Of a stretch of 55,366 bases of DNA, positions 1 through 55,366 are shown piece by piece. Positions within the stretch are counted from its first letter, which is position 1. Every line of letters begins with the position of its first letter. The stretch lies in NCBI GenBank assembly GCA_002104905.1, contig MCFE01000589.1, forward strand, positions 1 through 55,366. The letters are read 5' to 3'. Source of the stretch: Basidiobolus meristosporus CBS 931.73 (Eukaryota; Fungi; Basidiobolomycota). The translations under genes were made by a program, and so were the position numbers. Under the pieces are notes generated by a model that was not told where the DNA came from, did no database searches, and saw only the letters and a program-made list of their open reading frames with translations.

Positions 1-2330
1 GGCAAACAGCTATGTTTCAGTGTTCCTACTGAGAATATTAATGTGGACTTTGCAGGCTCTCAGTCAAGGAGGTAAATGATAATCTCTGTGGAGCAGTAAG
101 CTGACTATGATGCTCAGGCATATGAGAATATAGCAAATGCAGTACCTCCAGTGGAAGACCAGCAAATGACCCTCATAACATTACCACTACTAGTATAAGC
201 AAATATGCTGTCAGCTTATACCAAAGCATTGATGAGTCAATCAGGTGCAGTGGCTAATAAGATAGTAGCAATGGCCCAGAGAAATCAGGAAATACTCTGG
301 AGACAGCATGCGCAGGTATCAAATGTAGACCAATCAATATCTTAGGTAGAGAGAGCTGTATTTAGGCTGCAAAGAAGGAACTCAAGTAGCTCCATGTCAC
401 ATTCCAGAACTGAGTCACTTCCCAATTTAATATCAGAGGAATACCATACAGTCTTTAAAGCACCACAACAGTGCCCAAAGATAAAGCCCAAGTAATGCCT
501 ATCACAGCATGTGAGGGAGAGACTGTGATCTTTATACCCCAGCCTGAAAATCAAAAGACATGCAAGATCCATAAAGTCAATGAGTGCAATCATGAAATGT
601 GCATCATTTTTTAAGAGTCTGTAAGAAGTCTAGCATGGCCTCACCTTAAGGACAGCATACCAGGGGCATTATCTTGAATTCAAGCTAGCAAATGAATTTT
701 GGGCCAGCATTGATATGCAATGAAGTATCTCAGAAATAGCAGACACTATCAAAGGAAGAAGAACAATGGTGCCATGGCTAAAAGCCAGTGGCATTCCTCA
801 AAAGCTTGTCACAGCAGGGCTGAAAGCTTGAAACAAGTGTCAAAGTGATGTGGTAGCCCAAAGAGTGCCGCTAAGAAACTAACAGGCAGAAACAGAAGCT
901 TCAGTGTGCTGTTTATCAAGGAAAGAAGTATAGTTCAATATAACAAGCACTCAGTCAAGGTATTAGTGAAGTGCTTGGCAGTGATACAAAGCTGCATCGC
1001 TTTCTACAGCCTGTCCCAAGCAGGGCTAAAAGCTCAAACAAGCAGCAAAGATACAACAGGTTGCCAGGAGAGTGCCAGTTAGGGACAAGCAGACCAATGC
1101 CTATGCATCAGTGAAGTATCTGTCAAGGAGGAAATGTAGTACAATACAAGAAGCACATGGTCAAAGTAGCAGTCAAAGACATGGCAGTGATAAAATTAAA
1201 GGTAAAGGGGAAAACATCTACCCAAGCCAGAGGCCAGGAAGCATAAGAAAAAAGTTGCAGTTATTACCAATTAATGCTGTCAGCCCACCACAGGCTGAAT
1301 TCTGTAATAGCCAAGAAGAATTACCAGCAAGATAACATCTAATTTTACTTGAGTTGGATGTGCATCCAGTTTAGCTACTCTCCAGTGAGATAGATGAGCT
1401 TGCAGAGGAGGGCAACTTGTCTATAGAGCCTTCACATCTTCCATTGCAGATAGAGTGCAGATCCCACTGACAGATAATGCAACAACATCAAGAATGCAGA
1501 AGACTATCACAAAGCCTACAGTGGAACTTTAGAACATCAATAGGCACACCAAGAGGTTGCAGTACTTCTTCAAGAGCAGTGCACAAGTGAATGCACTTGA
1601 ATATTGCAAGGATTTGTTGAAAAGACTGGCAGGTGAGGTGCTAGACCTTGTAGTACCAGCTGAAGACCAGGACATTGTTGTCAGAGTCTTTGAGATATGC
1701 AAAGGTAATTGCTTGCAGCTGAGGACATTGTGTAATGCATTTGAATGTAAAGGAACTCAACAAAAAAATATTGTATCCAAAAGAAAGGTGTAATAAAGCT
1801 CCTGAAAGGGTTAACTGAACCAACAAGACAATTAAGTACAGGATCTTAGAATTGTCAGAGAGTGTCATAAATATTAGCACAAGGATTCTGGTCTTATATT
1901 GGTCTTATATATAGCTGGGTTTGGCTATGAGAGCAATGGAGTTGGGTTGCTATGCAGGCTAGGCTTGGTGCTCTTGGGAGTGCTAGATATGCTAGGCATG
2001 GGTAGAGACTAGAAGAGAATTGTTGAGTTAATTTTGCTGAGACACAATCTTAACTTTGCCAATCCACACACTAAGCAAAAAGTTGCAGTAAAGTTTCATC
2101 ATACTTCTTCTGATCAAGTTGAATTAGTAAGCACCAAGAGACTGGATTAATTGAAATCCACTTGGATGTTGTTAGGCAGATAGAATATGTGAAAATGGCA
2201 TTATCAATTAGCTGATGTCCTGGCAACTGCAATGTGGTTGGATAGATCTCAGATGACTGGTCACCTGAGAAGGCATGGCAGATTGGTTGATAATATAATG
2301 ACCACATGGAAATGAATCAGGTGTGATAGC
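1..2330 (-). mobile_element. Decayed non-LTR retrotransposon relic (RT-like fragments, possibly CRE/R2-like); boundaries approximate
   Basis: Minus-strand frames broken by stops carry RT-like remnants: SGALLHLSFG...QAITFAYLKD (degenerate xAYxDD, ~1690-1810), LQPLGVPI (~1550), GMPLAFSHG (~780-800). I count only three CpG (311, 869, 999) in 1-2681. Confidence 0.5.
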
Positions 2331-2454
2331 CAAAATAGATTCTGAGACAGGATAAAATAAATTGTGTCTGGGATTAGTTATATTGGAGTTGAGAAAAATC
2401 AGTTAGGGTGCTGGATTTTCAAGCTTCAAGTAAACCTATAGGAATTCAGAGCAA

Positions 2455-2681
2455 GATCTTGTGGGATACTCTGATGATGATTGGGGACAAACTTAGAAGA
2501 CTGAAGATTCATCACAGGATACAACTTTCTTTACTGTAGAGGAGCAATTTAATGGAATTCAAGAAAGCAACCAACTGAGGTACTTTCTACAACAGAGGTA
2601 GGGTATATTGCAGCTGGTGAGGCTACAAAAGTAGTGATGTGGTTAAGAAAGCTTTTCAAAGACTTAGGCTTATGTCAAAAA
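2455..2681 (+). mobile_element. Ty1/copia reverse transcriptase-RNase H remnant (pseudogenised)
   Basis: Manual translation gives LVGYSDDDWGQT / LED*RFITGYNFLYCRGAI*WNSRKQPTEVLSTTEVGYIAAGEATKVVMWLRKLFKDLGL. This matches the copia consensus GYSDxDW...R..TGY.F...GAISW.S.KQ..VALST.EAEY, with stops and one frameshift. Confidence 0.85.
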
Positions 2682-3016
2682 TGTTGTATGAGTCTTGGAG
2701 ATATTGGAAGTGATTGGGAGGACAAGTAGATTATGTAGTTTTCACTTGATGATTTATTGAATGTAAAAGTAGTATCTATACTTTTTCATGGTCTTGGCGT
2801 TACAAACACGTATAATAGGCTAAGGAAGGTCCCAAGAACATGTGTGCAAAGTTTGGGGCTGTTTGGACAACTTATCTAATTTTCATGTTCTGGGTAAATA
2901 TTCTAAGTAAATCCCGACAAGGAATTTGGTCAGTATTCTCTAGGATTTGAAGGTAATGATCTAAGTGACTAAGTTAGGTGAATATTTAGGTGGAATTCCG
3001 AATTTTTTTTACAACA
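2682..3016 (+). mobile_element. LTR copy 1 (335 bp, TGTTGTA...TACAACA termini)
   Basis: 7-bp inverted termini; same length as, and clearly alignable to, the reverse complement of 31664-31998. No matching TSD (AAAAA vs ATTAT). Strand is relative only. Confidence 0.75.
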
Positions 3017-3588
3017 ATTATAACACAAGCAAAGGCAGTCATTGTCTGGTAAGATTGCGTAACAACGGCCGAAATACTTGAGTGTTACCCACGATAAGTA
3101 CATGCCATCCAGTAATTTTTAAAAGTGATATCGAAGGTCGATAGCGAAGATAGTGCTCTGGCTACTCGGCATGTACGTACTGCCAATCAGAAAGGCATAG
3201 TCTCTCTCAGAGTAAGGCTTGATGTGTTGCCCCTGGGGTTCAAGAATCTCACCGACGATATAGTGAGGTCGGCACAGCTAGCTTTGATCAAGAAGCTTTC
3301 AAGAAATATTGGTGTGGATATGTGGCTTGGCCACACTGGGAAGTATCAGCACGCGTTACTAGTGATGTGTGGTACAACGATGATGAGAAGCTTCACCAGA
3401 TGGTAAATTTAGAAATATCGGGATCCAACACCACACTTTGTAATTTAATCAGTTATTATGCATGATTATGGCGGAAGGTTACATGATCGCTTGGATTAAG
3501 AAAGGTGAGTTTGGACGCAGGTTTTCGGGTCTTGGTGGCCGCAGGAAGAAATCCCGATGGACAAAGGTAAGAACGACAAGCATGGATC

Positions 3589-5150
3589 TCAGGAACACGT
3601 CTTCGATACTCTTTGGGGCTGAGCTGGATGGGTGCCTCGTTCTGGCACCTGAGGTAGGATGCTGGCACTGAGCTGCGGTCGGTAGGTGAGCATAGCGGAA
3701 TAGCTGTCGGTCTGAAAACGCTCAGGCATTAAGCAAAAGAAAACCTTACGAGCCACGGTGTCGAACCAAGACTATGAAATAGCAAAGGTTAGCGAATCCA
3801 ACAGGCGTGCCCCCACAACTCGCCAACTCACCTGACCGGCCACGACACGAGCCATGCGTCTACTGCGCTCGAGCTCAGCAACCGCGTGCGGATACCGCTC
3901 CTGATAATACTCTTCAAATGCGCCGGCGATTTTCTCGCTGCTTGGCTTTTCACGGCCAGTTATGGAGAACAGAGCATTCGTCAGGATTACCGCGTCAAGC
4001 ATGGCGTTGACCGCACCGCGGCCCGAATTCGGAAGCATCTTGTGGCATGAATCGCCGATGAGCACCACTCTCCCATGGTGCCACGTCTCATAGAGCTTCT
4101 CTTCCAGCACCACTTTCGAGATAGTGTCCTCCGGGGTGTTCTTGATAAGGTCGCCCATGGTGCCGCCGATCGGGATCGGGAAATTGTGCCAGCTTTCAGG
4201 AATATCCGTCTTGATCCTGGACTGAGTGCCCCACTCGGGCAGATTGGCTGCGGATTTGCCGTTTTTGTAGGCCAGGTGATGGTCAATTCTCCAGCAAATA
4301 CGATTGCCCGGGATCGTGAAGTATCGCCACTATTGCTTGTTTGTTAGTGCGAAATGCCTCGATCTAGATAGATAGTGACAACCTGCCATACCGTGTTGGG
4401 CTTGTCTTTCCCAATGACACTCTCGTATCGCGTACCTGGCTCCAGTAAAACCGGGTACTTCTGTGGATCCATCGGACCTGTAATGCCAAGAACACTCATG
4501 TGCCAGGCGGTTAGCTTCTCATCATCAGCCTTGGGAAGAATTCCCCGAGATTTCATGTCCTCGTAGAGGCTGTGCCGCACCTTTGAGTAGGCACCATCGG
4601 ACCCAATGAGAATATCGCCAGTGTGGGTGGAACCATCGGCGCAGTGGATGCTAACCTTATCAGAATCCTGCTCAATGGACAGGACCTTTTTGCCCAGGTG
4701 GACCTTTTCTTTAGGGACACGAGAGAGCAGCAGGGCATGAAGGTCTGGCCTGGCCATACTGCGGGAAACATAGCCGCACCTGGTTGAACACCCGGTTTGT
4801 ATTTAGAAGTAGGAAACGAAGGACAAATACGGGCATACGTACTGTTTGGCGTACTTTTCATAGTCGATGATACCAATGCGTCTCATGCTCTCTCTGTATA
4901 CATTGACCTTGCTAGAAGGCTTGGATATCGTGTACAGCTCGTCCAAAAGTCCAAGTTGCTCGAATAGGGGAAGGACATTTGGGCCTAGGTTGGTGGCACT
5001 GCCAAGGGCTCGAACCTCGCTGCTTCGTTCATAAACCTGGTAGTCGATCCCTGCCTCTTGTAGGAGGATGGCCATTGTGAGGCCACCAAGGCCGGCGCCT
5101 ATGATCATGACCGAAAATGGAGGCTCTGCTCCGGCTGGAGGAAGTGTCAT
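3589..5150 (-). CDS. FAD-dependent monooxygenase (FAD_binding_3, aromatic-ring hydroxylase family), multi-exon
   Basis: GAGLGG Rossmann motif, DILIGSDGAYS (DG motif), RVVLIGDSCHKMLPNSGRGAVNAMLDA (GD motif). The last exon SWFDTVARKVFF...YRPQ...RVSKTCS* ends at TGA 3589-3591; GT-AG introns join the ORF-track pieces. Confidence 0.9.
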
Positions 5151-5399
5151 GGTAGAATATCAGTTAGATGTACGTTTTTAGAGTTGCGACTTTGCCAGCT
5201 CTTGACTGAAGAGGGGTCGACCGAGTGTGATGTGGAGAAATCGAAGTGTATGTCTTGAATATGCTGGTGCGGAAGAGCAATAAATAAGAAATTCCAATAA
5301 TGAGATCCGGGATTAACGCAACGTGCGATCAACAGTGCTAAGGGGCCGAAACGGGAATAGTGTTACGTTCTATTGGGTACATGGAGCAAGGCAACGCTT

Positions 5400-6450
5400 T
5401 TATGTACATATTGCCCCATGCGTGGGCCGTGGGAGTACGGCACTGCTGATGCACCTCCCCTGAACGGGAAGTGATTAGCAAGTCCATTGTATTGAAGCTG
5501 GATAATACCCGTTTGTTCCAATCCTTGGTAACTATTGAAAATCGGCATATGTCTCTCCAAGCCACTTTTGGAGGCCTAAGCGATGACTTCATTGTAGCTT
5601 TCCTCGTTCATTTCGAGATGAGATTTCGTCTATTTCAATCGGTTGTTGAGAACAATTGCTGATGCTCGACTCTTCTATGTCTCTGTATGCCAATGCTGGT
5701 GGCATATTTGAAAACGCATATCGCATACTTTTCCCAGTATGTTGACCCCTATCAAGCAAGTCTCATATGTTTGATATTGCGATGGTGGAGTTTGGCTGAT
5801 GCATCAACTATTCCCATACCACTTTTTGAGCAATGTCAATATGGGCGACTGATAGCATCGTCCTGAACCACCCATTCTACTGGCTAACCAATATCTTCAA
5901 TGATTTGCACATTACACGGCTAGTTGCACAAATGTCTTAGCGCCACGTAGCATCCAATGCCTGAACTGAGGCTGGATGATTTGGCAACTTGCTCTGCTTT
6001 GAATGATTCGTGGCCTAGAGTTTAGACAAAATTGAGTAAACTTTGTCTTAAGAGCGTTGATCGGGTATAAGCCTATGCATGGGGACTAATATGAGTAGGC
6101 GGAATTCACGGTGAAATATTTGGTTTAGCAACTGCATTACCTAAAGTGTCCACCTTGCTGGCTAATACACTCGGTAATACTGTCATTCGATTTTATCGCC
6201 ATCATATTGGCAGACTCCTTCAGTCGGCAAGCCCTGGCACCTAGCTTATTCATTTCAAAATTATCTAAAGCCCCAACTAGACTGGTTCCTTGATTGTGAA
6301 TCAAGAACTTGAGGTATAGTTGATATGATATTGGCAATTCTTTGAATTAGTGGAGCTATCAAAGCTTTCAAGTTTATCCAATTGACCCCAAGCTTTCTAG
6401 CTCTTTTGAACAAAACCCAAATATGTTCTTCCAATTCAATGAGCTAAGGA
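5400..6450 (-). mobile_element. Possible highly decayed L1/Tx1-like LINE remnant
   Basis: Minus frame EWVVQDDAISRPY*HCSKSGMGIVDASAKL...STYWEKY (~5730-5890) resembles the post-RT 'W......P...GGLGI.D' motif of L1/Tx1 elements; many stops; boundaries uncertain. Confidence 0.3.
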
Positions 6451-8344
6451 GTGAATCTTTTTTGTTACTTTTATTCTCCAGATTACTGTTAGCAAGTAGT
6501 AATCTAATACTCAACTTTTATCACGTCAATTTGAGGAAGGTCTTTCACTTGAGACAGGCTTAGTACGTGAAAAGTCAAGTAATTGGTCACTAGGGATGAC
6601 AGTAGGCCAAGCTCTAGTATAACCAATTTTTTGAAAGGTGTGTGATTTTAAGGACTTGAATGGTTGATAACTTCCATGTGGTACTTCAGTAGCGTGTAAG
6701 GAAAGGTTGTGCCAGAAGTAGCATACGTATGCATTAATGGCTCCAAATTACTCCCAATCACCAGTTGAGCTTAACATGTAGCATGCATACTGTTGCCACA
6801 GGCCTTTGGATCTAAGCATCATCAGCCTATATTACAATGTTACTTGTGTAGTACATAGTGTACATACCCTGGACCTCAGTGGGGAAAGATCAAGTGAATG
6901 AGTAGTGTCTTGGGGTAGGCCTTTTCATCGACTCTAGAGGGCTTCCATTGCTCCCTAATAAAGACCTAATCTCTCCACTAATAATGTTGAACTGGATGCT
7001 TCGGAGCAGTGGCATTGGTTTGGCCACGGCATCAACCAATGATTTTGACAGCCACTGCCCCTTGAGCATACCTTGGTATTATGAAAGCACGAAACTGTCC
7101 TGGAAGAAAGAGTAACCATGCACTCCGCTCCATTTGCTGCGGATCAGAAGGAGGGTACTTCGATACTTTGTACCGACAGGACGCAGCCGCGAATCCCAAC
7201 TCGGCCCAATCGAAAATCCTCAAAAGTCTGGTGTGAGGACGTGAGCGTGACGCATACTGTGGGATTTCTGGTTTTCGCGGCACCTTACAGCAGAGAGGAT
7301 TGACAAAGGTAGGACCGCCAGCGCGACAAAGCATCCAATCCAGTTTCGGCAGTGCCATGAGGCATCGACGAGATCCCGCAAGACTTGGTGCCCCACCCCG
7401 AATACATCTGTATGTGAGTAAGGTTGGAGCTTGTGGGGATAAGAACTAATCCTTTGCTAATTGCAGCAAAGACGGCTTCGTTGCGGTCAACCCAGGCCAG
7501 GATCCGACATAGAAAAGATCAACAACAATCCTGACCTGCAATTCATCCCATTCATCGGAGGTACACATCGCATGAAGATACGTGCCAACCCTCGTGGCAA
7601 AGGACATCAGGATCCAGCTTCTCCACCAAGAACACTGGAGTGAGATGACACAACCGGATGACCAAGTTGGAATGCAAACCAGTTATTTCTGGATGGATCT
7701 GGGAATTGTCATGCATCTGATGGAGGAACCGTATCAAGGACCGTATCAAGCAACACATCATTGTTCACTCATCTGGTCAAGTGACACGCCAGCAACTACC
7801 CAACAACCACAAGATGATGGTGGCAATTCGTTCATCATGATCACAAAGGCGAGGGCGAAGGTGATTCGGATTTAGGAAGAAAGAAGGCGGGCATTTGGAG
7901 TGCTGGTGGCTTACTCCTATTCCTGCTCACACAACATGAAGTGCGGGGTACTGTCCGCATATCGGAACTAAAAGACGGCACGAGCTCAGATGGGCAAATG
8001 GGAGAATAAGGGAATTTCAGGGAGCGATGTTATGGTCGGGTGGGTTTTAGAAGTATCTAGATCCTGGCCACAATTCAGGGGATTTCTGGCGTCACATCCA
8101 TGATCACATTACAGCCAACACATCAAGCGCATCCCACTCTACACATTCCACATCTCCCTACGCAGCGATTCACACCCATCCGCACCCATTCGTCGACACG
8201 GGATCCACCCGTTCCCTATTTAATCCGACGCCCTCTCTCCGCTGGACTGAATTGTGTTCTTTGTGACGGTTTATTCCCCTTTTCCATTGGTCACTCCTTT
8301 CTTCTCATTGACTCCTCCCACCCACATCGCTAACCATCGAAGTC

Positions 8345-9661
8345 ATGAGCGGAAATCACGAGGATCTCGAGCTCTCCTTTGAAAATGTCATGTTCGACAA
8401 CGACTCCCACTCAGAGACGCAGAGCGACTCCGCTGAATCCCCCGCGAACGAGAACAGTGAGAGGTCGAGCCAGGAAGGCAGTGGCAAATCGGGTGGTGGC
8501 CCACTGAAGGTATCCGTAGCCATGTGTGGGTCCAGCAATCAACATTGTACTGACTGCATGGCTTCCCTGTAGGTCGAAGTGGAACCCATTCAAGGGGAGA
8601 TCATTTCTACCGCGGTGGTGATCAAGAATATCCCCTTTTCTGCCAAGAGAGACACCCTGCTATCTTCATTGGTATAGTGGTCACCGTAACCATCCCCACC
8701 TCCATCAGCATTCTAAACGTGTTCGGGGATTAGGCCGCCTTGTCGTTGCCAAAGCCCTACGCCCTAAACTACCACTACGACAACGGGGCGTTCCGTGGCC
8801 TGGCCTTCGCCAACTTCAAGACGGCGGAGGAGACGGATCAGGTCATCGCCCAGCTCAACGGATACGAGATCGGCGGACGGAAATTGAAGGTCGAGCACAA
8901 GCGCACAGTCCTTGGAGGAGTGGAAGGCAAGAAGGACCCCGACAGACTGGGGGTTGAGAAGTCCAAGAAGGAGAAACTCAAGAAAGGGGAGAAGTCGAAG
9001 TCGGTCCCGACGTCTCCGATGGCCGGTAAGTGGAAAGTGATGAATGGGGTGGGTGGGTGTGGGCCACTGATTCATCCCCTCCCCTCTCAATTCTCTAGAT
9101 TCCGGCAATCTGCTTGAAATGCTAGAAGACCCTGAGGTGCGCGAGGTCTACGACAAGATGGTTGCATTCAGAGACGATCTAACCAAAGAGGAACTGACCA
9201 TCTTCCTCTCACCCACCACGATCACCAAGAAGATCGTCCACACCCTCGCCCAGAAGCTGGGGATGCTTCACAAAAGTGAGACGGAAGGGAACCGAAAATG
9301 CTCCAAGGTGTATCGTAAGGCGACCCCGATCAAAACCCAGCTGGCGAAGAAGCTGCCCATCCCCATTGCTCGGTCCCGACTCTCCCCCGGACCGGTGTCG
9401 AAGTTCTCCAAGAGCATGGGGGACCTGGGCCAGCATTCGCCTTCCTCCCGCTCGCCGTTCCGAAGCAGCTTCAAGCTGCCAGACGGATTTCCCTCGGTCG
9501 TACCCATACGTCAGCCCAGAGGGCCTGACCTGGAGCGCAACTTCGCCAATCGCAGTCGAAAGGGGCCAGTCAGTAATCTGAATCCCAAGTTCACGCTGAC
9601 CCCGGCCGAGAACAACACCGACCAAGCGGCTCCGTTGAGTGCCCTTGCGCCAGTCTACTGA
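8345..9661 (+). CDS. RRM + R3H RNA-binding protein (Pin4/Cip2-like), 4 exons
   Basis: Spliced RRM: AVVIKNIPF...YALNYHYDNGAFRGLAFANF...LNGYEIGGRKLKVEHKR; R3H-like KKIVHTLAQKLGMLHKSETEG; GT-AG introns after 8510, 8672 and ~9026. Confidence 0.85.
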
Positions 9662-10136
9662 GACTTGGTGGGTGTGTAGACCCGCAATATCCATATAACT
9701 TACCAGTGTTTAGATATGTATTTAAGGCCACCGTGGGCCATCCTTCCTTAACTTAACATCAGTGTATTTATAGCTGGTTGGTTGAAGGACACCTTCCCCC
9801 CTGAAAATAAACCAACCTTTTTCGTTACGTACGTACGGATGGCCGTTGACCGCGCCACATACCAGATGGATCCATTGCACGGGTCTGAGGCTCACATATA
9901 AACACCAGTATTGTTGTTGGCAATTTATTCTTTCGTCTCGTGGGGAACCTTCACCCTCCCCCAAACGAATGAACAGCGTAAGAAAGGGTTTAGGGGAGCT
10001 GGATTCCCCCTGGAAAACCACATTAACCTCGAAGAAGTCCCAAGGGGGTCTTAGGGCTAGGCCATAATTAGGCGTAAAAAATCGGTGGCCGCGAGAGGGG
10101 CCTCACGTCGTATTGGGGAAAAGTCGAACCGGTGAG

Positions 10137-10505
10137 TCAGTTGGGCAGATTCTCCTCCAGGTACTTTTTTATCCGTAACAGCATGTCGGCCTTGATGTCT
10201 TCCGGCACGGTACCCCTCGCGTGGGGGGTAATCTGGGAGACCATCTCGTTCACGGAAACTCCGGTGACCCCATCGGTCTTCAGCTTCTCCTTGACCATCT
10301 CAGAGCACTGGCTCTTGATGTTCTCCAGCCAACCGCACTCTCGCAGCCGCTCCTGCAGTAGGGATTGCAACCTGGAAACGAGAGTTAGCCGGGCAAGAAA
10401 AAGGAAGAGGCGACTAAACGCCGGTTACCTATCCTTCTCCCCTGATTCGGTGAACTTCTGACAGAGGGAGATGCGGATCCTCTCTTCTTCGGTATTTCCA
10501 GCCAT
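10137..10505 (-). CDS. SUS1: Sus1/ENY2 (SAGA DUB and TREX-2 subunit), 2 exons
   Basis: MAGNTEEERIRISLCQKFTESGEKD|RLQSLLQERLRECGWLENIK...EMVSQITPHARGTVPEDIKADMLLRIKKYL matches the ENY2 pattern (ESGE.E.L...L..RL.ECGW...TP.AR..VP..VK). Confidence 0.9.
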
Positions 10506-10862
10506 TCAAGTTGTACGTGTGTCCAGGTGAAAAAGCAATCCAATGGGGGAATCAAGATCAAGTGAATTATACCACATCATTCCACACATCATTCGGATGA
10601 AAAGAAATTTGTTGTTGATTTGTGAACCCAGATTGGGAGGGCGGATGATGAGGCTAGCTACTTGTATCGAATCATACAACAATATATTTCTTTAATGACG
10701 TTATAGCTTTCTTGACGAATATATTGTTAACAGGGACTTTCGATAGGATAAAGAGCAAAAGTATCCTAAGGGTAGTGCATCTATTCTATCAGAATAGGGG
10801 AGTAAACGGTTAGATTGGATACAGTTTCTAGAGGTGGTGAGAGTTCGTACAGGGGAGGGCGA

Positions 10863-12091
<1,229 letters not shown>

Positions 12092-12543
12092 CTGAGTTAA
12101 GGAATGACAAGACATGTGGTGCAAAAACACACTTCCAAACAACACGCAAAGGATATAAGAAGTCATCTGGGGTAGATTGAACGGATTCGAGAGGCTTCAG
12201 GAGAAATGAGATTAAGTGGGAGGGGTTGGAATAAGAAGCAGTTAAGTTGTGGTTCACGCTTTGAATTGGAATAGTTAAATTAAAGCACCAAGCATTAGCA
12301 GAATTTTTGTGTTCATCGTGACACATTAGGGTGACTGGGTTCTTATTGAAAAGATAATCTAATTTGCAGTGACTGATTGCATTGATTGTGGGGGATTCAA
12401 CAAAGCCAAATCGCACCGATTCCAACAATGACGTGAACTGGCACGTTGGTTACAACAACCGGCAAACAAAGCATAACCACGACTACGGGCTGGGGAAGAG
12501 TGTGTTTTCAAATGTTTATTTATTATCTAGAAGGTGTGTCGAT

Positions 12544-13047
12544 TTAAACAACAGTACCGGAGCTAGAGGCAATTCTGGGCCACAAATCGGCGCACTCCTT
12601 ACCGACAGGACCGGTAATGGCAGAACCCTTCATTTCACCCTTAGGGTTGACAATGACACCAGCGTTATCTTCGAAGTAAAGGAAGACACCGTCGCGTCTA
12701 CGCCAGGCCTTGCGTTGACGAATGACAACAGCGGGCATAACCTTCTTACGAAGATCGGGCTTACCCTTCTTGACGGTAGCCATGACCATATCTCCAACAC
12801 CAGCGGCAGGAAGACGGTTCAATCTACCCTTGATACCGGTGACGGCAATGATGTAGAGGTTCTTGGCTCCAGAGTTATCGGCGCAGTTGATAACAGCGCC
12901 TACTGGGAGACCCAAAGACATACGAAACTTGTTTCCTGCAGCTCCTCCGCGTCCTGAAGAGAAGTGAAAGGTTAGTGTGAATCTTTACAAGCATCGGGAT
13001 CCATCCATTCAGGAAATCAGTCTCGTTGACGTACCGCGCTTAGACAT
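12544..13047 (-). CDS. RPL23: 60S ribosomal protein L23 (uL14), 2 exons
   Basis: Exon 1 MSKRG (13047-13035), then ...[25 protein letters not shown]...[18 protein letters not shown]. Confidence 0.97.
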
Positions 13048-13415
13048 CTTGCTCTGTAAGGTGTTGAGAAAAGAACGACCCTCAGATCGTCGGGCCTGGT
13101 TTTGTCTCTTGATCCATCAATCGCCGCTCAACAACCCTTTGGATTAGCAGGGGTAGTCGGCAGCTTTTTTTCCGACTTAACCTGTGCACTGATTTGATCA
13201 ACCTGCACCTAGCTATGGATTTAAGCAAGAAGCCGTGGATTTAGGCAGCAAGTTAGTCGGGGTTTGGCGAGCCTCATTTGCGGAAGAAAAAAGGAATTTT
13301 TTTGATGGGCAAGGGGTTCGGGAACTCGATGGGTGGGGGAGACAAGTTTAAAAAGCAAATTTTACAAATGGAACACTCCTTTCACTAATTCTTGGCAAAT
13401 ACTCCTAATACCACA
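13048..13415. promoter_or_regulatory. Bidirectional promoter shared by RPL23 and RPL27
   Basis: 368 bp between divergent start codons; contains repeated TGGATTTA(A/G)GCA at 13216 and 13236. Confidence 0.65.
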
Positions 13416-13904
13416 ATGGTGAAGTTCATCAAGCCCGGTAAGGTGAGTCGACGGGAATATTGGGGTGGAACGGAACATTTATCCTTGGAACTTCACTAAA
13501 CCATCCATCGTCTTTTCCAGGTTGCTATCGTTCTCCAAGGTCGTTATGCCGGTAAGAAGGTCGTCGTCGTCAAGAACTTTGACGAGGGTACCAAGGAGCG
13601 TCCCTATGGTCACGCCATTGTTGCCGGTGTTGAAAGATACCCCCTCAAGGTAAACAAGTCCATGGGTAAGAAGCGTATCTCCAAGCGCTCCAAGGTCAAG
13701 CCTTTCATCAAGGTTGTCAACTACAACCACATCATGCCCACTCGTTACGGTTTGGAATTGGAGGAGATCAAGAAGTCCGTCTCCACCGAATCTTTCCAAG
13801 ATCCCACTCAAAGAGCCGCCTCCAAGAAGACTGTCAAGAAGCTCTTCGAGGAACGTTATACTACCGGCAAGAACAAGTGGTTCTTCACCAAGCTCAGATT
13901 CTAA
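13416..13904 (+). CDS. RPL27: 60S ribosomal protein L27 (eL27), 2 exons
   Basis: MVKFIKPGK|[44 protein letters not shown]...[16 protein letters not shown]...[12 protein letters not shown]. Confidence 0.97.
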
Positions 13905-14174
13905 ATTTCGTGTTTTCCCCTTGGTCCTGCGATTAGTTTGCCGATCTAGCGAGGACAATTATTCGCGGTTGCTCGTGAGTGACTGTGGATAAGAGAAAGC
14001 CCAAAATAAATCTTTTCAAGCTGAACTCTCGTTTGTTGTGTCGTTATGTGTATATGTCAGTGTATTTGTTTTCGGTGTGTGATTCATGAAGAGAGAAGGT
14101 GCGCTTGGATACGTTGCAGAGTTTTGAAGATTTATTAATGTATAAAGGGTAACTTGAATACACGGTGATGAGAC

Positions 14175-16103
<1,929 letters not shown>

Positions 16104-16775
16104 TGTATGTAGTTCGAAATTAAGTACACAAGAAGCGATAAATAAAGTGGACCGGTGAGAGGGCTCGGGTTTCTTTTCTCAAGTGTTGGATGGAATAAAG
16201 GAACAAGTTGACTTTTTCTTTCGCTTGTTCAAGGCCTTTAACTAACCTATACGTAAAAGTGCCTCTACCCAACTAAAATCAATTCTTCAATGATGACGTT
16301 CTCAGATCAACCTCTACCCTTTCTACCGTCATTCCTGAGTTGAGAAATGTCGATTTTTCCCCCAGGAAAATTAGCGTATTCCTCATGGAGCTTACGTCAC
16401 ATTTCGATAATATCACGATTTGTAATGGTGATAGATCTCTAATGAATTCCTAGCCACTTCAAACCGTTAGCATGGTTCGTAGTAGAATCCATTATCGCAA
16501 TTACGGAGAGGGGAATGTTTCAAAATCCCGGCGAAACATGTGTTTCGGGATTCCGCCCTGACAAACTACCGGATTCCATCAGGAGGCGAATGTAGAAAAA
16601 AGAAAAAAATGGACTTCACACAATTCACGAGCGCATTCGAAAAAAAAAAGGAATTACCATTGCACCACAACCACCGTTTAAGAGCAATTTTTGTGGTAGC
16701 GTCTTTCCCGGCGGAATTCAAGTCAACAAATCAACCTCTCTTTGCCAGTTTGACAGCGAAGAGGATCTCAAAAAC

Positions 16776-17636
16776 ATGCCAAAGAGAATTAGAGCAACCA
16801 AAGAAGAGGAACCCTCCCTCCCTGAAGAGGTTGAGGAGGCTGAGGTCATGGGCCTGAGCGATGTGGATTCGGAGGGGTTAGACGAGGAAGACATTACCGA
16901 GCAGAAAGACGAATTTAGCGACGTCGATGCCTCGGAAGAGGGTTCTGACGAGGAGGATGATTTGGCCGATCTCGAACGCCCCACCAAGAAGCCCAAGAAA
17001 ACGAAAACCGACTTCGCTGATGCTATGGCCAAAATTCTTGGCACCAAACTGAAGCGCTCCGATAAGGAGGTAGACCCGAATTTCCCACCTTCTCGTGCCG
17101 GGACTTTGCTTGAAGAATAGGCACCCAGCTCACCTGTTGCGGGACTAACCTTTCCCTGTCCTTTTAGGCCCCCATTTTGGCTAGAAGCAAAGGAATTGAG
17201 AAGAAGATCGAGGAGGAGAAATTGGAGTACAAGGCGAGAAAAGCTCTCACCGCAGAAAAGAAGAAGTTGGCCCAGAAGGACCGAGTTGTTCCCGACCACA
17301 CCACTCTAGACTACGAGAAGAAGCTGAAAAAGGTGGCCACGCGTGGTGGTAAGTTGATATGAATGGGCTGGTGCGTGCTCGAGGGAAAGGGAGCGCTGAT
17401 AAATCTTCACATTCTAGTCGTTAAGCTCTTCAATGCCATCAAAGCGCAGCAAAAGGAGGCCGAGGGAGTACCAGTAGTGAAGGCAGCGGCGGACAAGGAG
17501 AAGGGTTAGTTGTTCCGATTCACCTGTTACCTGGGGGATGTTTTATTAATACCATGTGGATGTCAATCTAGTGGCCAGCATGTCCAAGGCCAAGTTCCTC
17601 GATATCCTGAAAGGTGGCAAGTCCGTGCCCAGTTAA
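16776..17636 (+). CDS. RRP15: Ribosomal RNA-processing protein 15 (Rrp15p domain), 4 exons
   Basis: Acidic N-terminus, FADAMAKIL, then ARSKG...DYEKKLKKVATRG|VVKLFNAIKAQQ...SKAKFLDILKGG. Confidence 0.88.
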
Positions 17637-17971
17637 GCACCGGACACGGCTTGACTGCACATTCCTTTTTGCTTCTGTAATCCTAACCACGGTCGCTGCC
17701 GACCACTTTATTCTATTACTTTGATAAGACCACCACTTTCGCAAATCCATGTACGAATATCTTTCAAAATGTCTGTTTTCCATTTTTTATAATATAGAAG
17801 TGGGCTCTTTCGATGCAAGAGTTTCCCAACCTTGGTTAAAATATCTCGCCGATCGTATTTCCCGACTATACAGCTGCTTAGCTCTAGACAAACGGATAGT
17901 GTTTACTTGAAAAACGTTACTGGGTATGGAGAGTGGTGTAGCAAAGAAGTAAAATGGGGGAGGTGATCCTT

Positions 17972-19458
17972 TCATGCAATGGACTCGTTCGTGTCGGAAG
18001 TCAACGTGCTGTAGGCGTAGGAGTTTAATGGGTAGCTTATGCCATCTCCGATGCTAAAGCATAGATGAAATTAGCAGGACGCTTCCATCAGTAAGAATCG
18101 CTGTACATTTACCTGTTGAACACTGGGATAAACCAGAGTTGCCATTTGGGGCCCATGACCTGCATGAAGTTGCGTCTAAACATACCAACCGGTTATTTCG
18201 GGATATCGATGTCAAGTATTAGGCGAGTTTGCGCATACCTCTTCCCTAGATCAAACAGGTTCACGTATTTTTGTGCGGCTGACTCGCCCTCTATTTTGTA
18301 GTTGTGCTTCTGGTATGTTTCAATGGTGGTTACATTGTTCAATATCATAGAGGTATGGAAGCCAGTAAACCCTATCAAGCATATGGAGAATAGACCACCG
18401 GCCAAAATTAGAAACACCCAGTGGATGCTTAGCAAGAAGATTCCCTACAACCCGAGCGTTAGTGAGAAGGGCTCTGTACCCGAGCAACATATAGGTCCTA
18501 CATCTTCCAGGCTGAGCAAATGGAACAGCGGTGGTAGGGTTGTCAGACAAACGAAGGTGCAGTAAAGAGCCCCGTACAGAATAAACAAATAGAAGAATTT
18601 CTGATTTCTGAAACCTACGCAATTATTGATCCTAAAACGATCGGTTACTTGGACTATCCAAGAAAATACCACTCCACAAGTAGATCACTTACCAGGGACA
18701 GTGACTAAAGAGCAGTATGTGCATATAGGTGGTTAGCGTGCTAACTGTAGTGAAGGGGCAAAAAGTCTTACTGGTCCATCTTCAAAACACACCTAAACAT
18801 TATTCCAGCTCAATTAGTTGGTGATGACGTCCAGATGGCGTGCAAACTCAACTTACTCTTGGCAAGCGCTGCAATGGTGAGCCCGATCTGGCTTCTCAAC
18901 TCTACATTTGCGACAGTATCTCTTTGTTCCATCGTTCTTGACGGTGACGGTGGCGTTTTCCTTTGTGCGTGGCAGAAGCCCATCCAAGTTCGAATCACTT
19001 AGATTGAGGTTCTCACTACTTTCTGCGAGGATGCTACAACCCTCACCATTTTCCTCGTCCAAAGGAACCAAGCTAGGTGGAGACTATTCACGGTATTAAC
19101 GTCAGGGAGAAAGGAGAGCAAAAGCGAAACTTCCATTAACCTGAACGGGATTTCCAGGGTTTGTGAACACGCACTTGAGGTAGCTCCACATGAACAATAC
19201 GAACAAAGCGTGGTATATGATCAGATACAATGCACCTTGGCAAGAAAAGAAATATAAATGCGAGTCATGCGGGTGGGGTTTTGAGTTTCACACAAAGGTA
19301 CCTAAGAAGGGATTCTCCTTGCGAATATAGCTACATACGCTGAATACGTATCCATAATAGGACCAACCTACGATGGATAAGCAGAGCAGCACCATAAAGT
19401 AGCCAGCGGTTTTCCATACCCTTTTACGAGTACAGCGTACAGTTAGTAGCGGATACAT
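17972..19458 (-). CDS. DHHC palmitoyltransferase (Pfa3/ZDHHC2-15-20-like), multi-exon
   Basis: RYCRKCRVEKPDRAHHCSAC, MDH(HC)P, NNCVGFRNQKFFYLF, FHTSMILNNVTTIE, NLFDLG, QVMGPKWQLWFIPV; ends SIGDGISYP...ESIA*. Confidence 0.9.
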
Positions 19459-19863
19459 TCTTTTCGAACCAAGTGGGACAGGTCAAATATTATACAATAC
19501 GGAAAGTCTATAAAACACAAGTCAAAGTAGGGTAAGTGGGAAAACGAGAGAAGGGAGCTACTAAATTTAGACTCCTCTTGATCACCTATCACATCCCAAC
19601 GCCTTCATATAATGTCACTAATCAGCCCGTAGTCAATATCAGGTAGGGCCGTTGATTTCAGCGATTCACTTTCATTTGAGATTGTCATAGGCTCCCTGAA
19701 TTTCATGACTTGTGCCCATATTATAATCAAGATTCCGCTTATAGGTTACTACGTTGTTGCCCTCCTTTGACACTTCCGCAGAGACTGACCAAACGATAGC
19801 TCCAAAACGTAGTGCTTGTGCTGTATCCCTCACCTCTCTTCATTCTCTATAGAGGCTACGATA

Positions 19864-22012
19864 ATGCCACCAACCAACGTCTCCACCTTTGTCCTGATTT
19901 ACGACTGGCTGATACTCGCAGGCTCTCAAATCCTATTTTTTGCATTTGGCTGGGTGTTCCTGGTAAAGAAGCTCTTCAAAGATTACGAACTCAACACTGA
20001 GCGGCATGGTTTACTACAAGTCGTGTTTGCCTCGACCTTCGCCATGAGTTGCACGCTGTTCGAGTTGATTATTTTCGAAATTGCCGGAGTCATGGAGAAC
20101 AGGTACCCTCTTGCCAGCAAGCAGTGAATGGTTTGGTGGACCTCCTTCCTGACTCTCTTGTCGTTTAGCTCTCGCTGGCTACACTGGAAACTTAACCTTT
20201 ACGGGCTGCTGCTAAACGTCATTGTGCTGATCCCGTTCTTCCAATTTTTCCTGTTTCTCAGCAATCGGCACGAAAGTAACCCACATCATTTCCCTCCGCA
20301 GCCACCCACACAGTCGGCTAACCTCTTTCCCCCGCCTTTTTAGGCTTCACCCGGCGTAACTGTTTACCGTTAGCGGCTGGTTGCTGGCTGGTGTACTTTT
20401 ATTTCTTCTGGAAAGTCGGGCATAAATTCCCCATTCAAAACGAGGACAAAGGTAGCTGAATATACAGCAGCACTTTCACGGGTTCTTGCACTTACGTATC
20501 GGAATAGGATTCTTCGCTATCGAGCCCGGACTAAGCAGGGTGGGTGTTATCGGGGTCACCATTATGGCGATTCTTTCGGGATTCGGTGCGGTAAACAGTC
20601 CGTACACCACGTTGTTCGTGTTCATGAGGTAAGCCATGTTCAATACAGACCGCGCGTGGGGTCGATGCTAACTCGGCCAACAGACAGGTTCAAGATACCG
20701 ATATCCTAGCTGCGGAGCGCAAGCTGGCCCAAACGATCGACATGATCATGAGCAAGAAAAAACGAATCGTCTCAGCTCAGATGAAGGTCAAGGGAACGCA
20801 AGAGGTAAGTGGATGTGGATTCCAAACTAACGATCTGGGCTAACCGGGTGGCAGAAGAACAGAAGCACAGGCGGGTTTATGCGACGCATGTTCAACACTG
20901 TAGCGACGAACATCGGGCTATCCGGCGAAAGTATCCTTTTCTCCTGAGATAACATCGCTTCACCAGGCCACCAAAACGAACCCTTAACTCTGACAGATGT
21001 CAACACGCTACGCCAGGAGATCGACGCTCTGGAAACGTTCAGCAGACAGCTATTCATGGATATCGACGATTTGTACCAAGAAAAAGTATTTCGGGCCGGC
21101 AGATCTCATCCAGGTGGAAGCTAACAACGACTCTACGACAGGATCGCCTCAAATATGCACAAACCTGGCAAGGAAAGTACTTCAACCTGATGGGCTACTT
21201 CTTCAGCGGATATTGCGTGTACAAAGTGTTTATGGTAGGCTTCTCTAGAAATCACTACAGATCTGTGTGTTCACGAAACCGTTGTTAGGCCATCATCAAC
21301 ATCGTTTTCAATCGCATCGGTAAGACAGATCCTATCACATATAGTCTGGCGTTAATGGGAACCCACGTGAACATGGAGGTCGACGTTCAATTCTGGTCGC
21401 AGCAGCTTAGCTTCCTCTTTGTCGGAATCATGATCATGTGCTCCATTCGCGGGATGCTTATCCAGCTGATGAAAGTATGTGGCTGTTGGACCGTTGCCAT
21501 TGGCTGCTTCGTACTGACCGCTCGCTAGTTCTTCAAGGCGTTCTCAACCAGCGTTTCTCCGGGAAATATCGTCCTTTTTTTGGCCTATATCATGGGAATG
21601 TACTTTCTAAGCTCAGTGCTGATGTTACGTATGAGTCTGCCATTGGAATACAGGTTCGTGTCACTTGCAGTTGCACTTGCACTTGCGCTCGTGCTCGCGC
21701 TTAACGAGCGTTTCTTTTAGAACCATCATATCTGAAGTGCTGAGCGCCATCGAATTCAACTTTTACCAACGCTGGTTCGATGTCATCTTCTTGGTGAGTG
21801 CTATCGCCAGCATGGTGTTCATCTACTTCGTGCATCAACAAGCGACGAATCCAGCAACCTCGGGATCTGTGGACTGCTTCGAGCTGCCAGGAATTGGATC
21901 CACCGGCAGAAGCACGGCAAGCTCCTTCGACTTCGATCGCTCGTCGCCTTCCCCCACATGGGGCAAAGGCTCAAGAAGCTTCGAGGCTTATCCGTATAAC
22001 CCCTTCACCTAG
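19864..22012 (+). CDS. GPR89: Golgi pH regulator / GPR89 (GPHR, plant GTG-like), multi-exon
   Basis: [114 protein letters not shown]. Confidence 0.92.
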
Positions 22013-22549
22013 ATCTAACAGCTTTTGAATGTACACTAGCACTTACTCCATAAATTGTACACAATTTCCCACGGGAAGCGATGCAGAGAAGCGATGCAGT
22101 GCTAGACTAATAGAGATATATTGCTGGTGGTATTGTGCGACGTAGTTGGCCAATATGTATCAATAGCCACGGATTAAGGGGTCGCTTAGATTAAGTAGAG
22201 AGCGTACGAAATCATGTGAGGTTATCTAGAGTTGACCACAAAGTTCTAAAAATATTTCGCTGGGATTTGTGTAATTCACCAGATGACGAGGAGCTCCCTC
22301 TGGGCAGAATGCCATAATCCCATGATTGATGTGACGTGCGGGGTGACTGCTCCAAATTAAATGCCACGAAATCACCGTATCATTGAATCAACGGAGAGAA
22401 AGCCCGTATTTTATTTCCGACGAATTAGCGTAATGCACAAGAACCACCAGGTGAGTTTGTAGTATGGTATTGGTGTAGTGGAAAAGCATCCATGAAATTG
22501 TCCCATCCTTGCATAAAGTACCATGGCCACCGACCCCAGTTGATACTCG

Positions 22550-22556
22550 TATAAAG
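22550..22556 (+). promoter_or_regulatory. TATA box followed by a pyrimidine-rich tract upstream of the ATP-grasp gene
   Basis: TATAAAG about 100 bp before ATG 22654, followed by a CT-rich tract (~22565-22652). Confidence 0.5.
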
Positions 22557-22653
22557 CGGCCAGCTCTTGCCTTTCTTGAACCAAGATCAACTCCTTTAAT
22601 ATCTTCTCTTCTGCTCCAGCTTCTTTTCTTGCTTTTCCTTAGTTTCTTTTCCT

Positions 22654-24355
22654 ATGAGCATCAACAGCGATCTTCAAGCGCCGTCCCCGAACGGGGTTGA
22701 GCGTCGCTCAAGCTTGGCTGATGGAGTCTCCATGGCCACTCAAACCAGCCAGCCTGCCAATCCTGACATTGTTGAGCAGATGCCCAGCAAGAAGGATCGC
22801 GGCAAGGTCTCGGCGAAATTGGTTAACTCTGGTGAGTTTGAGTCTGAGCAGCACTTCTACCCTCGTGTTCTCAATGCTCAGATTCACCCCCTTGTTTCGT
22901 CGTTCTTCACATTGGGTAACGAGCGCATCATGGCTCGCTATGCTCATTTGAACCCTCAGGTCGACACCAAGGTTTTAAGCAAGTTTCTGTGTGAATACCA
23001 TCCCAATCACTTCCAGTGGGCAGGTTAGCAAACCCAATGAGTAGTCTGTACGTTGTCCTGTTATTGACACTGTCCCTCTAGGATCGGATTTGTTTAACGT
23101 CACCAATGCGCAAGGACATCGTCAGATGATCATTGTAGAAACCAATTCGTGCCCTTCTGGACAGAAGTCCATGCCGTTGCTGAGCGACACCGATGAGTTC
23201 GGCGGTTATCGAATCGTGCTGGAATCTGCCTTCCGCGAACAATTAAGCACTGCCGACCCCAGTCTTGGTGGACTGGCGGTGATTTATGACAAGAATCAGA
23301 TGGAGGCCAGTGGGTATGCCGCAGTCATGGCTGATATCACCCACGAAAAGGTGCATCTGGTCGAGTATTACCAGGACGATAACGATCCACCTGTCAAATG
23401 GGTTGATCGCGTTTTGCACATTCGTGATCGCAATGATGGTAACTACTGTTCCACCCTCTCCTTCCCAACTCCCTCTGACGCTAACCTTCGTATAGAATGG
23501 CATTCGATCCGTGCCTGCTTCCGTTACGTGACGCAGAAGCCATGGAATCGTATTCCTTTGAATACTCGCACCGTTGTGATGAACAAGATTATCTCTTGCT
23601 TGGCTGGTGGCCGCAATAAAATGATGGCTGCTCGTGCCTACGAATTCCTCAATGCCGAGATCCAGGATAGTGGTCTAGCCGTGCGTATGCCCGAGACGAT
23701 TCGAAACGTAACCAAGAATGAGATTCCCCTGTGGATCGACTCGATGGGAGGCCAGGCGGTGCTTAAAGTGCCTTACAGCAACGCCGGCCAAGGAGTATAT
23801 ACCATCACCAACCCTAAGGAGCTTCAAGACTTCATGGAGACAGAGCATCATTACGACAAATTCATCGTTCAATCTCTTGTTGGCAACGCATCTTGGTCTT
23901 CCACCACCCGTGCTGGCCGTTACTACCATGTTGGCACCATCCCCAACCGCAGAAACCACACCTATGTTTCCGATCTGAGAATGATGGTTGCTGGAGATCG
24001 AAACGGCTTCCGACCGGTTTGTATTTATGCACGCAAAGCACGCAAGCCTCTGTTGGGTCATCTTGAGGATGATCCCACCTCCACTTCTTGGGAGATGCTT
24101 GGTACCAACTTGTCAGTGAAGAAAGAAGACAGTTGGTCCACTGAGACATCCAGACTCCTGCTGATGGACCGCAAGGACTTCAACCAACTGGGCATTGGGA
24201 TCGATGACTTGATTGATGCCTATGTGCAGACGGTGCTCAGCGTGGTGGCTATAGATAAAATGTGCGAAAGATTGCTGCCTAATGGGGAGTTCGATCAATT
24301 ACTATTTAGCGCGTTGAACCCCGATGACGCGCTACTTAACGAAATCGTATTGTAA
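22654..24355 (+). CDS. Uncharacterised circularly permuted ATP-grasp-like ligase, 3 exons
   Basis: Spliced ORF of about 530 aa with GSDLF...IVETNSCPSG, AVLKVPYSNAGQGVY, FIVQSL and SDLRMMV. Introns at ~23025-23080 and an in-frame one at ~23439-23495. Confidence 0.8.
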
Positions 24356-24459
24356 ATAACTTTTCTCAATCCTTTCCCCTGCTGTGCCCGTTCTCTCACT
24401 AAAATACATAATAAAATTAATTGGCTTCAATGGAGTTCATTGGTGTAGTATAATACAAT

Positions 24460-24705
24460 CTATAGGTTGTTGTAGGCCTCGCTGGAACGAATTAGATGAG
24501 GAGAGCGGTGTGTAGGTGAGATGGGGATGTGTGAGCCAAGGGAACCGAAGTCATCGTCGTGGAATATTCCGTTGGCGTATGTTCGTTGATCGTAGCTGGC
24601 ATCACGGCGGTCGAACTCGTAAGACCTACTTCTTCTCTTGGTGTACTTCCTCACTCTCCAGTGAGTAAAAAGGGAGGAGTTTTGAATCTTCTGGATCAAA
24701 CCCAT
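24460..24705 (-). CDS. Small basic hypothetical protein (81 aa)
   Basis: ATG-initiated intronless ORF MGLIQKIQNSSLFTHWRVRKYTKRRSRSYEFDRRDASYDQRTYANGIF..., filling the gap between two genes, with gene-like GC; no recognisable domain. Confidence 0.55.
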   Translation of the reverse strand: MGLIQKIQNSSLFTHWRVRKYTKRRSRSYEFDRRDASYDQRTYANGIFHDDDFGSLGSHIPISPTHRSPHLIRSSEAYNNL

Positions 24706-25049
24706 GCTAAATATACAAAGACTGTGAGGTTGGTCTCTAGCAATCGGCGCTTATATAGGTTGGAGACGGATGCTAATAATATAATATAGCAACAACAATA
24801 TAAAATGGCTTGGTGGATTTTAACCCTTCTTGGACAGGTAGACAATTTCATTGGGTTTGGCCAGATCTGGATTTGGTAGATATCACCAGAAGCTGATAAC
24901 AACACAGCAACAACGAATAATGAATCGGCCAAGAATGAATAATGTGGAGGAAAATTTCCCATTTGATGGACGCGTTGCTTGGTAAATAAATAGGTGTGAT
25001 TCTATTGATGGTTTATTGTTAACATATGCATCTGGGTGAGCGCGATTGA

Positions 25050-26582
<1,533 letters not shown>

Positions 26583-27220
26583 GATTGCTCTTTTAGCTCG
26601 AAGAGGTTTACTCGGTCTTCTTAACAATGATAAGAAACCGGGGCCGAATAAAAATACCAAGCAATCACATGTGGAATAGATGGCTGAGGATATAGCCACA
26701 TCTACATATATATAGTACCATACGTATATACAACCCATACGATCCGGATAAGACTGGTAATCAACTTGAATGCACCGGGAATAATAATAGTATTCAAAAT
26801 GTTTCTTATGTGGATCGGGCTCGACACTTGCCTACAATCACAGGAACGATCTTTCCCAAACCGAGGACTATGATACATTATGCATAATTTTATGTACTTG
26901 TTTATGAATATTAGAATACGCAGAGTTGTGATTATTTATGGAGATAAGAATATGCGGAATTGTGGTTGTTTATGAAGATAAATACTGACGATGCTAGCTT
27001 GCTATAGTCTGTATTCTAAAACTCTGGTGAGCTATTAATCAGCATATGAAAATGTTTCAAACAGTCCAAACCCAGAATCACTTGCTTGTATTGTCCCATA
27101 TCATTCATGTATCGTTTATTAGAAATGAATTGATGATATTATTGCTAATCTCCAAGTCTCCCAAACTTTGCACAGGACTTTTCATTCCTGTCTACTTGAA
27201 CTCAATTTCATTCTTCTGAA

Positions 27221-27597
27221 TGTTACTTCAGTTTTTATAGTGATTGGGTGAACTAATAGATTGTTCAGTGTTCACTCAATGATTTGAGTGTAGACGTTTA
27301 CAAGTAAAGCATATAGAATAAGCTTAGGAAGGTCCAAAGTACATGTGCACAATGCTTGGGGCCTTTTAGACAACTTGGGGAATATTTCGAATATGTTTCA
27401 CCAAAATGTCAGATACCAAAAATATGGTATAACTCCATCAGAATATTTGGTTAGGGATCAAAAAAGCTCATAATAGGACCTGAGTGACCAAGTTAATGTA
27501 AATATATAGGTGTAAATACAATATACCTGAAGCATTTTTGGCTTTCAGAATTCTTTAGCTATTTATGCGTTTAGGTGTAAATATGAAACTTACAACT
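27221..27597 (+). mobile_element. Diverged LTR copy 2 (same family as 2682-3016)
   Basis: Shares AGTGATTGGG, TTCACTCAATGATTT, AGGAAGGTCC..ACATGTG, GAGTGACCAAGTTA and terminal GGTGTAAA..TTACAAC with copy 1; internal duplication of TAGGTGTAAATA. Confidence 0.55.
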
Positions 27598-27747
27598 TCA
27601 AGTCCAAACCTTGACATGCCAAAGAATCATGACGGCAGCAACTGTGTTGAGAATTATCCACAGGTCGAGCATACGGGAGTTATTATTAATCTTAATCACC
27701 CATACATCTGGTTTTATATCTGGATACTCCTGTTCTTTGGAATCATC

Positions 27748-28079
27748 TGTTGCAAGATTCTAGGGAGTATTGGAGGTGATTTGGAGAACTAGAAGAATTG
27801 CATGATATTCACTTGTTGTTTCATTGAGTTCAAATAAAATATTTATACTTTTGGGGCAACCTCGTAAAGTTAATGATAGGAATGCTATAAAGAAGGTTCC
27901 AGGAAGCCATGTGCAGAGTTTAGGGGCTTCTCAACGAGTTTGAGAATTTTGATAACTTCCAGGTCTTCACTAATATCCTACGAACTAAATCTCAAGTAAA
28001 TAATTCACAACTTAGCAATAGGCTAAGTCGAATCTTACGTAATATGAATGGTTTAGGTGTAAACTAAATATTTACAACA
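27748..28079 (+). mobile_element. Diverged solo LTR copy 3 (332 bp)
   Basis: TGTTGCA...TACAACA termini; flanks TCATC / TTATC (4/5 match, putative TSD); internal blocks align to copy 1. Confidence 0.65.
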
Positions 28080-29078
28080 TTATCAACAGCAGATTAACAG
28101 GCTGCAACAGCCTTGTCTTCACTCAACAAACCAACAAGTGACAATCACACTAACGTCACCTTCGACGGAAATGCAAAAGAATCTGGACAATAGCTGGGAT
28201 GTATATTTTGGGAAGGAGGCTCTAATAGCCAAAAGTAACAAGAGTTTCCGAGATGAAGTGCTAGGAAATAGCAATATAGTCTAGTACTACCACCCACCGC
28301 CCACCGCCCACCACCTACTACTTGCTACCAAACACACTCGCCCACACTCGTCCACCCAGTAATATCACTATCGTTGATGACTAAGCTGGAAATCCAAACA
28401 AGTGGATTCACACCAACCCCTTTGCCGTCCTAGATCTTGGCACCGATCAAATTGCCTGAGATGTAGATGGGAAAAACCAGTGGCTGTATGGGAACGACGA
28501 TTGGCGGGTGACGGTTGTACTATCGTAACCAGTGGCTGAGATACAAAGAAGGCAGGAGAAAAGACTTGGTGAATTTGTTGGGTTCTTTGTGTATATATGC
28601 ATACAATCGCCAAACACTGTTCGACCTGATTTCCAAGTATATCCATTGCCTTCTAGACTATTCAGTCCTGATATATCACTTCGTGCTCAACACCGGCAAG
28701 TTATTAATCTTAACTAACGCGCTAGTATACTTTCGATCCGAGCCAGACAGATACATGTGATGCCTTTTATACCTATTCTAATGCGGTGACCGATTAGAAC
28801 ATTCCATGGGCAGTTGTGTGCAACGATACTTAATAAATTCGCACTGAGTTACTAATATAGTAGGTGCGGTGTGCATTTGAAGACTATCCCTTTATTGATG
28901 AGGCAAGGATCAATATGTATCTAAATGGGAATGCTCAATGTCTATGTTACAGAAGCAATTATTAGAAGGATTTCGGGACCCGGTGGGGGTCTGTGGAAAC
29001 AAAGTCGTTAAGAAATTTTTACAGCAAGTGAGGGAATGAATCTAGATGCTACAAATGATGCTAATCATGAGGGTTGGA

Positions 29079-29876
29079 TCAGCGCTGAGAAGCCGCATTG
29101 CGCAAAACCTCCAACTCCCGTAGAACGTCGCAAAGTTTGGTTTTGAGCTGACTGTTCTCGCTCTGAAGTGCGTGGTTGACTCTTTCGAGATCATGCAAAA
29201 ACTGGGTGCGTTTTTCCCGGCTTCTACGAGCGGCGAGTCTGTTACGCTCTCGTCTTCTGTTGAGACGCTTCTCGACCACGGTTTGTTGTTCGCAATCGCC
29301 AGCTTTGGTAGATGGTTTGGATTCCCTTGGTTTCGAGTTGTTGTCTGAGCTAACTTGATCTTCAGTGGTAAAGGTGGCCGATCTTGGGCTGCTCAACTCT
29401 TCACTCATGAAGGAGTTGCTTTTGTCAGTTGGTAAGGGAATGCTAATTGATGCACGGCGCATTGACATGTCCATATTGTTTAGATTCATTGGGGTTTCCA
29501 GGTCACCCCAAGATACAACTCTTCTGCGACCTTGAGCCAGGTCTGGAAAATCAGCAAGTGAGTTGTCGGGAAAACTCGAACGTCTGTGGTTGAATGGTTC
29601 GGTGGGAAAATTGGTCAGGATGTTTCCCGTATTGTCCCATTCGAATGCCCCCATGGAAACAGCTTGGGAAATGTCATTGTTGAAGCCTGGATTCATTTGA
29701 TAGTTGATTAGGTTCTCATATCCATTGACATCGCTGCTATTGTCAGTGGGCTTCAGGTTCTGTGGGTTGGTCAACTCGCTGTCCTTAGAATCCATGTAGC
29801 CCCATATGGGATTGGAGAGTGATTCGGAGATAAGGTGAGAGGGAAAACTGCCCAAATTGTTAGTGGCGAGCTCCAT
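29079..29876 (-). CDS. bZIP transcription factor (intronless, 265 aa)
   Basis: C-terminal basic region KRLNRRRERNRLAARRSREKR followed by a leucine heptad (L..LE..N..L..EN..LK..L). Confidence 0.88.
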   Translation of the reverse strand: MELATNNLGSFPSHLISESLSNPIWGYMDSKDSELTNPQNLKPTDNSSDVNGYENLINYQMNPGFNNDISQAVSMGAFEWDNTGNILTNFPTEPFNHRRSSFPDNSLADFPDLAQGRRRVVSWGDLETPMNLNNMDMSMRRASISIPLPTDKSNSFMSEELSSPRSATFTTEDQVSSDNNSKPRESKPSTKAGDCEQQTVVEKRLNRRRERNRLAARRSREKRTQFLHDLERVNHALQSENSQLKTKLCDVLRELEVLRNAASQR

Positions 29877-31663
29877 AGTGTGAAAGGGTTATTGAGAAAT
29901 GTGAAGTCGAGTGGAAAATACAATAACAATGACGAAGTTCCACCAACCGAAGATGCGACCTTTATATATTTCGAAGCGGTTTTCTAGTTCTCTCCGAAAC
30001 AATGGCGGTGTAATGGTTCGTCACATTTCGATTTGGATGATTGGCTGTGATTCAAAGTCTGTTCTCATGATATTAAGCAAGCATCAAGAAAACCGGTAAT
30101 TTATATCGAATTGGGATCATCCCTTTGGTTCAAATAAGACAGCCCTACACTGGATATAGAATGATTTATTTGGCCATGAATATCAGAGGCCGAATTGGGA
30201 ATTATTACTGCCTTGACTCTTTACCAGCACCAAGCTATTCTTCATCCTTACCGACAATGTACGATTGGTGTGCATTAGTGCGGAACTCATAACCAATTAC
30301 GTACACTGCATGTTCCATTGTGATGTAATAAGCATGAAGTATTCTCGATCTGAGCTACAAGACAATAATTTAGCATATCATAGCATCATAGATGTCGTAA
30401 CTGCGTCGACCATTGGCTCATTTAGTCTTGGTTCAAGAGATATGTTTGGCTGTGAAGGAGTGTCTGCGTAATTCCAGAGTCATATAATGTTAGCCTTATT
30501 AGCAGACATTGCAGCCATTGAAGTTCACCATATGTTTCATGCTAATTCCTTCTTTGCTGAGCCCCTCCTACGATGCCAAGTACTTTACCCAAGTCAACTG
30601 AGCATCAGCAAACCAGAATAGACAGGTTTTTCGATGACGCCCTTGATGATCTAAGGTTGCATAGTCTGCTGCAATGCTATACCATAAGTATACTAGCGTC
30701 AAAACCTTTTGTTTGCCTGTCTGTTTGCCACTTCTCCTGCAGCCAAGCGTTGCTGGATCGATATTTCAAAGGTGTATATATGGATGATATTGGTGGATTC
30801 GGCAAAATGCATCTCTGATACCAATCAAAGAGATGGAAGAAGTCTACACCCCACAAACAAGGAAGTATTCTCTTTTTCGCTATATCTATTCCACTTCGAG
30901 AATTTGATCACATGGAAGTTAAACCATCAAACTCCGTTTTGAGATATGATGAAGATAGCGTATCGACGATTAGTTTTGCTGAGATGGAATAGCTTCGAAT
31001 GACTGGTCCAGATAAAACTAGACTACAGTCGAGACATTCATAAAAGAGGACATGGCACGCACTGAAGGAAGGTCGGGTGAGACTTTGGTCTTATACACAA
31101 TATATAAATCGACTTCGGATTTTGCATATTGAACTCCTGCTGCTGTGCTCTTGCTCCTGTATTCCTACTCCGATTAACGCCTTATCATGATGATAGCGAA
31201 ATTCTAGTCCAGACTCTCGGCATCTCAAACTAAGGCTGGACTTACTCCCCAAATATAGTAATATGGGATCGGCCAGCCACTAAGCTGCGAGATAGGCATA
31301 AATTAATTTTCCTCAATGACTGTTATTTAAATGATGTAAATCTTGGAAAATGCCCAACAGTCTACCAATAGCTTGACTCACAAGCACAGGAATTGTCGGT
31401 GCTACTCTCCACCATGATATTTCTCATATCGTTTGGCTTCGTACTACCTTGAAATCATCTAATTAGACAATACAACGTTGTTCCATTTTACTGTGGAATA
31501 CTTCAGAATCGATCAAGCAACAAAATAGCCAATTTTTAGTGGTCATGTCTTACACACCATTAGTTCTTTAGATTTTGCTTACTATCGTTAAGCAAGCCTA
31601 CTAGTTGAGTGTTGAATACACTCAGCACGCAACTGTCACCCTTTCAAGTGCCACACTATATTC

Positions 31664-31998
31664 TGTTGTAAATTTCGTAATTACACCCAAATATCCTCTT
31701 AACTTAGTCACTTAGATCATAGTCTACAAAACTTTGAGAATTCTGGCCAAATTCCTTGTTGGGATATACTTTGAGATTTTTCATGTCCTGGGTACCTGGC
31801 ACGTTGGTGAAATATTCAAAGTTGTCTAAGTGGGCCCAAACTTTGCACATATGTTCTTGGGGACCTTCCTAAACATATTCTGCCAGGACCATGTAAAAGT
31901 ATAAATGCTACTTTTACATTCAATAAATCATCAAGTGAAAACCACAATATCTACTTGTTCTCCCAATCACTTCCAACATCTCCAAAACTTATACAACA
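31664..31998 (-). mobile_element. Solo LTR copy 4 (335 bp) with perfect 5-bp target-site duplication
   Basis: TATTC (31659-31663) | TGTTGTA ... TACAACA | TATTC (31999-32003); inverted homologue of 2682-3016 and identical in length. Confidence 0.85.
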
Positions 31999-33280
31999 TA
32001 TTCTATCTTAAAAACATCCCATTCAGAACAAATGTGTTGGAATCTTCTAGTCACGTGCAGAAGGAGAGGACAGTTGATTATAACCTCAATCAGGGACACA
32101 TATGGATCAAAAAGAATTTATGCTGTGAACTCTCGAGTGTATATACAATTCATCAGAGTCAGGTTATTATGGTGACATATATTTATATAGCTGGAGAAAA
32201 GCTCCCGTAGTGTTATATATATATATATGCCAAAATAGTAAAGCCCTGTGTAGCCTTACACTTCGATTCCAAGATTAACAAGATCATAAATGGGGATGTA
32301 TTCTGTGATATGGGGCAAAGAAAGAAATATCAATAATGACTAGGGAATATGTGGAATATAGTAGAGATTACCAAGTCTTCATTTTTGATAAACCTGGAGT
32401 AGAGTAAATGGGATGGCCACTCATTAATTCTTTGTAGATCATCTATACCTTTGGGAGTAATGCTGAGGGGTTTTGGGCCACATCGGCTCTCCAAGTACAA
32501 CATTCTTCGGTTATTTACGCAGTGATATCCGCTAATCTCTTGGATGGCCAATATTGAGCAGGTAGGTCCTTCGATTGTACTGGATGTGATGGCGGAATTT
32601 CATGTTATGACAACGACAAATATCGCAAGTTTTCATACATAGGCAGGTTTACTTGGAGAAAATCTTGACATATGGTGGGGTTAGGTGGCTTGACTTCTCA
32701 CTGTCAGTTGAAAGTCATATCGAGCATCCAATCAACTCTTCCAATACTGATCACACTTCTGACTCTAGCCAATCATTCGAGGGAATTCCTATCGAGGTCA
32801 AGATAACCAGGGCCAGTTCTGAATTAGTACTACTTCCATACCATCATTGGACGTGAATTCAGATTTCCGAAGCATTTTTGAATACCGGAAGGCCTAGATT
32901 TTGGGAATATTCTTACACGTAGAGTGAAAGAAATATTGCCACGTTTAAAGTGTTTTCGTTGGTAGCTGGAGCGACCTATGGCTTAATAATGTGGAGTTGA
33001 GCTATGCTACATGGACTGTTGGGTATCTACGATGCGTCTTTGGATTCTAGAATCAATTTAAAACCTGGTAGGAAATCACAAATCAATCAACTCCTGTATT
33101 GTAGGAGCACATTGGCTACCACACTTGGGAATTACTCTTGGAAATAAGGTCCCCTATATGGAGGTCTGGAATATCATCTCAATCCTCAAAATCTATTGGG
33201 CTAACGTTTATGCTTATTGCCTATATAACAGCCAGTCTAAGCTTCAGGCCTAGACAAGCAATTCCTGCAGCTTCTTTACA

Positions 33281-34580
33281 ATGACCAAGACTGAGAAAGT
33301 TAGAGATATCCCTTGGGAAAAGCGTTCTTTATGGAGCCGTCTTCACAAGGTCCATTGCATCCTACTGATTTCCACTCCTCTTATCGCACTTTATGGCTTC
33401 GTGAACGTTTCATTGCAAGCCAAAACCCTTCTCTGGACATTGTTCTACTACTACATCTCGGCGTTCGGTATTACTGGAGGTAAGTCTCTTCCATGCTCTT
33501 ATTCAATGGAATGATCCTAATCATCCTTTGCAGGATATCATCGCCTGTGGGCTCACAAGTCCTATTCCGCCATACTTCCAGTTCAAATTATGCTCTCTTG
33601 CGCAGGAGCTGCCGCAGTCCAGGGTTCCATTCAATGGTGGAGTCGTGGTCACCGCGCTCATCACCGCTATGTAGATACTGACAAGGTATATATTCCCTAC
33701 TGTGTGTGTACAAAAGCATATACTAAACTAAATCTAGGATCCTTACAACGCTAATCGAGGACTTTGGTACTCTCATCTTGGCTGGTTGCTGATGAAGCCT
33801 GAACCCGGAAAGATTGGCTACGCTGATACGTCGGATCTAAAGAAAGACCCTGTCGTGGTCTTCCAACACAAGCATTATGTGAAATTCGCACTATTCATGG
33901 GATTCGTCTTCCCCACATTGGTCCCTGGTCTATGCTGGGGAGATTGGCAGGGAGGATTTTTCTATTCTGCCATTGCACGCCTAGTTTTTGTGCATCATGC
34001 CACCTTCTGCGTCAACAGTTTGGCACATTACATTGGAGAATTCACTTACGATGATAAGCACACCCCACGTGACCACATCATCACGGCCTTTGTCACTCTT
34101 GGAGAAGGATATCACAATTTCCATCACGAGTTCCCTGGGGATTATCGCAATGCCATCCGGTACTATCAGTATGATCCCACCAAATGGACCATCCGCTTGC
34201 TTTCCTTCTTTGGGCTCACCTACGATTTGAAACGATTCCCCACCAATGAGATCGTCAAGGGCTATGTCCATATGCAGGAGAAGAAGATCGATGCTATCAA
34301 GCAGACCCTCGACTGGGGTAAAAAGCGTGAAGAACTTCCCGCCTACAGCCCAAAGCAATTCCAGCATCGAGTCAAGGTGGACAACTGCAATTGGGTCATC
34401 ATCGATGGCTTCATTCATGATGTGGCTGATTTTATTCAAGATCATCCTGGAGGGAAGGCATTGATTAAGTCCTATATTGGTAAAGATTGCACAGACGCAT
34501 TCACCGGCGGTGTGTACGATCACAGCAACGGTGCCCGGAACTTGCTCACGTCTATGCGCGTGGGCACCATTAGTAAATAA
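33281..34580 (+). CDS. OLE1: Delta-9 fatty-acyl-CoA desaturase with C-terminal cytochrome b5 domain, 3 exons
   Basis: His boxes [19 protein letters not shown] and GEGYHNFHH; b5 domain FIQDHPGG...VYDHS. Confidence 0.95.
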
Positions 34581-34634
34581 TCCCTTGTGAATAAATATCT
34601 CTGTTCAAATTGAAATGATATATATATCTGGGCA

Positions 34635-36211
34635 TCATTCCCGCACTCCGGGGTAGCTTTTCCACTTCTGCAGCGAATTCGGTCAGCCTCGTGGCATAGG
34701 AAGCTCTAACTCGTGATGTAGACTTACTTTGTGGTTTAGCTTGCGAAAGTCTTTGATCTCGGAGATCAAGATCAGATACTTGGCTAAGGGGTACAGCTCG
34801 CGGTCAGTGGCTCTGGACACCGGTCCGTTCTTGAATGCGGAGATTTTAAGTCCCTGAGCGATGAAGGTGAGCCAGACCTCAAAAGGAGACGACAGTGCAT
34901 GACCTTACACTTGCTGGGTTCATCGCAAAGTTCCTCCCCAGGTCATCGATATGAATGGTGTTCTCAGCTGAGAATTGATCAGGAAACTTCGACCAGATTA
35001 TGTCCAAAGCCTTCACCTGATGTTTGAACGGCGTGCCATCTGGGCGCCTGGTTGTGATGGAGAACATGCAAGAGATATCGATCACTGGGGCAATCGGTAA
35101 GCAGATTGGTAAGCAGACTTGTCTGATGTACACTGACCTGCGGCAATCTTGTACTCCGGGTGTGTTAGGAGACCTAGTTCGGTCACTTTCATTTCCTTCC
35201 AATAAAGTCTGTTACCACAACAGTTTGATCGTCTCCTATCGATCTGCTGCTTACCAGGGTTCTCCAGGATGTTTGACTCCAAATCATAATGTCGTAGCAT
35301 TCATACACAGTAGCCTGAGATGAGTGAGTGGTCGTGCCATGCGAACGGGAGAGATCGTACACTTGTCCTTACCATAAATTCATGAAGCCCAGGCCTCATT
35401 AGCTCACTGATGTGATTTGCTGGTGTTTTGCAGTCAAACAGAGTGTAGTCTGATGCGAATGATTTAGATATGTGGCGTTATGCCTTTTGCTTTCTGCCAG
35501 TATTCCATATGTTACCTAGATCTAGTACAAGGAGCTTTTTATCTACGGGGGTGTTAGCGATGACGGAATTCCGAGGAAAATGAAGCTTATACAACCTTGA
35601 CGCAACGGGTTCAGTAGGGGGATTTTTGCCTAGTGAATCGTTAATACAACTTCGATATCGCAGGTAAACCACAGATACCTTCGAGATGGTTTCCATGAGC
35701 TTGGCCTTGTTTTCCTTGTCGTTCTTGTAAGTATCATCATCCTCTGGTATATAGTCATAATCAAGATCATTGATCACTTCAGGGAGATCAAGTTCGCTAG
35801 GATCTTTGAGAATGTTTTCCTCTGGGGTACCTAATGCACAGTGGGTGAGTTCCAATGCAGCAATATCCCCAAAGGTCGAATAAGCTTACCCATCATTATG
35901 AATGTATGATTGTCTTTCAGTTGCAGTGAGCCAAGTACAATATCATCCAGCTAAAATGAAGCCGTTTTAAAAGCCAATTCAGAGGAAGAGTTGCTTCGAG
36001 ATCTTACAGGAAGCTTTCCTTTGACTAAGCCGATGATCTTCTGTCGTTTTGGCTTCACTTGAGTTAGATGGGCTAGTTTATCCTTTAAACTCCCCACTGT
36101 GTCTGTTGTCAATACCTCTATGGGCAATTTGGTACCTTTCCATGTGGCAGTCATATTAAGACGCCTTTTTTTCGATACCTCCAGATCAGTATCTACTCTA
36201 TTATTACTCAT
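34635..36211 (-). CDS. UBLCP1: Ubiquitin-like domain-containing CTD phosphatase 1, multi-exon
   Basis: N-terminal UBL (TVGSLKDKLAHLTQVKPKRQKIIGLVKGK); HAD motif LLVLDL|DYTLFD; MRPGLHEF; IHIDDLGRNFAMNP; DRELYPLAKYL; ends KWKSYPGVRE*. Confidence 0.92.
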
Positions 36212-36586
36212 GATATAATGAGAAAGACGCTCAAGATAGTCAGGTAACGATGGTACTTTATTTCCCCTGAAATTTCAATTCAAGAAAATAATCGTGGAAG
36301 GGGATTTGAAAACTTGTTTTGCGGGGGTATTTACGCCTAATGAAATGAAATCAACACCACGCCTTTCGATAATGTACTTGTTATGCAGATGACACCCATT
36401 TGGTGCCTCACTCAACTAAAAATAGAATACAATGTGAAAGGTTGGAGAAGACGTGACCATCATGACAGCTCCACACGAAATGCAATAATCCCACCAAGAA
36501 CAATTGCATTCACCCCACTTGGCACGATACATATCAACTGAGCAAGTTGCGCTTCAGTGGATATATAACAAAGATTTGCGCCAAAT

Positions 36587-38230
36587 ATGCCGCCATCAAC
36601 CATGCATCACTGCCTCATTTCGCTATTGCTCCTTTGCAGCCTTGGCCAGATCCTGGCCAAGGTGGTTAAATATAACTTCAATGTAACCCTCGAAGACTAC
36701 GCCTCGGACTGCTTCACTCGCCCTAGTGTCCTGATTAACGGCCTCTCGCCGGGTCCGGAAATCCATGTTGAAAGCGGTGATCAGTTGATTGTGAATGTCA
36801 AGAACTCTATGAAAGAGTCCGATTTCGCTTTACATTTCCACGGAATCATCCAACGGGGGACGCCCTTTTCCGACGGGGTTCCGTACCTCACTCAATTCCC
36901 TATCGCTCCTGGTAGCAGCTATCGCTATGTCATCAACATCGGGAAACAAGCTGGAACGTACTTCTACCACGCACACACCGAAGCCTCTGCCTCGACCGCC
37001 TACGGCGCCCTTATTGTTCATGAGAAGGACGAGTCGGAAATCCCATACGATTATGATGAAGAAAAAGTGCTGATGCTGGGCGATGTATTTCATAGGAGTG
37101 ATGAAGATATTGTCAACGGGTTGCTGGGAATCCCAAGCTTCAAACCCATTGGAGATCCCAACTCCTTGACCATCAATGGAAAAACCTTCGCCAAGTGGAA
37201 CTGCACCGAACCTGGAGCCAGATGCGACGATACGTGCGAACGGGAGGTAGTGACAGTCGATCCAGGGAAATCATACAGGTTTCGCATCATCAACTCCTCG
37301 TTAAACCGCCACCTTTCTTTTGCCATTGAGGGCCATCCACTGACAGTGATTGAGGCAGATGGCTCTTATGTGGTTGCCCATGCAGTAAATCACATCCAAA
37401 TCTCTCCAGGACAAAGATACTCGGCGCTGGTCTATGCAAGCCAGCAATCTGGCAACTTCTACATGCGATCAGAGATCATGGAACGATCGCCAGCCCTGAG
37501 CAACGGCTTAGCAATTCTGCATTACTCAGACGCATCCGAACCAAACACCAGGGCGCTAAACCCAGTGGTGAATGCGCCCATCGTGCGTACACTCACGTTT
37601 TTGGAAGAATTTGAGCTTTACAAGCCTTTGCCGGGATCCCCCACCCATAGCGAAGTGGCATTTCCTAGATACTTCGATCGGGAGATTGTGATTGAGATTC
37701 GCGAGACCGAGGAGAGGTCCTACTTGAATGGTAGGTCTTATCAGCTACCCAAAGGAAATATGCTACAAGCGTTGTATACTGGAAAGAGATCAAACAACCC
37801 TGACTACGAGACTGCTATCGCCAGGGGAGGGTATGATGCAGCAAGAGAATCGTACCCCATTCGACATGGCGAGGTGATCCAAGTAGTGCTTCAGAACACT
37901 TACTTGAAGGAAAGCAGGGCATGCATAACCCATCCATTTCATCTGCATGGCCATTCTGTGTATGACCTTGGTGGAGGCTATGGCAAATACAATCCAGAAA
38001 CCGACCGCCTTGCTGCCTCACAGATTGTAGATCCCTTGTACAGAGATGTGGTCAACGTTTATGGCCAGTCGGATACCGGTGACTACGGGATGCCTTGTGG
38101 CTACCGCATCATCAGATTCGTGGCAGACAACCCAGGAGTCTGGCTATTCCATTGTCATATCTCCTCGCATATGATCCAAGGCATGCAAGCAGTCTTTGAG
38201 ACTGGCGTTGAGGAGCTATCATCATACTAA
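36587..38230 (+). CDS. Secreted multicopper oxidase (laccase/ascorbate-oxidase-like), intronless, 547 aa
   Basis: Signal peptide; the four Cu motifs HFHG, YFYHAH, HPFHLHGH and HCHISSHMIQGM (Met axial ligand). Confidence 0.93.
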   Translation: MPPSTMHHCLISLLLLCSLGQILAKVVKYNFNVTLEDYASDCFTRPSVLINGLSPGPEIHVESGDQLIVNVKNSMKESDFALHFHGIIQRGTPFSDGVPYLTQFPIAPGSSYRYVINIGKQAGTYFYHAHTEASASTAYGALIVHEKDESEIPYDYDEEKVLMLGDVFHRSDEDIVNGLLGIPSFKPIGDPNSLTINGKTFAKWNCTEPGARCDDTCEREVVTVDPGKSYRFRIINSSLNRHLSFAIEGHPLTVIEADGSYVVAHAVNHIQISPGQRYSALVYASQQSGNFYMRSEIMERSPALSNGLAILHYSDASEPNTRALNPVVNAPIVRTLTFLEEFELYKPLPGSPTHSEVAFPRYFDREIVIEIRETEERSYLNGRSYQLPKGNMLQALYTGKRSNNPDYETAIARGGYDAARESYPIRHGEVIQVVLQNTYLKESRACITHPFHLHGHSVYDLGGGYGKYNPETDRLAASQIVDPLYRDVVNVYGQSDTGDYGMPCGYRIIRFVADNPGVWLFHCHISSHMIQGMQAVFETGVEELSSY

Positions 38231-38327
38231 ACATACCATCTACATATCATGCAATACCACATTTCTTTGTTGACAATAAACAGCCATTGTTCTATATTAA
38301 GGATACATTGATGATGGGTCTTTTGGG

Positions 38328-38846
38328 TTAAGGATAGAGGGTACATTGGTTGATGAGTCTCTTGAGAGGGAAACACTTCACAACGAAGAGCTCAGGCTTG
38401 AATATCTTTTCGTATCTGTCGATGATTTCTGTCACATCGCCTATGCATCGGTTCCCAGAGATATCAATGAATATCTTGTTGAATTTCTTATCGAGTTTAC
38501 GAACTGCGTTGACATCAAATGCGTCCAATACGACATAGCTTAGGTTTGGATACTCTGAAGCAGGAAACCGCTCTACCGCCGCTGCATGCTGAAGTAAGGA
38601 TTTGTCGACACCCACAACCTAAATATAGAAGCGCTGCTTAGTGGGATGCCCTTTCCGTAGAAATAATGCGATATTCACCTCTTTACAGTATTTGCTCATA
38701 ATCGAGGCGCTAACTCCTTGTGCCGAACCTAATTCTAGAACAACATCCTCTGGTTTCAAGATTTCTCTCATCAATCTCCGGTATTCATCCACATTTTCAG
38801 TCACCGTTATGGGCGTCCCAGTTAGGTTGTGTCTGTCACCCTTCAT
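38328..38846 (-). CDS. Minimal class I SAM-dependent methyltransferase-like protein (~150 aa), 2 exons
   Basis: MKGDRHN...VLELGSAQG (motif I)...KE|VVGVDKS (motif II)...VLDAFD...IFIDISGNR; GT-AG intron ~38620-38679. Confidence 0.75.
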
Positions 38847-39171
38847 CACTGTGTTCAACCCAAGGACTAACCAGTATTGATATCGTTGTTCTATTCATAT
38901 AAAAGTGAACAGTATCAATAGAAAAAAAACCAACCAGCTTGACTCGCCTGCCGACCGATTCACCGATTAAATATTTACCCAGATTTTCCTGATTCTCATT
39001 GTTACATCAACAAATACGGTTGTAATTGAACGTGCACAGTGGAGAATCCTTGATCCTCATTGAAACAACCTTCCCCATTTCACCAAGTGACAAAACATGA
39101 GCTCGTGACTACGTTTTATTAGTGCATGCCCTCGGTACATTTCCCCATTCCTACTCTTCCCCTCCACACCG

Positions 39172-39837
39172 ATGTTTTGTTCTTTCCCGCCGTGCAACAG
39201 GAACGTCACTGCCTTTGGCAAACGTCTGATGAGCACCACGTCCAATGCCACTCACTACCAAATCTTGGGGGTTCACGAAAAAGCCACTAGGAAAGAAATT
39301 CGCAGGAAATATATCAGTCTTTGTAAGCTGCTTCACCCCGATATTGTTGGGAAAAACAAGGACAGCAACGAGCGTTTTCTGCAGATCAAAAATGCCTACT
39401 CTGTCCTGTCGGACCCACAGCAACGAAAAATCTATGATGACGGAAAGGTGTACTACAACAACTTCGTGAATAATACTCACCATTGGGCACGACACGCTAG
39501 AGCTCAGAATCCGCGGTGGGGGTATGATGCCCGTGTATACGGTCAGCAGACTGCTGGCTACGGAGGTGGTAAACCACTCTACGGCAGCAACAATAAAATA
39601 GCAGCCATCATCCTGGTATTAGTTGGCTTTGCGGGAATCGGGCAGTTTCTTCGCTTTGAAAGGGTCAGCAACCGAGTCAAGAATACCAACATGTTACAGC
39701 ATCAAGCCGCGGCTGATGCATACCACAAAGTACGCACCATGGCAGCAGAGTTAGGGCCAGCTCGCAGGATCGAAATGTTGGTTGAAAGTCATCATAAGAC
39801 CAAGGCCAAGTTGGACGAGTTAAGAAAGAATAAATGA
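39172..39837 (+). CDS. J-domain protein (DnaJ type III, likely mitochondrial membrane, DNAJC4-like)
   Basis: HYQILGV...IRRKYISLCKLLHPD...FLQIKNAYSVLSDPQQRKIYD; presequence-like N-terminus; one transmembrane segment IAAIILVLVGFAGI. Confidence 0.85.
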   Translation: MFCSFPPCNRNVTAFGKRLMSTTSNATHYQILGVHEKATRKEIRRKYISLCKLLHPDIVGKNKDSNERFLQIKNAYSVLSDPQQRKIYDDGKVYYNNFVNNTHHWARHARAQNPRWGYDARVYGQQTAGYGGGKPLYGSNNKIAAIILVLVGFAGIGQFLRFERVSNRVKNTNMLQHQAAADAYHKVRTMAAELGPARRIEMLVESHHKTKAKLDELRKNK

Positions 39838-40550
39838 ATATGTAACACCAAGGTAAAGCCCAGATCGTGTACTAGAATCGCTCAACAATCCATTGTTTTC
39901 TTAGGCTAGACCATCAGAAATAAACAAATTGGTGGTAACATAATCAAGAAGAAAAATTGCAAATGGGCCTACACGCAAGATGCGCCGCAGCAGCGCAAGT
40001 TGATTTGTTAGCTTCAGATAGCGGGATAACTTGATATTCTGTTACGTATGGCAGACGTAGGTGTGCCAGATTGTTGGTTCTGTGATGTGCGAGAGTACTC
40101 GGCAAGTCACAAATTAACAACCTTCGGGTAATTGCGAGTATGGTGGGAGAGTGCAGTAATGATATAATAGATTCATAGATATATTCACATTCCATGATGT
40201 CGCAAATCTGCTCTCCTCGACGTTCCCAATCCGGCAATATAGTGTATTCCTCAATATATCAGCATTTACTTCGGTTTCCCATGATTGTATGCCAATTCCA
40301 TTCTAATTTGGTCATTCATCCACCGCCGCTCTATCTAGATACCTTATTAATATTCCAATGAAATTCTTATTTAAGCAAGAAATGGTTTTGCTGGACGAAA
40401 CTCTAAATTCTTCCCGACCAGAGCCTTTGTCTCACGCTTTATACCTTTGCTCAAGCTCCAAATATTAATATTTTACTTACAGTATATTCTACCTTTTCAC
40501 TATCTGCTTACCACTTAAAATCAGTGCATAGACCTGACTTGACTTGGTAT

Positions 40551-43500
40551 ATGACAATATCTTCACCCACTTATATACAGCTTGATACAGAACTGTTCAA
40601 CAGATCCAGTTCACGCTCGACGTCACTCTCACCCTCCCCGGTTGATACACCTACTGTCCATGCCGGCAGACCGCGGAATGAATTGTGGGAGCATTTTTTG
40701 AAGGGAGAAAGACGGTCTACCACAAACAAATATGATGCACGCTGTCGCTACTGTGTTGAGAGATTAGGCTTTGATATTGTCCGGCCGGTACGCGGCGAAA
40801 AGAAATTCATGGTTGCCCATCTTAAAAAATGCGAGAATGCTCCAGAAACCCTAAGAACAAGGTACCGTGTTGGAGCAGCACAAAGTCCAGATATTTTCAA
40901 CAGGACCGAAGAGAAGGCAACAGAGCTGAAGCAGGAGTTGAATAAACCGTCCACGAAGAAGCGGAAAATCAACAGTCTTTTGGATTCCGAATGGATACCC
41001 ACTACTATTACTTCTCACGTCCTCAACGAGTTTTTTAACTCATATACAACTCAGCTGGAACAGAAGCCCCAGGCATGCAAGTTCCAACTAGCAGAAGGCT
41101 TCCTTTCATACTACAAAGATCGGATTCCCCCATTTGGCTTCAATGGACTTGGTGAAATCATTTACCGCAGAACCTATAGTCGACTCCGAAAAGACGGGGC
41201 CCGAGAACAATGGTAATCATGATTATGCCCCAGCAATCAGCCACGATTTCGCTAATTTCTGGTGTTAATTTAGGTGGCAAACCGTCAAACGAGTCGTTGA
41301 TGGGACGTTCAATATGCAAAGGAAATGGTGCGAGCGCATGAACTCTGGCTGGGATGAGGAGAAGGTATTTGCAAACACTGTTGACTGGCTTCTAGTTCGC
41401 CCCAGGTTTTAAGTCCAATTTCAACAAAGGCGCAGCGCTCTGCTCAAAAGATGTATGAGCGTATTTTCCACATGAAATTCCTTCCTCCAGGAAGAGGTAA
41501 TAATGTTATACTATGATTGGTTTCCAGTTATTTTGAGTTTAACAATGAATTCCAGGTCTCTGGGCTATGGGGTCACCGCTAACCGAAGAGCGAGGGATAT
41601 ATGCGTCGTTAAATAATTGTGGATTTGTTAGCACAGATTGTATGTGGACCAAGGGATCAACACCTAGCAAACCGTTTTCCTTTTTGATGGATGCCTCCAT
41701 GCTGGGGTATGTGTTACACTTGAATCCCAAGACTCGATTCGTTACTTATATTCGTATTAGGGTTGGCGTTGGATTCGACACAAAAGGCGCCGCCATTGCC
41801 AAAGACCAACAGATACTCGTAACTGGCCCTAATCTCGCTCTTTCCCCTTCCACCTTCGTTATCCCTGACTGCCGAGAAGGATGGGTCAAGTCCGTAGAGT
41901 TGCTCATCGACAGTTACTTTGATCCTAACATGAGCGTACAAGTATGACGAGTCTACAGTGCACACTGAATCCACTTTAACATAGTCTAACGCAAGCTTTG
42001 ATGCATTAGGAATTCAAATATCATTGCATACGCCCGGAAGGCACCCCTATCAAAGGATTCGGAGGACAGTCCTCCGGGCCACAGTCCCTGATGGAGCTGC
42101 ATCAGCGCATACGCGAAGCTCTTGACAGGAATATTGGCGCCCCGATCTCTGTAACCACGATTGTAGACATAATGAATTTGATTGGAAAATGCGTCGTCAG
42201 TGGAAACGTAAGTGCGACCCTGATACTCTGTGCTTCGGCAGAGTATCTAACCGTTTCCTGGTCAATATTATTTATATTATATTTACAGGTTAGGCGTAGC
42301 GCAGAAATTGCATTTGGTGACCCATTCGATGAGGAGTACATTGATTTGAAAAATTATGAGGTGAATCCGCATCGTTGTGAATATGGATGGACCAGCAATA
42401 ACTCGGTAGGGTACAGCATCTCATGTATCGTTGTTTCGGTATATTAATCCCGATCCTCGTAGGTGTTTGCCAAGATCGGTATGGACTACCACAACATTTG
42501 CAAGCGCGTGGTCTCCAATGGAGAGCCCGGTTTTTCTTGGCTAGAAAACGCAAAGGACTACGGAAGAATGGGCGACCCCATGGTAATGAGAGATATACCA
42601 TCTACATTATCCTGCATATCACTTACCATTCCCATTACCAGACAAAGCGAGACTATCGTGCTCAAGGCGGCAACCCATGCCTTGAACAGACTTTGGAATC
42701 CTTTGAGCTTTGCTGCCTTGTAGAGGTTTTCCCCAATAATCATTCTTCAATGGAGGATTTTCTGGGAACGTTGGAATCGGCATTTCTTTATGCAAAGACA
42801 GTCACTCTTGGAACAACACATTGGCCAGAGAGCAACAGAGTGATGATGAGAAATCGGCGAATCGGGACTGGGTTAAGTGGCATTGCACAATTTATTAGCA
42901 AAAAAGGCACGCCCCAACGTTCTGTACATATTGCGCGCTACAAAGCTGTTAACCATATGACATGACTTGCAGGGATTGAAGAGCTCCGGATATGGTGTGA
43001 GAGTGGATATAAGCATCTTTCAGAAGTGGATAAGCAGTAAGTATCCATACATCGGTGGTGCATTCTATTAACAACCATACTAAATTGCTATCTTGTTTTA
43101 GGCTGTGTGAATGGTTGTGCATCCCCCAATCAATCAAGATTAGCACAGTTAAACCGAGTGGAACTGTATCTCTTCTAGCCGGAGGTACGTTATTAACTTT
43201 CTTTACATATCTCAATTCCATGAACCTCATCCTCATTCATGGTTGTAGCGACCCCTGGATTACATTATCCAGAAAGTAGATTTTGTATTCGTCGTGTGCG
43301 CCTGTCTAAACTGTCTGAAATGGTAGACCCTTTCAGAGAGGCGGGATACAGAATAGAACCTGACGTTGGTAAGTATATATAATCGACACGCTCCAACTTT
43401 CTAATATACAAGTCTAATCCTTACTCAAATTGCGATCTTGAAGTCGATCCCAATACACTGGTAATAGAAATTCCTATTGATCATGGTGAAGGAGTGAGAT

Positions 43501-43988
43501 CTCTAGCCGAAGTAACAATGTGGGAGCAACTCTCCTTGGCAGCCTTTATGCAGAAATATTGGTCCGATAACCAGGTCTCATGCACCATCACATTCGATCC
43601 TGAGTCTGAGGGGCCTCAACTGAAGCATGCGCTTAATTTCTTTCAGTATCAATTGAAAGGAGTTTCATTCTTGCCCAGGATCGCGATGGGCGCTTATTCC
43701 CAGATGCCGTACGAAGCCATATCTGAAATGAAGTATTATCAACTAACTTCAAGTATAACCAGACCAGGTCCAAAAAGTCCCAGTTTGACACGCCTGTTAC
43801 TAAATCCACAGTGCTTGACTGCACCTGATCTTCGGAATGTCGAAGGAGATACCACTGTCGACCCAGAAATCGAGAGGTTTTGTGATTGGAGTCCATACAT
43901 GCTCGAAACTACCTGTCCTGGCACAGGGTTGGTAATGAATGTCAACGGGCTTGAAGAACATAGATTACCCACAAATACTAGATTTTAG
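40551..43988 (+). CDS. Class II (adenosylcobalamin-dependent, monomeric RTPR-type) ribonucleotide reductase with N-terminal BED zinc finger, about 13 exons
   Basis: PPFGFNGLGEIIYRRTYSR; MKFLPPGR|GLWAMG; LNNCGF; GVGVGFDTKG; IPDCREGWV; VVSGN|VRRSAEI; WTSNNS; NGEPGF; catalytic GGNPCLEQ and ELCCLVE; RIGTGLSG; TVKPSGTVSLLAG|ATPG; KYWSDNQVSCT; ERFCD. Exon 1 also encodes W-x2-F...CRYC...HLKKC. Confidence 0.93.
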
Positions 43989-44457
43989 AATGTACTCTAC
44001 CCTACTCGATACTGAATTACTAGAAAACGACCGATTTTGGAGCAGTAATATCTTTCAAAGGATACCAAAAACCTCGATACCTCTAAATGAGGGATTGTAT
44101 GAGGAATTGTGATATTTTACCGCAATTCGTACGCATTCCACTGTACATTTCGTCAATATTCTGTCATTAAATATTTGGATTTACCCTGATTTGTAATAGT
44201 AGCACTTGAAAGTACCCAATTGCCCGTTCATAGCATGTATAATTCCCACCTATTATCTTGCATTGATTCTTTTTTTTAGAAAGGGGACCAGGTTTTTTTG
44301 TAGAATAGCTGCGTTCAATGAGGGGAAGGTGATCAAATTTTACGCGCTTCACCCACTTCCGGTTCAGCGGAGTAAAGTGAAATACTATTTATACACATAT
44401 TACTCACACCCACGCCCGCACCCGCACTTACCTCATCAAATAATAGACCCAACTAAT

Positions 44458-44940
44458 ATGGCTTTAGACGATCGCACAAAGGCTCTACTCTCCACTTTCT
44501 TGCTGTTGTGGATGAAGAATAACGAGCTGATCTGCAATCAAACCTATGTTGATTCCTCGAGCGATTCGGAAAGCGACTTCTCCACCGATTATTCAGACGA
44601 CGAGGTGGCTAGCGTGGAGGATCTATCTGACACCGAGGAGAAGTTATTCGAGGAGTACCGCAGTCTACAGGAGCAGCACAAGAAAATGGAACAAAAGGCC
44701 CGTTTAGCCCAAGAGCTAGAAGCAGCACAGAACGCCGAAATCAAGATCGAAACCGAAACTGAAACCAACCACCAACTACTAGAGGAGAAGGTGGTTCAGG
44801 AGGGTGAGGGAGGGGGTCAGGGCGAGGAAGATGCAGCCAACGCCAGTGTCCTTCAAAAGCGGAGTATGCTTCTAGATGAAGAGGACTACGACGAGCCGCT
44901 GGAGAGTGAAACCAAGAAAAGAAGAATGGAACTCCTCTAG
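44458..44940 (+). CDS. Hypothetical acidic/coiled-coil protein (160 aa)
   Basis: ATG at 44458; gene-like codon use; Ser/Asp tract, coiled coil and C-terminal KKRR; no recognisable domain. Confidence 0.6.
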   Translation: MALDDRTKALLSTFLLLWMKNNELICNQTYVDSSSDSESDFSTDYSDDEVASVEDLSDTEEKLFEEYRSLQEQHKKMEQKARLAQELEAAQNAEIKIETETETNHQLLEEKVVQEGEGGGQGEEDAANASVLQKRSMLLDEEDYDEPLESETKKRRMELL

Positions 44941-45516
44941 ACCTTGCGTATGGCTCATACCCACTGCCCTGAAGTGCGCATAGAACTAGTTTTGTGCAGA
45001 AACATTTTTCCAACCAATTTCCTTGAATTCGTCTCTTCTCCATCCACACACCGGATTGTTTATCGCGTCTGTACATTCCTAACCTGGTACCACACTTTCT
45101 ACGCCGAGATGGTGGTGAGTACGGATTTGGTGGGGGTATCAATATTATTGACATGGTCTTTTGTATTCTCTCTTCGACAGAAATCTACCTTCTGTGTAAT
45201 ATAAACCAGTATTTTTATGAATGCAAAACCAAGCTTGATTTACTAACCCTAAGAAGAACGGGTGCTCTGACTGGTGGGATTTGTTGGATTCGTGAATCAC
45301 GTTCATGTTCTGGCCGAGGGGCTGTTCAATAGTCGCCCGTTACTATAACAAAATACTGGTTTGATGAAATCGAAATTTCCATGTAGAATTGAGGGATGAG
45401 TGGAGATAAATTAGTTCATAAATAAATCCCTTGGCTTGTCAACTTGATTGAACTTGTTGGTCCTCAGTCGCTTTTGTCAAGGAACGCACCCATCTGTTTT
45501 GAGAGTTGCCTTTACT

Positions 45517-46278
45517 ATGGAGCTCCCACATATTGGCAAGAACTGCGCACTAAACGACTGTCATCAATTAGGTAAGTCTTTGAGTACTATGCGCGTCTTC
45601 GAACATCCCATTCACGGTCAAATTCGTTGGAGCCAGACTTTTTACCGTACAAGTGTCATTTGTGTAAACGCGACTTCTGGTAACTTCATTAGAGAAAGCT
45701 CGTCTCTTTCAATTGGTTGCTTATTACTGTTTGCGACTACCGATGGAAGTCAGGATCATTGGAGACCTGAAAACCATCAGTGTCAGTACGAATCGGAGGT
45801 TAGCGATGTGAGGGTTCCGGTTTGCCCACTGTGTGCCAAGCCCGTGCCGGTGAACAAGGGAGAGAATCCCAATCGACGGGTAGCTTGAACGCTTCTATGG
45901 ATTCACTAGCCCCTATACTAACCACTTCCCAAGATTGACGAGCATATTAGAAAGGGATGCATAGAGCCAGCTACCACTACAGACAGGTCACCAGCCTACA
46001 AGAATGTATGCTCTTACCGTACATGTAAAACCAAGGTGCTAGTTTCGGCAAAGTGTCCCTCCTGCCATAAGCAGTACTGTTTGAAGCATCGCTTTGAAAC
46101 CGATCACGATTGCACCAAAGACGCCAAAACCGGAGGTACAGTATCCAGCATCCAAGTGCAATCATACTGAAGTGGATATCTTATCTTACATCTCATAGGC
46201 ACTAGTAAGGCACCCAAGCGGGCACTATTTCACGGGTACTTGAGTCTTGCAAAAGCCCATTTTTCTGAGCTGCGTTAA
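45517..46278 (+). CDS. AN1-type zinc-finger protein (ZFAND2/AIRAP-like), multi-exon
   Basis: MELPHIGKNCALNDCHQL|DFLPYKCHLCKRDFC|QDHWRPENHQC; VPVCPLCAKPVP; |IDEHIRKGC; second AN1 CSYRTC...CPSCHKQYCLKHRFETDHDC. Confidence 0.88.
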
Positions 46279-46687
46279 CCACCAAACCTCCACTCAATAT
46301 TAGGACAAAATCTGGCCAGCCATCTAGCCAGCCCAATCCACGTCAAGAGGTAGGGGATTTGGCACTTGCGTATTTAGGCATTCACTCACTCTTCATATTT
46401 AGCACCAAAAACCCGGGAAAGCCAAGAACAAAGGGTGTATCATCAGCTAATATTCTCATTCCATTATATTACAATCACGCATACATTAATCAATTTTGTC
46501 AACGTTAATAAACCCATTTCAACTCGCAACTCGCAACTCGCATCACTGATCGCAGAATATTCGAGGTAGAAGGAAACGTTGATTTTAGGCAACGCGCTAA
46601 TCCAAGGATTGGCCATCCATATCTCGGATTGTCTTTATCTCGGTGCCTGGAATAAACTTTTTCGATGAAAGAAAACATTGGAAAACC

Positions 46688-46694
46688 TATAAAA
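46688..46694 (+). promoter_or_regulatory. TATA box
   Basis: TATAAAA 38 bp before ATG 46732. Confidence 0.5.
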
Positions 46695-46731
46695 GGTTGC
46701 ACACATGATGGGGATTACTTTTCCTACAAAC

Positions 46732-47347
46732 ATGAAGGGTATCTTGAACTACTCGCTGCTATTCGCCATCTCTGCTCTTGCTGTGAATTGCGAGACCACC
46801 ACGCCCAGTGCCTCCTCGTCCAGCGTTCACACCACAGCTAGTAATATTATCGTTTAACTTTTCTTGCCTGGAAGTTACTAACATTGCGTTGACAGCCCCG
46901 GTAGCACAGTCCAAATACGAAAAGTGTGTTCAGGAGAGACATTGCACACCAGGTGATGTTAACTGCTTAGCTATATGTGTTGGCGTGCCCAACCCTAGCA
47001 AGGAGCAGACCATCAAGACAACTGAATGTGTCGCCAAGTGTGATAAAAATGACGTCGCACAATATAAAATATGCGTACACAACTGCATAGAAAGTAATTT
47101 CATGGCCAACAACTTGGGCAATTCGTCATCTAGCTCGACTGCTGCTACCCAGTCCAGCGATAGTACCAGCTCTGGCCACTCCAGTGCTTCCTCTTCCTCT
47201 TCCTCTTCCACTGCGCCAAGCAGTAGCCCCAGCAGCTCCGATAAAGATAAGGAAGATAAAGATCACAAGAGCGGCTCGGCTCCAGGTCTCATGATCCCTA
47301 CCATGGCCATTCTAGGTGCTTTGAGCGTTGCCCTGGCAATGATCTAA
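46732..47347 (+). CDS. Secreted Cys-rich / Ser-rich cell-surface protein, probably GPI-anchored, 2 exons
   Basis: Signal peptide MKGILNYSLLFAISALAVNC; 8-Cys domain (CVQERHCTPGDVNCLAICVGVPNP...ECVAKC...CVHNC); poly-Ser stalk; hydrophobic C-terminus. Confidence 0.8.
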
Positions 47348-48640
47348 GTTGAACCCTGCACTCTACACATTCAATTGATTGATAATAAACTGCGTTAACA
47401 AATGATGCTCTCACTGTATAAAAGTCACAATTAGCTTCCCTATAGTAGTGTTAAAGGAGACATGGGCAGTTAATCTAGTAGCCAAGAAGAAATTATGTGC
47501 GATGGATATAGCACCTGGATGAACACAAGTGGCTTAGTACTTTTCACTTAATATGTATGGTATTACATTGCAGAAGGTCATGGAAAGATATATGTAAAGT
47601 CTGGGAACTCAAAATTCTTAGTTGTCAAAGTGTATAATCGTAATATATGAGTCAGTCGGTGGTGCTAATCATTTGCAACGTTGTGCATTATATTATCATT
47701 CTTCCCTACAAAAAATAGCAAATTCCATTGGGAACAACGCGAGGCTTAAAAGGTATGATTTGCTCCAGTATCCTTGCTGGTGATATTTATTTTGAATGGT
47801 AGCCAATAAGGTTAAATGTATACCAGTACACCTAGACATATCAATATTCTATTTTTGCCTAGAAATATCATACTGCTGCACTTAGAGCATATTGAGGATA
47901 TAAAATATGTAATCACTGTTTGGTAATGAAAGTTATAGGGGAGTTCGAAACTCCTTCAATAGAGGCACCCCAGCCTAACATAATGTTCCATCCTAATTCA
48001 TAATCATTGGTATGGCTAATTTCTGGTGACTCATTTCCCTGATATAGTAGCGGACGATGCTACGTTGGGTGGATGATTAACTGTAAACCACGTTGACCGT
48101 GTCTTACCTCCACTTATCGACCGAAGTGATACAATCGTTTCTTCCGAGACTCCTAATTTACGAAAGTTATGAATGGTTATAAAAGGTAGTACAAAGCCGT
48201 ATGGGGTTAGAATTTTATCTCTTTGCTTGCTATTTAGAACAAACGTGTTATTTGTTGGTTCACCAGTAAACTGATTCATTTTATTTTGGTCTGTTGTCAT
48301 TGATTATTATTCCCTGAATCTTCATTGCATTTGAGTATACCGTCTACAAAAACTTCTCTCTCCAGCTTTATGGTACCATTGCTAACATTGGTATTTAGCC
48401 TCATTATCATTGATGCCTGTCGACGATCATAAATACTCTATAAATTCAAGGTAAGTTTCAATAATTTCCTCCAGTTCTCCAGAATACTTCCGCTACTTCC
48501 CAAATCTTACTAACCCAAATTTCCAGGATACTGAAAGTATGTGTTTCGATTTCTCAATGTTGACACTGCGAAGTTAGTAATGTGCTGATTCAAATAACCG
48601 AAGCAACATCAAATAGGTGATTTATTCAAGAACATCCTAA

Positions 48641-50286
48641 TCAGCAAGCGCCGAGATCAGTCCAAACATTTTGACTGTTGCTGCCAGGAGTATCATTCTG
48701 AGTCCACCATTTGGCTTGCCAAAGGTGCCCCTTATACACAACCTTTTGTGCTCCATTGTACGCGGTAGCTGCACTCCAATCAGCAACACCGCCACAAATT
48801 CCGGGAGCTGAGGTGGGACTAGGTGACCCAGAAGTGGAGGCAATGCTGGAGGTAGCAGATGGGACAGTAGAGGTCTTGCTGGTGACGGTCGTAGTAGGGC
48901 GTACGGTGGATGTGGGTACTGGTGGAACGCTAGGTGATGGGCATCCTGAACCGGTGCAGCGGACTCCTTGCAGAACATTGAGAAGCTCATCGTTGGAGTC
49001 ATGACTCATATCCCAGTACATCACACCACGAAGACCAGATTGCCTAGTGTAGTCAACCTTGATCTTGAGAGATTGAGGATCATCATAGGAAATGAATCGC
49101 TTGTCACTGGCTCTGAACAACCAGGGAGTCTGAGTGGTGTTGTCCCAGTAACGACTCCAACCACTGGCGGGAGTATTGGGGCCAGATTGGAGAATATCGC
49201 TGCGGATGGACTTCCACTTCCAGATGCCAGAGTAGAATGTCCCTTCGTTACAGAAGGAGTTGGGCTCATTGGCATCATACGAGTCACCCTTTGGTGTCAC
49301 ACTATCCTTCGCAGCATACATATTCCCAGGACTGGAGTTCATATCCACAGTGGCGGTCAGTGAACGACCATAGAACGCCATTCCCATGACAAGCTTGTTG
49401 GCTGGCCATTTGGCTCCGAGCCAATCATTGACAGCTTGGCGGAAAGAGTAGGCATCCCCACCCTTCGCGGTATCATAATCAAATGGAGCATTAGGCCCAG
49501 TGGTGGCTGACCATGAGCCCATGATGTCGTATGCCATGACATTGATGTAGTCAAAGTACTGAGCATAAGCGGACACATCGGCCATTGGCTTACCATCCAC
49601 ACCATCGAATGGTTGAACTCTCACGGCAGCGGTCAATAGCTTGTGTTCATTGGGGAATTCCGCATCAAGAGCAGCTCTGAGCTCTTTGAGAAGAATGAGG
49701 TAGTTGGCACTGTCGTTCTTGTCAACGACGTTACAGATAGCTGCACTTCTACCAGGATACTCCCAATCGATGTCAATTCCATCAAGATCCCAGCCATCTG
49801 GGTTCTCATCGTATTCGGGTTTTGTGTTTTTGCGCACGAAGACAAGTGCATTGTTGATAAACTTCTTACGCAATGCTGCATCTCGTACAATGGTGGAGAA
49901 TGTCTGACTGCCAGTCCAGCCGCCCAATGACATCAGTGTCTTGACACCTTTTGCACTGGCAAGCTGCTTCAGCTTGCGGATTCTAGTGCCATCGTAATAC
50001 CTATCGATGGTGATGGTAGTTGGATCACCAGTCTTTGTAGTCAATACACCAAAGCCTTGAGGGATAATTAGCAAAGCTGTCCCGATGAATCGATTATGGG
50101 TGAGATTCACGAATACTGACCGTAGTTGATATGGGTGACTTTGTCCAAGCTCAGCTGTTCAGGTTCAACTTTGCCCCATGGAACGTAGTAGCCTACAACC
50201 ACTTTATCATCAGCCGCCAAACTCTCTAAAGGAGCAAAAAGTATAGCAGCAGAGATTGTTGAGATTAGGAGAATATTAAGCTTCAT
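48641..50286 (-). CDS. Secreted GH18 chitinase with C-terminal CBM5/12 (ChtBD3-type) module, 2 exons
   Basis: Signal peptide; VVGYYVPW; SLGGW; catalytic LDGIDIDWEYP; YINVMAYD; FISYDD; GVMYW; Ser/Thr linker; CGGVADW..ATAYNGAQKVVYKGHLWQAKWWTQNDTPG. Confidence 0.95.
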
Positions 50287-50422
50287 GATAAGCTCGCTTC
50301 GATGATTTCACTCGGTTTGCAAATACGATGATTTATATAGTTTTTGTCATTACTCAGAGAACCTCGTAAAACTTGTTGCAACAGCTTATGAGAATCCATC
50401 AAAACATGAATACAGCTCAAAA

Positions 50423-51410
50423 TTGACGCATGGCGACACAGCATTTAATATATCTACGGATTGCCTATCACTTCTTAAAGTGTTCATATTAACAACAACC
50501 TACGTGGGATTGAACATGGGTGCACGCGCAGTTCATGTAGGCATCAGGTATGCTCTCTCGTTAGACCCGAACAACCGCTTCTATTACTGTAATACTTGCT
50601 ACTTCTTTCCCTTCTCTAGTAGATACACGTTCCAAGGTAGACGACATTTTGGTAACTGCCACATCCTAAAAGGGTAACTGCCACATCCTGAAAGATTTCA
50701 TTTTGCAGTTTGTTGACACTGTGCGGTATACGAAATAGCAGCATAGCCTGGATGAGGAGAGTGTATGTGACTTGCACTTCATAAGTAAAAGTGGCAAGGT
50801 GCTTTGAACTGACAATTTTTCCAATTTAGGCTTGGTTTCGTTGAACGAAATATATTTGTCCAGCAAGAAACTGGCTTAGTGCAATAAAAGTCTTAATCAA
50901 AATTCCTTGCAAATCCTACATAATCTTACGGTTACTAGTAATATCTAACGTCACATACTTACGGAAACGCTAAAAGGGGTAAAATATATAACTATCTCAT
51001 GGGATTTGTCCAACTATACTCAATGCATCACTGGACTTGAAAGATACATCGGATTCGGTTGTCGATTAATCATTCCATCGTTCGCTTGGTTCGATTTCGA
51101 TACAGTATGCACGCTTATTCCAAATAGCGAGACCTATACCTCTTGTGATACAGCAGTAAGGGTATTTGGCCAAGAGAAAAGTGCCATGAGCAATCTGATA
51201 TCCACTTATAATCCTGGTAATGGGTATTCGAGCAGTACTAGTGTCACACGTAATGGTATTGCTGCTCTAATCCGCAAGGAGTGTAAACAACAGAACTTGA
51301 ATGCGCAAAGATACGTCTGCAGATCTGTAGATCCCACTGCTATAGTTACTGCTGAGTGTAAGCGACAGACCACCAACGCCGGTAGAAAACACTGTGTTTT
51401 ACGTGCATAA
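50423..51410 (+). pseudogene. Probable disrupted gene of unknown family (Cys-containing)
   Basis: Removing one copy of the 22-bp duplication joins ORF 50423-50677 to a downstream frame that runs, with four stops, into ORF 51006-51410. Confidence 0.35.
50651..50694. repeat. 22-bp tandem duplication
   Basis: GGTAACTGCCACATCCTAAAAG / GGTAACTGCCACATCCTGAAAG (1 mismatch). Confidence 0.9.
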
Positions 51411-51699
51411 CATTGAGATGTTAATCATCCATTAATCTGGTCTTGCAATGAAAGAACCATTGGCTATGCAACAATAAATCTCTAATATGGGAATATCGAG
51501 CTTCTAAGCTCCTGATGGATCATTGTTTTAAAAGAAAATATTCATGGTAACACTCATATGTAACTCCAGTTGTAGTTGTGTTCTTATACAAGAAGATATG
51601 CTCAATTACCAGCAGGCGTCAAGTACAGAGTAACCTTATGGTTCAAAAGTAAACCATCAGGATTATCTGCCTTGATTGTTGTGTCTGGTTCACTGTTAA

Positions 51700-53590
51700 A
51701 TTCTAACATACATTGAGAATATCACTCAGGGAAGTGGCAATCACCTTAGGGGAGGGAAAGTCACCAAGCTGGTGAAGTTGTAATTTGCTTTTAAGCACTA
51801 ATCTAAGTACAAATAAAGGAGCCAATTGAGAGGTAGGGTTAGGGGGGAGACAGTCACCAACAGGTGAAATCTTTACTTCAGTTGGAATAAAGAAGCCAGC
51901 GCTACTGTTGTAGCTTTGATACAAGAGTGTGTAGCTGAGGGGAATCTGTAGGTAAGTTAATAACAAGTGATGATAGTTCTTCAGTGCTAAAGACACTGTT
52001 CAGTGGGTAGCAAGAGGGGCAAGAATGATATGTGAACAACATTAATGAGGGGAATATGATATGGATTGATATTCATCATGAAGGGAGTGTGCTGCTTCAG
52101 ATACTGCTGCCAAAGGTCTGTCAAGTACTTCAGGTAGGCTGGCTTGGGGTTTTCTGACTGCAGAATATAATGAGAAAACTTCTTGACATCAGAATCTCCA
52201 AGTATTGTTCTGCAGCTGGAGCCAGGTGTAGTGTGGTGTGTACTCTTCCAGACCTTGATCAATGGGCTGTTGCAGTGGTGAAATCTGAGATATAATCTGG
52301 TTCTAAGATAGAGAAGTCTGATCTTATAGGGCATAAGTCTGAAAGCACCAAGAAAAGCATGTCTGTAGGGGCATTAAGGCAGATGAGTCACCAAGGAGGC
52401 AATACACCAGACTGCAAACCTGTCAAGCTTAGTGCAGTCTCTAGAAGTAAGAGAGAAAAGTGGTAAGCCAAATCCAGGACAGGGAAGACAAACTGCTTGA
52501 GTAGAAGGAGGCAGCTGGGAGCTGAAGTTGTAGGAGGAGTAACAGCCAGTAGCTTGTGGAGTGCCTGTCTTGCCAGGATAATTCTCTTCTTCAGGTGTGC
52601 TCCAGAGTCTAGTCCAGTAGGAAGGAAAGGAAAGCCAAGATATGTAGCAGAAACCTTAGCAGGTTGAGAGCAGTTCTCCAAGTTCATAGGACAACCCAAA
52701 GAAACTATCTTTGCAATGGAGAGCTGAAGATTGTTCTTCTGCAGATACTGGTGGATGGTCTGGGAATCTTGCTGCACATTGGAGGAGGATATTCTGATGT
52801 CATCAGCAAAGAGTGTAACCAGGCAGTCAGCTGAGAGTCTTGGGAAGTCATTCAGGAAGATGACAAACAGTATAGGACCATGCAGAGAACCTTGAACCAC
52901 ACCATTAGGAGCTGAGAACACAGCTGATTGCTCACTTGGGTGCAGAATTCTTGCTTGTGGATCCAGTAACAGATACCTGACAAGGAGGGTGTGAGATGTA
53001 CAGGAGAAGCATTGCAACTTGGACTAAAGCAGATTTCTGCCACTGAATCACAGGCCTCAGAAATATCAAACAGAACAGTGGGATACTTGCACTGGAGAAG
53101 TGAACTTGACCAAGAATGGCTGCATATTCCAAGGAGAGGCCAGGAACAAAGCCAAACTGTGCAGGGTGAAACCTGAGGGAGTCAGAGTAGAGCTCCTGAG
53201 TAATCAAAAGTTCAAACACCTTTCTGCAGGTGGGCAGCAGGGATATTGGCCTGTAGGAGCTAGGATTCTGGTGCTTTCATTTACCCTTGCACAGTGGTGG
53301 AACATTGGCAAAGGACCATTCCTCAGGTGTAGAAAGCTGGGCTGAGCATTGTCGAAACAGTGGAAGCAGAAGAGCAAACATAGCCTTTGTTCTAATCTTC
53401 AGAAGCTCATAGGAGATTGTGTCCACACCTATGGCAGCAGAGTTGGGAAGCCTCTTGAGCACATTACGGATTCTCTCTTGATCAAGTGCTAGTGGTATTA
53501 GCAGAGTCTTGAAGTCAAGATGAAAGCCAGGGGTTGAATACCGCTTTGTAGAGAAGAAAATGTTAGCCAGCTGTTCTGTTGACGGTAACT
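51700..53590 (-). mobile_element. LINE-type non-LTR retrotransposon copy B (5'-truncated, frameshifted RT)
   Basis: RLPNSAAIGVDTISYELLK...NPSSYRPISLLPTCRKVFE; GVVQGSLHGPILFVIFLNDF; LFADDIRI; YLGFPF; multiple frameshifts; alignable to 53595-55366 throughout. Confidence 0.88.
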
Positions 53591-53594
53591 TCCT

Positions 53595-55366
53595 GGGGAG
53601 GGAAAGTAACTAAGTTGGTGAAATCTTTATTTGAGTCATGAACTAGTCTAAGGACAAATAAAGAAGCCAATTAAGAAGTCTAGAACCTCTCTAATAGGTA
53701 ATCTAATTTATACTTTGTTTCATCTCTGATGTTTGCTTCTATAAAGTAAAGCTTGTTAGGGGTAAATATAAAATTCAAGGGTTTTGGGGGAAGGGGGGGG
53801 AGACAGTCACCAACAGGTGAAATCTTTATTTCAGTTGAAACAAAGAAGCCAGCGCTACTGTTGTAGCTTTGATACAAGAGTGTGTAGCTGAGGGGAATTT
53901 GTAGGTAAGTTAATAAGAAGTGATGATAGTTCTTCAGTGCTCAAGACACTGTTCAGTGGGAAGGGGGGTAGCAAGAGAGGTAAGAATGACTTGTGAACAA
54001 CATTAATGAGGGGAATGTGATAAGGATTGATATTCATCATAAAGGGAGTGTGCTGCTGCAGATATTGCTGCCAAAGGTCTGTCAAGTACTTCAGGTAGGC
54101 CAGCTTGGGTTTTTCTGACTGCAGAATATAGTGAGCAAACTTCTTGACTTCAGGATCTCAAGTATAGTTCTCCAGCAGGAGCCAGGTGTTGTGTGGTGTG
54201 TTCTCTTCCAGGCCTTAATCAGTGGGTTGTTGCAGTTGTGAAGTCTGAGGTATAATCTGGTTCTAAGGTAGAGAAGTCTGACCTTATAGGGCATAAACCC
54301 AAAAGCACCAAGAATAGCATCTCTATAGGTGCATTCAGGCAAATGAGGCACCAGGGAGGTAATGCACCATACTGCAAACTTGTCAAGCTTAGTGCAGTCT
54401 CTAGAAGTAAGAGAGAGAAGTGGTAAGCCAAATTCCAGGACAGGGAAAACAAACTGCTTGAGTAGAAGGAGGCAGCTGGGAGCTGAAGTTGCAGGAGGGG
54501 TAACAGCCAGTAGCTTGTGGAGTGCCTGTCTTGCCAGGATAATTCTCTTCTTCAGGTGTGCTCCAGAGTCTAGTCCAGTAGGAAGGAAAGGAAAGCCAAG
54601 ATATGTAGCAGAGACCTGAGCAGGTAGAGTGGAGTTCTCCAAGTTGATTGGAGAGCCCAAAGGTACTGTCTTTGCAATGGAAAGCTGGAGATTATTCTTC
54701 TGCAGATACTGGTGGATGGTCTGGGAGTCTTGCTGCACATTGGAGGAGGATATTCTGATGTCATCAGCAAAGAGAGTAACCAGGCAGTCAGCTGAGAGTC
54801 TTGGGAAATCATTCAGGAAGATGGCAAACAGTATAGGACCAAGCACAGAGCCTTGAACCACTCCATTAGGAACTGAGAACACAGCTGATTGCTCACTTGG
54901 GTGCAGAATTCTTGCTTGTGGATCCAGAAACAGAGACCTGACAAGGAGGGTGAGAGAGGTACTGGAGAAGCATTGCAACTTGGACCAAAGCAGATTTCTG
55001 TCAACTGAATCAAAGGCCTTAGTAATATCAAACAGAACAGAGGGATACTTGCACTGGAGAGAGTGATCTTGGCTAAGTATGACTGCATATTCCAAGGAGA
55101 GGCCAGGAACAAAGCCAAACTGTGCAGGATGAAACTTGAGGGAGTCAGAGTAGAGCTCCTGAGCAAGCAGAAGCTCAAACACCTTTCTGCAGGTGGGCAG
55201 CAGAGATATTGGCCTGTAGGAGCTAGGATCCAGGTGCTTTCCTTTACCCTTGTACAGTGGACAGAACATTTGCAAAGGATCATTCCTCAGGAGTAGAAAG
55301 CTGGGCTGAGCATTGCTGAAACAGTGGAAGCAGAAGTGCAGACATGGCCTTGGTACTAGTCTTCAG
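53595..55366 (-). mobile_element. LINE-type non-LTR retrotransposon copy A (RT; runs off window end)
   Basis: 394-codon open stretch with YRPISLL, QFGFVPG, FDITKAFDSVDR, GVVQGSVLGPILF, LFADD and YLGFPF; a TGA and a +1 frameshift at ~55270-55282 disrupt the upstream part. Confidence 0.9.

What the first reader, a model, noticed from the sequence alone, without database searches (positions are those of the whole stretch)
40551..41212. BED zinc finger + NLS fused in-frame to a B12-dependent class II ribonucleotide reductase
Seen: one uninterrupted exon (ATG 40551 to the intron donor at ~41213) encodes a Ser/Thr-rich leader, then NELWEHF...ARCRYC...MVAHLKKC (40686-40832). It continues with an SV40-like NLS PSTKKRKI (40947-40970) and then the conserved class II RNR N-terminus (FQLAEGF...PPFGFNGLGEIIYRRTYSR, from ~41082). 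No Met lies between the end of the finger and the RNR core. Established: W-x2-F...CxxC...H-x3-(C/H) is the BED finger, a DNA-binding module typical of hAT transposases. Class II RNRs need adenosylcobalamin; some carry N-terminal ATP-cones, but I know of none with a BED finger. Inference: a transposon-derived DNA-binding and nuclear-import module was domesticated onto a dNTP-synthesising enzyme. That could tether dNTP production to chromatin or specific loci, or provide transcriptional autoregulation. This is the best candidate for an undescribed system in the window.
Basis: partly seen in the sequence, partly recalled or inferred. Interest (0 to 1): 0.85.

Follow-up and report, generated by a model that had tools for sequence, protein, structure and literature searches.

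The report
Zinc-finger-tagged B12 ribonucleotide reductase in Basidiobolus
A Basidiobolus fungus makes, from one messenger RNA, a vitamin-B12-dependent DNA-precursor enzyme carrying a conserved DNA-binding-type (BED-like) zinc finger and a nuclear-import-like motif at its front end, a domain combination not described for this enzyme family.

Summary
The window is contig MCFE01000589.1 of Basidiobolus meristosporus CBS 931.73. A 13-exon gene (40551-43988, +) encodes 887 aa. Its parts, in order, are a disordered leader, a basic C2HC finger (W46, F49, C65, C68, H90, C94), a disordered linker with KKRK, and an intact-looking monomeric class II (AdoCbl) ribonucleoside-triphosphate reductase.

A spliced transcript contig covers 40533-44033 with all 12 introns removed and exon 1 unspliced. 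Finger and enzyme are therefore on one mRNA. The deposited model (801 aa) starts at Met87, inside the finger, and is probably too short.

A syntenic paralogue in the same genome (P0404, 879 aa) has the same architecture. Synonymous sites between the two copies are saturated. The finger is 79% identical, like the enzyme's N-terminus (80%); leader and linker are 34%.

The finger is BED-like but below Pfam's cut-off. Its relatives are BED-type proteins of oomycetes and fungi without transposase domains, so a transposon origin is not supported. Eight NrdJ proteins from other fungal genera lack the finger.

Nuclear or chromatin tethering of dNTP synthesis is the best-supported function, but it is inference. 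Verdict: a real, conserved new variant of a known enzyme, apparently undescribed in the papers searched.

The parts
40533..44033 (+). Extent of the spliced transcript contig (mRNA) of the gene
   Evidence: a 2732-nt Logan contig of run X1, identical to the window, with 12 joints at intron borders. The genomic runs X2 and X3 show none of these joints.
40551..43988 (+). Coding region: 13 exons, 887 aa. Exons: 40551-41212, 41274-41364, 41430-41496, 41556-41706, 41761-41941, 42010-42207, 42289-42405, 42463-42582, 42642-42906, 42973-43036, 43102-43184, 43249-43368, 43444-43988.
   Evidence: The spliced CDS is 2664 nt, in frame, with one terminal stop. 887 minus 86 equals the deposited 801-aa product.
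40551..40661 (+). Ser/Thr-rich leader (residues 1-37), poorly conserved and predicted disordered in the paralogue
   Evidence: 34% identity to the paralogue; pLDDT about 30 in the paralogue model.
40662..40865 (+). BED-like C2HC zinc finger (residues 38-105). W46 = 40686-40688, F49 = 40695-40697, C65 = 40743-40745, C68 = 40752-40754, H90 = 40818-40820, C94 = 40830-40832.
   Evidence: Net charge +9 and pI 10.1. 79% identical to the paralogue.
40809..40811 (+). Met87: start codon of the deposited 801-aa model. It lies between the CxxC and HxxxC halves of the finger.
   Evidence: One search gives locus 14208, which is window 40809. One search shows four out-of-frame ATGs between ATG 40551 and this codon.
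40866..41081 (+). Linker (residues 106-177), diverged and predicted disordered in the paralogue
   Evidence: 34% identity, pN 0.44; pLDDT below 30 for residues 107-169 of the paralogue.
40947..40970 (+). PSTKKRKI, a monopartite NLS-like motif (KKRK = 40956-40967)
   Evidence: TKKRK is conserved in the paralogue inside the diverged linker.
41082..41212 (+). Start of the class II RNR core (RNR_Alpha domain) within exon 1
   Evidence: PF17975, E 6.4e-9, 36.7 bits against a cut-off of 26.4; homologues' N-termini align from here.
41609..41635 (+). LNNCGFVST, the site equivalent to Cys119 of L. leichmannii RTPR
42672..42728 (+). NPCLEQTLESFELCCLVEV: catalytic Asn, thiyl-radical Cys, Glu and second active-site Cys (Asn406, Cys408, Glu410, Cys419 of 1L1L)
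   Evidence: One search aligns the paralogue to 1l1l_A. Searches show the identical motif in the window.
42907..42972 (+). GC-AG intron (intron 9)
   Evidence: the joint skips 66 bases. GCACGC...TTGCAG.
43878..43916 (+). C-terminal Cys pair with altered spacing (FC-x10-C instead of the family's C-x4-C)
   Evidence: C-terminal alignment of fungal and bacterial NrdJ. One search gives the coordinates.

Best explanation
Shown or strongly supported (about 0.9):
- This is a real Basidiobolus gene. Its single mRNA encodes a disordered leader, a compact and strongly basic BED-type C2HC zinc finger, and then a disordered linker of about 70 residues carrying a KKRK nuclear-import-like motif.
- After the linker comes a complete monomeric adenosylcobalamin-dependent ribonucleoside-triphosphate reductase (NrdJ/RTPR) with the catalytic residues checked here in place.
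- The fusion predates an old duplication within Basidiobolus.
- The finger has been kept as tightly as the enzyme's N-terminus.

Inferred (about 0.4-0.45):
- The KKRK motif brings the enzyme into the nucleus.
- The basic finger, held on a flexible tether, binds DNA or chromatin.
- This one-polypeptide enzyme converts NTPs straight to dNTPs, so it would make DNA precursors next to replication or repair.
- The finger-less paralogues (P0407, P0418) and the class I RNR, reported in all fungi analysed in PMC8085122, would serve other compartments or bulk supply.
For: One mRNA:
- A spliced contig spans 40533-44033 with exon 1 unspliced. The 12 joints are absent from the genomic runs.
- ATG 40551 is the first ATG after the in-frame stop at 40404. 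Four out-of-frame ATGs precede Met87.

Finger homology:
- phmmer gave E 1.7e-9 to 1e-6 against BED-type proteins.
- W, F, C, C, H, C are invariant in the alignment.
- zf-BED is the only recurrent Pfam family, hit by 7 of 19 members.
- P0034 passes the Pfam cut-off.
- The best PDB sequence and fold matches are ZBED2, ZBED1 and ZBED3.
- By my count about 12 of the top 30 Swiss-Prot fold matches are BED-domain proteins, aligned at their BED domain.

Selection:
- Paralogue P0404 carries the same architecture in its deposited model.
- The paralogue locus is collinear exon by exon.
- pS is 0.73-0.95, which is saturated. Finger pN is 0.13 (79% identity) and RNR N-terminus pN is 0.12 (80%). Leader and linker pN is 0.37-0.44 (34%). 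TKKRK is conserved.

Independent domain:
- In the AF2 model of the paralogue the finger has pLDDT 87-96, flanked by residues 1-40 and 107-169 at pLDDT about 30.
- The finger has net charge +9 to +10 and pI 10.1. The core has pI about 6.

Enzyme intact:
- PF17975 and PF21995 are hit.
- The paralogue matches 1l1l_A at E 2.3e-97, with the Cys119, Asn406, Cys408, Glu410 and Cys419 equivalents present.

Paralogue set:
- Four NrdJ paralogues were seen here, with different N-termini. PMC8085122 counts five.
Against: - There is no localisation, DNA-binding or activity data.
- The finger is below Pfam's gathering score, and no fold match is significant (E at least 0.24, Z at most 3.3).
- BED fingers can also mediate protein contacts.
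- The contig does not exclude additional shorter transcripts that start downstream of 40551.
- The run holding the contig is labelled 'DNA?'. I call it cDNA because it lacks all 12 introns and the genomic runs lack the joined form.
- Forcing class I RNR into the fission-yeast nucleus slowed S phase and raised mutagenesis (bioRxiv 10.1101/2024.10.29.620917). Nuclear RNR is therefore not obviously beneficial.
- The C-terminal redox Cys pair has unusual spacing in this clade, so normal turnover is not assured.
Confidence: 0.45

Rival explanations
1. The finger is a regulatory or protein-interaction module rather than a chromatin tether. Monomeric NrdJ lacks an ATP-cone. The appended finger could gate activity, oligomerisation or partner binding (for example the thioredoxin system), perhaps in response to nucleic acid. 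KKRK could be part of a basic binding surface.
For: - The clade that carries the finger also has a remodelled C-terminal redox tail, C-x10-C instead of C-x4-C. It sits on a long stem branch of 0.34. Both suggest co-evolution of enzyme and appendage.
- N-terminal extensions of RNRs are usually regulatory (PMC9669993).
- BED-type fingers also occur in non-DNA contexts, such as the ZBED3 complex 9l4j.
Against: - The finger is joined by a predicted-disordered linker of about 65 residues. The tool returned no inter-domain confidence, so packing against the core was not assessed.
- Its strong positive charge and BED-type motif fit nucleic-acid binding better.
- A related finger stands in front of unrelated enzymes: cytidine deaminase P0017 and an alpha/beta hydrolase P0066. 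That argues for a general address function, not an RNR-specific regulator.
Confidence: 0.2
2. The protein moonlights as a DNA-binding regulator. The finger-bearing reductase would bind specific promoters, or its own mRNA, to couple dNTP-enzyme abundance to gene expression. This is the logic of bacterial NrdR, which combines a zinc ribbon with a nucleotide sensor.
For: - It has a basic BED-type finger plus an NLS-like motif.
- Many cellular BED proteins are transcription regulators, for example ZBED proteins, dpy-20 and RICESLEEPER among the fold matches.
Against: - There is no evidence of sequence-specific binding.
- The catalytic residues checked are retained in both paralogues, so catalysis is clearly under selection.
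- A single finger usually gives low specificity.
Confidence: 0.12
3. The finger is not part of the working protein. Translation would start at Met87, as in the deposited 801-aa model, or from a downstream transcription start. The upstream frame would be a decaying relic of a neighbouring finger gene.
For: - The public annotation starts at Met87.
- ATG 40551 has a weak context, with T at -3.
- The contig data cannot exclude minor shorter transcripts.
Against: - The transcript includes 40533-40808.
- Four out-of-frame ATGs lie between the first ATG and Met87.
- Met87 would leave half a finger.
- The residues upstream of Met87 within the finger are strongly conserved in a paralogue whose synonymous sites are saturated, and that paralogue's deposited model starts upstream of the finger.
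Confidence: 0.05

Closest known systems
Monomeric class II adenosylcobalamin-dependent ribonucleoside-triphosphate reductase (NrdJ/RTPR; Lactobacillus leichmannii, PDB 1L1L) and its fungal members
   Same: - It has the RNR_Alpha and RNR-II insertion domains.
- The paralogue matches 1l1l_A at E 2.3e-97, with the active-site Cys, Asn and Glu conserved.
- It falls inside a well-supported fungal NrdJ clade (99/98).
- Fungal class II RNRs, including five in B. meristosporus, are already catalogued (PMC8085122).
   Different: - It has a 177-residue N-terminal extension with a BED-like finger and KKRK. The extension was found only in the Basidiobolus sub-clade and was absent from eight NrdJ proteins of other fungal genera and from bacterial NrdJ.
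- The C-terminal Cys pair is spaced C-x10-C instead of C-x4-C.
BED zinc finger (Pfam PF02892 / PROSITE BED-type; ZBED1-6, Ac/hAT transposases, dpy-20, RICESLEEPER)
   Same: - It has the N-terminal W..F signature followed by CxxC and HxxxC.
- zf-BED is the only recurrent Pfam family.
- The predicted fold is a beta-hairpin plus helix, and the best matches are BED domains.
- It is strongly basic.
   Different: - It is below Pfam's gathering score.
- It belongs to a divergent subfamily (motif GRP..LW.HF..GE...C.YC...RG....HL..C) found in oomycete proteins of about 800-1000 aa without recognisable domains and in some early-diverging fungi.
- No hAT transposase domains were found in it or in its nearest relatives.
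- Here it is attached to a metabolic enzyme.
Known RNR appendages: N-terminal ATP-cones, C-terminal zinc fingers of dimeric class II and class III RNRs
   Same: It is an extra domain appended to the catalytic barrel through a flexible segment. Zinc-binding modules are known in class II and class III RNRs (PMC9669993).
   Different: - The known zinc fingers are C-terminal four-Cys modules tied to the redox tail or glycyl-radical domain.
- The known N-terminal modules are nucleotide-sensing ATP-cones.
- This one is N-terminal, is a DNA-binding-type C2HC finger, and is followed by an NLS-like motif. That survey mentions no such domain.
Other finger-enzyme proteins with a related finger: B. meristosporus ORX93143.1 (P0017, finger + cytidine deaminase) and P0066 (finger + alpha/beta hydrolase)
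   Same: A homologous finger stands at the very N-terminus, followed by a low-complexity linker and an enzyme.
   Different: - The enzymes differ.
- In P0017 the finger is a separate exon. The deposited model is partly mis-spliced, with the CAE motif in another frame, so that fusion rests on a gene model.
- In the window the finger and the enzyme's start share one exon.

Membership tests
Class II monomeric AdoCbl ribonucleoside-triphosphate reductase (NrdJ/RTPR) | RNR_Alpha (PF17975) N-terminal domain and RNR-II insertion domain (PF21995) | tested here: met
   PF17975 at 36.7 bits against a cut-off of 26.4 on exon 1; the deposited product of this gene hits PF17975 and PF21995.
Class II monomeric AdoCbl ribonucleoside-triphosphate reductase (NrdJ/RTPR) | Active-site residues equivalent to Cys119, Asn406, Cys408, Glu410 and Cys419 of L. 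leichmannii RTPR | tested here: met
   One search aligns paralogue P0404 to 1l1l_A. The window has the same LNNC and NPCLE...ELCCLVEV motifs.
Class II monomeric AdoCbl ribonucleoside-triphosphate reductase (NrdJ/RTPR) | C-terminal cysteine pair for re-reduction (C-x4-C in relatives) | tested here: inconclusive
   two Cys are present but spaced C-x10-C in the finger-bearing clade.
Class II monomeric AdoCbl ribonucleoside-triphosphate reductase (NrdJ/RTPR) | Adenosylcobalamin-dependent reduction of NTPs | not testable with these tools
   Needs an enzyme assay.
BED zinc finger (PF02892 / PROSITE BED-type) | Sequence signature: aromatic W and F, then CxxC, then H-x3-5-(H/C) | tested here: met
   W46, F49, C65, C68, H90, C94. 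All are invariant in 19 relatives.
BED zinc finger (PF02892 / PROSITE BED-type) | Score above Pfam's gathering threshold | tested here: not met
   15.2 and 16.8 bits against 20.6, and only profile positions 2-26 of 44 are matched.
BED zinc finger (PF02892 / PROSITE BED-type) | Significant homology to accepted members | tested here: met
   E 1.7e-9 to 1e-6 against proteins that UniProt names BED-type. P0034 (E 5.2e-8 to the query) passes Pfam zf-BED at 32.5 bits.
BED zinc finger (PF02892 / PROSITE BED-type) | BED fold (beta-hairpin plus helix around one zinc) | tested here: inconclusive
   The AF2 core has pLDDT above 90. The top PDB matches are 2ct5, 9l4j_E and 2djr, but with E at least 1.2 and Z at most 3.3. 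BED proteins are enriched among Swiss-Prot fold matches with E at least 0.24.
BED zinc finger (PF02892 / PROSITE BED-type) | Zinc and DNA binding | not testable with these tools
   Only the charge (+9, pI 10.1) speaks for it.
hAT-transposase-derived (domesticated) module | hAT dimerisation or RNase-H-like transposase domains in the protein or in the finger's nearest relatives | tested here: not met
   no such Pfam domain in 20 finger-bearing relatives. The window holds a single copy of the finger.
Classical monopartite NLS | K-(K/R)-x-(K/R) core in an accessible segment | tested here: met
   KKRK lies at 40956-40967. TKKRK is conserved in the paralogue within a linker that is 34% identical and predicted disordered. 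Import itself was not tested.

The most novel reading that the evidence does not exclude
Basidiobolus uses one family of BED-type fingers as a shared chromatin or nuclear address tag for nucleotide-metabolism enzymes. The tagged set would be two RTPR paralogues, cytidine deaminase and possibly NIF3. Together they would form a DNA-tethered dNTP supply and salvage system in its unusually large nuclei. It would be a natural counter-example to the rule that active RNR is cytoplasmic.
Probability: 0.18. Interest if true: 0.8.

Novelty: new variant of a known kind. Interest (0 to 1): 0.62.

Why it matters
Where dNTPs are made relative to DNA synthesis is an old open question. Active eukaryotic class I RNR is cytoplasmic. 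Forcing it into the fission-yeast nucleus slowed S phase and raised mutagenesis (bioRxiv 10.1101/2024.10.29.620917).

Here evolution has put a DNA-binding-type finger and an import-like signal on a self-contained, single-chain enzyme that converts NTPs to dNTPs. That arrangement has been kept under selection through an old gene duplication. It is a ready-made natural construct for testing whether local, chromatin-tethered dNTP synthesis works and what it is good for.

It also adds a domain type to the catalogue of RNR appendages. It shows that the public model of this gene is truncated. It hints that related fingers are reused in front of several enzymes in this fungus.

Tried and rejected
- The look-up of sequencing runs with kind 'rna' on 40400-43000 listed nothing. 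Kind 'any' on exon 1 gave run X1, labelled 'DNA?', which turned out to hold the spliced transcript.
- The look-up of encoding contigs with the exon-1 ORF product found nothing.
- The metagenome scan with exon 1 found no relative.
- No protein in the 50%-identity representative library matched both halves of exon 1. This is not evidence of absence, because fungal NrdJ proteins are probably hidden under bacterial cluster representatives; the paralogue only appeared in the later window-weighted search.
- A homologue search with P0140 was swamped by more than 8000 prokaryotic NrdJ.
- Alignments A2 and A3 of exon pieces on a bacterial scaffold were misaligned.
  - After local simulation I used a deliberately window-weighted profile (A4). 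This brought up the Basidiobolus and other fungal NrdJ proteins.
  - The window's own 801-aa product did not appear in that list, for reasons I cannot tell.
- DNA for the two B. ranarum proteins could not be fetched. Their N-termini are therefore unknown.
- dN/dS could not be computed because synonymous sites are saturated. I report pN and identity contrasts instead.
- A hAT-transposon origin was rejected for lack of any transposase domain in relatives.
- A mitochondrial presequence was rejected for this copy from my reading of the sequence: the leader is Ser/Thr-rich and contains acidic residues.
- The full-length AF2 model is poor in the enzyme core (mean pLDDT 57.5). I used it only for the N-terminal domain boundaries.
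Full report
**What is there.** The window is the whole contig MCFE01000589.1 of assembly GCA_002104905.1. A neighbouring laccase has its best named matches in Basidiobolus meristosporus CBS 931.73 and B. ranarum. Other proteins of the same assembly are named B. meristosporus.

The frame is closed upstream by a stop at 40404. No ATG occurs in any frame between 40400 and 40551. The only later in-frame Met before the enzyme is Met87 (40809), and four out-of-frame ATGs lie before it.

**Gene model and transcript.** I built the exon structure by hand and checked it against homologues by tblastn. Laying public runs on 39900-44300 then gave the key result.
- Run X1 holds one 2732-nt contig, identical to the window, that covers 40533-44033.
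- The contig has 12 joints exactly at the intron borders I had inferred. Eleven are GT-AG and one is GC-AG (42907-42972).
- Exon 1 is continuous from 40533 to the donor at 41213.
- The two genomic runs X2 and X3 hold only the unspliced form.

X1 is labelled 'DNA?'. I treat its contig as cDNA rather than a processed DNA copy, because it lacks all 12 introns and the genomic runs lack the joined form.

The spliced CDS is 2664 nt and encodes 887 aa. The deposited gene call spans 40809-43988 and gives 801 aa. That is the same model started at Met87, which cuts the finger between CxxC and HxxxC. I judge the deposited start to be too far downstream. The contig cannot exclude additional shorter transcripts.

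**The enzyme part.**
- Exon 1 from 41082 hits RNR_Alpha above Pfam's cut-off.
- The deposited product also hits the RNR-II insertion domain.
- Full-length bacterial NrdJ proteins begin to align at 41082.
- The paralogue aligns to L. leichmannii RTPR (1l1l_A) at E 2.3e-97. The equivalents of Cys119, Asn406, Cys408, Glu410 and Cys419 are present, and the window has identical motifs.
- One oddity is the C-terminal redox pair. It is C-x4-C in bacterial and other fungal NrdJ, but C-x10-C in the finger-bearing Basidiobolus copies.

**The finger.** Pfam gives zf-BED only below threshold: 15.2 bits on exon 1 and 16.8 bits on the finger alone, against a cut-off of 20.6.

An exhaustive phmmer search of 1.84 billion representatives found two separate sets of hits. 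RNR N-termini matched residues about 165-220. About 17 proteins matched residues 21-113 at E 1.7e-9 to 1e-6.
- Aligned, the second set shares invariant W, F, G, A, C, C, G, H, C.
- Many are oomycete proteins of about 800-1000 aa (Pythium, Phytophthora, Bremia, Lagenidium) that UniProt names 'BED-type domain-containing protein'. A shorter partial Thraustotheca protein also matched but carries no such name.
- One is a Diversispora protein that passes Pfam zf-BED at 32.5 bits.
- zf-BED is the only Pfam family hit repeatedly, by 7 of 19 members.

A profile of the family has ZBED2 (2djr) as its best PDB sequence match, at E 0.39. An AF2 model of the finger has a confident core (pLDDT above 90) with a helix, a beta-hairpin and helices.
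- Its best PDB fold matches are ZBED1, ZBED3 and ZBED2, at E 1.2 or more and Z 3.3 or less.
- By my count about 12 of the top 30 Swiss-Prot matches are BED-domain proteins aligned at their BED domain, all at E 0.24 or more.

I therefore call it a divergent BED-type C2HC finger. None of 20 relatives scanned shows a hAT or other transposase domain. A transposon origin is not supported.

**Conservation.** A window-weighted profile search recovered the fungal NrdJ family. B. meristosporus has further paralogues:
- P0404 (879 aa);
- P0407 (741 aa);
- P0418 (699 aa).

A published survey counts five class II RNRs in this fungus, the highest fungal count I saw in its table (PMC8085122).

P0404's deposited model contains the same leader, finger, TKKRK linker and enzyme. 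Its locus (L003, contig MCFE01000154.1) is collinear with the window exon by exon and shares the downstream zf-AN1 gene. Introns and intergenic DNA have diverged.

Comparison of exon 1 between the two copies:

| Segment | aa identity | pN | pS |
|---|---|---|---|
| Leader (1-37) | 34% | 0.37 | 0.86 |
| Finger (38-105) | 79% | 0.13 | 0.90 |
| Linker (106-176) | 34% | 0.44 | 0.73 |
| RNR N-terminus (177-220) | 80% | 0.12 | 0.95 |

Synonymous sites are saturated, so dN/dS could not be computed. TKKRK survives inside the diverged linker.

In a maximum-likelihood tree the window's gene, P0404 and two N-terminally truncated B. ranarum models form a 100/100 clade on a long stem. P0404 is sister to a B. 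ranarum protein at 92/93. By parsimony the fusion predates both the duplication and the species split. I could not fetch the B. ranarum DNA to check this.

Eight NrdJ proteins from Calcarisporiella, Umbelopsis, Ambispora, Rhizophagus, Funneliformis, Coemansia and Martensiomyces have short or presequence-like N-termini and no finger. So do the other two B. meristosporus paralogues.

**Architecture.** In an AF2 model of the paralogue, residues 1-40 and 107-169 are at pLDDT about 30, the finger is at 87-96, and the enzyme begins at about residue 170. The core of that model is poor, so I use it only for these boundaries. The finger has net charge +9 to +10 and pI 10.1, while the enzyme core is acidic. 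This is the picture of an independent, basic domain on a flexible tether that carries a KKRK motif.

**How it most likely works.** Shown: one mRNA, one frame, a conserved finger, and an enzyme with its checked catalytic residues in place. Inferred: KKRK drives nuclear import and the finger binds DNA or chromatin. A single-chain enzyme that turns NTPs directly into dNTPs would then work next to replication or repair, while finger-less paralogues and class I RNR serve elsewhere. I put this at about 0.45.

Rivals:
- A regulatory or interaction module co-evolving with the altered redox tail (0.2).
- A moonlighting DNA-binding regulator (0.12).
- A finger that is not translated (0.05). The transcript, the intervening ATGs and the selection pattern argue against this one.

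**Wider pattern.** A homologous finger stands at the N-terminus of a B. meristosporus cytidine deaminase model (P0017 = ORX93143.1). In that gene the finger is a separate exon and the deposited model is partly mis-spliced. It also stands in front of an alpha/beta hydrolase in an unidentified organism (P0066).

First-stage notes on other pieces of this genome report a second BED-RNR locus, BED-deaminase and BED-NIF3 fusions, and an RNR with a mitochondrial-type presequence.
- I confirmed the second BED-RNR locus, assuming that note refers to the P0404 locus.
- I partly confirmed the deaminase case.
- I did not test the rest.

**Known or new.** Class II RNRs of early-diverging fungi are known (PMC8085122). 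A survey of RNR insertions and extensions lists N-terminal ATP-cones and C-terminal zinc fingers but no N-terminal DNA-binding-type finger (PMC9669993). No paper in the library holds both 'BED zinc finger' and 'ribonucleotide reductase'. The fused protein sequence itself is already public as P0404. I class the finding as a new variant of a known kind.

Noticed in passing
window 40809-43988: The deposited gene model (801 aa) starts at Met87, inside the zinc finger. The transcript and the paralogue indicate a start at 40551 (887 aa).
   Followed up: yes
window 42907-42972: Intron 9 of the RNR gene is a GC-AG intron, confirmed by the transcript joint. The other 11 introns are GT-AG and 54-81 nt long.
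   Followed up: yes
window 43878-43916: The C-terminal redox cysteine pair is spaced C-x10-C in the finger-bearing Basidiobolus copies. All other fungal and bacterial NrdJ compared have C-x4-C.
   Followed up: partly
L003 3001-6380 and 7344-7965 (contig MCFE01000154.1): The paralogous BED-RNR locus is collinear exon by exon with the window and has the same downstream zf-AN1 gene. It is an old segmental or whole-genome duplicate with saturated synonymous sites.
   Followed up: yes
L002 2501-3698 (contig MCFE01000245.1): The deposited model ORX93143.1 joins a homologous finger exon (2501-2830) to a cytidine deaminase. The model skips the CAE zinc motif, which lies in another frame at 3158-3298, so it is partly mis-spliced. 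The fusion needs RNA evidence.
   Followed up: partly
proteins P0008, P0012, P0073, P0078, P0093 and others (oomycetes): A conserved oomycete family of proteins of about 800-1000 aa starts with this finger type and has no other recognisable Pfam domain. Its function is unknown.
   Followed up: no
proteins P0140, P0105 and hits: Many metagenomic prokaryotic NrdJ proteins that are 54-64% identical to the fungal enzyme carry large insertions. Several of the hits have additional Pfam hits PF14528 and PF14890, which I take from memory to be intein or homing-endonuclease domains. P0140's insertion sits just after the LNNC active-site motif.
   Followed up: no
window 33281-34580, 34635-36154, 36587-38230, 39172-39837, 45517-46450: Neighbouring genes by deposited calls: a fatty-acid desaturase with a cytochrome b5 domain, a NIF-type phosphatase, a laccase-like multicopper oxidase, a DnaJ protein just upstream of the RNR gene, and a zf-AN1 protein downstream.
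   Followed up: no
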